Shown: positions 1 through 57,392 of the stretch, in pieces
How positions within the stretch are numbered: position 1 is the first letter of the stretch
Layout of the letters: every line of letters begins with the position of its first letter
NCBI GenBank assembly: GCA_051439345.1
Contig: JBFRWE010000469.1
Location: forward strand, 1 to 57,392
Source of the DNA: Xenococcaceae cyanobacterium
Lineage (GTDB): Bacteria > Cyanobacteriota > Cyanobacteriia > Cyanobacteriales > Xenococcaceae
DNA: 57,392 nt
Direction: 5' to 3'
Program-made: the position numbers and the translations under genes
Notes under the pieces: generated by a model
The model's database searches: none
What the model was told of the DNA's origin: nothing
The model's input: only the letters and a program-made list of their open reading frames with translations

Positions 1-183
1 AATGTAAGCGCAACGCGTGTGGTATATTGGCCAGCACGTCAAAGCGTCTAGCTGGTCTTTGACTGCCAGCACCGATTTATTGTCGGTGACAGCTAGTCAG
101 GTTCTAGGAGTAGTGCGACGCTCTTTGGACTCAAGACCTGGGTTAGAATCTCCGCACTTTCGCTCTCGGAGAGAAGTCAAAGA
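1..183 (+). mobile_element. Window-edge copy of an IS200/IS605 right-end / omega-RNA-like structured unit (possibly the 3' tail of a tnpB lying left of the window)
   Basis: Nested stems ctagct(48-53)/agctag(91-96) enclose hairpin caccga(70-75)/tcggtg(83-88). Terminal hairpin tctccg(149-154)/cggaga(167-172) is followed by gaagtcaaag. Layout and strings (ACAGC...TCAGG, CCGCACTTTCGC) match the units at 42005-42232 and 52930-53079. The translated tail ...GLESPHFRSRREVK resembles read-through tails of tnpB ORFs. Confidence 0.4.
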
Positions 184-196
184 TTCATTGTCTCTT

Positions 197-224
197 GACT
201 AACAACTAACGACTAACGACTAAA
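197..224. repeat. Heptamer tandem repeat (GACTAAC-like, 4 units)
   Basis: gactaac aactaac gactaac gactaaa read directly from the sequence. Resembles the STRR-type short tandem repeats known from cyanobacteria. Confidence 0.8.
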
Positions 225-290
225 AATCTTCACAAGTTCTTCAAGCTTATTTCTTATCTTAAAAGTGGGAGAGAATTATCTAAGAGGTGA

Positions 291-527
291 ATGATGGTTG
301 CTACAGTTGATTATTCAGTTGATTATTCAATCGATGAAATTAAACAAGAAGCTCGTCATTTAGTTGAAAGAGGAATTATCGATCGTCACCAGCGAATTTG
401 TATTCTTTGTGAATTTATTCCTCCAAGAGAATGGATTTGTGTTGAATGTGAATTAGAAAAAAATGACTATCTATTAAGAGATCATATCTGCGATCTTTTA
501 GCTCAAGACGAGTGGCAAGAAGATTAG
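291..527 (+). CDS. Small Cys-rich hypothetical protein (possible zinc ribbon)
   Basis: 78-aa ORF with GAGGTG 3-4 nt upstream of the ATG. Paired CxxC motifs (CILC ... CVEC). No family recognised. Confidence 0.45.
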   Translation: MMVATVDYSVDYSIDEIKQEARHLVERGIIDRHQRICILCEFIPPREWICVECELEKNDYLLRDHICDLLAQDEWQED

Positions 528-683
528 ATTTGTCATAATAAATGTTGTTTGAAATGAAGTGTAAGCAAACTCTTCACAACATCCTCAAATTTTTAGTCTA
601 AATTTTGAGGATGGAAATTAGATTGTAGCGAATTTCCTCAACAGCCAAAAACTGTTGATAATTGACTTGCAAGAGGAGGTTAT

Positions 684-3275
684 ATGGTCTATGCTAGTTC
701 TCTATTTTTTAGCAAGCAAAACAAACTAGAAACAAGTTTATTACTTCCCCTTCGCAATGTTGTTTTGTTTCCTAGAATCACGATCCCTGTGGTTGCAGGA
801 AAACCACGCTCTGTAGCAGTGGTAGAGTCCACCATGCTCACGGAAAATAAACAACTGATCGTAACTGCAATTCGTCCCCAAGCTGCACAAAGATTGGGAC
901 AATTAGAAACAGCACCAATAAGCTCTGATTCTAGTGAGGCTCAAAAATCTTCATCTCCTGAAATTGAAAGCTTTAACGAAATTTATCCGATCGCAACTCT
1001 GTCAGTTATTCATAAGATGACTCGCTTACCTGGAGGTCTAATTCAACTAATTGTTGAAGGTTTAGAAAGAGTAGAGATCGTAGAATTGAGCCAAACTCAT
1101 CCTACCTACGCAGTTAAATTTAAACGGCTGCCCGCCCTTAACGAAAAAGAAGCTTTGAGCCCAGGAACAGACGAACAAACTCTCGAAGCCTTAACCCAAG
1201 CAATTAAGTCCCTTTGGACAGAAGCAGCAGAAATAAATCCGCGATTTCCTGAAGAGTTATTAGGGGTTTTATTAAACACTAAAGAATCAGCCCAGCTAGC
1301 TTATCAAACCTCTGTCTTACTGCAACAAGATGTCACAACTACCCAGAAAGTTTTAGAGGAAGAAAATATAGAAAAACTGTTGCGTCAAATCCTGAGCGAT
1401 TTACAAAAAGAAATCGAAGTTCAAAAGCTACAAGGAGAAATTTTAGGAGAGACAAAAAAAGAGATCGACCAACAACAGAAAGAATTCTTTTTACGCCAAC
1501 AACTCAAAAAAATTCAGGAACAATTAGGAGAAACAGACCCCGAGCGAGCAGAAATCGAGGAATTGCGCTCGCGTCTAGAAGCAGCAAACTTACCAGAAGT
1601 AGTAGAAAAACAGGTAAGAAGAGAATTAAAACGTCTAGAGCGAGTTACCAGTGCATCAGCAGAAGGAGGTGTCATTCGTACCTATCTGGACTGGCTGTTA
1701 GAAATGCCTTGGAATCGTCAGGTAGAAGATAATCTCGATTTAGATAATGCCAGAATTATCTTAGATGAAGACCACTATGGTTTAGACAAAATCAAAGCAA
1801 GAATTATCGAACATCTAGCTACCTTTAAACTCAAAAAAATAGCCCAACAGCAGTTAGCATCAGCATTAGACCATCCCATCCCCAAATCTTACACCGTCGG
1901 TACAGTAATTTGTTTTGCTGGTCCTCCAGGAGTAGGCAAAACCAGTCTAGGACAATCGATCGCCCGTACTTTGGGCAGACCATTCGAGCGCATTAGTTTA
2001 GGTGGATTAAGGGATGAAGCAGAATTGCGTGGTCATCGTCGTACCTATATTGGTGCAATGCCTGGTCGTATTGTCCAAGCTTTACATCGAGCCGAAGTCA
2101 AAAATCCCGTGATTATGCTGGATGAATTGGATAAAGTGGGCATGGATTATCGTGGCGATCCAGCTTCAGTATTATTGGAAATTCTCGATCCTCAGCAGAA
2201 TCATAGTTTCCGCGACCTCTATTTAGATTTAGATTTTGACCTCTCCCAAGTACTTTTTATTGGCACTGCTAACGATCTATCTCATGTTCCTCCACCTTTG
2301 CTAGATCGTCTAGAAATTATCGAACTATCTAGTTATTCTTCACAAGAAAAACTGAAAATTGCGCAGAAATATTTGCTACCGAGACAAATTGATAAAGCTG
2401 GATTGCCCAATGATGCGGTGCAACTTCCCGAATCAACCATCGAACTGATTATTGAATACTATACCCACGAAGCAGGAGTGAGGAAACTAGAACAACAATT
2501 AGGAACTCTCTGCCGTAAGGTTTCTGTGCTCTATGCCCAAGGTGAAACTAATCCTCAGCTTATTCATCCCGAACAACTAGAAGAATTGCTCGGTGCAAGA
2601 CAATTTCTCAGAGAAGAAATGCGTTCAGAAAACAAACCTGGTGTTGCTACTGGTCTTGCCTGGACGCTACAGGGAGGAGAAATTATGTTTGTCGAAGCCG
2701 TCTTATTACCTCAAGGAGAGAATCTAACTCTGACAGGTCAATTGGGAGAAGTTATGCAAGAATCGGCAGAAATTGCTCGTTCCTATGTGTGGTCGCAAGC
2801 GGAATCTATGGGTATTGATGTGAGTGTGTTTAAAGATAATGGTTTGCACATTCATGTTCCTGCTGGAGCAATTCCCAAAGATGGCCCTTCCGCAGGAGTA
2901 ACTATGGTTGTAGCGATCGCCTCTTTGTTAATGGATTGTCCAGTTCGCAACGATACTGCTATGACAGGAGAAGTCAATCTCAGTGGAGAAGTCTTAGCTA
3001 TTGGTGGAGTACGAGAAAAAGTTTTAGCTGCTCATCGAGTCGGAACTAAAAGGGTTTTGCTACCTCGACACAACGAAAAAGATGTGGTTGATGTGCCCGC
3101 AGATGTACGCCAGCAAATGGAATTTGTTTTTTGCGATCGCATTGAACAAGTTTTAGCTAATGCCTTAGTAAATTATCAGGAGGTTGAATCGAATGACACA
3201 AAGGGCAATCTTGGGGGAACAAAGTTGGTGGAAGTCCGATGCCATGAAAGTGGAGGAGCTCAAAGCAGCCTATAA
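684..3275 (+). CDS. lon: ATP-dependent Lon protease (LonA type)
   Basis: 863 aa. Strong SD (GAGGAGG) upstream of the ATG. Walker A GPPGVGKTS, Walker B IMLDELDK, catalytic Ser motif PKDGPSAGV, with a conserved Lys downstream. Confidence 0.95.
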   Translation: MVYASSLFFSKQNKLETSLLLPLRNVVLFPRITIPVVAGKPRSVAVVESTMLTENKQLIVTAIRPQAAQRLGQLETAPISSDSSEAQKSSSPEIESFNEIYPIATLSVIHKMTRLPGGLIQLIVEGLERVEIVELSQTHPTYAVKFKRLPALNEKEALSPGTDEQTLEALTQAIKSLWTEAAEINPRFPEELLGVLLNTKESAQLAYQTSVLLQQDVTTTQKVLEEENIEKLLRQILSDLQKEIEVQKLQGEILGETKKEIDQQQKEFFLRQQLKKIQEQLGETDPERAEIEELRSRLEAANLPEVVEKQVRRELKRLERVTSASAEGGVIRTYLDWLLEMPWNRQVEDNLDLDNARIILDEDHYGLDKIKARIIEHLATFKLKKIAQQQLASALDHPIPKSYTVGTVICFAGPPGVGKTSLGQSIARTLGRPFERISLGGLRDEAELRGHRRTYIGAMPGRIVQALHRAEVKNPVIMLDELDKVGMDYRGDPASVLLEILDPQQNHSFRDLYLDLDFDLSQVLFIGTANDLSHVPPPLLDRLEIIELSSYSSQEKLKIAQKYLLPRQIDKAGLPNDAVQLPESTIELIIEYYTHEAGVRKLEQQLGTLCRKVSVLYAQGETNPQLIHPEQLEELLGARQFLREEMRSENKPGVATGLAWTLQGGEIMFVEAVLLPQGENLTLTGQLGEVMQESAEIARSYVWSQAESMGIDVSVFKDNGLHIHVPAGAIPKDGPSAGVTMVVAIASLLMDCPVRNDTAMTGEVNLSGEVLAIGGVREKVLAAHRVGTKRVLLPRHNEKDVVDVPADVRQQMEFVFCDRIEQVLANALVNYQEVESNDTKGNLGGTKLVEVRCHESGGAQSSL

Positions 3276-3702
3276 ATTAGGTCACAAAGATTTTCCTGGC
3301 TTTAATTTACCCAAAGCAGATCTGCACAAAGCTCGGTTAGCAAATATTAATCTCAGCCAAGCTTATCTCTATCGAGCTATTTTGAGTCAAGCTCACCTCG
3401 AACGGGCTTTTTTGAATCGAGCAATTCTTTACGGTGCCAATCTACATCAAGCACGGCTAGTTTGGGCGAGTTTGATCGAAGCAGATTTGTGTAATGCTAA
3501 CTTGACTAAAGCCATTCTCAATCATGCCAATTTATATGGGGCAAATTTACGCAATGCCAATCTCAGTCACGCTCATTTAGTCTGGGCAAATTTGCGGGAA
3601 GCTGATTTAACTGATGCCTGTCTCGATCGCGCTGATTTAACCAGTGCTAGGTTCTATCGGACGATTATGCCTGACGGCAGTGTCAGAAATGATGATTGTT
3701 AG
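3193..3702 (+). CDS. Pentapeptide-repeat protein
   Basis: Long run of A(D/N)LxX pentapeptides (ANLHQARLVWASLIEADLCNANLTKA...). I place the start at ATG 3193, 9 nt after AGGAGG (3177-3182). The ORF track starts at TTG 3184. Overlaps the lon 3' end by 83 nt. Confidence 0.85.
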   Translation: MTQRAILGEQSWWKSDAMKVEELKAAYKLGHKDFPGFNLPKADLHKARLANINLSQAYLYRAILSQAHLERAFLNRAILYGANLHQARLVWASLIEADLCNANLTKAILNHANLYGANLRNANLSHAHLVWANLREADLTDACLDRADLTSARFYRTIMPDGSVRNDDC

Positions 3703-3704
3703 TA

Positions 3705-3740
3705 GGGACTTAGCATGCTATGTCCGTACGGTGGTTAGTC
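3705..3740. repeat. Imperfect copy of a palindromic intergenic element centred on GCATGC
   Basis: gggacttagcatgctatgtccgtacggtggttagtc matches 5340-5375 at 31 of 36 positions. Confidence 0.75.
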
Positions 3741-3764
3741 CGATTAGTTATCAGGAGAAAAAAA

Positions 3765-5321
3765 ATGGAAAATTATGATTATGTAATTTTAGGTGCTGGA
3801 TTAGGTGGGTTGTCCGCAGCAGCTTGTCTGACTCGTCAGGGATATCGAGTGGCTGTCTTAGAACAGCACTATCTACCTGGAGGTTGTTGTCATACTTTCG
3901 ATTATGGGGATTATAGCTTTTGTGCCGATGTCCACTATATTTATCAATGTGGTGAAGGACAATCAGTAAAACAATTTCTCAACTATATCGATCGCCATGT
4001 TCCTTTCAATTCTCTCGATCCAGACTGTATCGATCGAGTAATTACCCCAGAGGTTGATTTTCGCATTCCTTTAAATTGGTCAAAATTCCGCGATCGCCTA
4101 CTAAAGACTTTTCCCGAAGAAGCACAAGGAATTAATCTCTACTGCGATGAAATCAACCAATTACATCAAGAACTACGACAGTTGACTAAGGAGGTGCATT
4201 GGTTTGATTTAGATTGGTCCGATTGGTTATCCTTGCCTAAATATTGGCATTTATTCACTAGAAGGAACTGGACGTTACAAGACCTCTACGATCGCACAGG
4301 ACTATCTCCCAAACTACAGGCATTATTAGCTGGACAAAGTGGTGACTATGGCTTACCACCGTCAGAAATTGCCCTAATTACCCATACCTCTTTGGTTGGG
4401 GATTACTCAGAAGGTGCTTATTATCCCCAGCATCATTTTAAACACTTAGTGGATACTGTTGTCTCTGCTATTACCGAAGGTGGCGGTGTAGTTAAATATT
4501 CTACACCAGTACAGCACATCGAAGTGGAAAACCATCAGGTTCAAAGTATAACCGCAGGGGGAGAAACCTATCAAGCTGATATTGCCTATATTAGCGACCT
4601 CGATCCCAAATTGACTATCAGCTTAATGCATAATTCTTTGGCTTTAAGCCGACAAGAATATCGCCGTTTAACTAATTATGAATACTCAGCTAGTGCTTTT
4701 AATATTTATCTTGGTTTAGACTCTCGGTTTGAACCCCAATCTTACGGTCTTGGTAACTGGAATATCTGGTACTATCCCAATGGCGATCTTAACCAAGCCT
4801 ATCAACAGCAGCTTGAAGGCAATTTAGAACATCCTTGGATCTTTTTATCCTGTCCTACCTTGAAATCTAGCGAGCCAGGTATGGCACCAGAAGGTCATCA
4901 TGTTTTAGAAGTTACCACTATCTGCCCCTACGAACCGTTTAAACAACTCCACGAAAACGATACTAAAGCCTACAAAGCTAAAAAACGAGCCGTATATCAG
5001 CAGGTAATGACTGGCGTTCGCAATTTAATTCCCGATATTAACAAATATACTCGCATGAAAATTTATGGTACACCTACCACTAGCGAATATTATCTCGGAC
5101 AACCAGAGGGTAATATGTACGGTGCGAAACTCATTCCCCAACAAATTGGTTTAAATCGTTTGGGTTATAAAACTGAATTGCCTAATTTGTTCTTAGTGGG
5201 CGCAAGTGCTGGCTATCCCAGTGTACCAGGCGTAATTAGTAACGGTATGGACTTAGTGGAAATGATAACAGGAGAATCGATTCGGCAAGCCAAATCTGAA
5301 TTGGAGTTAGTGGTTATTTAG
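3765..5321 (+). CDS. NAD(P)/FAD-dependent oxidoreductase, phytoene desaturase (CrtI) family
   Basis: N-terminal dinucleotide-binding fold DYVILGAGLGGLSAA...VLEQHYLPGG. AGGAG lies 8 nt upstream of ATG 3765. The ORF-track start at 3720 falls inside the palindromic repeat. Confidence 0.85.
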   Translation: MENYDYVILGAGLGGLSAAACLTRQGYRVAVLEQHYLPGGCCHTFDYGDYSFCADVHYIYQCGEGQSVKQFLNYIDRHVPFNSLDPDCIDRVITPEVDFRIPLNWSKFRDRLLKTFPEEAQGINLYCDEINQLHQELRQLTKEVHWFDLDWSDWLSLPKYWHLFTRRNWTLQDLYDRTGLSPKLQALLAGQSGDYGLPPSEIALITHTSLVGDYSEGAYYPQHHFKHLVDTVVSAITEGGGVVKYSTPVQHIEVENHQVQSITAGGETYQADIAYISDLDPKLTISLMHNSLALSRQEYRRLTNYEYSASAFNIYLGLDSRFEPQSYGLGNWNIWYYPNGDLNQAYQQQLEGNLEHPWIFLSCPTLKSSEPGMAPEGHHVLEVTTICPYEPFKQLHENDTKAYKAKKRAVYQQVMTGVRNLIPDINKYTRMKIYGTPTTSEYYLGQPEGNMYGAKLIPQQIGLNRLGYKTELPNLFLVGASAGYPSVPGVISNGMDLVEMITGESIRQAKSELELVVI

Positions 5322-5336
5322 TTAGTACTTACGTAC

Positions 5337-5364
5337 GTACGGACGTAGCATGCTACGTCCGTAC
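5337..5364. repeat. Perfect 28-nt palindrome (REP-like; possible terminator hairpin)
   Basis: gtacggacgtagcatgctacgtccgtac equals its own reverse complement. It lies 16 nt after the stop of the oxidoreductase gene and is followed by tggttagtagttagt heptamers. Confidence 0.85.
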
Positions 5365-5517
5365 AGTGGTTAGTAGTTAGTTACTATTGACGCTCCAACT
5401 ATCAACTTTCCTATTTGATGTTCATCTCCTACAGCTAAAAGCCCGTAGGTTTCCACACTTACCCTACTGTTTATGACTAATGACTAATCACGAATTCTTT
5501 GCTAGAGAAAATTAAGC

Positions 5518-6039
5518 ATGTTCAAGAAAATATTAGTAGCTTTAGACCGTTCTTCACAAGCAGAAGTAGTTTTTGATTGCGCTTTGTCCATAGCTCAACC
5601 AGAACTGAGTCAGGTGTTGCTGGTACATTTTATTGACTGGCAAATGGAAAAAGTTTCTCCTTGGGTTGGTGTGGGTACTTTATACGATATCAATGTATCA
5701 GGCGATCGCTATCATCGAAACCGCGAACATCTACAACAAGCAATAGAAAAAAACAGGGCTTGGCTGGAAACTTATAACCAAAAGGCGATCGCTAAAGGTA
5801 TTAACTGTGAAGCTGAATGCCTAGTAGGTAGCTGCAGTTTAGGGATTGGCGATCGCGCTAAGAAATGGGGTGCAGATTTAATTATTATTGGTCGCAGGGG
5901 TCACAGGAATATATCAGAAATAATTTTGGGTAGCGTTAGTAATTACGTGATTCATCACGCCCCCTGTTCAGTTTTTGTGGCTCAAGGAGTAAAAGCCGAT
6001 CGGGCTAACATCTCGGAGCAAGATAGTGAGGTTAAGTAG
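5518..6039 (+). CDS. Universal stress protein (UspA family)
   Basis: MFKKILVALD... N-terminus and C-terminal GRRG...GSVSNYVIHHAPCSV ATP-binding-type motif. Confidence 0.9.
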   Translation: MFKKILVALDRSSQAEVVFDCALSIAQPELSQVLLVHFIDWQMEKVSPWVGVGTLYDINVSGDRYHRNREHLQQAIEKNRAWLETYNQKAIAKGINCEAECLVGSCSLGIGDRAKKWGADLIIIGRRGHRNISEIILGSVSNYVIHHAPCSVFVAQGVKADRANISEQDSEVK

Positions 6040-6064
6040 TTAGTAGTTAGTAGTTAGTGGTTAG
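6037..6064. repeat. Heptamer tandem repeat (TAGTTAG x3 + TGGTTAG)
   Basis: Read directly from the sequence. Begins at the usp stop codon. Confidence 0.85.
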
Positions 6065-6107
6065 TTGCCTACTAATACTATTCGGATCAGCATAATTTCT
6101 TCTCCCC

Positions 6108-6139
6108 CTGCACCTCTGCACCCCTGCACCTCTGCACCT
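6108..6139. repeat. Octamer tandem repeat CTGCACCY x4
   Basis: ctgcacct ctgcaccc ctgcacct ctgcacct read directly from the sequence. Confidence 0.85.
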
Positions 6140-6400
6140 TTGCCTTCTTCCTGCTGATGACTGATTGATGGTGCTGTTACTTTTCATTGGTATCTTATTA
6201 AATATTGTGTCTTATCAATGGATGTGCCTTGGCTATCGTCGCCATAAGATTATGCCAGTAGTGGAATAACTATAAGTCTAATTTTGCCTAGATTCAGACT
6301 CGATGAAGAAGCTATAGTTCCTCACAAGTTCTTCAACTTTAATCCTTAATTTAAAGATAGCAACATCCTAACTGTAATTTAAACAGGAGGGTGAATATAT

Positions 6401-6625
6401 ATGATCCTAATTCAGATTGCTCAAACTCAGAACCATTGGCAAAAAAAGGCTTCTCCCATTCCTCTACAGCCAGCAATCGATTCCCTTGACGATCGAGCTA
6501 AATTCCAGGAAATCTTATACGATTCACAACTTGAGGGTGGTCAACACATCCTACAAATCAAAATGGCTGAGGCTCTATCAAGAATTTTAGAAGCATATTT
6601 TCTGGAACGGCAATGGCTTTTATAA
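6401..6625 (+). CDS. Hypothetical protein (74 aa)
   Basis: ORF preceded by AGGAGGG about 8 nt upstream. No recognisable motif. Confidence 0.5.
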   Translation: MILIQIAQTQNHWQKKASPIPLQPAIDSLDDRAKFQEILYDSQLEGGQHILQIKMAEALSRILEAYFLERQWLL

Positions 6626-6682
6626 GCTAGTTTTAATTCAAATTAGACAAACCTACAGATAAAAGGCAAGAGGCAATAGTGA

Positions 6683-6943
6683 TTGGTAAGGGTGGAGGTA
6701 TTAACCACCATTAAATATGGTCGTGAATTATACAAACGAAGCAAAAAAATGAACACAAAAATCAGTGAACTCAAACAAGTTGCAACTAATTTACTTTCAG
6801 GGATGTTAGCCAACCCTCATATCTACTCAGTTGTCAGCGATGAATTGGGTAGAGGGCAGCAGGAACAAGACCTGATTATAGCTGCCATTTCAATGGCAGA
6901 AATTTTGCTCAGCAAAGTAGAAAACAAAATTGAAGCGGACTGA
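6683..6943 (+). CDS. Hypothetical protein (start uncertain: TTG 6683 or ATG 6749)
   Basis: ORF lying between the two usp genes. No recognisable motif. Confidence 0.4.
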   Translation: MVRVEVLTTIKYGRELYKRSKKMNTKISELKQVATNLLSGMLANPHIYSVVSDELGRGQQEQDLIIAAISMAEILLSKVENKIEAD

Positions 6944-6966
6944 GAAAATTTTACCGCTTAGTATAT

Positions 6967-7464
6967 ATGTTTAAGAAAATTTTAGTAGCGATGGACAGTT
7001 CTTCCATAAGTAAACTAGTCTTTACTAAAGCACTGTCTTTAGCCAAACAGAATCAAGCTAATCTCATGCTGTTGCATGTGTTATCAGGGGAAGAAGAAGA
7101 CAGTCCTATGCCTCTACCTCCTGATGTAGGGGCTCCTTATTGGTCTACATTGAGTGAAGTAACCTTAGATAGTTGGCTCAAACAATGGAAAACCTATGAA
7201 AGCGAATGCTTAGAAAAGTTACAAAAATTTACGGCTGAAGCAAATCAGACAGGCATAAATACTGAATTCAGGCAAATACCTGGCAGTCCTGGGCGTACTA
7301 TCTGCCACTTAGCTTGGAGTTGGCAAGCCGACCTAATTGTAGTTGGCAATCGGGGACGTTCTGGACTAGGCGAGCTATTGCTTGGCAGTGTCAGCAATTA
7401 TGTACTTCACCATGCTCCTTGCTCAGTTTTGACGGTGAAGGATTACGTTCCTGAAAAACCCTAA
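6967..7464 (+). CDS. Universal stress protein (UspA family)
   Basis: MFKKILVAMD... N-terminus and GNRGRSG...GSVSNYVLHHAPCSV motif. Paralog of 5518-6039. Confidence 0.9.
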   Translation: MFKKILVAMDSSSISKLVFTKALSLAKQNQANLMLLHVLSGEEEDSPMPLPPDVGAPYWSTLSEVTLDSWLKQWKTYESECLEKLQKFTAEANQTGINTEFRQIPGSPGRTICHLAWSWQADLIVVGNRGRSGLGELLLGSVSNYVLHHAPCSVLTVKDYVPEKP

Positions 7465-7564
7465 TTTAATTGCTCTTCCTTACTTCACAATTTCTTCAAA
7501 TTATTTTTATAGTCTCAAGGTGAAGTTAGCTAGTTGCCAGATTCAAGCCTTGGAGGTGAGTTTT

Positions 7565-7729
7565 ATGTCCACCAGACAAACTAACTCCAAAAAACAGAAG
7601 CACAAACATCTAAAACGGAAAGATCGACATAGACATCCTCTGGATATTGGAACTCCCAAAGTATCACTCAGTAAAAATCAGCATCAGCCGAGGCATGAAT
7701 TACTAAGTGATTGGGAAGATGCTACTTAA
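7565..7729 (+). CDS. Small highly basic hypothetical protein
   Basis: ATG 7565 follows GGAGGTGAG. Sequence is Lys/Arg/His-rich (KKQKHKHLKRKDRHRH). Could be non-coding. Confidence 0.3.
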   Translation: MSTRQTNSKKQKHKHLKRKDRHRHPLDIGTPKVSLSKNQHQPRHELLSDWEDAT

Positions 7730-8010
7730 ATTAATGAGAGTAAGCCGTTACTATGCAATACTTTTTGTTTAAGGATTGAGTCGAGTTAAAAATCGAAAAA
7801 GTAAGTTGTTGTGGAGCAGAAGAAAGGGCTCGATGAAGCAGATCTCTTTCCTTTTCGACTTTCTGGATGTCCAATACTTTGGCATTAGCTTTACTATTAG
7901 GTACATTCAATAATGTCCCATCACGCGAATAAAAATAATTAATGTTGATTAAACAAACGTGGAAAGTGATTCAATAAAAGAAATAGAGAAGAAAAAAGGA
8001 AGCAAATGTA

Positions 8011-8322
8011 ATGCTATATTTACTTGACTTTCAGGTTGAGTATCCAGCAACAATGACTCAAAAAGAACTATTTGCGATCTGGGCAAAAGAAGCTGACGCA
8101 GCACTGGGCGCAAAAAAAGATGGTGTAGTCGTCGATATTTGGAAGTGTGTTGGTAGTCGTCGCATAGTTGCGGTAGTCAATGTAGATACTCCCGACACCC
8201 TCGATCGAATTCTGATGGATTTGCCCATCATGAAGGAACACGGTCAACACGTTCAGGTCGAGGTAACACCCCTACGCCGTTATGAAGATTTTGCTGAGGA
8301 TGTTAAGAATCGTCTAGGTTAA
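8011..8322 (+). CDS. Muconolactone delta-isomerase-like small protein
   Basis: 103 aa. The ferredoxin-like pattern and the start MLYLLDFQVEYPATM resemble the muconolactone isomerase family as I recall it. Confidence 0.6.
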   Translation: MLYLLDFQVEYPATMTQKELFAIWAKEADAALGAKKDGVVVDIWKCVGSRRIVAVVNVDTPDTLDRILMDLPIMKEHGQHVQVEVTPLRRYEDFAEDVKNRLG

Positions 8323-8420
8323 ATCTCTTATTAATGTTGATACTCTATAGTTCCTCTGTAATCTTGGGCTAATTATAGTTACAATCAAAGGAAAATAACG
8401 AACGAAAATACTAAAGCTGC

Positions 8421-9029
8421 ATGATTCCTACAGTTATCGAAAGTTCTGGGCGCGGTGAACGCGCCTTTGATATTTACTCTCGCCTTCTTAGAGAGCGCAT
8501 TGTCTTTTTAGGACAACAAGTTACCGATGAAATAGCTAACCTAATTGTCGCCCAATTACTCTTTTTGGAAGCAGAAGATCCTGAAAAAGATATCTATCTC
8601 TATATCAATTCTCCTGGTGGATCTGTCTCTGCGGGAATGGGCATGTTCGATACTATGAATCAAATCCGTCCCGATGTTTGCACCATTTGTATTGGTTTAG
8701 CAGCGAGTATGGGAGCTTTCTTGCTAAGTGCAGGGGCAAAAGGGAAGCGCATGAGTTTACCAAACTCACGGATCATGATTCACCAACCTCTCGGTGGGGC
8801 GCAGGGGCAAGCAACAGATATCGAAATTCAAGCTAAAGAAATTCTTTACCTCAAAAAGAAACTCAATCAACATCTAGCAAATCATACAGGGCAACCCCTA
8901 GAAAAGATTGAAGAAGATACCGAGAGAGACTTTTTTATGTCTGCGGAAGAATCCAAAGAATATGGGTTAATTGACCAAGTAATTGCTCGTCGCCCATCGG
9001 CTTCTAATCCTCCTGAAGTTGTGAGATAG
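8421..9029 (+). CDS. clpP: ATP-dependent Clp protease proteolytic subunit
   Basis: [21 protein letters not shown]. Catalytic Ser in GLAASMGAF and His in IMIHQPLGG. No clpX follows. Confidence 0.95.
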
Positions 9030-9050
9030 TGAGTTTAACGAATAACTGAA

Positions 9051-9078
9051 TTAGGGGTGGTTCACGAACCACCCCTAA
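9051..9078. terminator. Perfect 12-bp stem / 4-nt loop hairpin between convergent genes
   Basis: ttaggggtggtt cacg aaccacccctaa. No clean U-tract on either side. Confidence 0.5.
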
Positions 9079-9081
9079 GGA

Positions 9082-9465
9082 TTAATCTTTCCCTATACCA
9101 AGAGTATCTTTTAGCCATTCCCAAGCATGGGCGATATCTCTAGTAGAAACTTTAAACAAATAAAGAATCCCAGTCACAATTAAGATTAAACCGAGAAGAA
9201 AGTTACTATCGTATAATCCTAAACCGATAAGAACGATAAAATAAGGGGAAATAATTCGGCTAATCTTTTCTACATTACCAACTAGTTCCGATTTTTCTGA
9301 CTCAGACTGTAAAACAGTATCCTGACTATCACCTTGATATACTTCTCCAGGTCGATCTGACTGTAGATTTACATTAGGAAAATTAAACTGTTCTTGATTT
9401 CCTGATTCTCCAGGAAAATTAAACTGTTCTTCATTTTCTGATTCTCTGGGGTTTCTGCCAAACAT
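9082..9465 (-). CDS. Hypothetical membrane protein with N-terminal EQFNFP repeat
   Basis: 127 aa. Duplicated EEQFNFPGESGNQEQFNFP and a hydrophobic C-terminal half. Confidence 0.55.
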   Translation of the reverse strand: MFGRNPRESENEEQFNFPGESGNQEQFNFPNVNLQSDRPGEVYQGDSQDTVLQSESEKSELVGNVEKISRIISPYFIVLIGLGLYDSNFLLGLILIVTGILYLFKVSTRDIAHAWEWLKDTLGIGKD

Positions 9466-9527
9466 TGTTTACTCTCAACTAATAACTAACTTAATTACAA
9501 TATTGATATTCAACTTTATTTATTTTT

Positions 9528-11036
9528 CTATGGTAGCCAGAAGTTAGGCAAGAAAAATTCTAACCCATCTCGCATATTTTGATTAAACTTGCGAGCTATC
9601 TGAATATGAGGCTCATCTGCTTCTACTGGAATAATATTAGCTTGTTTGCCCATACCCAATTGTTGAACTACTAAATTCGCTGCTTCTAGACCAGTAACAT
9701 AAGCTTTTTCTTGTGACCAAGAACCATGGTTGGTAATAATCCAATCTCCACTCATATAAAGATGAGGAATACTTGTCTTACCTCGCAAAAGATGCTGATA
9801 GCTACCAGGTGCAAAATGAGTTACTCCTTGACGGACACGAATTACACTACTGTCTACTATTTTGGCATTACGAAAGCCAGAAACACAAATCCCTAGATCT
9901 TGATGAACTTTATTAATAATTTGTTCATCACTTTGGGGTAACAATTGGTTAGCGTGATAAAAGTCTGCTTCAATTACGCTTCCTGGTTCATCTTTGTATT
10001 CATCGTGTAAAGTGTTGAGGTCAAAAAATGTCCAACCAGTAGTAGCGTCAAAGCCAAAACAGGCATTAGAAGGAAGAGGAATATCTATAAGTCGATCGAA
10101 CCACAATCTAGTTGCTAAAACATCAATTCCTCCTAAGTTACTTAAATTTTGGAATTTAGCATACTTGCTCAAAGTCTGACTACTATTAACAATTTTTTTA
10201 ATGCCACTGACACTCACACCCAAAATAACGGCATCTGCTGTAAATATCTCTTCATCACAGACAACTCCTGTGGCTTTACCTTCACTGTCTAAAACTAGAT
10301 CAGTTACTCTTTTGTTGGTTAATACTTTGCCTCCAGCTTGTTCAATTTGTTCTATCCAAGGCTGAAAAATCTTTGCTCCTACTGTTCCCCTACACCAAAC
10401 TACATCAAAATCAGGTTGATGAGCCAAAATAAAGTAGTAAAGCATTCCTAAAGCAGCAGCAGCAGAACATTGTTCTCCTGGTGCAAATAAACCTACTAGC
10501 AACATCGGTTCAAAAGCTTCTTCATACAATCTAGCAGAAACACCATACTGTTTGAATAGTTCTCTGGCAGTAACTTTATCGTACTTTTGCCATGCTTCAT
10601 GAGAATTATCAAAGTCGATCAATGCGTAGAGGAGGGGAAGTGCAGAAAGGCGATCGATCAATGGTAAACGCTGAAAGCGAGTATAAATAAAAGTGCCTAA
10701 AGGAGTAGGTAATCTCGGTTCATCCTGAAAAATAGGAGATTCTACTTCTAAACCAAAAGGAGAATATTGAGAGGAACGAGTAAAAGGAGTAAAAGGAGCG
10801 AGTTTTAGCTGTTTAACTAAACTAAATATATTCCGATAAGGATACCAAAAACCATGAATTCCCCCTTCTACAGAACGTCCCTGGGCTGTTTTCCATCCAG
10901 CTACTAAACCCCCTGGATAAGCACTGGCTTCTAGCAGAGTAACATCATAACCTTGTTTGGCTAAATGATAAGTTGCGCCTAATCCTGCCCAACCAGCACC
11001 TACAACCACTACTTTGTGCTTATTTTCTGTTGACAT
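9528..11036 (-). CDS. FAD-dependent oxidoreductase (amine oxidase / desaturase-like family)
   Basis: KVVVVGAGWAGLGATYHLAKQGYDVTLLEASAYPGG dinucleotide-binding fold. 502 aa. Confidence 0.85.
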   Translation of the reverse strand: MSTENKHKVVVVGAGWAGLGATYHLAKQGYDVTLLEASAYPGGLVAGWKTAQGRSVEGGIHGFWYPYRNIFSLVKQLKLAPFTPFTRSSQYSPFGLEVESPIFQDEPRLPTPLGTFIYTRFQRLPLIDRLSALPLLYALIDFDNSHEAWQKYDKVTARELFKQYGVSARLYEEAFEPMLLVGLFAPGEQCSAAAALGMLYYFILAHQPDFDVVWCRGTVGAKIFQPWIEQIEQAGGKVLTNKRVTDLVLDSEGKATGVVCDEEIFTADAVILGVSVSGIKKIVNSSQTLSKYAKFQNLSNLGGIDVLATRLWFDRLIDIPLPSNACFGFDATTGWTFFDLNTLHDEYKDEPGSVIEADFYHANQLLPQSDEQIINKVHQDLGICVSGFRNAKIVDSSVIRVRQGVTHFAPGSYQHLLRGKTSIPHLYMSGDWIITNHGSWSQEKAYVTGLEAANLVVQQLGMGKQANIIPVEADEPHIQIARKFNQNMRDGLEFFLPNFWLP

Positions 11037-11175
11037 TTAGTATTTTCTCCGCCAATTTTATCGATCATCGATTATCTATTATTGGGTTTAACACTACCAT
11101 CAACCATCAACAATTAAATATCAACACAAACTATATCTATGAAAAACACTCTAATGCTTTAATTAGTAAATAAAA

Positions 11176-12648
11176 TTAGACAACTTGGCCATTGCTGCTA
11201 CTTTTTTGCGCAATTTTTATCGCTTTACGCCTAGTTTCAATCACTGCACCAATTTCTTGTGCTAATCTGGGAACGCGATCGAGAATTAGTTGTACGGTTT
11301 CGGTTTTTAAGATCATTACTTCTAAGTCTTCTATGGCCGTTACTAACAAAGAACTAGATAAATTAGACTGAGTTAATAATGCCATCTCCCCGAAAAATTC
11401 ACCGCGAGAGAGGGTCACAATTTCTATTTCTCGACCAGAATTATTGGGCACGGAAATTCTGGCTTGACCAGCAATAATTAGATAAAGACCACAATGTTTT
11501 ATCCCTCGGTTTATCACGGGTTCTCCTGCCCCGAAATGCTTAAAAACTGCATCTTCAGCCAGTTTTTCTAAGGTTTCTTGGTCTATACTGACAAAACTGG
11601 GAAAACTACGCAGATAATCTACAAATCTAGCTAATAGCTCGTCTGGTTTGAATTTAATCGGATGTTGATGATAAAGAGTACGAATAGGAAAAGGAATATT
11701 TAAATCATATCTGTTGGCAGCGTACCAGATACGAGTGATAAACTCATCTCTAATTTGCGGTACTTTATCATAATCAGTTAAAAAGAGTCTGACTCGATAA
11801 TTAATGGCAGAATCACCATACTCGATGGTTTGAATTACTGGTTCTGGTTTGTCTAAGACTCCTTTAGTGGCTAAAGCTGTTTCTTTGAGTACTTGTTTGA
11901 CTTTATTAGGTGGATCGTTATAAGAAAAGCCAATATCTACAGGTTCAACGTGTAACTTTTGGGGAAGATGGTAGTTCCGTAATACTTCTTTTGCCAAAAT
12001 AGCATTAGGAATTACTAGTAATTCTAGTTCTCTGGTGAGTAGATGTACCGATCGCCAGTTGATTTCGACTACTTTCCCTTTGAGTCCATTAAATTCTAAC
12101 CAATCTCCTATATTAAAAGGACGCTCGAATAGTAAAGCAATACCAGAAAATAAATTACCTAAAGTATCTTGGAGAGCCAAACCCAGGACGATCGAACCAA
12201 CACCAAAAGCAGCAATGAGTCCCCCTAAATCTGCTTTCCAGACTACCGAGAGGACTAAAGCTGTTCCCATGGCGATCAGGAAAAAACGAATTAGATCGCG
12301 GAATAGTTTAGGTATTTTGGATTGCCAAGTACCTACTTTGACTTCTCCAAATAGTAAAGCATTAGCCAAAGAAAGTACCGCATGAATAGCGCAAACACCA
12401 ATTAAGGTTTCTACTACCTGAATAATTGGGCGATCGCCTGGTAAACCCAATACTTTGTTGAGTAAAATAAATAATGCCCAACTGGGCAAAACTAAGTTAC
12501 GGAAGATCTCTAAGGTTGCTGCTATGGAGTGGTTACGCTTTCGCAACCGTAACAGAATTTCTCCTAAAACTAATATTAATAGGGGAAAGACAACAATCAG
12601 GATTAATCCCCAAATAAAATATCCTTCTTGCCAAAAAGATTGTTCCAT
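11176..12648 (-). CDS. MscS-family mechanosensitive channel fused to a C-terminal cyclic-nucleotide-binding-like domain (bCNG-type architecture)
   Basis: TM helices, then the MscS core (GNLFSGIALLFERPFNIGDWL), then a cNMP-type beta-roll (RGEFFGEMALL). I place the start at ATG 12648-12646, which overlaps the upstream stop as TAATG. The ORF-track start at 12687 is a TTG. Confidence 0.85.
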   Translation of the reverse strand: MEQSFWQEGYFIWGLILIVVFPLLILVLGEILLRLRKRNHSIAATLEIFRNLVLPSWALFILLNKVLGLPGDRPIIQVVETLIGVCAIHAVLSLANALLFGEVKVGTWQSKIPKLFRDLIRFFLIAMGTALVLSVVWKADLGGLIAAFGVGSIVLGLALQDTLGNLFSGIALLFERPFNIGDWLEFNGLKGKVVEINWRSVHLLTRELELLVIPNAILAKEVLRNYHLPQKLHVEPVDIGFSYNDPPNKVKQVLKETALATKGVLDKPEPVIQTIEYGDSAINYRVRLFLTDYDKVPQIRDEFITRIWYAANRYDLNIPFPIRTLYHQHPIKFKPDELLARFVDYLRSFPSFVSIDQETLEKLAEDAVFKHFGAGEPVINRGIKHCGLYLIIAGQARISVPNNSGREIEIVTLSRGEFFGEMALLTQSNLSSSLLVTAIEDLEVMILKTETVQLILDRVPRLAQEIGAVIETRRKAIKIAQKSSSNGQVV

Positions 12649-14777
12649 TAATAATGAACCGCTTTGTTTTCTAACAAAATAGACCAAGCTACTAAGTTTT
12701 CCATGCCAGGAATTTCTATATCTGGAACTCGCTCAAAATCATAGACATCACTTAGACTAGAGTGAACTCGATCGCTGATTTGAATAGAATCGCTCCTACC
12801 TTTAACTTGTAGATGGTGAGCGATATTAACCGTATCCCCCCAAAGATCGTAAATAAGTTTACTCCGTCCAATAATTCCTGCGACTACTTCCCCAGAATTA
12901 ATACCAATCCTTATTTTTAAATCGGTACGACGTTCGCGGTTAAAGCGACGCAAAATACGAATCATCTCCAGAGCAAAATCAAAGACTCTTTGGGTATGAT
13001 CGATCCGAGGTATAGATAAACCACTTACTGCCATGTAACCGCTACCAATAGTTTTCACTTTTTCTACTCCATAGCGTTCGGCTGCTTCATCAAAAGCTAT
13101 CACTAAATCGTTGAGAAAATTAACTATTTCATTAGCAGGTAAACTATTTGATAGTTCGATAAAACCAGCTAAATCGGCAAAAAGCACAGTAACATTAGAA
13201 AAGTTATCCGCAATACTTTCTTCTCCATCTTTCAGTCTCTGAGCTACTGGTTCTGGCAAAATACTTAAGAGTAACTTTTCGTTTTCTTGTTCTCTTTCTT
13301 TGACTAAATGTTGGTGATGATTGAGACTACGTACCATCTCATTAAAAGAGTTACTCAGTTCGCGAAATTCATCTTTAGCTTTTAATTTAACCACAACATC
13401 AGTTTGCCCTTTACCCACTTTGCGAAAACCATCCATAAGAATGTGAATAGGACGAACAAAATAATGGGAAAAAATAGCAGCGATCGCTGTAACTATTAAA
13501 ACAATAATTACTGTAGAAAAAAGTACTTGCTGTTTAAAAGCTTCGATAGGGGCAAAAGCCTCATCGCGATCGATTTGAGCAATGATCGCCCAGTCTAAAC
13601 CCCAAATGTCTAAGGGTCGATAAGAACTTAAGGTGACTACTTGACGATAGTCTTTCACAATATCCCTTCCTGTCTGTCCTGCTAGAGCTTTGTGGACTGG
13701 AGTAGTATCGACTTGTTGATACAAGATGGAAGTACCGAACTTGGCGATCTGATTCAATTCTTTGTTCGATATCCCTTGAGCTTCTATCATTTTTAGGTAA
13801 GCTTCTCGATCTTCTACCAGAAACCGAGAGTTACTCCGCATGGCATAATCAGAACCAACTAGATAAGTTTCTCCTGACTTACCTAAACCATCTCGTTCCC
13901 AATTCCCATCTCCTGTCATAACCCGATTAATCTGGTCAATGGAGATTTGAAACGCCAGGACTCCGATTAATTCTGCACCATCAAAAATGGGACTAGCAAT
14001 AAAAGCAGCAGGGGCAGCATAAGAAGGACGATAGATTTCAAAATCGGTAATAGCTACAATCCCCGGATCGTGTCCTTCACTAACTTCTTGTACCACCTCA
14101 GCCAAATTACTTCTAGAATAGGCTCCCTGATAGATATTTGTAGCGAAATCGACTTCTTTTTCTACCGTGTAAACAACATCTCCTGTCTCAGCATCAATGA
14201 GTAACAAGTCATAGTAGCCGAATTGATTAATAAATTTGCGATAAATAGATTGAATTTGTTGATGGATATCACTATATCTACTCCCATCTAGAGCATTGTT
14301 GAGAAGAGATTTTTTTCCTGTAGGATTAGGATTATTAGCAATATAGTTGTATTGTAGATATCGCGAAGCCATACCATCGGGCATATAAGAAAATAGCAAG
14401 GGTTTTCCTTGGACATTTTCTGCTAGTTTGGGTAAAAAATCTTGATTGTAATATTGCTTCAGTTTTGTATTCCATTGAGGTGGAAGAGATTGTTCTTCTA
14501 GTTCTTTATATGACTGCTTCAAACCCTTCATGGCATTAACCACAATAGGATATTCGCTCATAGTTTCTAACTGAGCGCGAATATTTTGAAAATATGTCTC
14601 AATTTGATAGGCTTTGGATTCTTTTAAACTATTTAATTGATTAAAAATGCTATTTTCTAGTACTTGTTGACCACTGCTATACCCAATGTAGGCGATGGCT
14701 AAAATAGAGCTAATACATACCACTAGTAGTATTAGCATTAACTTTGACTGAATACTTAATTTTCTGAGCAGATACAA
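12648..14777 (-). CDS. Membrane sensor with periplasmic Cache-like domain, HAMP and a class III adenylate/guanylate cyclase homology domain
   Basis: N-terminal TM, an extracytoplasmic domain of about 380 aa, a second TM, a HAMP-like linker, then VTVLFADLAGF...KTIGSGYMAV...IGINSGEVVAGIIG...WGDTVNIAHH. Start is TTG 14777 or ATG 14738. Confidence 0.88.
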   Translation of the reverse strand: MYLLRKLSIQSKLMLILLVVCISSILAIAYIGYSSGQQVLENSIFNQLNSLKESKAYQIETYFQNIRAQLETMSEYPIVVNAMKGLKQSYKELEEQSLPPQWNTKLKQYYNQDFLPKLAENVQGKPLLFSYMPDGMASRYLQYNYIANNPNPTGKKSLLNNALDGSRYSDIHQQIQSIYRKFINQFGYYDLLLIDAETGDVVYTVEKEVDFATNIYQGAYSRSNLAEVVQEVSEGHDPGIVAITDFEIYRPSYAAPAAFIASPIFDGAELIGVLAFQISIDQINRVMTGDGNWERDGLGKSGETYLVGSDYAMRSNSRFLVEDREAYLKMIEAQGISNKELNQIAKFGTSILYQQVDTTPVHKALAGQTGRDIVKDYRQVVTLSSYRPLDIWGLDWAIIAQIDRDEAFAPIEAFKQQVLFSTVIIVLIVTAIAAIFSHYFVRPIHILMDGFRKVGKGQTDVVVKLKAKDEFRELSNSFNEMVRSLNHHQHLVKEREQENEKLLLSILPEPVAQRLKDGEESIADNFSNVTVLFADLAGFIELSNSLPANEIVNFLNDLVIAFDEAAERYGVEKVKTIGSGYMAVSGLSIPRIDHTQRVFDFALEMIRILRRFNRERRTDLKIRIGINSGEVVAGIIGRSKLIYDLWGDTVNIAHHLQVKGRSDSIQISDRVHSSLSDVYDFERVPDIEIPGMENLVAWSILLENKAVHY

Positions 14778-15050
14778 ATAGATTAAGTCCTTTTTTTAAC
14801 TATTATTTTTGAGCTTAGAGATCACTATAAAAAAAATAGATAATATTATCTAATTATTCACTAATACTTTAGATAGTTTAGTTTGGCAGAAAACACTTTT
14901 GACAAAATCACAATAATTGTCGCAGTTGGGAAGCCCATCGCCTTTAGGTATGGGAGGAACAACGAGGCAGCACCGCCGACCAAGCTGGAATTTAATTCCA
15001 GCTTGCACGCGTGCGGTGGCATTCCGCCACTTTTAAGTGCTGTCACAAGG

Positions 15051-15059
15051 TGATATAAT
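15051..15059 (+). promoter_or_regulatory. Candidate extended -10 promoter (TGaTATAAT) for tnpB
   Basis: TGATATAAT ends 7 nt before ATG 15067, which would give a leaderless or near-leaderless mRNA. No experimental support. Confidence 0.3.
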
Positions 15060-15066
15060 CAGGCTT

Positions 15067-16263
15067 ATGAAACAAGTCCTGACTATAGTTTGCAAACTCA
15101 ACCCTTCTCAAAAAGCAGTCAAAATGATAGATACTACTCTTGAGATGTTCGCTGCTGCTTGTAACTATGCTAATCAGGAAGTTAAGCCATCTATAACCAG
15201 CAAAACTACAATTCAATCTTTGGTCTATCAGACCATTAGAGAGAAATACAGTTTGTCTGCTAATTTGGCAGTTAGGGCTTGCGCGAGGGTTGGTGCTAAC
15301 CGCCAAACTGCGAAACAAAAAAACAAGCCAGTGAAAGCATTCAAGCCAACATCGGCGGATTATGATGCTCGGATATTTGCTTTCCGTGAGCAAGACTGGT
15401 CTGTTAGTCTGACTTTGGTTGGCGGTAGAGAGCATATTCCAATTGTTGCTAGCAACTACCAAGTTGGAAAGCTTAAAGGGACTAAACCAACATCGGCACA
15501 GCTTTGTAAGCACAAAGATGGTAGCTACTATATTCATATTCAAGTTAAGGATGAGTCCCCAAAACCAATTAACTCCGATAACGTGATTGGAGTTGATTTT
15601 GGTCGCACTGATATAGCGGTTACTTCTGACCACAAAAAATGGTCTGGTCATGAAATACGTGATGTTAGAGACAAATACTCTAAACTTCGCAGCGTACTCC
15701 AAAAGAAAGCCTCGAAAGGCACACGCAGTAGCAGGCGCAGATGTCGGCAACTGCTGAAACGGCTGTCGGGTAAAGAGAAAAGATTTCAACGCCATACCAA
15801 TCATGTCATCAGCCAAACCATAATTCTTGATGCCAAACAATCTAATAGTCTTGTAGCTATTGAAGATTTGACTGGTATTAGAAATCGAACTAACCAACAA
15901 CCTAGAAGTAAAACCGAAAGAAGACGCTCTAACTCTTGGGCTTTCTATCAGCTTCGTACTTTTCTTGAGTACAAAGGATTGATTAATGGAGTTGAGGTAA
16001 TTCCAGTTTCGCCACGTTATAGCTCGCAAACCTGTCATGCCTGTATGCACTTGGGGTTGAGAAGCGGAAAAAGATTTAAATGTACTAATAGCGGTTGCGG
16101 TTGGCATGGTGATGCTGATGAAAATGCAAGTTATAACTTGTCGATTATTGGAGGGGTTGTAAGCCTCCTTCGAGGTTCGGATTCTTTGTCTTGTGCATTG
16201 AATTCAGGGCTACTGAAATACCATCGCAGCGTGGCGAAAGCCAACGAGCGAAGCGTCCTTTAG
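15067..16263 (+). CDS. tnpB: TnpB (IS200/IS605 OrfB) RNA-guided endonuclease family protein
   Basis: RuvC-I GVDFGRTDIAV, RuvC-II VAIEDLTGI, zinc finger CHAC...CTNSGC, RuvC-III HGDADENASYN. I place the start at ATG 15067 (MKQVLTIVCKLNPSQ). Confidence 0.9.
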   Translation: MKQVLTIVCKLNPSQKAVKMIDTTLEMFAAACNYANQEVKPSITSKTTIQSLVYQTIREKYSLSANLAVRACARVGANRQTAKQKNKPVKAFKPTSADYDARIFAFREQDWSVSLTLVGGREHIPIVASNYQVGKLKGTKPTSAQLCKHKDGSYYIHIQVKDESPKPINSDNVIGVDFGRTDIAVTSDHKKWSGHEIRDVRDKYSKLRSVLQKKASKGTRSSRRRCRQLLKRLSGKEKRFQRHTNHVISQTIILDAKQSNSLVAIEDLTGIRNRTNQQPRSKTERRRSNSWAFYQLRTFLEYKGLINGVEVIPVSPRYSSQTCHACMHLGLRSGKRFKCTNSGCGWHGDADENASYNLSIIGGVVSLLRGSDSLSCALNSGLLKYHRSVAKANERSVL

Positions 16264-16280
16264 GCGTTGGTAAGCTTACT
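16095..16280 (+). ncRNA. Predicted omega-RNA (reRNA) scaffold region of the TnpB element; extent approximate
   Basis: Placed by analogy: TnpB omega-RNAs derive from the tnpB 3' end plus the right end. The right-end hairpin is at 16241-16270. Not verified. Confidence 0.35.
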
Positions 16281-16898
16281 ATACAATCTTTAAGCGAAGA
16301 AAGTTTTATTTATGGCTTACAAGTACTGGCTAATCGCGACGACGATTTAGCCAATATCGTTCAAACTTTAGGAAATCCTCCCAGATGGCAACGAGAAGCA
16401 GGTTTTCCTACCCTAATTCAACTAATTTTAGAACAACAAGTATCTCTTGCTGCTGCAAAGGCTGTATTTGAGCGTTTATGTAGAGTAGTTAATCCTCTTA
16501 CCCCAGAAAATTTTCTTGCTTCAGAAGATACTCAACTCAAAGCGATCGGTTTTAGTCGACAAAAAACCAGATATGGTAGAGCCTTAGCTGATGCTATCAA
16601 GAGTGGTGAACTAGACTTACACCAATTAAGTCAATTAGACGATGCCAAGATTAAAACTAAGTTAAAACAAATTAAAGGTATTGGTGACTGGACAGCAGAT
16701 AACTATATGCTTATGGCATTGCAGCGTCAAAATGTCTTTCCGAAAGGAGATTTAGCTTTAGCGATCGCTGTACAAAAAGTGAAGAAATTACCAACTCGCC
16801 CTAAACCCAAAGAATTAGAAGCGATTGCCGAAAATTGGCAACCTTGGAGAGCGATCGCTGCTAGAATACTTTGGCATTATTATCTTAACAGCAAGTAA
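16191..16898 (+). CDS. DNA-3-methyladenine glycosylase II-like (AlkA/HhH-GPD family); 5' end uncertain
   Basis: HhH motif IKGIGDWTADNYMLMAL and a conserved Asp region. The ORF has no in-frame ATG near its start. The track start is TTG 16191, inside tnpB and the right end. Confidence 0.75.
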   Translation: MCIEFRATEIPSQRGESQRAKRPLGVGKLTIQSLSEESFIYGLQVLANRDDDLANIVQTLGNPPRWQREAGFPTLIQLILEQQVSLAAAKAVFERLCRVVNPLTPENFLASEDTQLKAIGFSRQKTRYGRALADAIKSGELDLHQLSQLDDAKIKTKLKQIKGIGDWTADNYMLMALQRQNVFPKGDLALAIAVQKVKKLPTRPKPKELEAIAENWQPWRAIAARILWHYYLNSK

Positions 16899-16929
16899 AA
16901 AAGGCTATTTTATACTCGTTAAAAACTTT

Positions 16930-17415
16930 TTAATCAACTTTTAAATCCTTCTCCATAAGAAAGCACCAATCCTGATCTTCAACTATCTTAAATCCAATTC
17001 GATGATACAGAGACTGAGCAGGATTGTCTTTAAAAACTCTGAGTTGAATTTTAGCTTTTGCTTTTTTTCTACCAATATCTTGAACAAATCTCATTAATGC
17101 TGTACCTATTCCCTGCCCTCGATACTTTTGAATTAATTGTAATGTCTCAAGGTATAAACAATTAGGTTGCTCTCGCAATGAAAGAAAACCTACGCGATCG
17201 TTGTCACTAAATAACATAAGATACCGTTCAGGAAATTTTGGCTCTTCCTGATATCGATCTTCATTCCAACCAATAGTTTTGCTCAAAGAATTATAAAAAT
17301 TTTCTCTAGTTAATTCTCGAATAAATTGCCCATCGCGTTCTCGATCGCAAGATTTTATCGAAATTAACCAATCTTGCTCACTTGTTGAGATTTTTAGAGT
17401 TTCGTTTTTATTCAT
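16930..17415 (-). CDS. GNAT family N-acetyltransferase
   Basis: Acetyl-CoA-binding motif QKYRGQGIGTALM. Confidence 0.85.
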   Translation of the reverse strand: MNKNETLKISTSEQDWLISIKSCDRERDGQFIRELTRENFYNSLSKTIGWNEDRYQEEPKFPERYLMLFSDNDRVGFLSLREQPNCLYLETLQLIQKYRGQGIGTALMRFVQDIGRKKAKAKIQLRVFKDNPAQSLYHRIGFKIVEDQDWCFLMEKDLKVD

Positions 17416-17466
17416 TAAGCTAAAGCAGTTTATCTTGGTTATAATAAAAACTTTTCAAAAAACTCA

Positions 17467-18852
17467 ATGGTAAATATTGCTCAAAGGATTACCTCTGTTG
17501 AAAATAGCCTACTTCCGCCAGTCATAATTCAAGGCGAACCCGCTCCTGAAATGACTCTTGCTGTACGGATGCAGCATTATAAAGTACCAGGAGTGAGTAT
17601 TGCAGCGATCGACAATGGAGAGATTGAATGGGCGCGAGGATATGGTGTATGCGATCAAGATAATAATATTCCTGTTACTACGACAACATTATTCCAAGCA
17701 GCATCAATTAGCAAACCTGTGGCTGCTATGGCAGCATTATCTTTAGTGCAAGAGGGTAAGCTCGATTTAGATGAAGATGTTAATAATAGACTTAAATCTT
17801 GGAAAGTACCAGAAAATGAGTACACCACAGAACAGAAAGTAACCCTGCGGGGTCTTCTAAGTCATACTGCGGGAGTTACAGTTCACGGATTTGAGGGATA
17901 CTCAGCTAATCAATCAATTCCTAATCTGTTACAAGTTTTAGATGGGGTTGAACCAGCTAATTCCGATCCTATTCGCGTTGATTTAAAACCAAGAAGTCAA
18001 TGGCGATATTCTGGCGGAGGCTACACAATAATGCAACAGCTACTCATAGATGTAGTTGGTAAACCATTCCCTGTCATTGCTGAAGAACTTGTTTTAAATA
18101 AAATCGGCATGAAATATAGCACCTTCGAGCAACCTTTACCAGAAAAACTCGTAGCTTCAGCAGCTACCGCACATCAAGAAGGACAAAAGCTAAACAATAA
18201 GTGGCATAACTATCCAGAAATGGCTGCTGCTGGACTATGGACAACACCATCCGATCTTGCTCTTTTTGCCATTGAATTACAAAATGCCCTATCTGGTTCA
18301 TCTAACCAAGTACTATCTACAGAAATGGCAAATTTGATGATTACACCTGAAATGCATCCCTATGGACTAGGATTGATGCTGAACGATCGAGAAAAAGTCA
18401 CTCGTTTCGGTCATGGTGGAGCAAATACGGGTTTTATGTCTAAACTGGTTTCCTATACCAGCAAGGGACAGGGTGCTGTGGTAATGACCAATGGAAGTGA
18501 TGGTTATTATTTAGCTGAAGAAATTATTCGGAGTATCGCAAAAGAGTATAATTGGATTGATTTTCTAGGAAAAGCAAAGGTTCTCGCCCAGGTCAATCCC
18601 CAGATTTACGATATCTACTCTGGTGAATATGAACTCAAACCGAATTTCATTCTTAAAGTTACTAAGAATCAAGACAGGCTCTATACACAAGCCACTGACC
18701 AGCAAAAGCTTGAGATTTTTCCCGAATCAGAAACAACTTTTTTCTGCAAAGAAGTTGAGGCACAAATTACATTTGTCAAAAATAAAACAGGTCAAGTAAC
18801 TCATTTAGTTCTAAATCAGCAAGGAGAATATGTGGCAAAAAAGCTTCAATAA
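17467..18852 (+). CDS. Serine hydrolase, beta-lactamase (class C / PBP-like) family
   Basis: SxxK motif AASISKPV, plus YSGGGY and HGG motifs. 461 aa. Confidence 0.85.
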   Translation: MVNIAQRITSVENSLLPPVIIQGEPAPEMTLAVRMQHYKVPGVSIAAIDNGEIEWARGYGVCDQDNNIPVTTTTLFQAASISKPVAAMAALSLVQEGKLDLDEDVNNRLKSWKVPENEYTTEQKVTLRGLLSHTAGVTVHGFEGYSANQSIPNLLQVLDGVEPANSDPIRVDLKPRSQWRYSGGGYTIMQQLLIDVVGKPFPVIAEELVLNKIGMKYSTFEQPLPEKLVASAATAHQEGQKLNNKWHNYPEMAAAGLWTTPSDLALFAIELQNALSGSSNQVLSTEMANLMITPEMHPYGLGLMLNDREKVTRFGHGGANTGFMSKLVSYTSKGQGAVVMTNGSDGYYLAEEIIRSIAKEYNWIDFLGKAKVLAQVNPQIYDIYSGEYELKPNFILKVTKNQDRLYTQATDQQKLEIFPESETTFFCKEVEAQITFVKNKTGQVTHLVLNQQGEYVAKKLQ

Positions 18853-18878
18853 ACTCTTAGCTTTTAGCTACTTAGGGA

Positions 18879-18899
18879 CTGTTCATTGTTTACTGTTCA
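18879..18899. repeat. Heptamer tandem repeat (CTGTTCA-like, 3 units)
   Basis: ctgttca ttgttta ctgttca, just after the hydrolase stop codon. Confidence 0.7.
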
Positions 18900-18961
18900 C
18901 TGATAAAGCGATCGCTTGCCGTATCTGAGTAAAATAACTTGGGTAGTATATCAAGAGAAAA

Positions 18962-20518
18962 ATGGCAGCAAGTTTAAGCCAAGAAGAAACAGAAGTTATC
19001 GTAATTGGTAGTGGAATTGGTGGTTTGAGTTGTGCTAGTTTACTAGCTAGGTATGGCTTTAAAGTAGTAGTCTGTGAAAGTCATTCTATTCCTGGTGGTG
19101 CTGCTCATGGTTTTGAGTACCAAGGATTCAAGTTTGATTCGGGGCCATCTCTCTATTCTGGTTTGTCCTATTCTCCTTCCTCTAATCCCCTCAAACAAGT
19201 TCTCGATGCTATTGGCGAGGATGCAACCTGGTTAACTTACAATACTTGGGGTTGTCGTTTACCGGAAGGAGACTTTAATACTGTTGTTGGCAAAGATCAA
19301 TTTTGTGAAGTCCTCCAAAAGTTGCGGGGAAATCAAGCTGTAGCTGAGTGGCGTAAACTACAACAGGTTATGCAACCTTTGGCAGAAGCAGTAAATGCTC
19401 TTCCTCCTACTGCTTTACGCTCAGATTTAGGTGCAGCTATAACCACAATGAAGTTTTTATCTTCTTTGGCTTGGCACACACCTAATATTCTCAAACTACT
19501 AAATCCTTTTAGCCATATTATGAATGGTGTTGTTAAGGATGATTTTATTCGTAATTGGCTGGACTTATTGTGTTTTCTACTTTCTGGATTACCAGCTAAC
19601 GGAACAATTGCAGCAGAAATGGCATTTATGTTTGCTGAATGGTATAAGCCTGGAGTAGTACTAGATTATCCTGTGGGTGGTAGTTCCGCTTTAGTTGAGG
19701 CTTTAGTAAGAGGACTCAGAAAACACGGTGGTGAATTAAAGCTCAAAGCTCATGTTGAACAAGTAATAGTAGAAAATAATCGTGCCGTGGGCGTATTATT
19801 GCGAGGAAATAAAAGAATAAAAGCAAGTAAAGCAGTTATTTCTAACGCTTCCGTGTGGGATACTCTCAAACTCTTACCAAACGAAGCAATACCTGCGAGT
19901 TTCCGCAAGCAACGGCAAAATACCCCAGAATGCGATAGCTTTATGCATCTCCACTTGGGTATCGATGCTAGCAATCTACCTTCAGACTTAGCTTGTCACT
20001 ATATCGTGGTTAATGATTGGGATAAAGGAATAAATGCACCCCAAAATGTAACAGTAATGTCTATTCCTTCAGTATTAGACCCCAATCTTGCTCCAGCAGG
20101 AAAACACGTTATTCATGTCTACACTCCTGGTAATGAGCCTTACTCTCTGTGGCAGGGAATGGATAGAAAAAGTAAGGAGTATGAACAGCAAAAAACAGCC
20201 AGAGCGGAAGTTATGTGGCAAGCTTTAGAACGAGTTATCCCTGATATTCGCTCTAGTTGTGAAGTAACTTTAGTCGGTACACCTCTTACTCACCAACACT
20301 TTCTCCGTCGTCATCATGGCTCTTATGGTCCAGCTATTAAGGCTGGAGTTGACTTATTCCCTGGAGCAACTACTCCCTTACCAGGACTTTTGTGCTGTGG
20401 AGATTCTACTTTTCCTGGCATTGGTTTACCTGCCGTAGCTGCTAGTGGCGCGATCGCTGCAAATACTCTAGCTCCAATAGATAAACATCTAGCTATGCTT
20501 AAAGATATTGGATTTTGA
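18962..20518 (+). CDS. Carotenoid isomerase (CrtH/CRTISO)-family FAD-dependent oxidoreductase
   Basis: VIVIGSGIGGLSCASLLARYGFKVVVCESHSIPGG. C-terminal GTPLTHQHFLRR..GSYGP and CCGDSTFPGIGLPAVA resemble CrtH as I recall it. Ortholog versus paralog cannot be decided here. Confidence 0.8.
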   Translation: MAASLSQEETEVIVIGSGIGGLSCASLLARYGFKVVVCESHSIPGGAAHGFEYQGFKFDSGPSLYSGLSYSPSSNPLKQVLDAIGEDATWLTYNTWGCRLPEGDFNTVVGKDQFCEVLQKLRGNQAVAEWRKLQQVMQPLAEAVNALPPTALRSDLGAAITTMKFLSSLAWHTPNILKLLNPFSHIMNGVVKDDFIRNWLDLLCFLLSGLPANGTIAAEMAFMFAEWYKPGVVLDYPVGGSSALVEALVRGLRKHGGELKLKAHVEQVIVENNRAVGVLLRGNKRIKASKAVISNASVWDTLKLLPNEAIPASFRKQRQNTPECDSFMHLHLGIDASNLPSDLACHYIVVNDWDKGINAPQNVTVMSIPSVLDPNLAPAGKHVIHVYTPGNEPYSLWQGMDRKSKEYEQQKTARAEVMWQALERVIPDIRSSCEVTLVGTPLTHQHFLRRHHGSYGPAIKAGVDLFPGATTPLPGLLCCGDSTFPGIGLPAVAASGAIAANTLAPIDKHLAMLKDIGF

Positions 20519-20580
20519 TGATATTTTACCCATAGGGCTAATCTACAATAGAGATATAACCAATAATCACATAACATCTT

Positions 20581-20940
20581 ATGACGGAAACAACAGTAAC
20601 CCCCTCAAGAGGAATTCAATTAACTGAGACAGCCTTAAAACACGTATCCATGCTTAAAGAACAACAAGGCAACAAAGAACTCTGTTTACGGGTAGGAGTT
20701 CGTCAGGGAGGTTGTTCGGGTATGTCTTATATGATGGATTTTGAAGACCCTAGTAATATTCGTGAAGATGACGAAGTATTTGATTATGATGGATTTAAAA
20801 TTATTTGCGATCCCAAAAGTCTCCTTTATCTCTACGGTCTAGTTTTAGATTATAGTAACGCTATGATTGGTGGTGGTTTTCAGTTTACCAATCCTAATGC
20901 CAACCAAACTTGTGGGTGTGGTAAATCTTTTGGCGTTTAA
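20581..20940 (+). CDS. Iron-sulfur cluster insertion protein (IscA/SufA/HesB family)
   Basis: GGCSG and the C-terminal CGCGKSF cysteine motif. Confidence 0.9.
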
Positions 20941-20981
20941 CTTTACTCTTTAACGAGAATAATCAAGTATATTTTTATAGG

Positions 20982-21009
20982 GCAGGCATAGATAGCCTGC
21001 TTTCACTTT
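20982..21009 (+). terminator. Rho-independent terminator candidate
   Basis: gcaggc atagata gcctgc followed by tttcacttt. Confidence 0.55.
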
Positions 21010-21037
21010 GATGACCTATTAGCAATAACAATTTTGT

Positions 21038-21460
21038 ATGACGACCGAATCCGTAGATAATTTACTAGACCAAGGTTTAGCAAGATATCAAGCAGGAGAA
21101 AAAGCCGAAGACTTAATTCCCTATTTTCAAGAACTTTGCGATCGCGCCCCCAGAAATGCTACGGCTTGGAGTTGTTTAGCTTGGCTTTATCTTTTAACCG
21201 AACAAGGCAAAAAGGCTCTTAAGGCTGCCCAAAAAAGTACCAAACTGGAAAGCAAAGCTCCCCAAGCTCGCATTAATTTAGCTCTAGCGATGTTGGAAGT
21301 AGGGGAAAAAGGCGTTAGAAAGCATATAGAAATAGTTCAACAAATAATGGGAATAGATAATCAAATCGCCAAAGATATCCAAGATAACATCGAGGATGGT
21401 TTAGCTAGAAAACCCGACTGGGAAAGTCTCAAGCGTGTCAAAAAATGGTTAATAGATTAA
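21038..21460 (+). CDS. TPR-repeat protein
   Basis: 140 aa with TPR-like A/W/L/Y periodicity (ATAWSCLAWLYLLTEQGKKALKAAQKS). Confidence 0.65.
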   Translation: MTTESVDNLLDQGLARYQAGEKAEDLIPYFQELCDRAPRNATAWSCLAWLYLLTEQGKKALKAAQKSTKLESKAPQARINLALAMLEVGEKGVRKHIEIVQQIMGIDNQIAKDIQDNIEDGLARKPDWESLKRVKKWLID

Positions 21461-21510
21461 TTAATGATTAATAATTAATAGTAAATAATGGACAAGGTGA
21501 TAAGTTAAGA

Positions 21511-22386
21511 ATGGATTTAGCTAAAAAAGTACTTCTTGGTCTTCAAGCAGACGATTTTCGCCATCCTCTAGATTTAGAGGCGACAACAACTCTAAAACAA
21601 ATACCGGGCTTAGATGTCGCTATTCGTAGCCTACTAGGTTCGGTAGCAGAAGAGTTTTTTTACGTGGATAATATTGCTGCTAGTGTTCTCGTTAGCGATA
21701 AGCAGTTACCTTCAATTCACCAACTGCTGTTAGACGCTTGTACGGTTCTCGATCTTGAACCGCCTCAACTATATGTAAAGCAAAATCCTGTTCCTAATGC
21801 TTACACTTTTGCCATGCGAGGTAAAAAGCCTTTCATGGTTTTACATACTTCTCTAATAGAGATTCTTACTCCTCAAGAGATTCAAGCAGTAATTGCCCAT
21901 GAACTTGGTCATCTCAAATGCGAGCATGGAGTTTATTTGACCATGGCTAATATAATGGTCTTAGCAGCTAACTTACTTCCTGTTTGGGGGACAGTTTTAG
22001 CTCGCTCTATGCAGGAGCAAATGTTACGATGGGTACGCTGTGCTGAGTTTAGTTGCGATCGCGCTGCCCTATTGGCTACTCAAGACCCTAAAGTAGTTAT
22101 GTCAGTCTTAATGAAGCTAGCCGGTGGTTCTCCCACTCTTGCTCCTCAATTAAATTTAAACGCTTTTATCGAACAAGCTAGAGACTACGATAGTTTTAGT
22201 CAGGATAGCTTAGGGGAAATGCTGAAAACTGCTCAGACTGCCAACCTAACTCATCCTGTGCCTGTAATTCGCGCTAGGGAGATCGATCGCTGGGGAAGTT
22301 CTTTTGAGTATCAGAATATTCTCTCTTTACGTAACGATCGTGGTGTGAAAAAAGATAATGCTCAAGGTGGCTGGCGGAATTGGTAA
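21511..22386 (+). CDS. M48 family zinc metallopeptidase
   Basis: HEXXH motif AHELGHLKCEHG, hydrophobic segments, and Glu/His downstream. Confidence 0.85.
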   Translation: MDLAKKVLLGLQADDFRHPLDLEATTTLKQIPGLDVAIRSLLGSVAEEFFYVDNIAASVLVSDKQLPSIHQLLLDACTVLDLEPPQLYVKQNPVPNAYTFAMRGKKPFMVLHTSLIEILTPQEIQAVIAHELGHLKCEHGVYLTMANIMVLAANLLPVWGTVLARSMQEQMLRWVRCAEFSCDRAALLATQDPKVVMSVLMKLAGGSPTLAPQLNLNAFIEQARDYDSFSQDSLGEMLKTAQTANLTHPVPVIRAREIDRWGSSFEYQNILSLRNDRGVKKDNAQGGWRNW

Positions 22387-22387
22387 A

Positions 22388-22415
22388 TTGGTCATTGGTC
22401 ATTGCTTATTAGTCA
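22388..22415. repeat. Heptamer tandem repeat (TTGGTCA-like, 4 units)
   Basis: ttggtca ttggtca ttgctta ttagtca. TTGGTCA matches the STRR2-type heptamer described in cyanobacteria. Confidence 0.85.
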
Positions 22416-22711
22416 TTAGATCTTTTTGAGCAACAAATTACCAAGTAACTGTAGTCAAGGGTTTAAGGTGTTCTTCAAGCTAGGTAGAATCAATTTCTTC
22501 CTTGTCTCCCTTGCCTCCTTATCTTTCTGAACAATTTCAGTAGAACTTATACAAGAAATTTATTGCCAGTAAAAGCTTGAGTGTCTTGCGAACAAAGGGT
22601 TTCTCGCTCAAGCTGATTTTAGTCTGAAAATTTTGTAAAGATAAGTAAAGAAATATGTACAAAATTAGAGTAAAATAGAATTTAATTTACTCGCTATTGT
22701 TAAGTAGCCCA

Positions 22712-23404
22712 ATGAGCTTTTTTAATCATAAACAGCCTATATTACGTCGTAAACAAGAAGCACTAGATATCCAAGACCGCCAAGGATTATTACAACTAAG
22801 ATTATCTCTTAAAAATAAAACTTTATTTTCGACAACCTACACCAGAATAGACCAAGTTTTTGTAGTTTGGGGGCTTATTTCAGCACTAATCTTTATTACA
22901 GCCCAATTTAATCCAATTAGCTGGACTACTCAAGCTTTATATTGGTCAATTGTTACTATCGTTGGTACGATTGCTATGTTTCAGATGACTCATTTTTGGG
23001 TCAGAGTAGAACGATTACGCTGGGTTTTATATACTTGGTCTTTGCTGATGCTTGGGGGTATTGTTCTTACCGATCTCAGTATTTTTATTGGTTGGGGGCG
23101 AATTTTAGTACATCTGTGTCATCTTTGGTTGGGTTTGAGTGCTACTGGCTATTTGATTACAGGAATAGGGCTACGTTCTCGTGCCTTGATGGTTTCAGCT
23201 AGTCTTCATATTTTAGGTATATTAATGCTGCCTTACTTCCCTGGTTGGCAATTTTTGCTAACAGGCTTAATTATGACGACAAATTTACTAGTTTTCGCAG
23301 AAATACAGTGGGATATGCGCCCTCCCCTAGAAAATTACCACTTATTAACAGAAGAACAAAAACAATTCAACCGAGAGCAATATCAATTGCGCCAAGCTTT
23401 ATAG
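22712..23404 (+). CDS. Hypothetical multi-pass membrane protein
   Basis: About 6 predicted TM segments. ATG 22712 is preferred over TTG 22697. Confidence 0.6.
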
Positions 23405-24133
23405 CTTAACTAAAATGCCTGGTTCTTTTTGAATCGGCAGAACATCTAAAATACTGTTTTCAGCACAGTATTTTAAATCATCATCACATCCTAATCTGAG
23501 GAGGCGTTGCCCGTGATCGGCAAGATTAAACATCTCTACCAGATTATCTTTCCATTGGGAATAAAGAGCGATCGCGCCAACTACTTCATCATTACCAGTT
23601 ATCTCTTCTAAAGATAAATTGCCTTGCTCTAACAAAGAAAGAGCGATCGCTCCTGCACAGGCAGTATCCTCTATAGCATAACCACCCTGCCATCCCGATC
23701 CTACTAGCCATATAGTTGCTGGTTTATTTGCTAACAAATAATTAACGGCTGCCTGACAATTCACTTGAGCAGCTGTAATAACAGTAGGAGATTGGGCGAC
23801 TCTTTCTAAAGCACGAGTGCCGTTAGTGGTGGTCATAAATAATCTTTTGTTGGCGACAATCTCAGCCGTAAAATTGAGAGGAGAATTACCTAAATCGCAG
23901 CCTTCTACTTTTTCCCCTCCTCTTTCTCCCGCTCGCAAGCGTTTTTCAGGTAGCCATGCTTCCGAAGTCTGCATCAATCGATCTATGTCACTAAAAGCCT
24001 GTACAGAGTCTGCCCCTGCATCTAAAGCAGTGGCAATAGTAGTGGTTGCCCTGAGAACATCTATTACTACAGCGCAATCAGGAAGTTGTTCTGAAGGAGT
24101 AAGTTCAGGAGTGTGATGAACAAATAATTTCAC
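23399..24133 (-). CDS. 2-phosphosulfolactate phosphatase (ComB) family protein
   Basis: [15 protein letters not shown] and [11 protein letters not shown] are typical of ComB as I recall it. Confidence 0.8.
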
Positions 24134-24293
24134 TTAGTTACACTTAATCAATAAACATAAACTTTCGCAATTATACGTTATCTAGAACCCATTCCATGCA
24201 ACAGAAAATAGGTTGATTGCGTCTTTATTTTTACTGTGTCTTTATTATATGTATAAGACAAGACTTTTTAAGTGCTGAAGGAGATCAATTATT

Positions 24294-26132
24294 ATGACCA
24301 AAAGCGATCGACTTTCCTCGTTCCCTGTAAATAATCCTCTTTATCCCTGGAAAACCAAGATGATCGGCAAAAAATGGCTTGGCAGTTTATCTTTATTGCT
24401 CATCCTACCTTTAATTACAGGTAAAGTTATCCTCCCCCAGACAGCTAACGCTCAAACTACTTCTAAACAACAATTTTCTGCAGAAGCAAACATTCTTTAC
24501 GTTGACTCAAAACAAGGAAGAGATCGCCAAGGAGACGGAACTAAGGAATCTCCACTCAAAACTATCACTGAAGCTCTCAAGTTAGCTAAGTCTGACACTA
24601 TTATTCATCTTAATCCTGGGACTTATAACGAACAGACAGGGGAAACTTTTCCTCTGGTTATTAGTAAAAGGGTGACAATTCAGGGTAGTCCTAGTTCTAA
24701 AGGACATAATGTTGTCATTAATGGTAGTGGCGATTTCATCAGTCCCACTGGTGCAGGACAACAAGTAACGATCGCAGCCATTAAAGAAGCTCAAGGATTA
24801 ACAGGTGTAACGGTTATGAATCCTCATTCACGAGGACATGGGTTGTGGATTGAATCTTCTAGTCCTACAGTTACCAATAATAGCTTTATTCGCAATGGCA
24901 ATACAGGACTATCTGTTAACGGTAGAAGTGACCCAAATATTAGTGATAATTATTTTTCTCGTAACGGAGGTAACGGTTTACTTATTTACGGTACATCTAA
25001 ACCTCAAGTAGAAAATAATGAGTTTGAAAATACTGGTTTCGGAGTAAGTATAGTCCAAAACTCCGCACCAACTTTACTTGGTAATACTTTTAGTCGTAAT
25101 CGGATTGGGGTAATCCTAGAAGGTAATTCTCAAGCTGTTTTACGCAACAATGAAATCACTAATTCTGCAGAATCTGGCTTAGTGGCGATCGCTCAATCTA
25201 GAGTAGATTTAGGTACAACTACTCAACCAGGAGAGAATATTTTCCGTGGCAATAAGAACTTAGATATCCAGAATGGCACTCCTAATTCAATCACTGCTGC
25301 TGGTACAGAGATTAGTGGTAAAACAGAAGGAAGTATCGATTTTATGGGTACAGCGATTGCTCCCCGTACTACGGAAACAACTGAGTTAAGACCTCTAAAA
25401 CTTTTATCTCCTCTTTCTCCCAATCAAACTCCCATTTCGAGGGAAGCTTCTCAACCTTTACCTGTTGCGGAAACTGCCAATAGCAATAGTAATACTCTCC
25501 CACAACCTAAAGCCATTACCTATCCTGCCTCTCCTCCAGTATTGAGGGAAGCTTCTCAACCTTTACCTGTTGCGGAAACTGCCAATAGCAGCAGTAATAC
25601 TCTGCCACAACCTAAAGCCATTACCTATCCTGCCTCTTCTCCAGTTTCGAGGGAAGCTTCTGAAACAAAAGCAACCAATGAGTTGGTCTTTACTGTTCCG
25701 CCAGACCCTTCAACTCTCTCAAATTCCACTGTAGAAGAACAGGTTGATAGCTCATCAAGTAAAACTGACATCGATCGACCAGCTAAATTACCAGTTCCTG
25801 CTGTTCCGCAATCTAGTGCTCTTAGTCCTCAAATTAAGCCTTCAACTCTGACATCCTCTCCCCAAAATACCCAAATAAGTAGTTTGTCTGATGTCTTAGG
25901 AGGCAACTCTATAGCTAGTACTAGTACAAGCACAACTAAGTATAAAGTAATTGCGGAAGCTACCAGTGATAGCCAAAAAGCACAAGTGCGATCGATGTAT
26001 CCTGATGCTTTTAATACTACTTACCAAGGTAAATCTATGCTGCAAGTAGGAGTTTTTGGTAATCAAAATACCGCCGAAAATGTCTTGCAATCTCTAGAAA
26101 AAATAGGCATACAGGGAATTATTCTTAATTAA
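24294..26132 (+). CDS. Secreted right-handed beta-helix (DUF1565-like) protein with Pro/Ser-rich repeats and a C-terminal SPOR-like domain
   Basis: Signal/TM segment, DUF1565-like ILYVDSKQG...GTKESPLKTITEAL, parallel beta-helix NxxxN repeats, a 35-aa tandem repeat, and C-terminal LQVGVFGNQNTAENVLQSLEKIG. Confidence 0.8.
   Translation: MTKSDRLSSFPVNNPLYPWKTKMIGKKWLGSLSLLLILPLITGKVILPQTANAQTTSKQQFSAEANILYVDSKQGRDRQGDGTKESPLKTITEALKLAKSDTIIHLNPGTYNEQTGETFPLVISKRVTIQGSPSSKGHNVVINGSGDFISPTGAGQQVTIAAIKEAQGLTGVTVMNPHSRGHGLWIESSSPTVTNNSFIRNGNTGLSVNGRSDPNISDNYFSRNGGNGLLIYGTSKPQVENNEFENTGFGVSIVQNSAPTLLGNTFSRNRIGVILEGNSQAVLRNNEITNSAESGLVAIAQSRVDLGTTTQPGENIFRGNKNLDIQNGTPNSITAAGTEISGKTEGSIDFMGTAIAPRTTETTELRPLKLLSPLSPNQTPISREASQPLPVAETANSNSNTLPQPKAITYPASPPVLREASQPLPVAETANSSSNTLPQPKAITYPASSPVSREASETKATNELVFTVPPDPSTLSNSTVEEQVDSSSSKTDIDRPAKLPVPAVPQSSALSPQIKPSTLTSSPQNTQISSLSDVLGGNSIASTSTSTTKYKVIAEATSDSQKAQVRSMYPDAFNTTYQGKSMLQVGVFGNQNTAENVLQSLEKIGIQGIILN
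25441..25665 (+). repeat. 105-bp tandem repeat (2 full copies plus a partial one) inside the CDS
   Basis: gggaagcttctcaacctttacctgttgcggaaactgccaatagc... recurs at 25441, 25546 and 25651. It encodes REASQPLPVAETANS.SNTLPQPKAITYPAS. Confidence 0.9.
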
Positions 26133-26204
26133 TTGTTTGTTATTTGTGGTTAATTGCTTGTTTTATAATGGGGATCTCGGCGATCCCCTCCATCAATAGA
26201 AACT

Positions 26205-26849
26205 ATGACTAATACTGCATTCGCCAAGGGCGGGAACTTTACCAATTTGGATTTCTTTCAACCTCAGCCCAATCAAGATAGCCAACTGCTAGAACAATTA
26301 GGTTTTCTGCCTGGATTGAAAGAAATCTTGATGTTGCGACAAGTACACGCTTTGGAACATGCCACAGTTTGGATGTTAAGTGATTTAGAACAAGCAAGAC
26401 GAAACCAAGCTAGCAGCCATGTAAATTTTAATGACAACGAAACCATTGGGGGCATGTCTACGGAAAAAGGCTTTTATCTTTACGGAGAAATTAATCCCTT
26501 ACAACTCAAGCGTGCTGTGTGCTTAGCTTTGGATCGTCTCCAAAAAGGAGAATGGAATTTAGCTCTTCATCCTCGCTGTGGTACTAATGTTTCTGTTGCC
26601 ATGGTACTAACTACAGGAGCAATTTTAACTACCTATTTTTTGCTGCCACGAGATCCTTTAGGACAAATGTTAGGTTTAGGATTTGCCACTACTGCCGTTA
26701 GTTGGCTAGCACCAGATATTGGTATGTCGGTACAGAAGTACTTGACTACGGCCATACCCTTTAATCTCAAAATTAGAGAAATCGCCAAAACCGTTGATAG
26801 CATAGGTCGTCCAGCCCATTTTGTTAATTTGCAGTGGCAAAATTTGTAA
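26205..26849 (+). CDS. Conserved-looking hypothetical membrane protein
   Basis: 214 aa with a hydrophobic C-terminal half. No motif recognised with confidence. Confidence 0.6.
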   Translation: MTNTAFAKGGNFTNLDFFQPQPNQDSQLLEQLGFLPGLKEILMLRQVHALEHATVWMLSDLEQARRNQASSHVNFNDNETIGGMSTEKGFYLYGEINPLQLKRAVCLALDRLQKGEWNLALHPRCGTNVSVAMVLTTGAILTTYFLLPRDPLGQMLGLGFATTAVSWLAPDIGMSVQKYLTTAIPFNLKIREIAKTVDSIGRPAHFVNLQWQNL

Positions 26850-26929
26850 TAAAACTTAAAGCTGTCACTTATTCAAGAGGATTGATCCTTTAGTATTTTG
26901 ATATCTAAACTTATTTAATTGAAAAATCT

Positions 26930-27142
26930 ATGGCAATTAAAAGAGGATCAAAAGTTAGAATTCTGCGCAAAGAATCATATTGGTATAAAGACGTAGGCAC
27001 AGTTGCTAGTGTTGACACAAGCGGTATCATTTACCCAGTGATTGTCCGTTTTGATAAAGTTAATTACACTGGCTTTAGTGGTAGTCCTAGCGGTGTAAAC
27101 ACTAATAACTTTGCAGAAAGCGAATTGGAAGAGATCGGCTAA
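26930..27142 (+). CDS. psaE: Photosystem I reaction centre subunit IV
   Basis: [29 protein letters not shown]...[12 protein letters not shown]...[12 protein letters not shown] is classic PsaE. Confidence 0.95.
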
Positions 27143-27214
27143 AAACTTCTTCAAACTTCTGCGAAGACTGATAGGCTATTCTTAGTTGTTTCAAACGTAA
27201 GGATAGCCTTAAAT

Positions 27215-28063
27215 TTGCCAGAATTACCAGAAGTAGAGACAGTAAGTAAGGGTCTTAATCAGTTGACCCTTCAACAAAGAATAATGGGTGGGGATGTAGT
27301 ACTAAAAAGAACACTTGCTTACCCTATTTCTGTAGCAGAGTTTTGGCAAGGAATAGAAGGAGTGAGGATCGAGCGTTGGCAAAGACGAGGAAAATACTTA
27401 TTAGCCAAGTTAGTCAACTCATCTAGTCAAGATGGAGGTTGGCTGGGAGTACATCTCCGCATGACTGGTCAACTTCTCTGGGTAAAGCAGCAGGAATCTC
27501 TACAAAAACATACCCGTATCCGCCTGTTTTTTCCCCAAAAGCAAGAATTGCGCTTTGTTGATACCCGTACCTTTGGTAAATTCTGGTTTGTTCCTCCTGG
27601 CATAGCACCAGAAAAGATTATTACTGGTTTACAAAAATTGGGTCCCGAACCATTTTCCGAACAATTTTCCCAATCTTATTTTCAAGACAAATTAAGCTCT
27701 AGTCGTCGCCAAATCAAAACTTTATTACTAGATCAAGGAATAGTAGCTGGAATTGGTAATATTTATGCAGATGAAGCTCTTTTTAAAAGTGGTATCAACC
27801 CAGAGTCGATCGCTGCTAATTTAACTGACGATCGAATTACAAAACTTCATAGTGCCATTATTGAAGTTCTACAAACTGCCGTGGATAAAGGCGGTACAAC
27901 TTTTAGCGACTTTCTTAATTTACTAGGAGTAAGTGGTAATTATGGTGATGCTGCTTGGGTTTATGGCAGGAAAGGAGAACCTTGTCGTATTTGCGGTACT
28001 TCGATCGCTAAAATTAAATTAGGTGGACGCTCTGCTCATTTTTGTCCTCATTGTCAAAAGTAG
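27215..28063 (+). CDS. mutM: Formamidopyrimidine-DNA glycosylase
   Basis: N-terminal (M)PELPEVETV from a TTG start, H2TH region, and C-terminal zinc finger CRICG...CPHCQ. Confidence 0.93.
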   Translation: MPELPEVETVSKGLNQLTLQQRIMGGDVVLKRTLAYPISVAEFWQGIEGVRIERWQRRGKYLLAKLVNSSSQDGGWLGVHLRMTGQLLWVKQQESLQKHTRIRLFFPQKQELRFVDTRTFGKFWFVPPGIAPEKIITGLQKLGPEPFSEQFSQSYFQDKLSSSRRQIKTLLLDQGIVAGIGNIYADEALFKSGINPESIAANLTDDRITKLHSAIIEVLQTAVDKGGTTFSDFLNLLGVSGNYGDAAWVYGRKGEPCRICGTSIAKIKLGGRSAHFCPHCQK

Positions 28064-28127
28064 AAAATATTTAACTAAAAACTTACTTTTAAGCTAGTAG
28101 TCTTAAACAAATTCAAAACCATCTGCC

Positions 28128-28829
28128 CTATTTCCATGCACTACAATCAACAGGTTGTTTAGGGTCGGAAGCATGAGCTTGTTGGAGTAGCTCGATAAAT
28201 TGCTGATTAGCTTGTTTATCAATTAGCCATTCCTCATAGTCATCATCGAATTGACCTTTGTAAAAAGCGTTTTCCCAATTACAGGCTGATTTAATTTGAG
28301 TAGGAGTGAGATTTTTAGTGTTAATGAGGATGGCACTTGAGAGATTAGCATTGGTGATGTCAACACTCTTGAGATTAGCATTGGATAAGTTGGCACGATA
28401 GATATCAGCATTTTTGAGGTTAGCATTGGCGAGATTAGCATTGGAGAGATTAGTAAGATAGATGTCAGCATTTTTGAGATTAGCATTTTTGAGGTTAGCA
28501 TTGGAGAGATTAGCACGATGGATGTGAGCAGCTTCAAGATTAGCATCTTCAAGATTAGTATTGGAGAGATTAAGTAGCTTTAATTTTTTCTGAGCTTTGA
28601 CAAGTTTTTCTAAAGCCTCAATAATTGGAATTTGCCAACAATTGTTATTTAAAGAACAATCATAGACTAATTGTCGCTCGGCATTAAGTTTAATTTTGCG
28701 CCCAATAAAATAGCCAGCCAGAATTGAAACTAAGAGGAAAAAAATAAGCAAGATGAGGCAATTAGTTTTCGGCTGTTTGTTAGTTCTGTCTGGCAAATTT
28801 GTAGCAAATTCTGATTGATTAATTTTCAT
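28128..28829 (-). CDS. Membrane-anchored pentapeptide-repeat protein
   Basis: N-terminal TM (CLILLIFFLLVSILAGYFI) followed by a long ANLxNANLxN pentapeptide run. Confidence 0.85.
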   Translation of the reverse strand: MKINQSEFATNLPDRTNKQPKTNCLILLIFFLLVSILAGYFIGRKIKLNAERQLVYDCSLNNNCWQIPIIEALEKLVKAQKKLKLLNLSNTNLEDANLEAAHIHRANLSNANLKNANLKNADIYLTNLSNANLANANLKNADIYRANLSNANLKSVDITNANLSSAILINTKNLTPTQIKSACNWENAFYKGQFDDDYEEWLIDKQANQQFIELLQQAHASDPKQPVDCSAWK

Positions 28830-29186
28830 GCTACATCTAACACTTTTCTTACAGATAATATCTTATATTATCCAAAGCAAAAATAAGGGTATTAACTTAA
28901 AAATGTAGCAACATTATTTCCGTGTGATTACTGAAGCTAATTTAAACGCTATATAAAAAGTAAAAAAGCTTTTAATATTGGAAATTATAGCAATTGCTTG
29001 TGCTTTAACAACAAGCAAATTGGCTTATTTTCTGTGTATTAACCGAAGTTTATTCAACGTAATTTAGCTTAATTATAGAGAAATATAGTAATTATACTTA
29101 AGGGATTTTATTGATTTAAATAGTAGCTCGAGAAGTCGATAAAAATATTTACAAAACCATGATTAAAAAGAGTTTTCCAGGATATC

Positions 29187-30104
29187 TCATTTTTTGACTT
29201 TTTGGCAATCATACCTGTTATAGATTAACAGTTCATTGACTCTTCCTCTCTTTGAACCGACTGCATTAATTGCTCTATTAGCTTTTACTTCGACAATTTC
29301 GTATCTTGGATCGTCATATAACGATTTAATCAAGGTAGTTGCCGAATTACTTACTAATACTTGACAGCCCCTAGCGGATAGTTTGTCACAGACTTCTCTA
29401 AGTCTTATTTGTTCCTTTTCACCAAAACCATCCATACTGTAGCCAGTAAAAGATGAAGTGTTAGACAGGGGATGATATGGTGGATCGAAGTAGATAAATG
29501 CTCCCCTCCTTGCGGTTGCTACTGCCTGCTCAAAATCTCCTTTCAGAATGCGCACATTAGTTTGATTTAAGTAGGTACTTACTGCCCTAATTACGTCAGA
29601 ATCTACTATGGCAGGGTTAGAGTAGTTACCGTAAGGCACATTAAATTGACCACTGCTATTAACTCGAAAAAGACCATTAAAACAGGTTTTGTTAAGATAG
29701 ATAATTCTAGCTGCTCTTTCGACTGGAGAAAGATTTCTAAAATCATCTTTTCTATCCTGTTCTCGCAATTTATAGTAATATTCTTGAGAATTTTGATTTT
29801 TATGCTGCTGACAGAGAACAAGCAACTCTTCAGGCATTTCTTTGATAACCTGATAGCAGTTGATAAGTTCGCTGTTGATGTCGTTAACAATACTTCTTTT
29901 TGGCTGAAGAGAAAATAAAACAGCCCCCGCACCCACAAAAGGCTCATAATATTGTGTGTATCTAGCAGGCTGAAAATTTTTGATAATCGGTAACAGTTGT
30001 CTCTTTCCTCCAGCCCACTTGAGAAAAGGTTGAACAAGAGCGTCATAACAGTAAGCTCTTTTTTTTTTAACACTTTCGAGTTGTGGGGTAATACTGTTTG
30101 GCAT
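29187..30104 (-). CDS. Dam-like N6-adenine DNA methyltransferase (D12 class, alpha group)
   Basis: FLKWAGGKRQLLP, SAM-binding motif I YYEPFVGAGAV, and catalytic motif IV FIYFDPPY. No adjacent endonuclease ORF. Confidence 0.9.
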   Translation of the reverse strand: MPNSITPQLESVKKKRAYCYDALVQPFLKWAGGKRQLLPIIKNFQPARYTQYYEPFVGAGAVLFSLQPKRSIVNDINSELINCYQVIKEMPEELLVLCQQHKNQNSQEYYYKLREQDRKDDFRNLSPVERAARIIYLNKTCFNGLFRVNSSGQFNVPYGNYSNPAIVDSDVIRAVSTYLNQTNVRILKGDFEQAVATARRGAFIYFDPPYHPLSNTSSFTGYSMDGFGEKEQIRLREVCDKLSARGCQVLVSNSATTLIKSLYDDPRYEIVEVKANRAINAVGSKRGRVNELLIYNRYDCQKVKK

Positions 30105-30299
30105 TTTGATTAGAAGTTACTGATAGAATTGCCTAAACATGATTAAGCTGACACGCATTTAAATTGGGATTTTTGAAGCCCAGATCTCTTTCAGCAAGGC
30201 TTTACAGCAATCAAAATAAATGCATAACAGCTTATCTACACATTTTATTCTCTATTCCCTATTCCCTTTATCAAGCAAATGAAAACTGCTACACTTAAT

Positions 30300-30845
30300 T
30301 TACCCTACTTTGATTAGGGCTAAATCGATATAATTTTCTCCAGGTTGAGTAATATTTGCTTTTATATCAGGACCAAAAAACTTTTCAATTTTTTCTTGTT
30401 TTTTTTGCCACTGTTCTAAAGATATAAAAGGCGAATCAAATTGCATTAGCAGAGTATATTTTCCTTCTATTTGTGTTTCCTGAATACCAATTAATTCTGG
30501 TCTATCTGCATCGGAAGGGCTTAACCCAATTCTTTCTAAAGATTCATCTAGATGCGCTTCTTGTCCATAACGATAACGAGTTACATCTAAACGTAATTGA
30601 TTTTGCGTAGAGGTTGCTTGTTGTTCTCTTAAGGCAATAATTTCTGGGGTTGTAGGTTCAATGTAGGGAACAGGCTTTAATTCTGCAGCTTTTAGAGCCA
30701 AACCTCCCAGTAAAATAGGTACACCATAAAATAATCCTGCTAAATTAAGAGTTGCATTACCCGCAACATAAGCAATAAAGCCTATAAGAGTTAGAATACC
30801 ACCTACAGTAAGTCCAAGACGAGCTAAAGATATTTTACGCAGCAT
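30300..30845 (-). CDS. Conserved cyanobacterial-type membrane protein (DUF2854-like)
   Basis: Two TM helices (GLTVGGILTLIGFIAYV, LFYGVPILLGGLAL) followed by a soluble domain. ATG 30845 is preferred over 30932. Confidence 0.6.
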   Translation of the reverse strand: MLRKISLARLGLTVGGILTLIGFIAYVAGNATLNLAGLFYGVPILLGGLALKAAELKPVPYIEPTTPEIIALREQQATSTQNQLRLDVTRYRYGQEAHLDESLERIGLSPSDADRPELIGIQETQIEGKYTLLMQFDSPFISLEQWQKKQEKIEKFFGPDIKANITQPGENYIDLALIKVG

Positions 30846-30912
30846 ATTTAAGTATATAATTTGATCAATATTGTTTATTTTAGAGCTAGAGTTGCTATAA
30901 TCACTCAGAATT

Positions 30913-31095
30913 ATGGATAAATCTACTATCAAAACCAGAATTGCTCAGATTAAAAGTAAAAGAGAATTGCTAGTGCAATTGTTAGAGACCCCTAACTTAG
31001 GGACATTGAGGATTGATGTAGATCAAGCTTTAGAAGAGTTAGATGAGCTAATTGAAGAATTTCAAGAAACATTTCCCGAAGAAAATTTAAGCTAG
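30913..31095 (+). CDS. Hypothetical small acidic protein
   Basis: 60-aa ORF, helical and acidic. Weak evidence. Confidence 0.3.
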   Translation: MDKSTIKTRIAQIKSKRELLVQLLETPNLGTLRIDVDQALEELDELIEEFQETFPEENLS

Positions 31096-31285
31096 TTGGA
31101 ATTTTATCAATAAACATCTTCATCAATAAATCTATAGTTACAAAACAAAAACAGAGCAAAAAACCCAGTATTTTTAAGGATGGCATTGTCAAAAAAATGA
31201 GAGATATTGGAGAAGAAGTAAATAACAACTTAGTTTAAATAAAAAATATAAATAGCAAATTTACTTACAGGATTGACACGTTTGA

Positions 31286-31316
31286 AGTCCAACATTCATT
31301 GTTGGGCTTTTTATTT
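31286..31316 (+). terminator. Rho-independent terminator candidate
   Basis: ccaaca ttcat tgttgg followed by gctttttattt. Confidence 0.5.
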
Positions 31317-31372
31317 GGGCAAAAAACCAGAAAAAATAGCCGAAAAGTAGTTATTGACTCAAGAGCAAGCGT

Positions 31373-31690
31373 TTATAGCTCATCTAGAATCCATTCAGAG
31401 GATCTTTCGCCTAAGTCTAGAGGAATACTAATTGCTTTACCCAATCTTGGACGATCGCGAGTTTTTTCAATAAAACTTTGTACTTGTTGAACTCCTCCCC
31501 AAGCATTAAGATAATTGGCAATTGCTTCTAAATGTTCTAGGTATTCTTGTTCAGAAAGAGGAAAAGAAGCTTGTTCTAAATATTTCCACATCACCTGGAC
31601 AAAAATACGGTCTTTAATCCGGCGCAATTGGATATCGTAAGAGCAGCCCCATTTGCTCAATAAGATTTGATGTAGTTCTTCACCTGTCAT
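31373..31690 (-). CDS. Conserved hypothetical protein (DUF3067-like)
   Basis: 105 aa. WGCSYDIQL...VMWKYLEQASFPL resembles a cyanobacterial/plastid-lineage family as I recall it. Confidence 0.65.
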   Translation of the reverse strand: MTGEELHQILLSKWGCSYDIQLRRIKDRIFVQVMWKYLEQASFPLSEQEYLEHLEAIANYLNAWGGVQQVQSFIEKTRDRPRLGKAISIPLDLGERSSEWILDEL

Positions 31691-31909
31691 CTTCTTTCGT
31701 TTAATCGCTAAACTCTAACTCTTTTATGATCTAAATACTCAATCTCTGTAATAATTTAATACAGTAAGTTGTTAATATTTTTAAAGACAAGAAACTTTAT
31801 ACTTATGCTCTTGATCCCTTAATGGTCACTTTTAAAGGGCAAAATATAAAGAGAGTTTTTAACTCTGTTCTCATTTTAGTTTACAAAAGTATACAGTTGC
31901 TATTTCACT

Positions 31910-32452
31910 ATGACTCAAATTTCTGGCTCTTCTGATGTCCCTGATATGGGGCGTCGCCAATTTATGAATCTACTCACCTTTGGCTCAATTACAGGTGTTG
32001 CTTTAGGTGCTTTGTATCCAGTAGTAAAATACTTTATTCCTCCATCTAGTGGTGGTGCTGGTGGTGGTATAACTGCCAAAGATGCCCTTGGTAATGACAT
32101 AATTGTCAGCGAATATCTTACCGAACATAAAGCAGGCGATCGCTCTTTAGCCCAAGGACTAAAAGGCGACCCTACTTATGTGGTGATCGCAGAGGATGAT
32201 ACGATCGAAAAATACGGGATCAATGCAGTTTGTACCCATTTGGGCTGTGTAGTTCCTTGGAATGCCAGTGAAAATAAATTTATGTGTCCTTGTCACGGTT
32301 CTCAATATGATGCGACAGGGAAAAAAGTTCGAGGACCTGCACCTCTGTCTTTAGCACTAGCCCATGCTGATGTTACAGAAGACGACAAGTTAGTCTTTAG
32401 TACTTGGACAGAAACTGATTTTCGTACTAATGAAAAACCTTGGTGGACATAG
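31910..32452 (+). CDS. petC: Cytochrome b6-f complex Rieske iron-sulfur subunit
   Basis: Rieske boxes [10 protein letters not shown] and CPCHGSQY. N-terminal Tat-like RRQFMN plus a TM. Confidence 0.95.
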
Positions 32453-32564
32453 TTTCATCGAGTTGCCTTTGATGATAACGAATTATTTACACACTACAAA
32501 CCCAGTTAGTTTGTACCTGAAACTTTAAGGAAAATTATTAGTTTTGAGATTGTTGACAAAAGAG

Positions 32565-33551
32565 ATGAGAACACCCATGAAATTAGCAATGGGGCAATTG
32601 GTTAGAAGCGCGATCGCCAAAATTATGGTAGTAGCGATCGCCACCTTTGCTGTATTTTTAGCTAGCGATCTAGCTTTACCCCAATCTGCTGCTGCCTACC
32701 CATTTTGGGCGCAGCAAACTGCTCCAGAAACTCCCAGAGAAGCAACAGGAAGAATTGTCTGTGCTAACTGTCATTTAGCCGAAAAACCTGCAGAAATAGA
32801 AATTCCTCAAGCTGTTTTACCAGATACAGTTTTTGAAGCAGTAGTTAAAATTCCTTATGATTTAGAATCTCAAGAAATATACGGAGATGGTTCTAAAGGT
32901 GGTTTACAAGTCGGTGCAGTCTTAATGCTACCCGATGGCTTCAAAATTGCTCCTACTGACAGAATTCCTGAAGAAATGCAGGAAAAAGTAGGTGGTGTTT
33001 ATTTCCAACAATATAAAGAAGACCAAGAAAACGTTTATATCGTAGGTCCTTTACCTGGAGATCAATACCAAGAAGTTGTTTTCCCCGTACTTTCTCCCGA
33101 TCCCAGTAAAGATAAAAATATTCATTTTGGTAAGTACTCTGTTCACTTGGGTGCTAATCGTGGACGAGGACAAGTCTATCCTACTGGTGAACTCAGTAAC
33201 AACAACCTGTTTAAAGCTTCTGCAACTGGTACAATCACCGCAATTAGTGAACCAGAAGCAGGCGGTTACGAAGTAACTATTGATACTGGGGATGAGCAAG
33301 TTATTGATAGTATTCCCGTAGGACCAGAGTTAATTGTTTCTCAAGGAGAACAAATTGCTGCTGGAGATGCCCTTACTAATAATCCTAACGTAGGTGGTTT
33401 CGGTCAAAAAGATACAGAAGTTGTCTTACAAAGCCCTGCTCGTATAGCTGGTATGATTGCTTTTGCTGCGGGTATTATGCTCTGTCAAATTCTGCTCGTA
33501 ATCAAGAAAAAGCAAGTAGAAACAGTTCAAGCTGCCGAAATGAACTTCTAA
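32565..33551 (+). CDS. petA: Cytochrome f (apocytochrome f precursor)
   Basis: Mature N-terminus YPFWAQQ, heme motif CANCHLA, and a C-terminal TM anchor. Start taken at ATG 32565. Confidence 0.95.
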
Positions 33552-33579
33552 ATCGATTATTTCTAACTCAATAATAAAG

Positions 33580-33611
33580 AAGGACAGTAGTTAATATCTG
33601 TCCTTTTTTTT
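33580..33611 (+). terminator. Rho-independent terminator after petA
   Basis: aaggacag (10-nt loop) ctgtcctt followed by a T-run. Confidence 0.75.
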
Positions 33612-33625
33612 ACCTCATACAAAAT

Positions 33626-34984
33626 TCAATGCTTGCTCTCTTTACTTGAATCTTCATTTAAGAGTTCTTCTAAAAAGTCAGAAGTTACATCGCTTATCCC
33701 TTCTTTTGTTTGTTTATTATAATTTTGCTCTTCCTCCAGATTAAAATTATTAGCTAATAATTCTTCGTTGGCATCTTGTTCTGTGCCTTCAACTAGCTCA
33801 TTTAAATCATCTACACCATTAGCAGCAAGATCATTTAGGTTAAAATTGGGGTTCACTTTTTCATCTAACCATTCAGAAATATTAGCTAATTCTTGCTCAG
33901 TAATTTTTTCTGTCGGTTCTGGTATTGTTTCCGCATTAATCTCTTCAGTTATAGAAGAAATATTATTCCAGAAATCATCCATTACGCTAACATCTTTATC
34001 ATTGGATGAATCTATTTTTTCATTTAACCATTCAGAAATATTAGCTAATTCTTGATCGGTAACTTGTTCTGTTGGTTCTACGGCTGTTTCTGCAATATTT
34101 TCTGTTTCTGATAATAAATCTGGTTGGTTTTGAGCTACTTCTTCTGAGACTACAGATTCTTCTGCTAAATTATTTTCAAAATTTTCATCATCAACCTCCG
34201 TTGATGGCAATTCTGGTTTTGATATATCTAGTAATTCGTTAATAATTCCTTGGGTGTCAATCACATTTTCAGCAGAACTTAGCTTTGACAGTGACTGACT
34301 ATCTTCCAACTCAGATTGTTGCTCATCGCTCTCACTCTGAATGTCAGCATCCTCAACTTGTTCTTGAACTTGTTCTTGAACTTGTTCTTGAATGTCATCT
34401 AATAAACTAGAATCTAAACTCGAATCTGGGGCAGTTACCACAATGGTTTCGTCTATTTCTTCCTCATTTTCTTCTACATTGGCATCTTCTTGAATCAGCT
34501 TATCAGTAGCAATAGAATCTACCGCCAACTCAGAAGTTATATTCTGAGGAATAGGAGCAGGAATTTCCTCTGTACTTGTTAGATTTTCTGATGTTGCCTG
34601 TTCTTCATCTATTTGTTCTGGTTTTGCTCTAGACTTGAGTAAGAAAAACCCTACAGAAGGAACTATGATAATAATTACGAGAATTAATAGCCATAACTTA
34701 GTAGATTGACTTTGATCTGTTGAATTACCATCATCAGCATTTACAGGAGAAACATCCTGAGCAACAAGAGTATCGTGTAAGTCATCTGCGTAATTATAAA
34801 TTTGTTTGGGGTTAGCTTTTAAATTACTGTCGCTAGTAGAACTATCTTCTTTGAAAGTAGTCAAATGATACTCTAGAGAAGAATCCGATTGCACTTTGTC
34901 AGAAGATGCCCAAGATTTGGGCATAATCCCAAAGGTTACTAATATAGCTAATGTTAATACCGTAGTATAGTGTTTATTTAACAT
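33626..34984 (-). CDS. Secreted/membrane-anchored highly acidic repetitive protein, unknown function
   Basis: Signal peptide, one TM (LWLLILVIIIIVPSVGFFLL), and extreme Asp/Glu content. Internal repeats T(E)Q(I/V)T(D/E)QELANISEWL(N/D)EK and (QEQV)n. Confidence 0.7.
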   Translation of the reverse strand: MLNKHYTTVLTLAILVTFGIMPKSWASSDKVQSDSSLEYHLTTFKEDSSTSDSNLKANPKQIYNYADDLHDTLVAQDVSPVNADDGNSTDQSQSTKLWLLILVIIIIVPSVGFFLLKSRAKPEQIDEEQATSENLTSTEEIPAPIPQNITSELAVDSIATDKLIQEDANVEENEEEIDETIVVTAPDSSLDSSLLDDIQEQVQEQVQEQVEDADIQSESDEQQSELEDSQSLSKLSSAENVIDTQGIINELLDISKPELPSTEVDDENFENNLAEESVVSEEVAQNQPDLLSETENIAETAVEPTEQVTDQELANISEWLNEKIDSSNDKDVSVMDDFWNNISSITEEINAETIPEPTEKITEQELANISEWLDEKVNPNFNLNDLAANGVDDLNELVEGTEQDANEELLANNFNLEEEQNYNKQTKEGISDVTSDFLEELLNEDSSKESKH

Positions 34985-35808
34985 TGTTAATCAAAAAAGC
35001 TTAATGAATCACTAATATTTTTGATAATTATATAAGTAAATAAACAGAAAATAAATAAATATAGTTTATTGATTTGGATAAACAAGATACAAAATTAATC
35101 ATTTTATCCATATCTGTTGATTGAAATTTAATTCTGCCACTATATCGATCGTTATCTATAGCTCATTATTTAAATTATAAAAACAACCAAAACAAGTAGT
35201 AAGCAAACCCAATCAAAAAGATGGAGCCAATCTCAAGCTAGTATTATTTAAGGTAATTACAAATAATTCAGATATTAATAATAGAAAAAGAACAAAAGAG
35301 TTAAACGGTTGTGGCAGAAGCCTAGTTTTATACCTCCAAGCCCTATAGATAATCCAAAATTAGAGCAATACATTAAAATTCCCCCTAATCATTGGTTAGT
35401 TATAGATGCCAAAAAACAGTATGAATTTACCTGAGATGGCTTTTCAGATATCCTCGAACATACAACAGAAAGATAAATTAGAAAAGGTCAAATAAATATT
35501 TCTAATTAGAGTACAAATCCACTGTCTTATTACCTATTGGATGTTGCCTTTAGATAAGCAAAATTGCGCTCTATTTAATGAGGTACATTTCACTTCTGCC
35601 TCAAAACCAACAACTTTGTATCTTAGGGATTTGAGAACCGCTATAGTAATTTGGCGATCGCATTATCATCAAAAGACCTTGCAGCAGAAATTCTGTTCTT
35701 CGATTTCATTGCCAAAAACTTATATTGGGGTAAGATGTTACAGATGAGATGACTCAAAACCCACCCATCAAGTATAATTGTGACTTGCCGTTATCTCTGT
35801 CATAGGTA

Positions 35809-37608
35809 ATGAGAACGCCCAAATATTTGCGTCGGACAAAAATCGTTGCCACCGTTGGCCCTGCTACTCTTAAACCAGATGTATTGCGATCGCTTATCAA
35901 AGCTGGTGCTACTACACTGAGACTTAACTTTTCCCATGGTACTCAACAGGATCATCAAAAAGCTATTCGGTTGATTCGACAGACAGCATTTGAACTAAAT
36001 CAGCCAGTAGGAATTCTACAAGATTTGCAAGGACCCAAAATTCGATTAGGGAAATTTGCCTGTGGTAAGATTTCTTTGCAAAAAGGAGATTGCTTCATTC
36101 TTACTAGTCGACCTGTAGAATGCAATCAAGAAATTAGCTATGTAACTTATGATAACCTGGCAGCAGAAGTGCCAGAAGGAGCAACTATTCTTCTTGATGA
36201 TGGCAAAGTAGAAATGGTAGTGGACAAAATAGACTATCAGAGTGAAAATTTGCATTGTCGAGTAGTTGTAGGTGGAGTGCTTTCTAGCAGTAAGGGAGTA
36301 AATTTTCCTGGAGTTTATCTTTCCATCAAAGCACTAACAGACAAAGACCGTGAAGACTTGATTTTTGGTTTAGATCAAGGAGTAGATTGGGTAGCTCTCA
36401 GTTTTGTCCGCAATCCCCAAGATATTTTAGAAATTAAGGACTTAATTGCCAGTGCAGGAAAATCTGTTCCTGTGATTGCCAAAATTGAAAAACACGAAGC
36501 GATCGAGCAGATGGATGCCATCCTTTCTTTGTGTGATGGGGTCATGGTTGCTAGAGGAGATTTAGGCGTAGAATTACCCGCCGAAGATGTTCCTATTTTG
36601 CAAAAAAGGTTAATTGCTACAGCGAATAAACTAGGTATTCCCGTTATTACTGCTACCCAGATGTTGGATAGTATGTTCAACAATCCTCGACCAACTCGCG
36701 CTGAAGTATCTGATGTAGCTAATGCTATTCTCGATGGTACAGATGCAGTAATGCTATCTAACGAAACTGCCGTAGGAAATTATCCTGTAGAAGCAGTGGA
36801 AACTATGGCAAAAATAGCTCAACGCATTGAAGGTGAGCAAAAGCGGATAGCACCTGATCCCAATCTTAAGAAATGGTCTATTCCCAACGCTATTTCCGCA
36901 GCCGTTGGTCAAATTGCAGAACAGTTAGAAGCAGCAGCGATTATGACCTTAACTAAAACTGGTTCTACTGCTCGTAATGTCTCTAAATTTCGACCTAAAA
37001 CACCAATTTTAGCTATTACTCCCCATGTTCATGTATCTAGAAGATTACAACTGGTTTGGGGTGTTAAACCTTTACTAGTATTAGACTTACCTTCTACTAC
37101 CCAAACTTTCCAAGCTGCAATTAATGTTGCTCAAGAAAAAAATTGGCTTGATGCTGGAGATTTAGTTGTCATGACAGCAGGAACACTTCAAGGTGTTTCT
37201 GGCTCAACAGATTTAATTAAAGTCGAATTAGTACAAGCTGTTTTAGGTCAAGGTACAGGTATTGGTCAGGGTGCAGTGAGTGGTAGAGCAAGAATAGCCA
37301 ATAATCCTAGAGATATCAAAGATTTCAATCGAGGAGAAATTCTGGTTACTGCTTCTACAAACGCAGGATTTGTAGATATAATTCGCCAAGCAGCAGGAAT
37401 AATCACAGAAGAAGATAGTCTGACTAGCCATGCAGCTATTCTGGGTTTGCGATTAGGAATACCTGTAGTCGTTGGCTTTAAGCAGGCAACTCAAACTATT
37501 AGAGAAGGAGCAATACTAACCCTGGATGCTAAAAGAGGAATCGTTTATTCTGGAACTATGAGTAGCAATATTAAAAATCGCTCAGAATTAAAGTTACCAA
37601 TACCCTAG
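35809..37608 (+). CDS. pyk: Pyruvate kinase with C-terminal PEP-utiliser mobile domain
   Basis: TKIVATVGPA, MVARGDLGVE and the NETAVG region. The C-terminal extension of about 100 aa carries TSHAAILGLRLGIPVVVG. Confidence 0.93.
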   Translation: MRTPKYLRRTKIVATVGPATLKPDVLRSLIKAGATTLRLNFSHGTQQDHQKAIRLIRQTAFELNQPVGILQDLQGPKIRLGKFACGKISLQKGDCFILTSRPVECNQEISYVTYDNLAAEVPEGATILLDDGKVEMVVDKIDYQSENLHCRVVVGGVLSSSKGVNFPGVYLSIKALTDKDREDLIFGLDQGVDWVALSFVRNPQDILEIKDLIASAGKSVPVIAKIEKHEAIEQMDAILSLCDGVMVARGDLGVELPAEDVPILQKRLIATANKLGIPVITATQMLDSMFNNPRPTRAEVSDVANAILDGTDAVMLSNETAVGNYPVEAVETMAKIAQRIEGEQKRIAPDPNLKKWSIPNAISAAVGQIAEQLEAAAIMTLTKTGSTARNVSKFRPKTPILAITPHVHVSRRLQLVWGVKPLLVLDLPSTTQTFQAAINVAQEKNWLDAGDLVVMTAGTLQGVSGSTDLIKVELVQAVLGQGTGIGQGAVSGRARIANNPRDIKDFNRGEILVTASTNAGFVDIIRQAAGIITEEDSLTSHAAILGLRLGIPVVVGFKQATQTIREGAILTLDAKRGIVYSGTMSSNIKNRSELKLPIP

Positions 37609-37922
37609 ATTTTTATTGCTTACAGAATAATTCTTGAAAAGCTGTGCTGATTGTTATAAGTAGCTGAACGCAATTAAATATAAGATAGATAGCGTTTTAT
37701 TTCTCCCCTGCTTCCTCTGCCTTCCCTCATTTTATAATTAATTACACCCACCTACTTATCTTGTTTTCAGTCGATCACTTTTTAACAATACACTGCTTTT
37801 TTTCTTCGTTTCAATTAGGTTAAGCTTTAAATTAGACAAAGCTTTCAGGAAATATGCTCTCAGACTTTATGAGAAATGCAGACTAAAATAGAACCTCAGT
37901 TTACTAAATACTTAAGATTGAG

Positions 37923-38933
37923 ATGATTTCTGAGCAAAGCAATTGTAATATAGGTGCAATATTTGGTTTGGGTCGTAGTGGAACGACCTGGTTAGGAGCG
38001 ATCGTTGCCAGTCATCCTGATATCTTGTATCGTTTCGAGCCATTTCACCGACTACAAAAAACTCAATCTACTATTAAGGAGATGTATGAATTAACGAGGT
38101 CGGACTCTTTCTCGGCTCAAGATGTATCTCGTATGTATAATTGCTTATTGCCTGCTTATCCCGAATCGGAAAAACCACCCTTTTTCTCGAAAAATTTTCC
38201 CTCAAGATTATCTTTTGGTAAGTCTTTTTTGTGGCCACTAGCTAGAAAAAATCAGTTTTTATCCCCTGCTTTTCGCTCTTTATATACCCCTAAAGGAAAA
38301 CCATTTCTGGTTTTTAAAGAGGTAGATTATTCTGATATGGTGGTCAAGTTTTTGGCAGAGACAGATATACCCGTTGTCTACATAGTACGTCATCCCTGTG
38401 CAGTGACATCTTCAATTATACGAGGTCAGAAAAATTCTTTGATGCCTATGCCTAAAGAAAGACTGGTTGTGCTGAAAAGAGTAATGCCCATACATGAGCC
38501 TAAGCTAGCTGAGATTTATCTTCATAAATTAGAGGAATTGACCATAGCTGAGCAGGAAGCGTTATATTGGTTAGTCCAAACTGGACGAGCATTACGAGCC
38601 TGTCAGAAGTCTGCCAACGGATTAATCGTGATTTACGAAGAGTTAACAGAACGTCCTTTAGAAATTGCCCAGCAAGTTTTCCAGCATTTCAAGCTAGAAA
38701 TGCCAGCAGAATCTGTTGCTTTTATCGAGGAGAGTAGCAACAAATCCTTAACATCAGCAATTAAGCGGGGCGAAGTAAATATGAACCAATACTTCACAAT
38801 TTTTAGAGACACTAAGGCTGCTCGCGATCGCTGGAAAGAGGAAATGTCTGAAGAAGATCAAATGCGAGTAATGCAAATTGTTAAAGATAGTCCAGAATTT
38901 GCTCTCGGTGCAGAGAAAGGTTTCTGGGCTTGA
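37923..38933 (+). CDS. Sulfotransferase family protein
   Basis: 5'-PSB-like loop GLGRSGTTWLG and a 3'-PB-like region VYIVRHPCAV. Confidence 0.7.
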   Translation: MISEQSNCNIGAIFGLGRSGTTWLGAIVASHPDILYRFEPFHRLQKTQSTIKEMYELTRSDSFSAQDVSRMYNCLLPAYPESEKPPFFSKNFPSRLSFGKSFLWPLARKNQFLSPAFRSLYTPKGKPFLVFKEVDYSDMVVKFLAETDIPVVYIVRHPCAVTSSIIRGQKNSLMPMPKERLVVLKRVMPIHEPKLAEIYLHKLEELTIAEQEALYWLVQTGRALRACQKSANGLIVIYEELTERPLEIAQQVFQHFKLEMPAESVAFIEESSNKSLTSAIKRGEVNMNQYFTIFRDTKAARDRWKEEMSEEDQMRVMQIVKDSPEFALGAEKGFWA

Positions 38934-39175
38934 AATTTTAAACGTGACCTATCTTAATCTGCTTTACGTAAAGTGGACATGGGCATAGTGGCGGATTGAA
39001 CTCTCCCACTATGCTAGGCACAAGTTCTCAACTTTTGCTTTATCTCTTGTTTAATGATAAATTTGCCTGAACTTTTTCCGAACGACTGGGACAGGATCAA
39101 CCTCCCAGTGCTTTGTCAATAGCCTGAAGGGCGATCGCTACCCCTCTCGCTCAAGAAGAAGACCACAATGGCTCA

Positions 39176-39203
39176 CAATTAGTAATTAGCAATTAGCAAT
39201 TAG
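39176..39203. repeat. Heptamer tandem repeat (CAATTAG-like, 4 units) overlapping the 3' end of the flavoprotein ORF
   Basis: caattag taattag caattag caattag. Confidence 0.85.
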
Positions 39204-40557
39204 CGATCGAACTTCCTGCTAACCACCCAGTTGTCCAAGCACTTTGAAAATTAAATCCCCCTGTCACACCATCAATATCTAAGATTTCTCCAGCAAAATA
39301 GACCCCAGGACATATTTTACTTTCCATAGTTTTAAAATCAATTTCTTTAAGACTTACTCCACCACAGGTTACAAATTCTTCTTTAAATATTCCTTTGCCT
39401 GTAATTTTATATTGTCCTTTTATTAATTCTTGAACTAATTTAGTTAATTCTTTTTTACTTAATTCTGTCCAGGTTTTTGGCTGAGAGATGCCAACAAAGT
39501 TAAGCAAACTCTGCCATAATCTTTTCGGTAATGGGAGAGGGCAGTAACTATATAATTGCTTGCGCTGATTTGCTGATTTTGTTTTTGCTAAAAATTCCTT
39601 TAAACTTTCTTGATTGTACTGTGGTAGCCAATTTACTTCTAAAGAAAGATGGTAATTATTATCATATAATGCTCTTGCTCCCCAAGCTGATAACTTGAGA
39701 ATAGCAGGGCCACTAAATCCCCAATGAGTAATTAATAAAGCCCCTGTTTGCGCTAATTTTTCCTGACCAGGACCCAACAAACGAATATGGGAATTCTCTA
39801 CACTAATTCCTGCCAAATTTTGTAAACGAATATCCTTAATATTAAAAGTAAATAGAGAAGGTACAGGCGGTTCAATGGTATGCCCTAGATTTTTCGCCCA
39901 ACGATAGCCTAAAGGATTACTTCCTGTCGCAATTAAAACTCGATCGCACTGCAAAATTTCTCCATTTTTTAACTCAATTTGAAAACCTCTCCCCCGACTC
40001 CTCAACCTCTCCCCCAGCCCCTCTGGGGAGCAAGACGAGGAGAGGGGAGCAAGTCTTTTAACTACAACTCCAGTACGCAATTTTACCCCTGCTTTCTCTG
40101 CTGCTGTCATTAAACAGTGGATAATCGTACCTGAATCGTCAGTAATAGGAAACATCCTTCCATCAGCTTCTGTTTTTAACTTGACTCCGCGAGAGTTAAA
40201 CCAAGCGATGGTGTCTTGGGGCTGAAAGCGAGTAAAAGCCCCTCGTAAAGCTTTACCCCCCCTAGGGTAATACTGGATTAATTGAGCAGGATCAAAACAA
40301 TGATGAGTAACATTACATCTACCACCACCAGAAATACGTACTTTGGCTAGTGGTTTACGGGCTGCTTCTAGGATAGTAACTTCAACAGAGGTATAGCCCT
40401 GAGAATTAGCCTTTTCCTTAATGGCGATCGCACCAAAAAAACCTGCTGCCCCACCACCAATAACAACCACTTTTAGACAACTATTACTCAAAGAATTTTC
40501 AGAGGATATCTGCTCTTTTAATAATAAGCTTTTGAGTAAAAGAGTTACAGCAGTCAA
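39193..40557 (-). CDS. HI0933/BaiN-like NAD(P)/FAD-dependent flavoprotein (start uncertain; TTG 40557 or TTG 40491)
   Basis: VVVIGGGAAGFFGAI, GGGRCNVT and C-terminal YFAGEILDIDGVTGGFNFQ are typical of the family. Confidence 0.85.
   Translation of the reverse strand: MTAVTLLLKSLLLKEQISSENSLSNSCLKVVVIGGGAAGFFGAIAIKEKANSQGYTSVEVTILEAARKPLAKVRISGGGRCNVTHHCFDPAQLIQYYPRGGKALRGAFTRFQPQDTIAWFNSRGVKLKTEADGRMFPITDDSGTIIHCLMTAAEKAGVKLRTGVVVKRLAPLSSSCSPEGLGERLRSRGRGFQIELKNGEILQCDRVLIATGSNPLGYRWAKNLGHTIEPPVPSLFTFNIKDIRLQNLAGISVENSHIRLLGPGQEKLAQTGALLITHWGFSGPAILKLSAWGARALYDNNYHLSLEVNWLPQYNQESLKEFLAKTKSANQRKQLYSYCPLPLPKRLWQSLLNFVGISQPKTWTELSKKELTKLVQELIKGQYKITGKGIFKEEFVTCGGVSLKEIDFKTMESKICPGVYFAGEILDIDGVTGGFNFQSAWTTGWLAGSSIANC
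39986..40053. repeat. G/C-rich CCTCTCCCC / GGGGAG inverted-repeat mini-element embedded in-frame in the flavoprotein CDS
   Basis: cctctcccccgactcctcaacctctcccccagcccctctggggagcaagacgaggagaggggagc. It encodes ...APLSSSCSPEGLGERLRSRGRG..., unlike the flanking conserved sequence. Confidence 0.65.
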
Positions 40558-40614
40558 AAGATTTCAGAACCTTAATTTTTTTAAACTCCTGAACTCCTGA
40601 ATTCTTCTTAAATA

Positions 40615-40785
40615 TTACTCTGCTTCAAAATCCTCTTTTTCTGCACCACAGACAGGACAAATCCAATCTTCGGGCAAATCTTCAAAAGCAGTACCAGGTT
40701 CAATCCCATTATCTGGATCTCCTGCTTCAGGATCGTATTCATAGCCACAGACATTACAAATATAAGTTTTGGTAGATGTAGCCAT
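40615..40785 (-). CDS. Rubredoxin (56 aa; below the ORF-track size cut-off)
   Basis: My own translation: [56 protein letters not shown]. Canonical CxxCG ... CPxCG. GAAGGAGAA lies 5 nt upstream of the ATG. Confidence 0.85.
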
Positions 40786-40942
40786 AGTGTTCTCCTTCTC
40801 GATTTTTTGTCATCTTAGGGTATGGAATTCTGTTTGCTCCAAACTGTTGAGTTTTTTTACAGAGAAACGCTCCCCAGTTTTATTTATATTAAGTTTTGTG
40901 CGCTCGGCGAAGCTGGCACGCAAAGCGCGATCGCAATCAATT

Positions 40943-41110
40943 TTAAAATCTTCTAGTTTTTTGAATTCCCCAAGCCAACCCAGACACTATAGTATTTAGC
41001 AACAACAAGAGAATAAAGCCTCCAGGCAAAAACCCTAAGATGCCCAATCCTCTAAAAATATAAACTACTAAAAAGCTGAGTAAAGACAAAGCAAAGAATT
41101 TTAACAACAT
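40943..41110 (-). CDS. Possible 55-aa two-TM membrane peptide
   Basis: My own translation: MLLKFFALSLLSFLVVYIFRGLGILGFLPGGFILLLLLNTIVSGLAWGIQKTRRF. No SD is visible. Confidence 0.3.
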   Translation of the reverse strand: MLLKFFALSLLSFLVVYIFRGLGILGFLPGGFILLLLLNTIVSGLAWGIQKTRRF

Positions 41111-41173
41111 AGTATTTAAAATTACACTATCTCTTCATTATGCACTATCAGTAAATTGTCTATTTTGGCATTC

Positions 41174-44100
41174 TTACAATTTATGTTTTGTGTTCAGATA
41201 TTTATCAGTTTCTCGCAATCGCTTACTCAAGAAGCGACATATTTCTAAAATAATGTGGGGACGTTGAGTTATCAAACTGATAAAGCGTTTTTTTTCTAAC
41301 TTGAGTAGAGTGCAATCTCGAAGAGCGATCGCGCCATCCCAACGAGGTGCATTATCAAAGAGTGCTACTTCACCAAAATATTGTCCTTGAGATAGTTGTT
41401 TAATCTCTTGTTGTTCTCCATCGAGAGTTTTGATGATTTTGATAGTACCTTCGGCAATAATATAGAGATGATCGCCCCAACTACCCTCAGTGTAGATAGT
41501 TTCATTGCTTAATACTTGTTGTTGCTCTAGTGCTTTATCGATTAAGAATAGCTCGTCTAAAGAAAGGTTTTTAAACAGAGCCACATTTTTAAGTAACAGT
41601 AATCGGTTCATCGATGAATTAGTGGGGGAAAGAAGTTGACAAGAAGAAGGAAAAATTTCTCTGGCAACCAATTGAACCACAGGATCGCTATCTTTGAGTA
41701 AGGTAGATGGTATCACCGCCAAAGCTATCAACGCACCAGTTCTGATCCATCTATCTTTGGACTCTAAGGCTTCAAGGAGTATTTTATAGCCTTTGTTTCT
41801 CAACCATTGAGGGTTAACAGTACTGGCGTTCACTTCTTTAAGTTGAACTTTATTTCCTGGTGGTTCTTGTTTGACCGAGAGGGGTGGCGGGGTTTCCTGA
41901 GGGGCTGTGACTCGAATCGAATTCGAGTCCTTGAAAGCCCCGTCGCCATACCCCTCGACAGTTTCTTTAAGCGGTGCGTACGCGGAGCGACTACCGTCAG
42001 GTCTCCTGCGGAATTTATAATCCGCAAAGCGGTCAGACCCCGCGTCGGCGAAAGACGCGTCTTGAAAAAGTTGCTCATGGGGGGAACCCCCATGAGCGCA
42101 CTTTTCCGCAAGGGAACGCTGACCAAGACAGGAACGCGCACCAAAAGAAACCCGACGGGGCTTACAAGGGGCAGACGCAGGTTCTGCCCACGGCCCCTTC
42201 CCAACGGACTGTCTCGCAATCGAGGTGTTGACTATTTGTTCGAGTAGGGGAACCAAGGGCAAGATAAAACGGCGATGATTTAAAGAAACTAGTACTTCTA
42301 CCGCGTTAGCCAAGTCTCTTTGCTCTGTCGTGGCTAAAATCCGCGTGACAGCCTTAACTGTACGAGAATAGCCCAGACAAGAAAGGATATACAAAACTTT
42401 TTGAATTAAACGTTGATGGTAATCATTAATCGCGATCGCTAAAGGTTGCCAACTAGGATCGTTTGGGGGGATTTGTTGTTGCCACTTACGAGTGCGAGTC
42501 AGTTGCTCAAACTCAGGAGTCAGATATTTAAATAAAATATCATTAGCGTATCGGTTTTGTACTTTGGCAATAGCTTCGATCGCTGTATCTACTACTTCTT
42601 TTTGCGGAGATGATAAACTTGCTTGAGCTAAAGATAACCCTGGTTTGCCATAAGCTGCTAAGGCACTAGCTACTTGCTGACGCACTCTGGGATGAGGATC
42701 GCTCAGTCCAGTTTTGAGGTAAGGTAGCATTTCTGCACAACGGGTAATCCCTAATAGCTTAAAGGCAGCAGTTCTTACTAATGGTTCAGAATTACCAATT
42801 TCTTTAACAGCTACTTCGGCTAAATCATAATTATCGACAGAAGCCAAGACACTTAAAGCTTCTAGTCCTTCTCGTTTAATTTCTGCATTAGCTTGAGGCA
42901 AGATATTAATCACTAAAGGAACTAATTCTTGCTGATGGCAATGAGTAATAATTCTCAAAATAGCTTTAGCAGTACTCTTTTCTAAAGAGGATTGCCAGAT
43001 TTTTGCCCAAGCAGTTTCTTGATTAGTAGTTTTGATACTAATAGCAGCTACCGCAGCTAATAACCGAATAGTGCGATCGCCATCTTGAAGCAAAGAGTCA
43101 ATTTGTTCTGGACTAAAAGTATATTGGCTAGCAATTAAAATTTCTAAAGCAGTTGTCCGTAAAATTGTTTGATTGTCTGGAGTTAGCCAATTTTTGAATT
43201 CTTCAATTGCTTCTGCTTCAGGAGTCGTAGCCAACAATTTAACCACTCCATGATGTACCTTTGTATCTCCCCTGAATAGTAGGGTTTTTACTTCGGGTAA
43301 AAATTGACTAGAGTTGCCCAAATTAGCTGCTAATTCTAAACCTTTGATTTGAACATAGGGGTCTTCATTAGTGAGTAATTCCCGAATTGCATTACTAGAC
43401 TGAGGTGGTAGCTGAGTTTGATACTCACTAAAATCATCTAGATTGATAGTATTAGAGCGGATCATCTCTTCCAAACTCTGAGCATAAAATTTCCCCATGG
43501 GTAGACGCACTAATAACAGTAGCACCGTCAAACCCGCAGCTAGCCAGGTAATTTGCCCCAGACTGAGATAGAGAGTGCATAACCACAACAGCACACCAGC
43601 TAAAGTCAGTCCTACAGAGTAAATGACACCATCACTCAAAGCACGAACTCTGCCGATAAATTCTTGAGGAACTCCATTGTAGTTTAACTGGTGTACAGGC
43701 AAATTAATTGCTTTGTAGAGTGCATCCCCATTGATATGCAGTCCAATGGCAGCCAACAAATTAAAATTAAGCAATAATCCTGAAAAGCTGATTAAGGTTG
43801 TCAGAGGATACACTGGATTCATCTGCGCTACCCCTAGCCACTTCAGTAAGGGACGAGTAAGAGCGTAGAGAACAACTACTTGCACCAAGCTAATAAGAAT
43901 CCGCATTAAACCCAGAAACTCAGTTAAAGCTTCTTCACTAAAATGCTGACCATAAATATTGAACCAGAGAAACTCCGAACTGATGTAGATAATTACCAGT
44001 AAAAAACTACTACTAGCCAAAAACGATACTAAAGGATAGCGTTTGACTAAATCGGGAAAGGTTTGCAGTGATTCAATAATTCCCGTTTTAGTTTTAGCGT

Positions 44101-44698
44101 AAATACGATCTATCCGTCTTTGAGATTTTTCTAGATAAACCAGTTGAGCAAAGGCAACTGCAAATAGAACTGGCAGACAAAATAGTAAATCCCTTGTTCT
44201 CAGATAATGAGACAAAACTACTGTCAGACCACCACCCAACATAGTACCTACTGCTTGAGCAATACCAATAAAAGGTGCATATTGCTTGTACTCTAAAGTA
44301 GTGAAATAGTCTGTTAATAAACTAGGATAAAGAATATTGTTATGAAAATCCCACTGGAAGAAAATAGCAATTAGCAGAATGTAATAAACTGCAACTACAT
44401 CTAAACTTAGTAATAAACGCAGTCCCAAGATCGCGAAAATAGAGAGCAGCAATATGTAGCGAAATAATTTAGGGCGACTATAGCGATCGATAATTTGTGA
44501 AAAGATGACATAAGCAGGCATAGAACATAATCCAATCAGGATAAAGGCAAAGGGTAAGTTACCTGCCCCAACATGACTAACAAACAAAGAGTTAGCTACT
44601 GCCATCGCTACTACGCTATAGCTTAAAACCGTAACCGCTAAAAGCAAAAGTTGAGTTAAACGACCGACTGGGTTAATTGAGAGACCTAAACGTTCCAC
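41174..44698 (-). CDS. Fusion protein: N-terminal multi-pass transporter-like domain (MFS/TLC-like), HEAT/armadillo-type repeats, C-terminal cyclic-nucleotide-binding domain; carries an in-frame insert of about 121 aa
   Basis: About 12 hydrophobic helices in the first 420 aa. HEAT-like repeats (DPHPRVRQQVASALA etc.). C-terminal cNMP beta-roll YFGEVALFDNAPRWDGAIA. The ORF is continuous through the GC-rich element. Confidence 0.85.
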   Translation of the reverse strand: MERLGLSINPVGRLTQLLLLAVTVLSYSVVAMAVANSLFVSHVGAGNLPFAFILIGLCSMPAYVIFSQIIDRYSRPKLFRYILLLSIFAILGLRLLLSLDVVAVYYILLIAIFFQWDFHNNILYPSLLTDYFTTLEYKQYAPFIGIAQAVGTMLGGGLTVVLSHYLRTRDLLFCLPVLFAVAFAQLVYLEKSQRRIDRIYAKTKTGIIESLQTFPDLVKRYPLVSFLASSSFLLVIIYISSEFLWFNIYGQHFSEEALTEFLGLMRILISLVQVVVLYALTRPLLKWLGVAQMNPVYPLTTLISFSGLLLNFNLLAAIGLHINGDALYKAINLPVHQLNYNGVPQEFIGRVRALSDGVIYSVGLTLAGVLLWLCTLYLSLGQITWLAAGLTVLLLLVRLPMGKFYAQSLEEMIRSNTINLDDFSEYQTQLPPQSSNAIRELLTNEDPYVQIKGLELAANLGNSSQFLPEVKTLLFRGDTKVHHGVVKLLATTPEAEAIEEFKNWLTPDNQTILRTTALEILIASQYTFSPEQIDSLLQDGDRTIRLLAAVAAISIKTTNQETAWAKIWQSSLEKSTAKAILRIITHCHQQELVPLVINILPQANAEIKREGLEALSVLASVDNYDLAEVAVKEIGNSEPLVRTAAFKLLGITRCAEMLPYLKTGLSDPHPRVRQQVASALAAYGKPGLSLAQASLSSPQKEVVDTAIEAIAKVQNRYANDILFKYLTPEFEQLTRTRKWQQQIPPNDPSWQPLAIAINDYHQRLIQKVLYILSCLGYSRTVKAVTRILATTEQRDLANAVEVLVSLNHRRFILPLVPLLEQIVNTSIARQSVGKGPWAEPASAPCKPRRVSFGARSCLGQRSLAEKCAHGGSPHEQLFQDASFADAGSDRFADYKFRRRPDGSRSAYAPLKETVEGYGDGAFKDSNSIRVTAPQETPPPLSVKQEPPGNKVQLKEVNASTVNPQWLRNKGYKILLEALESKDRWIRTGALIALAVIPSTLLKDSDPVVQLVAREIFPSSCQLLSPTNSSMNRLLLLKNVALFKNLSLDELFLIDKALEQQQVLSNETIYTEGSWGDHLYIIAEGTIKIIKTLDGEQQEIKQLSQGQYFGEVALFDNAPRWDGAIALRDCTLLKLEKKRFISLITQRPHIILEICRFLSKRLRETDKYLNTKHKL
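41870..42232 (+). mobile_element. Composite GC-rich structured element (TnpB right-end/omega-RNA-like units, no tnpB) inside the 1174-aa ORF; boundaries approximate
   Basis: Abrupt GC-rich block. Exact 24-nt match cctgcggaatttataatccgcaaa (42005-42028 = 52930-52953). Hairpins at 41909-41929, 42041-42059, 42073-42097 and 42169-42189. An inverted truncated arm at 41870-41942 matches 52954-53000 in reverse complement. Confidence 0.7.
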
Positions 44699-44758
44699 AT
44701 TTAATTCACCGTGAGACTATTGAACATAATGTCATAAGGATTCCCCCAACTAAAGATA

Positions 44759-46195
44759 TTACGTTTGTATTTGAGTTTTTGTCTTGGTTACCTCTTTTAT
44801 CTCCACAACTTCTGTACTTGCTTCTAATTCTGAGACAGGACTAGATTGAACTAATAAAGTCAAACTTGCTCCAATAATCAAAAATACTCCGCCAAGAACA
44901 ACAGCTAAAAGTCGATTATCATCCAGAAGATAATTCATGACCCAGCCAAAACAGAGTGAAACAAAAATCTCTGGCAAGACAATAAAAAAGTTGAAAATGC
45001 CTTGATAGATACCTCTACGCTGGGGAGGAATTGCTCCAGTGAGCATGGCATAGGGCATGACTAAAGCACTTGCCCAAGCTACGCCTAAGCCTACCATAGC
45101 AACTAGTAATAAATATTGATTTTTAATGATTAGTAATGAGATTAAACTAATTCCTCCACAAACTAAGCAAATACTGTGAATCTTTTGACAACCAATTCTT
45201 TTCCCTAGATAGGGCAATAGAAAAGAAAAACCAATACAAACAGCATTGTAAACTGCAAAACATACTCCTGCCCATTCAATCCCATCACTATATAAAATTG
45301 AATCTTGACTAGTTGCACCAAAAATATTGCGAGCTACTGCGGGTGGAAAATAAAGGAAAAAGCAAAATATCCCTAGCCAAGTAAAAAACTGAACTTTAGC
45401 TAACTGACTCATAGTTGAGGGCATATCTTTAAGTGCATACCAGCTTTCTCGAATGCTGCTAGTAATTCCCCCTCTTTTTTCCTGTAAGAGTTCAAACTTG
45501 GCTAAATTCTGTGGTGGATATTCTGGAGTTGTAATCACTGTCCATAATACTGTGCCTAAAAATAGGGCAGCCCCAATATAGAACGAAAGTTCTACCGTCA
45601 AAGGAATTTTATGAAGAGAGTTACTAGTATTTTCGACAGCAAAAAGATGGTTTAGCAGCCAGGGTAAAGCAGAGGCAGAAACGGCACCAATACCCACCAT
45701 TACGCTTTGCATAGCAAACCCTTTGGTTCTTTGTTCTTGGGGCAATAAATCCCCCACAAATGCCCGAAAAGGAACCATACTCACATTAGCACTGGTATCC
45801 AAAACCCACAGTAATCCAGCAGCCATCCAGAGTGTAGAAGAGCGAGGCATAAATACAAGGGCAATAAAAGCAAAAATTGCGCCTACCAGAAAATAAGGTC
45901 TTCTTCTGCCTAAAGGAGTCCAAGTATAATCGCTGAGATTACCAATAATTGGTTGTACGATCAATCCAGTTAGAGGGGCAGCAATCCATAAAATTGGTAG
46001 TTGGTGGGCATCTGCACCTAAATGCTCAAAAATAGCACTCATATTGGCCATCTGTAATCCCCAGCCAAACTGAATACCCAGAAAGCCAAAATTCATATTC
46101 CAAAGTTGTCCAAAGTTGAATTTTGATTTAGTCAGGACTAAGTTTTGGTCATAGTTTGAATCTACCTGCTCATTTGATTTTTCCTGAGTATTCAT
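44759..46195 (-). CDS. MFS transporter, sucrose/H+ symporter-like (GPH/SLC45-type)
   Basis: 12 TM segments. LGRRRPYFLVGA resembles the RRRPF motif of the sucrose transporter family. Confidence 0.8.
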   Translation of the reverse strand: MNTQEKSNEQVDSNYDQNLVLTKSKFNFGQLWNMNFGFLGIQFGWGLQMANMSAIFEHLGADAHQLPILWIAAPLTGLIVQPIIGNLSDYTWTPLGRRRPYFLVGAIFAFIALVFMPRSSTLWMAAGLLWVLDTSANVSMVPFRAFVGDLLPQEQRTKGFAMQSVMVGIGAVSASALPWLLNHLFAVENTSNSLHKIPLTVELSFYIGAALFLGTVLWTVITTPEYPPQNLAKFELLQEKRGGITSSIRESWYALKDMPSTMSQLAKVQFFTWLGIFCFFLYFPPAVARNIFGATSQDSILYSDGIEWAGVCFAVYNAVCIGFSFLLPYLGKRIGCQKIHSICLVCGGISLISLLIIKNQYLLLVAMVGLGVAWASALVMPYAMLTGAIPPQRRGIYQGIFNFFIVLPEIFVSLCFGWVMNYLLDDNRLLAVVLGGVFLIIGASLTLLVQSSPVSELEASTEVVEIKEVTKTKTQIQT

Positions 46196-46395
46196 GCAGT
46201 TTTTATTTTTGGACGATTAATCAAATTATTTACCTTGACGTTTACATTCTAGTTTTTTTTGACTTTCAAAAGCTTAGAGCTTAGAGCCTAGCGCAATGGA
46301 TTTCAGAATTCTGATCAGCAACTCTCAGCGAAATTAGTTTATGCTGAGAGAAGATATCTTTACTAAACTTCACATTATCTCTTATTTCAATCTTT

Positions 46396-47268
46396 ATGGA
46401 TTGCATAATCAATCGTCGCGCCCAATTTTCCGCCAGTCATCGTTATTGGTTAGCGGAGTGGGATGAAGTCAAAAATCAACATTTCTTTGGGGCTTGTGCC
46501 AATTTCCCAGGGCATGGACATAACTATGTTCTTTATGTTTCTCTGGCTGGTGAAATAGATAAGTATGGGATGGTACAGAACTTATCCGATGTTAAAAGGG
46601 TCATCAAAGAAGAAGTGACCAGTCAGCTAAATTATGCTTATCTTAATGATGTCTGGTCAGAATTTAAACAAACTTTACCCACAACAGAAAATATCGCTAG
46701 AGTAATTTGGCACAGATTAGCACCCCATCTACCACTAGTAGCAATTAAACTTTTGGAAACCCCTGAACTTTGGGCAGATTATCAAGGAAATAATATGGAA
46801 GCATCTTTAACAGTTAAAACTCATTTTAGTGCTGCTCATCGCCTCGCACTTCCCCATCTAGATTTGGCCGAAAACACTACCATTTATGGTAAATGCGCTC
46901 GTCCTCATGGACATGGGCATAACTATCACCTAGAAGTTTCTGTAATCGGAGAAATTGATGCTCGCACAGGCATGATCGTAGATTTAGTCGCCTTACAAAA
47001 TGTAATTGATGAGTATGTCGTTGAACCCTTCGATCATACTTTTCTTAACAAAGATATACCTTATTTTGCTGAAGTTGTACCTACTGCCGAAAATATTGCT
47101 TTACACATCGCTCAACTACTAACCAAACCCATCCAAGAATTGGGAGTAGAACTAGATAAAGTTAAATTAATCGAAAGTCCTAACAACTCCTGTGAAATCT
47201 ATTGTCGTCAATCAAAACAAAATACAACTCTAGCAGCTAAAAGAGAACCAGCTATAGCTTCTCACTAG
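46396..47268 (+). CDS. Tandem-domain 6-pyruvoyl-tetrahydropterin / 6-carboxytetrahydropterin synthase family protein
   Basis: Two PTPS-like halves, each with a His triad context (SASHRY...GHGHNY and SAAHRL...PHGHGHNY). Confidence 0.85.
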   Translation: MDCIINRRAQFSASHRYWLAEWDEVKNQHFFGACANFPGHGHNYVLYVSLAGEIDKYGMVQNLSDVKRVIKEEVTSQLNYAYLNDVWSEFKQTLPTTENIARVIWHRLAPHLPLVAIKLLETPELWADYQGNNMEASLTVKTHFSAAHRLALPHLDLAENTTIYGKCARPHGHGHNYHLEVSVIGEIDARTGMIVDLVALQNVIDEYVVEPFDHTFLNKDIPYFAEVVPTAENIALHIAQLLTKPIQELGVELDKVKLIESPNNSCEIYCRQSKQNTTLAAKREPAIASH

Positions 47269-47552
47269 AAGAATATCTCTATTTGAGCGATCGCCTTGCC
47301 AGGCTTCTTTAAGTTTTGAGCCACACTATAAAATTCTGTTAATTTGTCATTCGATTAAGAAAAAAAGTAGAAATCGTTACCATTAAGAGCATGATGCTAC
47401 TTTTGAAGGACTAATAATATTTGCTTTATTAGTCTGATAAAACTAGAAAAAGTGTTTGATAATATGAGCAAAAGTTAGTCAGTACGTACGCTTATATCCA
47501 TACTGATTAACTGCTTATAAAATGTTCAATCTAACGAAAGGAGTGCTTACAC

Positions 47553-47975
47553 ATGGAATCTGAAGCGCAAAAAACAGAATTACAAGCTACTGGTTTAAAT
47601 ACTGAAGTTCCTGGTATGATGACCACTAGTAGTTCAGGATATACAGGACAAGGAACAGAGTTTTTTGACCAAGCAAAAGACTTTCTAGTACAGTTACCTG
47701 ATGATCTTGGTAAGTTCTTCTCTCAGTATCAAGAGCCGCTCAAAATCATAGCGTTAATCTTGGCTGGTGGAGTCACCGTTAAAATAGCATTTGCTATCCT
47801 TGATGCGATTAACGATATTCCTCTTCTAGCTCCTTTGTTTGAACTAGTGGGTATAGGCTACACAGGCTGGTTTGTGTATCGTTATATGTTGAAAGAATCT
47901 ACTCGTCAAGAGTTAGGAACTGAGTTAGATGCTTTAAAAACACAAGTTTTGGGTAAAGACTCTTTGAAAAACTAA
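47553..47975 (+). CDS. CAAD-domain protein (CURT1/CurT-like thylakoid membrane protein)
   Basis: Two TM helices with the DIPLLAPLFELVGIGYTGWFVYRY signature of the CAAD/CURT1 family. Confidence 0.75.
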   Translation: MESEAQKTELQATGLNTEVPGMMTTSSSGYTGQGTEFFDQAKDFLVQLPDDLGKFFSQYQEPLKIIALILAGGVTVKIAFAILDAINDIPLLAPLFELVGIGYTGWFVYRYMLKESTRQELGTELDALKTQVLGKDSLKN

Positions 47976-48147
47976 ATTAGAGTCTCTCCATCATTAAATT
48001 AAGGAGTTTTAAGCTGACTGCACTATTTTGGGTGGTTTTTGGGCATTTTAAAAAGTGTTAGGGAAAATTTCTCGTTATTTATATCTGCTTTAATCTCTAT
48101 TTTCTTAAATCTCAATCCCCCAAGATAAATTAAAAGATACTGATTTT

Positions 48148-48179
48148 GTCCCCATGAAATAATCATGGGGACTCTTTTA
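48148..48179 (+). terminator. Rho-independent terminator candidate
   Basis: gtccccatga aataa tcatggggac followed by tctttta. It lies about 170 nt after the CAAD gene stop. Confidence 0.6.
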
Positions 48180-48657
48180 TGTTTGACTGATAGTTCGGAT
48201 TAAAAAAATTTTAAGCTATAAGCTTTTGTGGAAATAGGAGCTTAGTCTGTCTCAAATCTCCTGATGATTTCCTTCCCAATTATATTTTCGCCACAATAGG
48301 GATCACATACTAGTAATTTAGATTAATAGTATAACTGTAGATGAAATATATAGTCTTTCTTGGATAAGTAGTATACACTTCCATCAAAAATTAACTATTC
48401 GGGCTATCAACATTCTCAGGTTTCTTCCCTCTCAGAATTACGCCCTCAAAATCTACCAAAACCATTGTATTGACTCTACCTCACTACCACCACAAGAACT
48501 GCTATATCCAGCAAATTATGTTATCAAATCCAGATAAAGTAGTTTACAAAATGGTAAAAAATACTGTCACAATAACTACAATAACCAGAAAATATTTGAG
48601 CCTAGCTTATTGAAATAATTCAATCATCCATATGCCATAGGAGAGAAATTAATCACA

Positions 48658-49137
48658 ATGGATTGTAGCCATATTCAATTTTGCACTCAGAAAGAAAAAA
48701 TAGACCTCGATCGACTACAAGAACTATTTAAAATAGGAGCTTTTTGGGCGCGAAACAGACAACAAGAAGATTTAAAAATAGCGATCGATAATAGCAACCC
48801 CGTAGTTAGCATTTGGGATGAAGCCAAGTTAATTGGTTTTGCCCGTGCTACTTCTGATGGTGTTTATCGTGCTGCTATTTGGGATGTAGTAGTTCACCCT
48901 GATTATCGTGGACTTGGCTTAGGAGGAAAATTAGTAGAAACTGTCTTGAGTCATCCTTGTGTAAATAGGGTAGAAAGAGTTTATCTCACTACTACTCACC
49001 AACAAAATTTCTACAAACGTATTGGTTTTGAATATAATGATACCACTACTATGGTGTTATACAATAAGTCTCCTTACCAACTAATTGAACAGAAAGCCAG
49101 CACGCATTCTACCTCCTCGCCGATAGGCAGGTGGTAG
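48658..49137 (+). CDS. GNAT family N-acetyltransferase
   Basis: VVVHPDYRGLGLGGKLV acetyl-CoA-binding motif. Confidence 0.85.
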   Translation: MDCSHIQFCTQKEKIDLDRLQELFKIGAFWARNRQQEDLKIAIDNSNPVVSIWDEAKLIGFARATSDGVYRAAIWDVVVHPDYRGLGLGGKLVETVLSHPCVNRVERVYLTTTHQQNFYKRIGFEYNDTTTMVLYNKSPYQLIEQKASTHSTSSPIGRW

Positions 49138-49139
49138 TT

Positions 49140-49585
49140 AGTGCGCACGCACTCCACCGATACAGAACCGACAAACTATCTTCACAAAAGACAAGTCCAA
49201 ATTCTGATATTATGGTTTTACCCAAAAAGGCACTATTACTGCCCAGCAGAATGATCTGGTATAAGTTCGGTAGATACAAGACCTTCTTGGCAAAGTTCGT
49301 AACTCTTAAGTCTTTGTGTCGCCCGATTATAAAAGTAGGGAGCAAAGCCAAATAACGATACATAAACTAAATACAGAATTTGTTTCTACAAGCTCTAGCC
49401 AGAAATGAGTTAGAGGATCAGTACGGCAAAAGTCCCTGCTGTTCACCGAGAAGCACGGTTTCCGAGTATACGGGTAGCTGTCTCAAACGAGAAGGGTGTC
49501 CTACTTGGATACCATCACTTCGGCGTAGCCAAGTGGTGTTGCTTCATGCAGGCAATCGAGAGTTGGATGTCACTTCACCATATTA
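49140..49585 (+). pseudogene. Probable decayed 3' fragment of a tnpB gene with right-end-like terminus
   Basis: Frame translation ...YRTDKLSSQKTSPNSDIMVLPKKALLLPSRMIWYKFGR... resembles the TnpB Y(T/S)SQxCSxCG...C..CG region with the cysteines lost. It ends ...gagagttggatgtcac, like the terminus ...gggagaatgtcac at 57297-57311. Confidence 0.35.
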
Positions 49586-49678
49586 GGCAAAATGAGAGGG
49601 TTCAAAAAAGCAGATTTAGTATTAGGAGTCTTGGGGGCGAACATCCGTTTACCCCCTACAAAAATAAAATTTTCTGAA

Positions 49679-50059
49679 TTACTCAATTTTTCTGTAGCGA
49701 CAACCAGAAGTACAAGTTTCCCTAATTTCTACAGAATCAAGTCCAGGCAAGCCAGCTTTTTCTAGTTTATTGAAAATCCATCGAGCGATCGCTTCACTAG
49801 TAGGATTTTCTAAACCCATAGATTCATTGAGATAGTAGTGGTCTAAAAAATTATCTAAAAGTGGTTTAATATATTGGGCGATATCCCCATAATCGATAAT
49901 CATCCCTTGTTTTGCCCCATCTTTAATTAACTCATTACCTCGAACATAAACTCTACCTACCCAGCTATGTCCGTGTAACCGACGGCATTTACCATCATAG
50001 TGAGGCAATCGATGGGCTGCTTCAAAACGAAATTCTTTGTATATCAACCACTCTTCCAC
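49679..50059 (-). CDS. queD: 6-carboxy-5,6,7,8-tetrahydropterin synthase
   Basis: FRFEAAHRLPHYDGKCRRLHGHSW and the C-terminal half typical of QueD. GTG start. Confidence 0.88.
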   Translation of the reverse strand: MEEWLIYKEFRFEAAHRLPHYDGKCRRLHGHSWVGRVYVRGNELIKDGAKQGMIIDYGDIAQYIKPLLDNFLDHYYLNESMGLENPTSEAIARWIFNKLEKAGLPGLDSVEIRETCTSGCRYRKIE

Positions 50060-50220
50060 TAGATTCTTTTACTTCTTTTTTTGACTTTATTGATTACTCT
50101 GACTATTTTAATCGGGAAAGATCGAGGTTGAATAAAGCAGACTGTTCTCTCGATCGCCTAAAATTTATGTAACAATTATTTAACAAATAGACACAAAATT
50201 CAACAAGAGAGAGATAGGAG

Positions 50221-51654
50221 ATGGCAACAACTCCAGCAACATTTAATCCTACTGCCCAACTGCAAGAAAAATTAAGCAAACAAAATGAATTACTGCCTGC
50301 TGGTGGTTCCGATCCTACTAAATTTGACGTAAAAGAAGCTTGGTATCCTGTTTATTATCTAGAAGACTTGGATAAAATCAAACCGAATACTTTTACTTTA
50401 CTCAATCAAAATATAGTAATTTGGTGGGACAAATCTGGTCAATCTTGGCGAGCATTTGAAGATAAATGTCCTCATCGTCTTGCCCCTTTGAGTGAGGGAA
50501 GAGTCAACGAATCAGGCTTATTAGAATGTCCTTATCATGGTTGGGCATTTTCGGGGACAGGAAATTGTGAATATATTCCCCAACAAACAGAAGCAGGGAA
50601 AGCAGAAACTTCGCACAGAGCTTGTGTTAAGTCTTTGCCTACTGCTGAAGCTCAAGGAATGTTATTTGTCTATGCAGGTAAGAGCGAAAATGCAGCCAAA
50701 ACTAAAGTTCCTATTGTTGAAGCCTTAGAAGAAAACCCAAAGGATTGGGTATGTATGGGGACTTTTAGAGATATTCCCTATGATGCTTTGACTTTACTGG
50801 AAAACGTACTTGATTCTAGTCATATCCCTTATACTCACCATAAAACGGTGGGAAATAGAGCTAATGCTGCACCAGTAGAATTAAAAGTAATCGAATCAAG
50901 TAAACACGGCTTTAAGGGAATGTGGGCAGAAGGACCACGCAAAGGAACACTGGGGAAGCAATATACCACCTTTATTGCCCCAGGATTGATGTGGCATGAC
51001 TTAACCTCGAAACAGTTTGGTAGAACTATGACTGTAGTTTATGCTACTCCCATCAGAAAAGGTGAATGTCGTCTATTTGCCATATTTCCCTTCAAATTTA
51101 CCTCTCCCATACCTGGCTTCTTTATCAAGCTAACACCTCGCTGGTACTCTCATCTTAATCAAAACAGCGTACTAGAAGACGATCAAATTTTTCTCCATTA
51201 TCAAGAGCGTTATTTAGAAGCTATGGGAGGTAGTCCCAATTTCAACAAAGCTTTTTACTTACCAACCAAAGCAGATAGTTTTGTGGCGGAATTGCGCCAG
51301 TGGGTTAATTACTATTGCACAGAGCCTTTTCCTCAAGAAAGTTTATCTGCTCCTTGGTCACGAGAGCAACTACTCGATCGCTATCATTCCCATACAACTA
51401 AATGTTCCAGTTGCCGTCAAGCCTTAAATAATCTCAAAACATTCAGAGAAGTTGTGGCTATTGTTGCTGTTGTTGCTTGGATTATTACACCGATGCTAAT
51501 TGTACTTTTAAATAACTCTTCTTTGTGGTTTGTAGCTTCTTTAACTATATTGAGTCTGATTTGTGCAGGAATTTGGTGGCAATTAGGCAAGTTAGAAAAG
51601 AAATTTTATCGAGGACGAGATATTCCCCCCAGAAATTTACCAGAGAAAAAGTAA
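50221..51654 (+). CDS. Rieske [2Fe-2S] non-heme iron oxygenase, PaO/Tic55/PTC52-like family
   Basis: Rieske CPHRLAPL...CPYHGWAF, mononuclear iron site DSSHIPYTHH, CxxC (CSSC) and C-terminal TM helices. Confidence 0.88.
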   Translation: MATTPATFNPTAQLQEKLSKQNELLPAGGSDPTKFDVKEAWYPVYYLEDLDKIKPNTFTLLNQNIVIWWDKSGQSWRAFEDKCPHRLAPLSEGRVNESGLLECPYHGWAFSGTGNCEYIPQQTEAGKAETSHRACVKSLPTAEAQGMLFVYAGKSENAAKTKVPIVEALEENPKDWVCMGTFRDIPYDALTLLENVLDSSHIPYTHHKTVGNRANAAPVELKVIESSKHGFKGMWAEGPRKGTLGKQYTTFIAPGLMWHDLTSKQFGRTMTVVYATPIRKGECRLFAIFPFKFTSPIPGFFIKLTPRWYSHLNQNSVLEDDQIFLHYQERYLEAMGGSPNFNKAFYLPTKADSFVAELRQWVNYYCTEPFPQESLSAPWSREQLLDRYHSHTTKCSSCRQALNNLKTFREVVAIVAVVAWIITPMLIVLLNNSSLWFVASLTILSLICAGIWWQLGKLEKKFYRGRDIPPRNLPEKK

Positions 51655-51789
51655 TGTGGGTAAGCAGATCTCCATTAAATTTAATTGAAACAAAGGCTAA
51701 CCTTAACAAAGCTCAAAAAAACTATTTTTTTGTTGGTGAAAGTGACACATCGCGCAATAATAAATACAGTTAGTTCATAGCATTAAGAC

Positions 51790-52719
51790 ATGGTAAAAAC
51801 TGACGAAAAATTAATCAATCCCGATAATCAAACTGCTTTTGACCTCCATAGCTATCTCAAGCAAAGAAAAAATTTAGTAGAAGAAGCCTTAAATAATTCT
51901 CTGACTATCAAAAAACCAGAGACAATTTATCAAGCCATGCGCTACTCTCTGTTAGCTGGAGGAAAGCGTCTAAGACCTATTTTGTGTCTGGCTACCTGTG
52001 AATTAACAGGGGGAAGCATAGAGATAGCCATGCCTACTGCTTGCGCCCTAGAAATGATTCATACCATGTCTTTAATCCATGACGACCTGCCCGCTATGGA
52101 TAATGATGATTATCGTCGTGGTCAATTAACCAATCATAAAGTTTATGGCGATGATATCGCTATTTTGGCTGGAGATGGACTACTCGCCTATGCTTTTGAA
52201 TATGTAGCTGTTAATACTCACAATGTTCCTGCCGAAAGAATTGTCAAAGTAATTGCTCGTCTAGGGCGTACAGTAGGAGCAGAAGGATTAGTAGGCGGTC
52301 AAGTTTTAGACTTAGAATCTGAAGGTAAAGCTGATATTTCTGCTCAAACTCTTAGTTTTATTCATACCCATAAAACGGGAGCATTATTAGAAACTTCTGT
52401 GGTATCTGGAGCAATTTTAGCAGGAGCTTCGGCAGAAGACATTACTAAGCTATCTAGGTATGCTCAAAATATTGGTTTAGCTTTCCAAATTATCGATGAT
52501 ATTTTGGATATTACTGCCACTGATGAAGAATTGGGCAAAACTGCTGGCAAGGATTTACAAGCACAAAAAGCAACCTACCCTAGTTTATGGGGCATAGAAA
52601 AATCACGAATTCAAGCACAAAATTTAATAGATGAGGCGATCGCCCAGTTAACAACCTATGGAGAAAAAGCTGAACCATTACAAGAGATTGCTAACTATAT
52701 AATCACTCGTAAGCATTAG
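51790..52719 (+). CDS. crtE: Geranylgeranyl diphosphate synthase (type II polyprenyl synthetase)
   Basis: First Asp-rich motif [17 protein letters not shown] and second motif IIDDILD. Confidence 0.92.
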
Positions 52720-52765
52720 AATTCTGGCATAAACTTAGACAAATCTTGGTTAAGTCAGAAATTAC

Positions 52766-53079
52766 TCCGCCCTTCGGGTTCAACAGTTCTTGCTCCGTCC
52801 TATACGCGCTCGGAAACCTCAGCGCGGGCGGTGCGCTTTGCTCAAGCGGTGCGCGGGGAGGGGGGTTTTATCATCAGATGGATCGGCTAGAAGTACAGAC
52901 TTAAAATTATTAGAAACCCCCCTTCCACCCCTGCGGAATTTATAATCCGCAAACGGGGCTTTCAAGCACCTGAACCAAGTTCAGGTGACAGCCCCTCAGG
53001 AACGCGCACCGAGGGAAACCAGCCCACCGCAACTGTTTCACAAGACCGCACTTTCGCGCTGCTCTGACCGTTGGTCAAG
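52766..53079 (+). mobile_element. Intergenic GC-rich structured unit, TnpB right-end/omega-RNA-like, without tnpB
   Basis: GC-rich island in AT-rich spacer. Long stem ggggaggggggttt/aaaccccccttccacccc. Hairpin gcggaatt-TATAAT-ccgc. Nested stems ggggct(52955-52960)/agcccc(52990-52995) around cacctgaac(52967-52975)/gttcaggtg(52979-52987). The tail CCGCACTTTCGC...ggtcaag parallels 153-183. Confidence 0.7.
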
Positions 53080-53187
53080 TAATCAAGTAACGAGTTACTG
53101 ATTTTGATTTAAAATTTACTTTGGCAAGAGGTCTATTAAACTTTCTCTTAGACGATGTTGTTGTATCGGGATAATCAAATATAAATT

Positions 53188-53652
53188 ATGCAGGACGTTG
53201 GTGACATTTTCCAAAACCAGATATTAGTGGTAGCAATTTTTGCTTGTTTAGCTGCCCAAGGATTGAAATTAGTCATTGAGGTAATTAAAAACGGCAAAGT
53301 CAATATCCGCCATCTTGTTACTGCGGGAGGAATGCCTAGCGCCCACTCTGCCCTAGTAGGTGCTTTGGCAACTGGTATTGGTCAAACTATGGGATGGTCA
53401 TCACCAGAATTTGCGATCGCTTGTCTATTTGCGGTGATTGTTATGTATGATGCTGCGGGAGTCCGCCAAGCAGCAGGGAAACAAGCCAAAATTCTTAATC
53501 AAATCATTGATGAATTGTTTCAAGAAGGACATCACGTTAGTGAAGAAAGATTAAAAGAATTATTAGGACACACCCCTTTTCAAGTATTTGTAGGTTTGGC
53601 TTTGGGAATTGGTATTTCGATGATGGTTTCTTCTGTTTTTGGCACAAGTTAA
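53188..53652 (+). CDS. Divergent PAP2 family membrane protein (DUF212-like)
   Basis: GGMPSAHSA and the YDAAGVR region. 154 aa with multiple TM segments. Confidence 0.85.
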   Translation: MQDVGDIFQNQILVVAIFACLAAQGLKLVIEVIKNGKVNIRHLVTAGGMPSAHSALVGALATGIGQTMGWSSPEFAIACLFAVIVMYDAAGVRQAAGKQAKILNQIIDELFQEGHHVSEERLKELLGHTPFQVFVGLALGIGISMMVSSVFGTS

Positions 53653-53895
53653 GAAAATTAGAATTCTTTGACAGAGCAAAAATAGCGGATTAGGAAAAAG
53701 CCAGAAAAATAGCGAATATTTTCCATAATTATAGTTAAATAAGCCTAATGCCAGCAATTTATTCCTAGCTAATCTTAAATTTTGGCGGAAAATTGGTATT
53801 TTCTTAGATTAGTTATTCAAATTCTTTAAATTATGCTTAAACTTAATTTAAAGATGGAAGCAGTCTAGTAATGTTGCAAACAAAAATTAAAGACT

Positions 53896-54954
53896 ATGGC
53901 TAGTTTAGAAAAGATATCAGTAGGAATTATAGGTGCTTCTGGTTATGGAGGAGTACAACTAGTACGTCTATTATTAGAACATCCTGGTGTAGAAATCGCC
54001 TATTTGGGCGGAGATAGCAGTGCAGGTAAAAAATTTGCTTCTCTCTATCCCCATTTAAGCCATTTAGTCAATCTAAACATTGAAGCGATCGAGCTAGATT
54101 CGATCGCTTCTCGCTGTCAGGTTGTTTTTATGGGTTTACCTAATGGTCTTGCTTGTCAAATGGCTCCAACTCTATTAGAAAAAGGCTGTAAGATACTAGA
54201 CTTATCCGCAGATTATCGTTTCAGTAATTTAGACACTTATACTGCTTGGTATAAAAAAGAACGAGAAGATCGGGCGATCGCAGCTACAGCTATTTATGGC
54301 TTGCCAGAACTATACCAAGAAAAAATCAAACAGTCTAAATTGATTGGTTGTCCTGGTTGCTATCCCACTGCCAGTTTACTAGCTCTTTCCCCGTTATTAA
54401 AACAAGGCTTGATCCTCCCAGAAACAGCAATTATTGATGCTAAATCTGGCACATCTGGAGGTGGACGGCAAGCAAAAACTAACTTATTATTAGCCGAAGC
54501 AGATAATTCTCTAGGAGCTTATGGTGTCGCTAATCATCGGCACACCCCAGAAATAGAACAAATTTGCAGCGAATTAGCTAGACAAGAAGTTAGAGTGCAG
54601 TTTACTCCCCATTTAATTCCTATGGTCAGAGGGATTTTAGCCACTGTTTATGCCACTTTAAGAGATCCAGGTCTAGTTAGGGAAGATTTAAATACTATTT
54701 ATACGGCATTTTATCGAACATCACCTTTTGTCAAAATTTTGCCCAGTGGAGTTTATCCTCAAACTAAATGGGCTTATGGAACTAATCTATGTTACATCGG
54801 TATCGAAGTAGACCCTCGTACTGGTCGTATTATTGTAATGTCAGCTATTGATAATTTAATGAAAGGACAAGCAGGACAGGCAGTACAATGTCTTAATTTG
54901 ATGATGGGTTGGGAGGAAACTCTGGGTTTACCAAAATTAAGTTTTTACCCTTAA
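53896..54954 (+). CDS. argC: N-acetyl-gamma-glutamyl-phosphate reductase
   Basis: GASGYGG NAD-binding fold, catalytic GCPGCYPTA, and the HRHTPEIEQ motif. Confidence 0.95.
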
Positions 54955-55009
54955 AATTGTGAAATCTTAAGCTTATACTGAGTCCGTAAAGTTAAAAAAT
55001 TAATAACCT

Positions 55010-56401
55010 ATGCCCAAGGCTCGCTCGAAGCTAGAATTTATTCCCCCTGCTTTTAATCCTTTCTGGCTTAAAATTGCTCAGTGGTCATTACCTATTGTCC
55101 AGAGAGTTAGACTACAACCTTGGCTGCCAGCAGGTATTAGCGAAATTGAAACTATTAATGTAAAAACTTTAGTTAAACTTTATTCTCAATTTCAACAAGG
55201 TAAAATTCGCTTTTTGATGGCATTTCGTCATTGTGAAGTAGACGATCCTATTTGTGGGATGTATTTACTGGCTAAAGCTTTACCCTCTGTTGCTCGTCAA
55301 CAAGGTATTGCTTTACAGCTGCCCATTAATACCCATTTCATGTACGATCGCGGTATGCCGATCTGGGCTGGTGCCTGGTTGGGTAAACTATTTTCTCAGT
55401 GGGGGGGAATTCCTGTTCATCGGGGTAAGCCTTTAGATTTAATTGCGATTAAAACCGCTAGGGAAATATTATTAAATGGTAAATTTCCTTTGGTAGTTGC
55501 ACCAGAAGGGGCTACTAATGGTCATAGTGAAATAGTAAGTCCTCTAGAGCCTGGGGTAGCTCAATTAAGTTTTTGGTGTGCCAGTGATTTAGCGAAAGCG
55601 AGTAGGAATGAAGAAGTTATGATCGTTCCTATTGGTATTCAATATCACTATGTTCAACCTCAATGGAAAAAATTGGATTGGTTATTAAGTAAACTAGAGG
55701 CAGATTGTGGCTTACCTAGACAAAAGCGCGATCGCTCTAATACTAACAGGAGAGAAGACTTTTACTATCAACGTTTATTCAAGCTAGGAGAATATCTCCT
55801 CACAGAGATGGAAGAATTTTATCGACGATTCTATCATCGCCCTATACCTAAAATCGCTCTTACTGACCCAGAAGAAAAGATAACAGTAAGATTAAAAGCA
55901 CTACTAGATATAGCTTTAGAGGTAGGAGAAGAATATTTTGCTCTTAAACCTAAAGGAACAGTAATTGAGCGTTGTCGCCGTTTAGAAGAAGCTGGTTGGA
56001 CTTATATTTATCGGGAAGATATAGCTGATGTTAATACTCTTTCTCCTGTCCACCACGGTTTAGCGGATTGGGTAGCAAAAGAAGCTACTTGTCGAATGAA
56101 ACATATGCGCTTAGTAGAAAGTTTGGTTGCTGTAACAGGAAACTACCTCAAAGCCAAACCTAGTTTCGATCGCTTTGCTGAAACTAGTCTAATTCTTTTT
56201 GACCTAGTGGCACGAATTAAAGGTAAGAAGATGCCTCGTCGTCCTCGTTTGGGTTGGAGAAAAGCACAAGTCACCGTCGGTGAAGCAATTTCTGTGAGCG
56301 ATCGCTATCCAGTTTATCAACAAAGTCGTCAAGCAGCTAAACAAGAAGTTGCTAAATTAACTCAAGATTTATATGTTGCTTTAAAAGAGATGATTAAGTA
56401 G
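55010..56401 (+). CDS. Acyltransferase (PlsC/lysophospholipid acyltransferase-like)
   Basis: HX4D motif FRHCEVDDP and VAPEGATNG block III. Confidence 0.75.
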   Translation: MPKARSKLEFIPPAFNPFWLKIAQWSLPIVQRVRLQPWLPAGISEIETINVKTLVKLYSQFQQGKIRFLMAFRHCEVDDPICGMYLLAKALPSVARQQGIALQLPINTHFMYDRGMPIWAGAWLGKLFSQWGGIPVHRGKPLDLIAIKTAREILLNGKFPLVVAPEGATNGHSEIVSPLEPGVAQLSFWCASDLAKASRNEEVMIVPIGIQYHYVQPQWKKLDWLLSKLEADCGLPRQKRDRSNTNRREDFYYQRLFKLGEYLLTEMEEFYRRFYHRPIPKIALTDPEEKITVRLKALLDIALEVGEEYFALKPKGTVIERCRRLEEAGWTYIYREDIADVNTLSPVHHGLADWVAKEATCRMKHMRLVESLVAVTGNYLKAKPSFDRFAETSLILFDLVARIKGKKMPRRPRLGWRKAQVTVGEAISVSDRYPVYQQSRQAAKQEVAKLTQDLYVALKEMIK

Positions 56402-56429
56402 TCGTGCGAAATAAATTATCAATCAAGTG

Positions 56430-56464
56430 TTTGTTATTTGTCCATTGTTCATTGTCAATTGTCA
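56430..56464. repeat. Heptamer tandem repeat (ATTGTCA-like, 5 units)
   Basis: tttgtta tttgtcc attgttc attgtca attgtca. Confidence 0.85.
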
Positions 56465-56508
56465 ATTTTTGAGCTACTTGAGTTAAGCAAATTGAGTTGA
56501 CCTTATCT

Positions 56509-56931
56509 TCAATCCATCATCCAAGAATAAGCCAAACCTAATAATTCTACTTCGACTGATGGTAGGCGACGGGCTTCAGTAATAGCAATAAACTTTCCTC
56601 CCAAATCTGCTAGTTGTTCATAAGGAGGATCGATCGTGGTAAAACCAGCTAAGTATACGTCAATGGTAAGATCGTCACTTTTAACGCTCGCTTGAAAGGT
56701 TTTTTCAATCTCCAGAATATTGCTAGATAGTCCCAATCGTTTTTTGCTACTGGGAAGTAAGGTTTCTGGATAGTCAACAACTTGCTCTTCAGAGATACTA
56801 CTGTCAACAATTTTTGCAGATGGAGGGAAGCCATCAAAATGACAAACAGAACCATTTAAGAGGAAAAATGTAACCCTCGCACTGGTGGGGTGCTTATGAT
56901 ACATAATTAAGCGATTGTTTTCCACGCTCAC
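56509..56931 (-). CDS. Hypothetical protein (140 aa)
   Basis: Clean ORF with plausible coding character. No motif recognised. Confidence 0.5.
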   Translation of the reverse strand: MSVENNRLIMYHKHPTSARVTFFLLNGSVCHFDGFPPSAKIVDSSISEEQVVDYPETLLPSSKKRLGLSSNILEIEKTFQASVKSDDLTIDVYLAGFTTIDPPYEQLADLGGKFIAITEARRLPSVEVELLGLAYSWMMD

Positions 56932-57167
56932 TACCTTTGTGTAGAATGATATGTCATGAGAAATGTGCGGACTCGGCTCAAGTTAAATGTGAAGCGACCG
57001 CAATACCCTAATTTACCATACCTATAAGTACTTATAACTATTTACCCATAAATTACGTCGATTTTCTATTAATTAGAGGATTTTATCCCATTTCTCACAA
57101 GTAATCGGAGAGATAAAAAACTAATTGAAAGCAAGTAAAAAGCTCAAAACTACTATCCTCCCTACAC

Positions 57168-57195
57168 CCGAACACCGAACACCTAACCCCTACCA
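57168..57195. repeat. Heptamer tandem repeat (CCGAACA-like, 4 units)
   Basis: ccgaaca ccgaaca cctaacc cctacca. Confidence 0.8.
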
Positions 57196-57229
57196 TCACC
57201 GAAGTCTCTAGTTATTTACGAGAACTGGT

Positions 57230-57311
57230 ATAAGTGCCGATCTAGGAATATCTCAGTGTGAGTTAAGAAGCCCGCGCTCTATCCGTAGGATGAGCGTCGG
57301 GAGAATGTCAC
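57230..57311 (+). mobile_element. Solo IS200/IS605-type end (right-end-like hairpin, GAAGCCC...GGGAGAATGTCAC)
   Basis: Hairpin cccgcgctc(57271-57279)/gagcgtcggg(57292-57301), preceded by gaag and followed by agaatgtcac. Same design as the hairpins at 14930-14954 and 149-180. No tnpB ORF lies upstream. Confidence 0.45.
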
Positions 57312-57392
57312 TTAGCAGTTAAAACTACCATTTTTTCAACAATAACAGCATAAAAAGGATCTCCTCCTGCTAACCCTAACATCTGGAGAAAA
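57308..57392 (-). CDS. Possible 3' end of a CDS entering from the right window edge
   Basis: Open frame ...FLQMLGLAGGDPFYAVIVEKMVVLTAK* with stop TGA at 57310-57308. Only 28 codons are visible. Confidence 0.25.
   Translation of the reverse strand, partial: FLQMLGLAGGDPFYAVIVEKMVVLTAK

Follow-up and report, generated by a model that had tools for sequence, protein, structure and literature searches.

A GC-rich block within a 1174-aa gene of a Xenococcaceae cyanobacterium is probably made of selfish DNA, a cluster of nested dispersed repeats that are small, non-autonomous and able to form hairpins, and that built up stepwise in a variable linker. The gene lies in the window, our term for the whole stretch of 57,392 nt that was analysed (assembly GCA_051439345.1, contig JBFRWE010000469.1). 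The outer element, E-A (43 nt with a flanking 5-nt GTCAA repeat, hence a net gain of 48 nt), entered the gene at a GTCAA that was already present, at a point separating the HEAT region from the C-terminal cNMP module, and subsequently received further insertions: the 45-nt H2 module, an M4-type hairpin with an H2-like tip, and a 180-nt M3 composite that carries M1 and a 24-mer hairpin. The same module families are polymorphic at other loci.

The block is an insertion into the host gene, whose product matches the Pfam families HEAT_2, HEAT and cNMP_binding. As the first-pass annotation had noted, an AT-rich ORF is interrupted abruptly (GC content of 0.55-0.60 across 41850-42249 in 100-nt windows vs ~0.32-0.47 in the remaining ORF; 59% for the block, 41871-42232, vs 38.6% for the whole window), and the host frame (41174..44698, minus strand) stays open right through it. 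The empty site that this annotation had proposed to look for is present in a 92%-identical orthologue, where a single GTC(C/A)A pentamer marks the insertion point (GTCCA in the empty allele of locus L002, GTCAA in L139); it is likewise empty in L002-L004 and most orthologues, and ~110 of the 120 orthologues listed are 1040-1060 aa long. Comparison of empty and filled alleles defines the insertion exactly, as a body between two TTGAC copies (Table 1), and corrects the proposed length of 363 nt (121 aa) to a net gain of 357 nt (119 aa). A 98%-identical relative (L001), represented by an independent ENA assembly, has a variant element at this very codon, a short allele of 225 nt that differs from the window allele by steps of +180, -45 and -3 nt; both alleles are in frame and leave the host frame stop-free. 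Because close relatives have empty sites an ancestral linker is excluded, and because two independent assemblies carry the element so is an assembly artefact, which had been named as a refuting condition. Thus the insertion of a repeated palindromic element with the host frame kept, as originally suggested, is borne out by the empty site, the copies elsewhere and the second allele. An extra 50 aa in Myxosarcina orthologues (P0113) proved unrelated, being neither GC-rich nor built of hairpin modules.

Table 1. Coordinates of the host gene, the modules of its insert and the second nested element (positions in the window).
Feature	Position	Strand	Description
Host gene	41174..44698	-	1174-aa ORF: MFS-like membrane domain, HEAT repeats, C-terminal cyclic-nucleotide-binding domain; insert = residues 824-942
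Direct repeat copy 1	41871..41875	.	TTGAC on + strand = GTCAA on coding strand; 3' side of insert
Inserted element body	41876..42227	-	352 nt, 59% GC; nested array on E-A outer backbone
E-A backbone pieces	41876-41898, 41944-41952, 42217-42227		From the module map
H2 module	41899..41943	-	45 nt: ACGGGGCTTTCAAG + 21-nt perfect hairpin GACTCGAATTCGATTCGAGTC + ACAGCCCCTC
M4-type long hairpin	41953..42216	+	Arms 41953-41971 and 42201-42216 (ACAGTT...GGACTGT)
M3 composite	41972..42152	+	181 nt: CGGTGCG...CGCGCACC + AAAAGAAACC
M1 hairpin	42065..42105	+	AAAAAGTTGCTCATGGGGGGAACCCCCATGAGCGCACTTTT; coding strand reads as terminator-like stem then T5
H2-like variant	42153..42200	+	CGACGGGGCTTACAAG + GGGCAGACGCAGGTTCTGCCC + ACGGCCCCTTC; tip of M4 hairpin
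Direct repeat copy 2	42228..42232	.	TTGAC on + strand = GTCAA on coding strand
Element B	52754..53078	+	Intergenic between GGPP synthase gene and DUF212 gene; flanks TTGGTTAA / TTGGTCAA

The modules of the insert lie one within the other. The M4-type hairpin, which is homologous to the core of a second nested element (element B, compared with its core in L002), lies within E-A's 5' hairpin as an insertion, as judged from the E-A copies of L129 and L007 that lack it, and encloses the M3 composite, the M1 hairpin and the H2-like variant. Two of the steps can be read from alleles: the L001 allele has 1 nt in place of the 181-nt M3 composite, a net gain of +180 nt, and the H2 increment is verified as +45 nt. 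Within the M3 composite, the 24-mer hairpin (42005-42028) is followed by an inner M3-type unit (42029-42129) holding the M1 hairpin, and simple copies of M3 occur in L006, L014, L093, L044 and L087. The H2 copy encodes ..DGAFKDSNSIRVTAP.., and the H2-like variant has the same frame as H2, with a 21-nt hairpin of the family xxGCGACGCAGGTTCGCxx that is also seen in metagenome H2 copies. All four hairpins reported earlier are indeed perfect stems (41909-41929, 9 bp; 42041-42059, 6 bp; 42073-42097, 11 bp; 42169-42189, 7 bp), and the block folds far more stably than dinucleotide shuffles (z = -6.2 for DNA, plus strand; z = -4.9 for RNA, minus strand). The description of the element as an inverted arm beside a forward unit holds in part: it is composite, and the H2 copy is inverted relative to an intergenic copy, but its architecture is one of nested hairpins.

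That intergenic copy belongs to element B (fold z = -4.35), which contains an M3 unit with the 24-mer of the block (42005-42028 = 52930-52953, the exact match noted in the first-pass annotation), an H2 copy (52953-52997) and a G6/C6 hairpin interrupted by an AT-rich insert. The two H2 regions form a 50-nt inverted match (41894-41943 vs 52953-53002), in which the apical stem differs yet is still perfect. Akin to the host-gene site, the site of element B exists in three allelic states: without element in L001, where two tandem GTTAA copies are found (GGTTAA-GTTAA-GTAATC), with 110 nt in L002, and with 325 nt in the window.

Further copies, for which a search had been advised, are numerous, the H2 pattern being found at at least 120 metagenome loci. 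The unit begins ACGGGGC, finishes CAGCCCCTY and measures 45 nt, since the next base is always C or T. Its tip is exactly 21 nt long in 117 of 124 copies and hypervariable (83 different sequences), while almost always perfectly palindromic. All nine apical pairs covary and 93% of cells are paired; double-sided changes number 258, as opposed to 72 +/- 9 in shuffles, and each pair shows 10-39 double changes vs 0-2 one-sided (G-U) changes. Because strong covariation is combined with a near absence of G-T (G-U) pairs, the tip points to what is probably a DNA-level palindromy, rather than to selection on one RNA strand. No target duplication was seen in any of 104 H2 copies at k >= 4. H2 is nested in H2 itself and in M1, M3 and E-A, and 26 of 115 copies reside in long ORFs, in both orientations and with five of the six frames used. 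Flanks with at least 7 bp of complementarity are modestly enriched (9 of 107 vs 1.0 expected); insertion into existing hairpin loops is nevertheless not a general rule, as only ~10-17% of the copies have clearly complementary flanks. A scan of a genome collection with the 21-mer, a query too specific for a census, gave five matches, all in Xenococcaceae, and a literature search with module sequence strings returned only irrelevant matches.

E-A is found in minimal 43-nt form, with 5-nt flanking repeats (TTCAA..TTCAA or GTCAA..GTCAA), in L007, L113, L120 and L109, and as 98-nt copies carrying H2 in L096 and L129; long ORFs host five independent copies. The repeat, KTCAA, is present at both ends in at least eight copies, and this pentamer is specific and asymmetric. 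The 5' end of E-A covaries with the pentamer, and the termini pair over only 3-6 nt, including part of it. Classic IS200/IS605 insertion makes no target duplication; since both repeats in L007 read TTCAA, not GTCAA, a true target duplication fits better. No parent IS for E-A was found in 0.79 Mb of related loci.

The reading frames of the block bear on its coding capacity. Three of the six frames, not four as had been claimed, are open across the whole block. Its stop trinucleotides total 15-17, compared to 16.5 expected from shuffles, and all of them fall in the other three frames (P ~0.0004-0.003), so that this is a matter of frame phasing and not the simple effect of GC composition that had been invoked. 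A general depletion of stop codons in the modules was rejected on the same total, and single H2 units have ~3.8 of six frames open, as expected. Each step at the host-gene site is a multiple of three, and the host frame is without stops. The gene thus appears to be still translated through the block, as judged from frame conservation, and the predicted product is a low-complexity, disordered and roughly neutral loop of 119 aa: the AlphaFold model renders residues 826-961 as coil (pLDDT 21-31, vs 70-94 for the HEAT region), and the encoded peptides include DGAFKDSNSIR and CAHGGSPHEQLFQDASFADAGSDR. A protein search with the 119-aa insert peptide gave seven candidates, none significant, and did not return the parent protein itself. 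The lengths of H2, M1 and E-A, all multiples of three, could be a coincidence. A universal rule of this kind was discarded, the short element B allele of L002 adding a 105-nt body and a 5-nt repeat, i.e. 110 nt.

How might such modules spread? They would move in the form of folded hairpins of single-stranded DNA, with a structure-specific enzyme acting in trans. Our best guess for this enzyme would be a Y1 HUH transposase (IS200/IS605 or RAYT type), for three reasons: (i) H2 and M1 make no target duplication; (ii) E-A uses an asymmetric, specific pentamer, KTCAA, that equals the terminus of local IS605 right ends; and (iii) the 5' end of E-A covaries with this pentamer. Templated copying or conversion from one arm to the other, and not selection on RNA, may preserve the perfect complementarity of the hairpin arms. 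Excision by HUH enzymes is seamless, so the tandem GTTAA of L001, which looks like a footprint, speaks against such mobilisation, and among related loci we found no autonomous partner or enzyme linked to the modules.

A scheme without a dedicated transposase, in which the modules would spread through template switching during replication or through gene conversion between palindromes guided by microhomology, is a possibility that we hold to be rather improbable. Such a process would also keep the arms perfect and flip the loops, and indeed stems are strictly Watson-Crick and loops are found flipped on identical stems (AAA/TTT and AGA/TCT); moreover, H2 and M1 leave no target duplication. A whole hairpin has been swapped between two otherwise near-identical copies of a 1866-nt group II intron (11 of their 18 mismatches lie in the H2 hairpin), and the H2 frame is intact in each of four IS630-like transposase copies whose mutual identity is just 74-79%, suggesting homogenisation; the flanks at this IS630 site (TTGGG / CATGAG) resemble the M1 context usual around H2. 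By contrast, identical 45-nt units, including identical 21-nt tips, occur at unrelated loci with unrelated flanks, behaviour that fits discrete transposition, the homology frames are only 9-14 nt long, and E-A has its specific asymmetric pentamer at both ends.

That the element works as RNA, either as a plus-strand antisense sRNA or through cis-acting mRNA hairpins (an intragenic terminator or stabiliser modulating expression of the cNMP domain), is unlikely in our estimation. The predicted folds are very stable on both strands, and the coding strand presents an 11-bp GC-rich stem followed by T5 at 42097-42064, a terminator-like hairpin. However, we detected no promoter-like site in 41500-42600, and Rfam gave no match at gathering thresholds for the whole window and only noise at E <= 10 for 41700-42400; together with covarying stems that have almost no G-U pairs, this leaves the antisense RNA put forward in the first-pass annotation unsupported. 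Inversion of the loops is tolerated, copies lie within genes in both orientations, and most orthologues do not have the element, which is therefore not needed for regulation of the host gene. A tRNA scan found none. Counting against the reading favoured here, the terminator-like hairpin with T5 on the coding strand could truncate transcripts.

Slightly less plausible still is an origin of the block from the omega-RNA scaffold of an IS200/IS605 TnpB, or from a transposon end (a solo right end or PATE). The flanking GTCAA also terminates the right ends of five cyanobacterial IS605-family elements, which finish in GATGTCAA, and a relative carries a full IS605 with Y1 TnpA and TnpB. The resemblance of the outer ends to IS200/IS605 right ends, as proposed earlier, stops there: the terminal pentamer TTGAC/GTCAA is common to both, but beyond it the ends of E-A and E-B have no similarity to IS left or right ends, and among the putative left ends of IS605-family elements (Stanieria, Calothrix, Trichormus, Tolypothrix) only the 6-nt ACCTCG matches E-A, which is no convincing match. 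The M1 consensus recovered 25 plasmid records by blastn, 24 of these cyanobacterial and Nostocales plasmids included, and it also has matches within tnpB genes of Stanieria and Gloeothece, at their 3' ends. In the Stanieria tnpB, however, M1 is a 45-nt in-frame insert, with no target duplication visible around it, and it is missing from the homologous TnpBs of Calothrix, Trichormus and Tolypothrix (Nostocales); tnpB is therefore a host of M1 and not its source, and the suggested derivation from a TnpB/omega-RNA scaffold is not supported. Modules likewise reside in genes for a Dam methylase, a helicase and IS630-like transposases, in group II introns and in intergenic DNA. E-A, H2 and M3 have many copies in Pleurocapsales/Xenococcaceae, and M1 occurs across cyanobacteria. 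Least probable is that the block is not translated, being removed as an intron, an intein or by ribosome bypass (GC-rich mini-insertions can be bypassed, as are mitochondrial 'byp' elements), or that it is the linker or artefact addressed above: both alleles and all differences are multiples of three and stop-free in the host frame, which would be unnecessary if the block were removed, Rfam shows no intron family, and the low-complexity peptide is without intein motifs.

Read as a nested cluster of dispersed repeats, the block invites comparison with several known systems, the nearest being the small dispersed repeats (SDRs) of Nostoc, the GC clusters of yeast mitochondria and Rickettsia palindromic elements. 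The SDRs, from Nostoc punctiforme and its relatives (Elhai et al., 2008, Genome Res 18:1484), are described in PMC5861425 and PMC4390886 as tiny hairpin-capable repeats, reported only in Nostocaceae in the former account. Going by these descriptions, the likeness extends to a size of tens of nucleotides, hairpin capability, optional presence at orthologous sites of close relatives and precise insertion, also inside other repeats. Here as well we see nesting and polymorphism, with three allelic states at each of two sites and H2 in H2, M1, M3 and E-A, and M1 occurs in Nostocales plasmids too. On the other hand, E-A, H2 and M3 belong to Pleurocapsales/Xenococcaceae, SDRs to Nostocaceae as far as these accounts go, and the units described here have 43-45 nt, a constant frame, a hypervariable 21-nt palindromic tip and many copies in frame inside genes.

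Rickettsia palindromic elements (RPEs), which add peptide segments that the protein fold can accommodate (PMC10969869), had been cited as a precedent, and they are a fair functional analogy because a repeated palindromic element is inserted in frame, as attested by the empty site, the copies and the second allele. Akin to RPEs, which lie in frame within unrelated protein-coding genes, both alleles respect the host frame. RPEs, however, are single units of ~100-150 bp with a conserved encoded peptide and are confined to Rickettsia, whereas the units here, in a Xenococcaceae cyanobacterium, are 43-48 nt long, recursively nested and found in several frames (five of six used) and both orientations, and their peptide is not conserved.

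GC clusters and double-hairpin elements of yeast and fungal mitochondria are GC-rich palindromic mini-elements in an AT-rich genome that form families with conserved frames, may be present or absent at a given site (var1, for instance, has an optional cluster in frame) and spread in a conversion-like manner. Our elements share their GC-rich palindromic nature, optional presence, families with conserved frames and, possibly, conversion-like spread, but those clusters are organellar, not bacterial, their mechanism is thought to involve double-strand breaks and gene conversion, and there is no sequence relationship. REP/REPIN-RAYT systems and the PATEs of IS200/IS605 are similar in being short hairpin repeats whose target duplication is either absent (H2, M1) or atypical, in a probable recognition based on single-strand structure and in a target pentamer equal to the IS605 right-end terminus. 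They differ in that our modules have no GTAG or CGTC tag and are not extragenic (see the H2 copies in long ORFs), the loci surveyed yielded no RAYT or IS with matching ends, and E-A is flanked by direct repeats of 5 nt. Classical bacterial MITEs (Nezha, Correia, ERIC; Anabaena MITEs), for which occasional ORF fusions are reported (PMC3184786, PMC10969869), are also non-autonomous, dispersed and strongly folding, with filled and empty sites in relatives. Unlike them, the modules lack long terminal inverted repeats that match those of an IS, have units three to five times smaller and nest recursively, and H2 and M1 are without target duplications. E-A has the 5-nt KTCAA repeat at its ends.

Taken together, these results indicate that selfish DNA inserting into a gene does not always knock it out in these cyanobacteria, and that repeats of 45-48 nt can accumulate to a total of 357 nt within a gene that stays intact, forming a new stretch of its protein. 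GC-rich low-complexity inserts in proteins of Pleurocapsales and Nostocales may accordingly be repeat-derived and a possible source of new linkers, and metagenome assemblies are likely broken by these repeats. The fixed 45-nt unit, with no target duplication and a perfect hypervariable palindromic tip, offers a testable substrate for a mobilising or homogenising enzyme or for a replication process. We suggest, tentatively, that H2, M1 and E-A may belong to a hitherto undescribed class of cyanobacterial mobile DNA hairpins, ultra-small in size (43-48 nt), 'coding-compatible' and recursive, with a self-templated hypervariable tip. If so, they would add whole codons (15 for the 45 nt of H2 and M1, 16 for the 48 nt of E-A) without a frameshift, genes as well as spacers would be open to colonisation, and recognition of the target pentamer might rely on its pairing with the end of the element itself, the way HUH single-strand transposition works. 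Such a class would be a general source of disordered loops in the proteins of cyanobacteria.

The minus-strand ORF 41174..44698 proved to be a real gene, encoding a 1174-aa protein in which an MFS-like membrane region is followed by HEAT repeats and a C-terminal cyclic-nucleotide-binding domain. As noticed in the first-pass annotation, the gene contains a GC-rich block (element A), in which the GC content jumps to 0.55–0.60 at ~41850–42250 compared to 0.32–0.47 in the gene background and 0.386 on average in the window. All four hairpins described there are perfect stems (9, 6, 11 and 7 bp), the 24-nt identity with 52930–52953 is exact, and folding of the block against dinucleotide shuffles gave z = −6.2 (DNA, + strand) and −4.9 (RNA, − strand). 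The window holds one other comparable GC island, at ~52754–53078. Element A is a real, well-bounded feature.

The best 120 orthologues (Pleurocapsales/Xenococcaceae) are almost all 1040–1060 aa long, and the empty site sought among them was found in the 92%-identical P0003 (..LLEQI-VQQEPPGNK.., no residues between). In nucleotide sequence, the empty allele (loci L002–L004) reads CAAATAGTCCAACAAGAACC and the filled allele of the window CAAATAGTCAA / CACCTCG...CTCTCG / GTCAAACAAGAACC, while two remoter orthologues (..ATCGTCAAGCAAG.. and ..ATAGTAAAACAAA..) have one pentamer apiece. The single pentamer of empty alleles, as opposed to the filled state, shows that the body of element A (41876–42227) lies between direct repeats of 5 nt that read GTCAA in the coding direction. 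The insertion originally put at 363 nt (121 aa) therefore stands, with a slightly smaller net gain of 357 nt, or 119 codons (residues 824–942). An assembly artefact is excluded, since the independent assembly L001, whose protein is 98% identical, contains, at this codon, a version of 225 nt; relative to L001, the window allele has 180 nt more (a composite that L001 lacks), 45 nt less (an additional nested hairpin unit in L001) and another 3 nt less.

Element A consists of an outer backbone, E-A, into which hairpin modules of the H2, M1, M3 and M4 families are nested. The inverted arm proposed earlier is real, in that the H2 of element A is inverted relative to that of the intergenic element B, but the overall layout is one of nesting rather than of an arm and a unit lying side by side. 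The M3 composite comprises an M3 unit (GCGGTGCG...CGCGCACC) holding the 24-mer hairpin and a second M3-type unit, whose stem covaries (GCGGTCAG...CGCTGACC). Elsewhere, minimal E-A is 43 nt plus the 5-nt repeat (TTCAA / CAACTCGATTGAGTATGCGGAGGAGACCTCCGCACCCCTCTCG / TTCAA in L007; also L113, L120 and L109), and L096 and L129 contain E-A with a single H2 (98 nt vs 53 nt, +45). Elements A and B share the backbone ACAGTT..YTYAAG / CGGTGCG.. 24-mer ..GGAACGCGCACC / RRGAAACC..AACTGT (+ strand), with differing hairpins plugged into each, and site B exists in three allelic states: 0 nt (L001), 110 nt (L002) and 325 nt (window). Element B also has an AT-rich 50-nt segment within a GGAGGGGGG/CCCCCCTTCC hairpin. 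An intergenic sequence at 39115–39154, present in L001 too, reads GTCAA-TAGCCTGAAGGGCGATCGCTACCCCTCTCG-CTCAA, the E-A 3′ arm and flanking pentamers around a HIP1 site, and could be a degenerate or short form related to E-A.

Positions of the nested hairpin modules of element A and of element B
Feature	Position	Strand	Context	Borders
H2 module	41899-41943	-	within main hairpin of E-A	
M4-type long hairpin	arms 41953-71 and 42201-16		within 5′ hairpin of E-A	
M3 composite (181 nt)	41972-42152		inside M4	
M1 hairpin	42065-42105		inside second M3-type unit of M3 composite	
H2-like unit	42153-42200		tip of M4-type hairpin	
Element B	52754-53078		spacer, GGPP synthase gene / DUF212 gene	TTGGTTAA / TTGGTCAA

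Each module belongs to a dispersed family. A scan of 185,579 species genomes located the 24-mer core at only five places, each in a member of the Xenococcaceae, Xenococcus PCC 7305 among them. The M1 consensus matched 25 plasmid records by blastn; 24 were cyanobacterial (Nostoc, Tolypothrix, Fischerella, Chroococcidiopsis, Gloeothece, Stanieria and others) and the remaining one was a weak match to Rhizobium. The H2 pattern ACGGGGCKTWCAAG-N15-35-WCAGCCCCT matched at least 120 metagenome contigs. H2 resides in M1, M3, E-A, a ‘CCGTACAGACGCG’ hairpin, group II introns, IS630-like transposase genes and unique DNA, as well as in other H2 units (L078, L126, L091, L001); H2-like copies in Stanieria plasmids lie within annotated Dam methylase and helicase genes. 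The ‘CCGTACAGACGCG’ hairpin, which often hosts H2 in metagenome loci, is related to a further intergenic repeat family of the window (3709–3746, 5315–5386, 6014–6060), a GGACGTAGCATGCTACGTCCGTAC palindrome followed by STRR-like TTAGTAG/GTTAGTA heptamer runs. The window also has a 15-nt-period tandem repeat at 28310–28587 (at least 9 overlapping copies) and a 105-nt one at 25429–25664 (2–3 copies, 92% identical), both probably within coding sequence.

H2 combines a constant frame with a hypervariable tip. The free segment is exactly 21 nt in 117 of 124 instances, no ‘empty’ frame occurs among the instances examined, and the tips comprise 83 different sequences, nearly all an 8–9-bp perfect stem with a 3-nt loop. 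Covariation, assessed on 81 distinct copies, extends to all nine apical pairs; 93% of cells are paired (at most 56% when the partner is slid), and double-sided changes number 258, compared to 72 ± 9 in shuffles. One-sided (G-U) changes are almost absent and identical stems carry inverted loops (AAA/TTT, AGA/TCT), which indicates that palindromy is maintained in the DNA itself, through templating of one arm on the other or through inversion, and not by selection on one RNA strand. The base following the junction is always C or T, giving a 45-nt unit, and the preceding one is mostly G; target duplications of k ≥ 4 were found at none of 104 junctions. L018 and L100, both copies (1866 nt) of one group II intron reverse-transcriptase locus, show 18 differences, 11 of them in the H2 hairpin and all compensated (tip CTCTTGAAATGAATTCAAGAG vs CACCTGAACCAAGTTCAGGTG at L018 1695–1730), the other seven being grouped at 1560–1608, with none beyond these two small clusters; the H2 tip has recently been swapped wholesale. 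Intact H2 is found at one shared codon (..VWFW/D..ECGFSL..), with differing tips, in four IS630-like transposase genes (L041, L067, L069, L131; 74–79% mutual identity), which implies that the site is a hot spot or that H2 evolves in concert.

Taken together, these dispersed hairpin families are inserted stepwise at polymorphic sites. Insertion of H2 and M1 is precise and causes no duplication. The pentamer used by E-A, KTCAA, is asymmetric; empty sites have a single copy and filled sites one on either side. The hairpin tips turn over rapidly. In eight of nine independent E-A copies, positions 2–4 and the opening bases of the 3′ pentamer covary (CACC/GTCA, CAAC/TTCA), as expected if the end of the element recognises the target or cleavage site by base-pairing with it. 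We infer that the modules may be mobilised as folded single-stranded DNA by an HUH-type enzyme acting in trans. The main rival is enzyme-free spread and homogenisation through template switching or gene conversion between palindromes, which explains the perfect stems and the loop flips and swaps equally well, but fits discrete 45-nt units in unrelated contexts, and the specific pentamer, less well.

Of the proposed resemblance to IS605 right ends, the pentamer holds: five cyanobacterial IS605-family right ends finish in ..GATGTCAA, the E-A flank. The remainder does not, as no similarity of E-A or E-B to left or right ends was found beyond the pentamer in the IS605-family elements compared. A classic IS200/IS605 mechanism is at odds with the TSD-like repeat in L007, TTCAA on both sides, and with the B-less allele of L001 (reverse complement, ~15326–15345, orthologous to window 52746–52760), which reads TTGGTTAA-GTTAA-GTAATC (GGTTAA-GTTAA-GTAATC) and has the flanking pentamer in two tandem copies. 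GTTAA-GTTAA could be an excision footprint or a tandem already there; a footprint would argue against seamless HUH excision. L140, from a close relative (host protein 85% identical), contains at 2778–4677 a complete IS605-type element with divergent Y1 (HUH) TnpA and TnpB genes and a right end that terminates with the pentamer of the E-A flank (..GGAGATGTCAA).

The suggested TnpB/omega-RNA origin did not survive comparison. M1 matches the tnpB 3′ ends of Stanieria (two strains) and Gloeothece; TnpB of Calothrix, Trichormus and Tolypothrix reads ..RPDRHKSKGQLRK.. and that of Stanieria ..RPDNHSVKG[ASAVLGVSPMSNSRG]QLRK... This 45-nt in-frame insertion, variable lower stem of M1 included, has no counterpart in homologous TnpBs, so tnpB is another host gene and not the source. 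The insertions lie in Stanieria and Gloeothece plasmids (L010 2501–2545, L013, L012; 45 nt in Stanieria). TnpB is an RNA-guided nuclease, and the tnpB region holding M1 also encodes the omega RNA; M1 could change both the TnpB C-terminus and the guide-RNA scaffold. An antisense or regulatory RNA role gained no positive support, with neither a promoter-like site nor an Rfam family. On the coding strand (window 42097–42064, − strand), the M1 stem of 11 bp, 8 of them GC pairs, precedes AACTTTTTCA (T5), an intrinsic-terminator-like signal mid host ORF, upstream of the cNMP-binding domain.

Element A contains 15–17 stop trinucleotides over six frames, compared to 16.5 in shuffles, but these are confined to three frames, the other three being fully open (P about 0.0004–0.003); of the four open frames initially reported, the ORF 41974..42231 (+) spans only part of the block. 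No open frame crosses the intergenic element B. H2 lies in ORFs of at least 450 nt in 26 of 115 distinct copies, in both orientations and five of six frames, and five independent E-A copies are in long ORFs, e.g. that of a ComF-like phosphoribosyltransferase, directly before the ILLIDD motif. Each unit adds a net length divisible by 3 (H2, 45; M1, 45 in tnpB; E-A, 43 + 5 = 48), suggestive of ‘coding-compatible’ elements, although a universal rule is contradicted by the short B allele (105-nt body plus 5-nt repeat). AlphaFold2, run on a shallow alignment of 14 sequences, gave a confident HEAT solenoid at residues 435–825 (pLDDT 70–94) beside coil at 826–961 (pLDDT 21–31), so that the insert lies in, and extends, an already variable linker, which is gapped among orthologues. 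From frame conservation in two alleles, the insert would be translated.

Functionally, element A resembles the GC clusters of yeast mitochondria. Another functional parallel is offered by the Rickettsia palindromic elements, palindromic sequences inserted in frame (PMC10969869). It lacks the IS-matching terminal inverted repeats that define classical MITEs and the end homology that defines IS200/IS605 derivatives, and its modules, as opposed to REP/RAYT elements, have no tag and are not extragenic. Closest by organism and behaviour are the Nostoc small dispersed repeats (Elhai, 2008), which reportedly were not found outside Nostocaceae (PMC5861425); M1 possibly overlaps with one of their families. 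Element A is ordinary in kind, belonging with selfish dispersed repeats, yet a clear and unusually well-resolved example; possibly new are the whole-codon units of 43–48 nt, their recursive nesting, the constant frame around a hypervariable perfect palindrome and the frequent survival in genes.

What the first reader, a model, noticed from the sequence alone, without database searches (positions are those of the whole stretch)
52766..53079. Intergenic TnpB-less omega-RNA-like unit between crtE and the PAP2 gene, with a -10-like hexamer in a conserved hairpin loop
**What the sequence shows**
- A 314-nt GC-rich island sits in an otherwise AT-rich 468-nt spacer.
- Its 3' 150 nt are collinear with the window-edge unit at 17-183. 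The order is: hairpin with a TATAAT/TATATT loop (gcggaatt-TATAAT-ccgc versus cgtgtgg-TATATT-..ccagcacg), a nested two-stem module, the string CCGCACTTTCGC, then a terminus ...GGTCAAG / ...AGTCAAAG.
- The distance from the module to the terminus is nearly the same in the two copies (79 versus 82 nt).
- A small hairpin plus T-rich run follows (agtaacgagttactgattttgattt, about 53078-53104).

**Interpretation**
- Established knowledge: TnpB uses an omega-RNA made from the tnpB 3' end plus the right end, and the guide is the flanking DNA.
- Inference: this could be a stand-alone guide-RNA gene or a PATE/MITE-like derivative, possibly transcribed from its own -10 element.
- If so, its guide would be the roughly 16-20 nt after ...ggtcaag (taatcaagtaacgagtt...).
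Basis: partly seen in the sequence, partly recalled or inferred. Interest (0 to 1): 0.72.

Follow-up and report, generated by a model that had tools for sequence, protein, structure and literature searches.

The report
Nested hairpin repeats, not guide RNA
The GC-rich island between crtE and the PAP2-like gene is a 325-base mobile insertion made of small hairpin repeats nested inside one another; it is not a stand-alone TnpB guide-RNA gene, and it is of moderate interest as a probably undescribed repeat family of pleurocapsalean cyanobacteria.

Summary
The island is real. It is a discrete 325-nt insertion, 52754-53078, 55% GC in a 29% GC spacer. The closest relative (97-99% identical flanks) has the site empty and scarless. 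Two more distant relatives carry 110- and 215-nt versions with the same ends.

The outer shell is a repeat whose commonest form elsewhere is a 53-nt double-stem hairpin ending in GGTCAA. In 10 of 11 enlarged copies the extra DNA sits at the hairpin apex. Nested inside unit A are a second hairpin element, a 'core' hairpin with an AT-rich loop, a 20-nt TATAAT palindrome and a 41-nt module.

The module is abundant in Pleurocapsales and has a strongly covarying, almost purely Watson-Crick inner stem. The same pieces form a 357-nt in-frame insertion in a HEAT/cNMP gene at 41871-42227.

The claimed collinearity with 17-183 reduces to one 12-mer plus a TCAA terminus. The module model does not hit the edge unit. 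No tnpB 3' region aligns beyond the module.

The link to IS200/IS605 is indirect. The module often sits in TnpB element ends, unit A ends in TCAA, and there is no target duplication.

Verdict: a MITE/REP-like nest and a new member of a known kind. The guide-RNA reading is not supported.

The parts
52754..53078 (+). Unit A: the whole 325-nt insertion (GTCAGAAATTACTCC...CTGACCGTTGGTCAA) in the crtE-DUF212 spacer
   Evidence: The sister contig L122 has the site empty (CTTGGTTAA|GTAATCAAG). L119 carries 110 nt and L138 215 nt at the same site with the same ends. Boundaries are ambiguous by +/-2 nt.
52754..52771 (+). 5' arm of the outer 53-nt-type hairpin element (GTCAGAAATTACTCCGCC)
   Evidence: Matches the 5' end of the 53-nt consensus GTCAGAGATTACTCCGCCGTAAAACGACGGAGCCTGCTCTGACCGTTGGTCAA, found in 37 metagenome loci.
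53058..53078 (+). 3' arm and tail of the outer element (GCTGCTCTGACCGTTGGTCAA), with the terminal mini-hairpin TGACC-gtt-GGTCA and the TCAA end
   Evidence: Identical 3' end in L072, L119, L138 and about 35 other loci.
52772..52788 (+). 5' arm of the second-level hairpin element (CTTCGGGTTCAACAGTT); its 3' arm is at 53013-53041
   Evidence: The pair GAAACAGTT / AACTGTTTC is shared with L119, L138, L006 and L093.
53013..53041 (+). 3' arm of the second-level element (GGGAAACCAGCCCACCGCAACTGTTTCAC)
   Evidence: Aligned to L119 and L138; also present in L006, L093 and L096.
52796..52838 (+). Extra GC-rich hairpin segment (CGTCC...CGCGCTCGGAAACCTCAGCGCG...) absent from L119 and L138
   Evidence: Alignment A5. 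A similar segment occurs in L046 and on a Stanieria NIES-3757 plasmid.
52845..53012 (+). 'Core2' hairpin element: AGCGGTGCGC-GGGGAGGGGGGTTTT, an AT-rich loop (52870-52913), AAACCCCCCTTCCACCCC, an insert slot, then ACGCGCACCGA
   Evidence: Homologous copies in L038, L110, L113 and L093 (65-85% identity over 88-248 nt). The loop is inverted in L093.
52932..52951 (+). 20-nt palindromic repeat TGCGGAATTTATAATCCGCA (the 'TATAAT-loop hairpin')
   Evidence: Identical copies at 42007-42026 (opposite orientation relative to the module) and in L006. No promoter-like site on the plus strand.
52951..53003 (+). 41-nt double-stem module (GGGGCTTTCAAG-CACCTGAACCAAGTTCAGGTG-ACAGCCCC at 52955-52995) with its AC / TCAGGAA flanks
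   Evidence: Covariance model R1 scores 66.8 bits, E = 2.5e-15. There are 71 unique copies in cyanobacterial loci. All 8 inner-stem pairs covary.
41871..42227 (-). Unit B: a 357-nt (119-codon) in-frame insertion of the same repeat mosaic in the HEAT/cNMP-binding ORF 41174-44698. It carries modules at 41893-41945 (-) and 42153-42205 (+) and the TATAAT palindrome at 42007-42026.
   Evidence: Absent from orthologs of 1040-1060 aa. L122 has a 225-nt variant at the same site. A versus B local alignment: 0 of 300 shuffles reach the observed score.
1..183 (+). Window-edge unit: an IS608-like TnpB right end cut by the contig start (...GAATCTCCGCACTTTCGCTCTCGGAGAGAAGTCAAAG). It is not a copy of unit A.
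   Evidence: Fits the signature of GAATC, hairpin and GTCAA seen downstream of TnpB genes in L012, L059, L060, L076, L078, L092 and L098. No module hit.
15037..16263 (+). Intact TnpB gene of the window (context only, not part of unit A). Its left-end hairpin lies at about 14960-15030 and its right end at about 16140-16290.
   Evidence: PF07282 at 1.9e-19 and PF01385 at 4.4e-08. No similarity to unit A. The homolog in L048 carries an inserted module.

Best explanation
Unit A (52754-53078) is a composite, non-autonomous mobile insertion: a nest of small palindromic repeats of the REP/MITE/SDR kind.

Anatomy. The outer shell is a member of a repeat family whose basic unit is a 53-nt double-stem hairpin with a 10-nt tail ending in TCAA. 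Further hairpin elements have accumulated at the apex of its inner hairpin:
- a GAAACAGTT/AACTGTTTC element;
- a 'core2' hairpin with G-rich and C-rich arms and an AT-rich loop;
- within core2, a 20-nt TATAAT palindrome and a 41-nt module.

Shown:
- It is an insertion polymorphism with four states at one orthologous site.
- Each component recurs independently elsewhere.
- Enlargement happens at hairpin apices.
- There is no target-site duplication.
- Its absence from the sister genome is seamless.

Inferred:
- The units are moved in trans as single-stranded DNA hairpins by a Y1/HUH transposase (IS200/IS605 TnpA or a RAYT-like enzyme).
- They preferentially land, or survive, in unpaired loops and other safe sites, including TnpB-element ends and tolerant linkers of proteins.
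- Stems are kept perfectly Watson-Crick, and hairpins flipped, by intramolecular template switching during replication.

The island is not a gene. At most it adds a long structured segment to the crtE 3' UTR or the DUF212 5' region.
For: Insertion:
- Empty site in L122 (97-99.4% identical flanking genes), 110 nt in L119, 215 nt in L138 and 325 nt in the window, all with identical ends.

Outer element:
- 37 metagenome loci carry the right end. The 53-nt form is the commonest (25 copies), in unrelated flanks.
- Position -1 is A in 24 of 29 copies, and there is no duplication.
- In 10 of 11 enlarged copies the extra DNA lies at consensus positions 18-26, the apical loop.

Module:
- 71 unique copies, mostly in Pleurocapsales/Xenococcaceae and other cyanobacteria.
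- 96% of cells are paired, all 8 inner pairs covary, and the covariation score is 0.467 against 0.10 in shuffles.
- 510 Watson-Crick pairs against 8 G-T and 6 A-C.
- Exact hairpin flips occur between near-identical copies: L038/L110 and L064/L080.

Other components:
- Core2 copies in L038, L110, L113 and L093.
- TATAAT palindrome copies at 42007-42026 and in L006.
- The same mosaic is inserted in frame in a HEAT/cNMP gene. It is absent in orthologs and differs in content in L122.
- Family members occur in finished genomes of cultured strains: Stanieria PCC 7437 and Chondrocystis NIES-4102 plasmids.

Link to IS200/IS605:
- Modules lie 25-67 nt upstream of TnpB ORFs, always in sense orientation, or at the TnpB C-terminus/right-end region. 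This holds for 13 of 77 modules and 13 of 24 TnpB segments.
- L048 versus the window TnpB shows a module as an insertion.
- Unit A and TnpB right ends both end in TCAA.
- The 53-nt unit aligns to the bottom strand of the L059 IS605 left end, including the same C.A mismatch (11 of 2000 shuffles).
Against: - No transposase or full-length element with these ends was found. No Y1 or TnpB motif lies next to any 53-nt copy in L123-L159, and the longest distance between left and right ends is 325 nt.
- IS200/IS605 elements insert 3' of a conserved 4-5-nt target. Here only position -1 (A) is conserved.
- A single-hairpin 53-nt unit lacks the separate left-end and right-end hairpins that the IS608 paradigm needs.
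- The seamless loss in L122 could equally be replication slippage between the imperfect 8-nt direct repeats GGTTAAGT and GGTCAAGT that flank the palindrome.
- Enrichment of modules near TnpB genes is modest (about 2.4-fold by my rough estimate). It could reflect survival in safe havens rather than shared machinery.
- Transcription was not tested.
Confidence: 0.72

Rival explanations
1. Stand-alone, TnpB-less omega-RNA-like guide RNA gene. The unit would be transcribed from its own -10 in the hairpin loop. Its 3' part would form an omega-RNA scaffold, and the 16-20 nt after GGTCAAG would guide a TnpB encoded elsewhere.
For: - The unit ends exactly at an insertion boundary with TCAA, as TnpB right ends do.
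- It shares a 12-mer, CCGCACTTTCGC, with the edge right end.
- The end-free global alignment with 17-183 is slightly better than shuffles (6 of 1000).
- A TnpB gene and a second right end exist in the window.
Against: - No significant alignment to any TnpB 3' region or right end.
- The signature of GAATC, hairpin and GTCAA is lacking.
- The 3' end belongs to a 53-nt repeat that occurs dozens of times without any scaffold.
- The spacing from module to terminus arises from nesting.
- The 12-mer lies in a repeated sub-motif also found in Chondrocystis.
- The TATAAT hairpin is an orientation-independent repeat with no -35 partner.
- The stems show no G-U excess, which argues against selection at the RNA level.
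- The unit is absent from the sister genome.
Confidence: 0.04
2. A PATE in the strict sense: an internal-deletion derivative of one particular IS200/IS605 (TnpA/TnpB) element. It would retain that element's left and right ends and be mobilised by its TnpA, with later decay.
For: - TCAA terminus, no duplication and seamless absence.
- The inner hairpin resembles the L059 IS605 left-end hairpin on the bottom strand, p about 0.005.
- The module is a usual occupant of TnpB left ends.
- B-type copies lie 3' of GTCAA in 2 of 2 cases.
Against: - No full-length parent with these ends in about 160 loci.
- The minimal and commonest form is a single 53-nt hairpin. A deletion process would not regenerate it repeatedly.
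- No conserved 4-5-nt target 5' of the left end.
- The right end differs from the TnpB right-end signature.
Confidence: 0.12
3. Not transposed at all. The palindromes would grow and spread by replication template switching, slippage and recombination or gene conversion between dispersed repeats, and the nest at this site would have grown in situ.
For: - Exact hairpin and loop flips.
- Near-perfect Watson-Crick stems with G-T roughly equal to A-C.
- Imperfect direct repeats flank unit A.
- Internal content differs between close relatives at both sites.
Against: Dozens of near-identical 53-nt and 41-nt copies sit in unrelated flanks with sharp boundaries. They occur across genera and on plasmids, which requires de novo insertion events. 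L048 versus the window TnpB shows a clean 48-nt gain.
Confidence: 0.08
4. A domesticated cis-acting element: a structured 3' UTR, insulator or terminator for crtE, or a regulatory leader for the DUF212 gene.
For: The unit sits 34 nt after the crtE stop and 109 nt before the DUF212 start. It is strongly structured (z = -3.75). REP-type elements are known to affect mRNA stability (established knowledge; reviewed in PMC3733652).
Against: - Four different states, including an empty one, occur at the same site in close relatives.
- No terminator-like site was found.
- The same pieces sit inside coding genes.
Confidence: 0.04

Closest known systems
REP / BIME elements and REPINs mobilised by RAYTs (Y1 HUH transposases)
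   Same: Short (20-50 nt), GC-rich imperfect palindromes in high copy, mostly extragenic and sometimes intragenic. They are clustered into mosaics, inserted within other palindromes, lack target duplications and show compensatory stem variation (PMC3733652 and PMC3116915).
   Different: No GTAG or CGTC tag. The architecture is a double stem with an asymmetric internal loop plus a 7-10-nt tail. No flanked RAYT gene was seen. The nesting is hierarchical, with up to four levels. The family also occupies TnpB element ends.
Small dispersed repeats (SDR4-6) of Nostocales (Elhai et al. 2008, Genome Res 18:1484). Recalled from memory; the paper is not held.
   Same: Very small cyanobacterial repeats that insert into one another and into hairpins, are polymorphic between close relatives, and have no known transposase.
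   Different: Different sequences, a larger unit (41-53 nt against 21-27 nt) and a different order (Pleurocapsales/Chroococcales). No direct comparison could be made.
PATEs / MITEs of the IS200/IS605 family
   Same: Non-coding and hairpin-rich, with no inverted-repeat-plus-duplication signature, seamless presence or absence, and a TCAA-type right terminus as in IS608. They co-reside with many TnpB elements.
   Different: No parent IS with matching ends, no conserved 4-5-nt target, a single hairpin in the minimal unit, and a right end that does not match the TnpB right-end signature.
TnpB omega-RNA (right-end-derived guide RNA)
   Same: Ends at a transposon boundary with ...GTCAA. A short string is shared with a true right end in the same contig.
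   Different: No adjacent tnpB, no scaffold homology, no GAATC-hairpin terminal motif, dispensable, and DNA-type rather than RNA-type stem conservation.
Rickettsia palindromic elements (RPE; Ogata et al. 2000, from memory; RPE-4/6 are cited as CGTC REPs in PMC3733652)
   Same: Palindromic repeats inserted in frame in protein-coding genes and presumably translated (unit B; the Stanieria Dam methylase).
   Different: Unrelated sequence and host. Here the intragenic copy is a multi-element nest of 357 nt.

Membership tests
TnpB omega-RNA / IS200-IS605 right end | Lies at or overlaps the 3' end of a tnpB gene, or is demonstrably derived from one | tested here: not met
   The neighbours are crtE and DUF212. 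No TnpB-like ORF lies in or next to the island.
TnpB omega-RNA / IS200-IS605 right end | Scaffold homologous to the 3' region or right end of a cognate TnpB | tested here: not met
   No blastn hit to the window TnpB right end or to the edge unit beyond 15 nt. Hits to TnpB-bearing loci are confined to the inserted 41-nt module. Local alignment to 17-183 has p about 0.05.
TnpB omega-RNA / IS200-IS605 right end | Terminal motif of this lineage's right ends: GAATC, hairpin, 3-6 nt, GTCAA | tested here: not met
   The motif is found at 14 TnpB-type right ends, including window 1-183. Unit A and the 53-nt copies instead have GATTA, a hairpin, 21 nt and GTCAA.
TnpB omega-RNA / IS200-IS605 right end | Transcribed, with the guide being the flanking 16-20 nt, and bound by TnpB | not testable with these tools
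   No expression data are available. The consensus scan finds no plus-strand promoter at the TATAAT.
PATE / IS200-IS605-derived MITE | No terminal inverted repeats with target duplication; seamless insertion and excision | tested here: met
   The empty site is CTTGGTTAA|GTAATCAAG. The left flank is GGTTAA and the element's own end is GGTCAA. Flanks of 29 copies show no duplication.
PATE / IS200-IS605-derived MITE | Ends identical to those of a full-length IS encoding TnpA and/or TnpB | tested here: not met
   None was found among 161 fetched loci and the window. This is only a sample of the genomes, so absence is not proven.
PATE / IS200-IS605-derived MITE | Insertion 3' of a conserved tetra- or pentanucleotide target | tested here: inconclusive
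   For the A-type, only position -1 is conserved (A in 24 of 29 copies). For the B-type, 2 of 2 copies lie after GTCAA.
REP / REPIN-RAYT | Short imperfect palindrome in many dispersed copies with compensatory stem changes | tested here: met
   There are 71 unique module copies and at least 37 copies of the 53-nt family. All 8 inner pairs covary.
REP / REPIN-RAYT | Conserved unpaired GTAG (or CGTC) tag at one end | tested here: not met
   The consensus is ggAC-GGGGCTT... for the module and GTCAGAG... for the 53-nt unit, whose first bases are paired.
REP / REPIN-RAYT | A RAYT gene flanked by the repeats in the same genome | not tested
   Only 8-kb loci around repeats were available. Three IS200-type TnpA ORFs were seen (L059, L098, L131), and none is flanked by the repeats.
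Small dispersed repeats (Elhai 2008) | Very small repeats nested within each other and within hairpins, polymorphic between relatives | tested here: met
   Four states occur at one site, and in 10 of 11 enlarged copies the extra DNA lies at the hairpin apex.
Small dispersed repeats (Elhai 2008) | Sequence identity with SDR1-8 consensus sequences | not testable with these tools
   The paper is not held. A string search of the library found no paper with these sequences.

The most novel reading that the evidence does not exclude
The 41-nt and 53-nt units share one design: an outer stem, an asymmetric internal loop, a variable inner hairpin and a short tail ending in AA. They may be minimal single-hairpin transposons that target unpaired hairpin loops, that is, a target defined by structure rather than sequence. 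They would be serviced by the Y1 transposase of the co-resident IS200/IS605/TnpB elements, whose left ends and omega-RNA regions they routinely occupy. If so, they would be a new class of hyper-parasite of TnpB elements. They could remodel omega-RNAs, and they could build translated insertions in proteins.
Probability: 0.2. Interest if true: 0.65.

Novelty: new member of a known kind. Interest (0 to 1): 0.35.

Why it matters
For annotation, GC-rich structured islands in AT-rich pleurocapsalean genomes should be read as nests of mobile palindromes, not as RNA genes. A TCAA terminus alone does not mark an omega-RNA.

For biology, the family offers a clean natural series for studying how very small palindromic repeats move and nest:
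- four states at one orthologous site (empty, 110, 215 and 325 nt);
- an in-frame 119-codon insertion in a conserved protein;
- repeated occupation of TnpB element ends;
- exact hairpin flips between near-identical copies.

If a Y1 transposase is shown to move a 53-nt single hairpin, that would define the smallest known substrate for this transposition chemistry.

Tried and rejected
- **Rfam.** The gathering-threshold scan of the whole window and the E-value scan of 52600-53300 gave nothing relevant. This is uninformative for omega-RNA, because the window's genuine TnpB right ends are not hit either.
- **MAFFT alignment of the unit with 1-215.** No meaningful alignment.
- **Exact-protein look-up of the DUF212 protein.** Not on record.
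- **Protein search with the 120-aa peptide encoded by island B**, to look for the repeat translated in other proteins. No hits.
- **blastn of the edge unit and of the window TnpB ends against all loci.** No informative homologs, so the gene upstream of the contig start could not be recovered.
- **Motif scans for Y1 and TnpB next to the 53-nt copies.** Nothing found.
- **Elhai 2008 SDR paper.** Not held. A string search of the paper library for the repeat sequences gave only chance matches in unrelated papers.
- **Covariance model of the TnpB right end.** Abandoned because the MAFFT alignment put the hairpins out of register. A pattern test was used instead.
- **Intron.** Considered for island B and rejected: no Rfam intron hit, large indels between sister contigs, and the reading frame is kept.
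- **Assembly artefact.** Rejected, because the same element sits at the same site in independent assemblies and family members occur in finished genomes.
- **4-5-bp target duplication (AAGT or GTYAA).** Rejected from the flanks of 29 copies.
- **Stop-free frames in island B.** Three of six frames are stop-free, against 2 of 2000 shuffles with three or more. This is not taken as evidence of design, because palindromy links frames on the two strands.
Full report
**1. The observation**

The spacer between crtE (51790-52719, polyprenyl synthetase) and the DUF212/divergent-PAP2 gene (53188-53652) is 468 nt. It contains a GC-rich block: 55% GC over 52754-53078 against 29% for the rest of the spacer. 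With a 150-nt window and a threshold of 54% GC, only two such islands exist in the 57-kb contig: this one and 41851-42275.

The island folds better than dinucleotide shuffles (z = -3.75). Rfam gives nothing at gathering thresholds for the whole window and nothing relevant at E <= 10 for the region. Rfam also fails to hit the genuine TnpB right ends of this contig, so that negative result says nothing about omega-RNAs.

**2. The claimed relative at 17-183**

- blastn with 7-nt words finds only a 15-nt match, E = 8.3.
- The best local alignment is the 12-mer CCGCACTTTCGC plus three bases, and 48 of 1000 shuffles score as high. An end-free global alignment is slightly unusual, with 6 of 1000 shuffles reaching the observed score.
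- A covariance model of the nested two-stem module (built) hits three places in the window at E < 1e-12 and nothing in 1-183 even at E <= 10.
- The 12-mer in unit A belongs to a repeated sub-motif, CAAGACCGCACTTTCGCGCTGC. It recurs next to the same right end on a Chondrocystis plasmid.

The collinearity is therefore not confirmed. What the two units do share is the terminal TCAA.

The edge unit fits the right-end signature seen downstream of TnpB genes in related loci: GAATC, a hairpin, 3-6 nt, then GTCAA. The contig therefore probably starts inside a TnpB element.

**3. The real relative**

The longest inverted repeat in the window pairs 52953-53002 with 41894-41943. The second island lies inside the 1174-aa ORF 41174-44698 on the minus strand, which carries HEAT repeats and a cNMP-binding domain. 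It contains:
- two copies of the 41-nt module in opposite orientations;
- an identical copy of the 20-nt TATAAT palindrome, inverted relative to the module.

In the A versus B alignment, none of 300 shuffles reaches the observed score. Because the shared pieces differ in relative orientation, they are independent modules rather than parts of one conserved RNA.

**4. Both islands are insertions**

Orthologs of the HEAT/cNMP protein are 1040-1060 aa long. The window protein has 119 extra residues between LLEQI and VKQEPP. One close relative, P0002, has a shorter insert at the same place.

Fetching the contigs gave syntenic loci:
- L122 is the sister, with 97-99.4% nucleotide identity in six flanking gene segments.
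- L119, L120, L121 and L138 are more distant, at 92-96%.

At the crtE-DUF212 site:
- L122 is empty (...CTTGGTTAA|GTAATCAAG...).
- L119 carries 110 nt, L138 carries 215 nt and the window carries 325 nt.
- All three filled sites begin GTCAGARATTAC and end CTGCTCTGACCGTTGGTCAA.

The insert is therefore 52754-53078, with boundaries ambiguous by +/-2 nt. The left flank (GGTTAA) and the element's own end (GGTCAA) differ, so there is no true duplication.

The sister lacks an element that both the window and the outgroup carry. The simplest history is an old insertion followed by a seamless loss in L122. Island B is 41871-42227 (357 nt). It is absent in the outgroup and present with different internal content (225 nt) in L122.

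**5. Anatomy of unit A**

*The outer shell.* A metagenome scan with the right end returned 37 loci.
- The commonest form is a 53-nt element, GTCAGAGATTACTCCGCCGTAAAACGACGGAGCCTGCTCTGACCGTTGGTCAA, seen in 25 copies.
- Its structure is an outer stem GTCAGAG/CTCTGAC, an internal loop ATTA/CCTG, an inner hairpin with a conserved C.A mismatch and compensatory variants, and a 10-nt tail.
- Flanks are unrelated. Only position -1 is biased, being A in 24 of 29 copies.
- In 10 of 11 enlarged copies the extra DNA lies at consensus positions 18-26, the apex of the inner hairpin.

*The nested contents of unit A.*
- A second hairpin element whose arms include CAACAGTT and AACTGTTTCAC (GAAACAGTT/AACTGTTTC in L119), shared with L119 and L138.
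- An extra GC-rich hairpin at 52796-52838.
- A 'core2' hairpin at 52845-53012, with G-rich and C-rich arms and an AT-rich loop. Copies occur in L038, L110, L113 and L093, and in L093 the loop is inverted.
- In a slot of core2, the TATAAT palindrome (52932-52951) and the 41-nt module (52955-52995).

**6. The 41-nt module**

Matches of exactly 41 nt are almost all cyanobacterial: Xenococcaceae, Pleurocapsa, Hyella, Halothece, Okeania, Moorena, Chroococcus and others.

- The 71 unique copies give the consensus ggAC-GGGGCTTWCAAG-N5GAA-loop-TTCN5-ACAGCCCC-TCnnnAA.
- On 60 copies, 96% of cells pair and all eight inner-stem pairs change on both sides. The covariation score is 0.467, against 0.10 in shuffles and 0.05-0.10 in slid registers. 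The outer stem was fixed by the search pattern and so says nothing.
- Inner-stem pairs are 510 Watson-Crick, 8 G-T and 6 A-C. The absence of a wobble excess argues for a constraint or a generating mechanism at the DNA level rather than the RNA level.
- Near-identical copies differ by an exact flip of the inner hairpin: L038/L110 and L064/L080. This is the signature of intramolecular template switching (inference).

**7. Relation to TnpB elements**

The window holds an intact TnpB at 15037-16263 (PF07282, PF01385). It has no similarity to unit A.

In the module-bearing loci, phmmer finds 24 TnpB-like ORF segments, and 13 of them have a module within 400 nt. The positions are regular:
- 25-67 nt upstream of the ORF segment and always in sense orientation (L084, L085, L092). 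Variant or offset modules sit just upstream of the ORF in L048, L060 and L111.
- Between the C-terminal RuvC motif and the right-end hairpin, in either orientation (L012, L048, L066, L076, L078, L094, L098).

L048 encodes a close homolog of the window TnpB (E = 1e-176). It has a module plus a 7-nt tail where the window copy has none, so there the module is an insertion.

Further points on the IS200/IS605 link:
- In at least L078 and L092, the hairpins that match between left and right ends, which I take to be the TnpA sites, are different sequences from the module.
- The 53-nt unit aligns with the bottom strand of the left end of an IS605-type element in L059, including the same C.A mismatch (11 of 2000 shuffles).
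- No 53-nt copy lies next to a transposase.

The family thus belongs to the IS200/IS605 'ecosystem', but no parent element was found.

**8. How it most likely works**

*Shown:*
- mobility, from sharp boundaries, unrelated flanks and polymorphism between relatives;
- spread across genera and onto plasmids of cultured strains;
- nesting at hairpin apices;
- no duplication;
- seamless absence in the sister genome.

*Inferred:*
- mobilisation in trans as single-stranded hairpins by a Y1/HUH enzyme (TnpA or RAYT-like);
- loops and other tolerant sites as places where insertions land or survive;
- template switching keeping the stems perfect.

*Against the proposed mechanism:*
- there is no conserved 4-5-nt target;
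- the minimal unit has only one hairpin;
- no linked enzyme was found;
- slippage between GGTTAAGT and GGTCAAGT could explain the loss in L122.

I put about 0.8 on the identity claim and about 0.4 on the enzyme.

**9.

The MITE/PATE-like alternative is broadly right. The guide-RNA gene is not supported:
- there is no scaffold homology;
- the TnpB right-end signature is absent;
- the TATAAT hairpin is an orientation-independent repeat without a -35 partner;
- stem conservation is of the DNA type;
- the unit is dispensable.

**10. Comparison and novelty**

The closest known kinds are:
- REP/BIME/REPIN elements (PMC3733652, PMC3116915);
- the small dispersed repeats of Nostocales (Elhai 2008, recalled from memory);
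- IS200/IS605 PATEs;
- for island B, the in-frame palindromic elements of Rickettsia.

The family differs from these by its double-stem-plus-tail design, the lack of a GTAG or CGTC tag, hierarchical nesting, and regular occupation of TnpB element ends. No paper in the library contains these sequences, although that search is limited.

I class the finding as a new member of a known kind. The finding as submitted is ordinary, but the family has features worth a follow-up. Interest: 0.35.

Noticed in passing
window 41871-42227 (minus strand), inside ORF 41174-44698: A 357-nt (119-codon) nest of the same repeats is inserted in frame between the HEAT repeats and the cNMP-binding domain of a conserved 1055-aa protein. 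The sister contig L122 has a 225-nt variant, and all other orthologs lack it. Three of six frames are stop-free, against 2 of 2000 shuffles with three or more, although palindromy inflates this figure.
   Followed up: partly
window 15037-16263 (+), with ends at about 14920-15036 and 16140-16290: An intact TnpB gene (PF07282, PF01385) with its own left-end hairpin and right end. A close homolog in L048 carries a 41-nt module plus a 7-nt tail inserted just after the C-terminal RuvC motif.
   Followed up: partly
window 1-183: The contig begins inside an IS608-like TnpB right end (GAATCTCCGCACTTTCGCTCTCGGAGAGAAGTCAAAG). The assembly probably broke at a repeated IS.
   Followed up: partly
L038 7416-7468 vs L110 1639-1691; L064 2322-2374 vs L080 1732-1784; L093 about 2470-2530 vs window 52870-52913: Near-identical copies differ by an exact reverse-complement flip of the inner hairpin, or of the AT-rich loop of core2. 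This suggests template-switch inversion within palindromes.
   Followed up: no
L119 about 2290-2430 and L138 about 10360-10500: The more distant relatives carry a second, unrelated 138-nt insert 42 nt downstream of the unit A site in the same crtE-DUF212 spacer. The window and L122 lack it.
   Followed up: no
L160 2431-2570 (Stanieria cyanosphaera PCC 7437 plasmid pSTA7437.02, NC_019749.1 51141-51280): Core2-like arms plus a module variant lie within the first 45 codons of the annotated Dam methylase CDS WP_015195660.1, in a finished genome of a cultured strain.
   Followed up: no
L020 5326-5425: Two 41-nt modules in tandem, 18 nt apart. They have identical flanks (ggac...tccagaaggc) and differ only in the loop of the inner hairpin.
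   Followed up: no
window 200-225, 3730-3746, 5360-5381: Short tandem heptamer-like runs (taacgac / gttagta) of the STRR type typical of cyanobacteria, at gene ends.
   Followed up: no
window 28310-28587 and 25429-25664: Tandem repeats of 15/30 nt (nine overlapping copies) and of 105 nt (two to three copies) within ORFs, reported by the repeat finder.
   Followed up: no

Follow-up and report, generated by a model that had tools for sequence, protein, structure and literature searches.

A 45-nt nested-hairpin unit as a probable small mobile DNA repeat of Pleurocapsales-type cyanobacteria

REP sequences and REPINs are mobilised by RAYT transposases of the Y1 HUH type, which probably read them as hairpins in single-stranded DNA. 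The small dispersed repeats SDR1-8 of Nostoc punctiforme, the subject of work by Elhai et al. in 2008, are reportedly 21-27 nt long, nested in larger repeats, and present or absent between relatives. The omega-RNAs of TnpB, to which curated Rfam families (HEARO and IS605-orfB types) are related, consist of a scaffold of more than 100 nt and a variable guide, and they lie at the 3' end of tnpB or overlap it. The hairpins of REP and REPIN stand beside a GTAG or CGTC tag, and intragenic units exist (PMC3733652). According to a later paper, SDR-like repeats have not been found outside the Nostocaceae (PMC5861425). Rickettsia palindromic elements (RPEs) occur in-frame in unrelated protein genes, whose products thereby gain a translated peptide stretch (PMC10969869).

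We analysed a 57,392-nt stretch of DNA from a Xenococcaceae cyanobacterium (contig JBFRWE010000469.1; hereafter the window) that carries three copies of a 45-nt unit made of one hairpin enclosed by another stem. At a probability of roughly 0.6, we read this unit as a self-contained nested-hairpin DNA repeat within a superfamily of seemingly mobile, palindromic elements of very small size in Pleurocapsales-type cyanobacteria. No description of it in Pleurocapsales was found in the searchable literature. By analogy, the unit seems to work most like REP/REPIN or the Nostoc repeats, and its in-frame habit appears to resemble that of the RPEs.

Like REP and REPIN, the unit is short, palindromic and of high copy number, and its stem sequence varies between families while pairing is kept. 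It differs in having two stems, no inverted doublets and no GTAG or CGTC tag (its hairpin is flanked by CAAG and AC, and the unit ends in AC and TC), in having about 40% of its evaluable copies inside open reading frames (ORFs), and in that no RAYT was found for it in the genome fragments. With the Nostoc repeats it shares very small size, nesting, presence or absence between relatives, and an inner hairpin of 21 nt, but it is set apart by its description as a two-stem 45-nt unit with a hypervariable paired cassette, other sequences and a home in Pleurocapsales. As with RPEs, a palindromic in-frame insertion leaves the reading frame open; the RPEs, however, are about 100-150 bp long and belong to Rickettsia, whereas the present unit has 45 nt (15 codons) and nests in other hairpins. 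Size and taxon exclude membership of that family. Insertion without target-site duplication, seen at a tnpB site and at loci L152 and L236, is shared with IS200/IS605 elements, and with these and with PATEs the unit would share a dependence on single-stranded DNA hairpins; many TnpB elements occur in the same genomes, some of them with look-alike hairpins in their left ends. At the three unambiguous sites it lacks the fixed tetra- or pentanucleotide target of IS200/IS605 elements; it has one compound hairpin in place of separate left- and right-end hairpins, does not lie beside tnpA or tnpB, and has only a fraction of the length of an omega-RNA. Its outer stem might be taken for a 6-bp inverted repeat of a classical MITE, but there is no target-site duplication and no parent insertion sequence was found.

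Table 1. Positions and make-up of the features discussed (window coordinates), with the outer stems of sister families
Feature	Position	Strand	Sequence or content	Basis and context
Module copy 1	52953-52997	+	AC-GGGGCT-TTCAAG-[CACCTGAACCAAGTTCAGGTG]-AC-AGCCCC-TC	Pattern; covariance model 66.8 bits, E 1.7e-12; fold z -5.4
Module copy 2	41899-41943	-	AC-GGGGCT-TTCAAG-[GACTCGAATTCGATTCGAGTC]-AC-AGCCCC-TC	Pattern; 64.9 bits; fold z -5.4
Module copy 3	42155-42199	+	AC-GGGGCT-TACAAG-[GGGCAGACGCAGGTTCTGCCC]-AC-GGCCCC-TT	Pattern; 57.6 bits; fold z -3.3
Mosaic carrying copy 1	52754-53073	+	Composite, GC-rich, 320 nt	Between polyprenyl synthase and DUF212 genes
Mosaic carrying copies 2 and 3	41876-42232	-	Composite, 357 nt = 119 codons	In-frame in the conserved MFS-HEAT-cNMP gene; separates its HEAT part from its cNMP-binding part
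Host gene of copies 2 and 3	41174-44698	-	1174 aa; membrane domain, HEAT repeats, cyclic-nucleotide-binding domain	Open through the insert
TnpB-only IS200/IS605-family element	14908-16279		tnpB at 15067-16263	Ends set against a 98%-identical copy in another context (L245)
Look-alike nested hairpin	14971-15018	+	CACCGC-cgacca-[AGCTGGAATTTAATTCCAGCT]-tgcacgcgt-GCGGTG	Left end of the 14908-16279 element; partial model match at 14984-15002
Claimed fourth copy	50-105	+	Local imperfect palindrome	Not detectably a family member
Sister-family outer stems			GGACA/TGTCC, GGGCG/CGCCC, GGGAC/GTCCC, GGTCG/CGACC, GTGCG/CGCAC, GTCCG/CGGAC	Structural descriptor

The layout of the unit is AC-GGGGCT-TWCAAG-(21-nt hairpin)-AC-AGCCCC-TC, and the scheme that also takes in its sister families is AC-(5-6 bp stem)-(6-7 nt)-(21-nt hairpin)-(2-3 nt)-(stem')-TC. 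In the window, the frame GGGGCTTNCAAG-N(12-30)-ACRGCCCC matches exactly three times (52955-52995, forward; 41901-41941, reverse; 42157-42197, forward) and had no match in 100 shuffles. A covariance model of 87 family members, searched against the window, found only these three copies besides one partial match (Table 1). They are as an earlier note on this DNA had drawn them, with inner hairpins that are different and fully paired and, in copy 3, a T:G pair in the outer stem. All three fold as RNA into the two-stem shape, and when they are folded as DNA both strands do equally well. The window DNA is AT-rich, its nearest protein relatives are in Xenococcaceae and other Pleurocapsales, and the neighbours of the copies are housekeeping genes. 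There is no T-run 3' of the hairpin at any window copy, and a search of the window for tRNA and tmRNA genes found none.

The same note had counted a fourth copy close to the window edge, and this one did not stand. The site does contain the hairpin CACCGA/TCGGTG followed by ACAGC, but its 5' spacer is 16 nt and not 6, its hairpin is 19 nt and not 21, and its minimum-energy fold uses a pairing other than CTAGCT/AGCTAG. The covariance model gave no match there even at E<10, and a search for relatives of window positions 1-200 in 755 kb of related DNA gave nothing above chance words. Because the site is not confirmed as a family member, the covariation of the enclosing stem that had been argued from its CTAGCT/AGCTAG pairing is left without support. 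The TCAGG after the module, which had been called conserved, is likewise not kept in the wider family. The left edge of the window (1-180) has several local palindromes, so a further repeat island may be cut off there by the end of the contig.

Copies outside the window were collected by several scans. The pattern used on the genome collection, ACGGGGCTTNCAAG-N(12-30)-AC, was too loose: among the matches listed (120 loci) there were six real copies, and the rest were mostly chance matches in unrelated phyla. The six are all cyanobacterial, from Xenococcaceae MAGs, Hyella patelloides, Chroococcus sp. FPU101 and one unclassified MAG. A Nostoc match (L001) was rejected as apparently a chance match inside coding sequence, and a Microcoleus match (L011) is not a module. 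A tight scan of metagenomes gave at least 120 loci, and the plasmid collection gave only three partial matches, all from Pleurocapsales. Pooled, the genome-collection and metagenome scans gave at least 130 instances with at least 83 different inner hairpins; more than 120 copies beyond those of the window come from Pleurocapsales-type cyanobacteria. The inner hairpin is exactly 21 nt long in 120 of 130 instances (about 92%, among the matches listed).

The inner hairpin follows the rule NNNNN-GA-N7-TC-N'N'N'N'N'. Among the matches listed, 75 distinct 21-mers were available from a set in which only the frame was fixed; each of positions 1-7 is paired with its partner among positions 21-15 in 92-99% of them, and 504 of 525 pairs (96%) are Watson-Crick, with four G:T and three A/C. 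An ungapped alignment of 45 columns fits the two-stem structure with 98.9% of cells paired, but most of its rows had been pre-selected for pairing, so that the 96% of the frame-only set is the unbiased figure. In that alignment, again for the matches listed, 265 cells are changed on both sides as against 74 in shuffles, the inner helix has one one-sided change as against 245 two-sided ones, and the two-stem signal collapses when the partners are slid against each other. The claim that pairing is kept while the sequence changes is thus borne out. The 75 hairpins combine 33 recurrent 5-bp stem types freely with 45 loop cores, and 20 of the 45 cores also occur as their reverse complement (matches listed). 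The variable 5-bp stem is found in flanking DNA in 10 contexts, compared with 5.1 +/- 2.1 in shuffles; we set aside the idea of a guide-target match, as this excess is weak and probably comes from nested repeats.

The copies were collected with an exact-frame pattern, which fixed the outer stem of the main family by the search itself and which biases the sample to young, intact units. A structural descriptor (5-bp stem, 7 nt, 21-nt hairpin, 3 nt, stem') found 123-125 units as against 0-0.2 in shuffles, all of them 45 nt long, and 10 distinct units in 12 occurrences have other outer stems (matches listed; Table 1). The ends of these sister families, which the search did not require, are AC on the 5' side in nearly all (one has GC) and T(C/T) on the 3' side in all. 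The enclosing stem does therefore covary, by way of sister families found elsewhere and not by way of the window-edge site.

Sites that are otherwise the same differ by the presence of the unit as an exact 45-nt block, with no target-site duplication. At the tnpB site AAAGCC/TCGAAAGG, which is empty in the window and in L250, exactly 45 nt (1246-1290) are added in L251 and L252, two loci on one 5.27-Mb contig, and nothing is duplicated; the site itself is a small hairpin, GCCT-CGAA-AGGC. Locus L152 has one unit within the loop of another unit's hairpin (ccaag/AC...TC/ttcaggtg), the receiving hairpin being identical to that of window copy 1, and in L236 a unit lies in the loop of an unrelated hairpin, which three other loci show unfilled. 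In a gene for an IS630-like transposase a GAT codon is cleanly split by the unit. In 9 of 75 contexts the two flanks can pair with each other across 7 nt or more, where 0.45 would be expected; units therefore often sit at the tip of another hairpin. The left flanks of the three unambiguous sites are GCC, AAG and GGGA; no target tetranucleotide is conserved among these three, and the only preference is a G-rich tendency at positions -3 and -4. Opposite orientations of the unit were seen at one and the same host site. A different palindromic module, of 51 nt (GGTGCAGCGCGGTCTTGGGGGTTTCCCCCATGAGCGACTGCACC...), occupies the same tnpB spot in another lineage (comparison of L251/L252 with L253 and L250), which points to hairpin tips as a hot spot for insertion and to the existence of a second family with a length likewise divisible by three.

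Units build up GC-rich mosaic islands that are polymorphic between close relatives. The island with copy 1 is absent from its site in the close relative L121, and in L122 it has a shorter core of about 110 nt (an estimate from the alignment) without the 45-mer. The island with copies 2 and 3 has a GC content of 52-59% in surroundings of roughly 35-45%, and its site is empty in L122 (gaacaaata/gtccaacaag). Copy 2 is translated in-frame by the host gene as ..DGAFKDSNSIRVTAP.., and copy 3 lies antisense to that gene. The membrane domain of the host gene has no Pfam match here; a few homologues carry a precomputed PF07690 (MFS_1) assignment. The length of the orthologues is about 1040-1060 aa, as against 1174 aa in the window; one that is 91% identical has no insert, one that is 93% identical has a differently built version of 225 nt, and the reading frame is open in the window gene and in both orthologues. 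In the 225-nt variant there are an indel of 178 nt, one more nested 45-mer and a hairpin that has been exchanged.

The counterpart of this island in L121 is built differently and has a further unit nested in the orthologue of copy 2. Between the same flanks, the hairpin of copy 2 (41909-41929) is GACTCGAATTCGATTCGAGTC in the window and GGCGTGAATGCAATTCACGCC in L121 (11990-12080), that is, GACTC...GAGTC against GGCGT...ACGCC. In the orthologue of copy 3 the hairpin is unchanged and the frame differs by four transitions, in a surrounding gene that is nearly identical. This change of hairpin and frame between the window and L121 is far faster than background. A comparison of L156 with L143 again shows the 45-mer or its hairpin to be wholly different at near-identical flanks, for which simple cut-and-paste or copy-and-paste is insufficient. 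Such wholesale differences look like cassette replacement, by conversion between copies, by repeated insertion at a hot spot, or by template switching. The two islands of the window have other modules in common, namely the hairpin CTGCGGAATTTATAATCCGCA (42006-42026 and 52931-52951) and the segment AGGAACGCGCACC (42130-42142 and 52998-53010), whose order relative to the 45-mer differs between the islands. A separate perfect hairpin, TCATGGGGGGAACCCCCATGA, at 42074-42094 is related to the family of 51-nt modules.

Of 72 evaluable copies, 29 (about 40%, among the matches listed) lie inside ORFs of at least 150 codons. Carriers confirmed by Pfam are PutA, an ABC transporter ATPase, two TnpB proteins (L079, L140), an IS630-like DDE transposase and a group II intron reverse transcriptase, to which the TnpB copies in L251/L252 and the host gene of the window can be added. 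A further copy (L254, 1506-1550) is in a DNA adenine methylase CDS annotated by RefSeq on plasmid pSTA7437.02 of Stanieria cyanosphaera PCC 7437 (NC_019749.1, about 51216-51260), and its host context, ..gcaaAC(unit)..gggaacgcgcacc, is shared with window copy 1. TnpB homologues of 415-437 aa, where 400 is usual, fit such inserts; of the two that were verified, the protein of 415 aa contains the 45-nt unit, and the one of 417 aa contains a palindromic module of a different type, 51 nt long. As its length is a multiple of three, the unit is tolerated in real genes as an in-frame insert of 15 residues. Among the matches listed, 25 copies inside ORFs are in the sense and 4 in the antisense orientation, a bias of which stop codons on the antisense strand explain only part; of the intergenic copies between co-directional genes, 7 are on the same strand and 7 on the opposite strand. 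We also looked for a design by which the unit would avoid stop codons; none is clear overall, as two frames are depleted and one is enriched.

One might explain the two-stem pattern by a structured RNA, which could be a TnpB omega-RNA scaffold or some other cis-acting hairpin such as a stabiliser, a processing site or a terminator. The RNA fold is strong and significant (z to -5.4), the covariation is massive, the sense orientation prevails inside ORFs, and TnpB elements are abundant in the window and in related genomes. The earlier note had taken the covariation as the classical signature of selection on the structure of RNA (or single-stranded DNA), but the argument for RNA is weakened by what the family shows: G:U intermediates are nearly absent (4 G:T in 525 pairs), loops and whole units occur in both orientations, even at one host site, and the intergenic copies do not favour a strand (7 against 7), so that the wobble pairs and the consistent orientation of a structured RNA are missing despite the covariation. 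The hairpin is not followed by a T-run, and copies lie within the coding regions of unrelated genes. The more specific proposal of an omega-RNA scaffold fails on position and size and was rejected. The unit has 45 nt and no adjacent guide-like variable segment, its window copies have housekeeping neighbours, and a search of Rfam returned no family at gathering or relaxed thresholds, up to E 5. The only tnpB of the window is 26-37 kb from the copies, which leaves the omega-RNA reading unsupported, and has no unit at its 3' end. The left end of this TnpB element does contain a look-alike nested hairpin whose inner 21-mer follows the same NNNNN-GA-N7-TC-NNNNN rule, and in the left end of a related element there is a two-stem look-alike of 43 nt; a common origin may lie behind this, or simply one more invasion. 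Taken together, we regard a structured RNA as very unlikely. The other option raised along with omega-RNA, a single-stranded DNA hairpin read by a transposase, fits the evidence, though no enzyme was identified, and it is plausible but unproven. A folded single-stranded recombination site of the integron attC type, on which a tyrosine recombinase would act and in which hairpin exchange would be site-specific recombination of cassettes, has likenesses in its basal stem, asymmetric internal loop, second stem and variable top, in the freedom of the sequence while pairing is kept, and in the swapping of units at the same site in close relatives. However, the window sequence has no integrase, cassette array or attC core motifs (RYYYAAC/GTTRRRY), and units are dispersed singly, also within genes, so that we think this very unlikely too.

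In the reading that we prefer, that of a mobile DNA repeat, both stems are presumably kept because the unit must fold as single-stranded DNA in order to be recognised and moved by an enzyme acting in trans, for which a Y1/HUH-type transposase or a structure-specific recombinase would be the likeliest kind. The inner 21-nt hairpin would be an exchangeable perfect palindrome, and its diversity probably comes from processes at the DNA level (propagation of sub-lineages, replacement or conversion, inversion of the loop, and possibly template switching in replication) rather than from slow compensatory substitution of the RNA type. No mobilising enzyme was found in the window and the genome fragments, and no copy flanks a candidate gene. 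The same palindromes could instead be inert repeat DNA, maintained without selection by template switching in quasi-palindromes and gene conversion and spread by recombination or repair at hairpin tips. Template switching during replication can yield perfect palindromes and loop flips without selection, and the near lack of one-sided intermediates and the loops in both orientations are its hallmarks (PMC8794818). The replacement of a hairpin at an orthologous site with unchanged flanks (window against L121) and the combinatorial assortment of stem types and loop cores also agree with such a process. Against it, the unit is held at exactly 45 nt and its hairpin at 21 nt in about 92% of instances, the AC and TC ends and the architecture are kept across sister families with different stems, the stem 5-mers are recurrent discrete types without free drift, and at unrelated sites exactly 45 nt have been inserted, as would be expected of a defined mobile unit; we consider inert repeats unlikely. 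Somewhat less doubtful, but still tentative, is the idea that the mobile repeat represents an undescribed class of ultra-small, structure-specified mobile DNA. Such an element would home to hairpin tips without duplication, always have a length divisible by three and thus add 15 residues to proteins in place of breaking them, and present an exchangeable 21-nt palindrome with a swapped 5-bp stem "code" to an enzyme that reads structure.

If the mobile reading is confirmed, the 45-nt units would rank with the smallest pieces of mobile DNA on record, and would provide a clean natural case of a mobile element defined by its shape and not by its sequence. Units of this kind explain GC-rich islands in Pleurocapsales genomes and may contribute to contig breaks, and annotation pipelines treat the 15-residue or larger composite inserts as ordinary coding sequence. 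For those who hunt for motifs, the family is a caution that strong covariation alone is no proof of RNA, and that wobble pairs, strand bias and loop orientation should be checked. The presence of the family in a cultured strain, Stanieria cyanosphaera PCC 7437, makes it experimentally testable.

Other repeats occur in the window. Short heptamer-like tandem runs (actaacg/gttagta) at 200-222, 5360-5390 and 6030-6051 resemble the short tandemly repeated repetitive sequences of other cyanobacteria. A 15-nt periodic repeat at 28310-28587, with copies 15 or 30 nt apart, lies in a reverse-strand ORF (28128-28829) whose product is probably a pentapeptide-type repeat protein.
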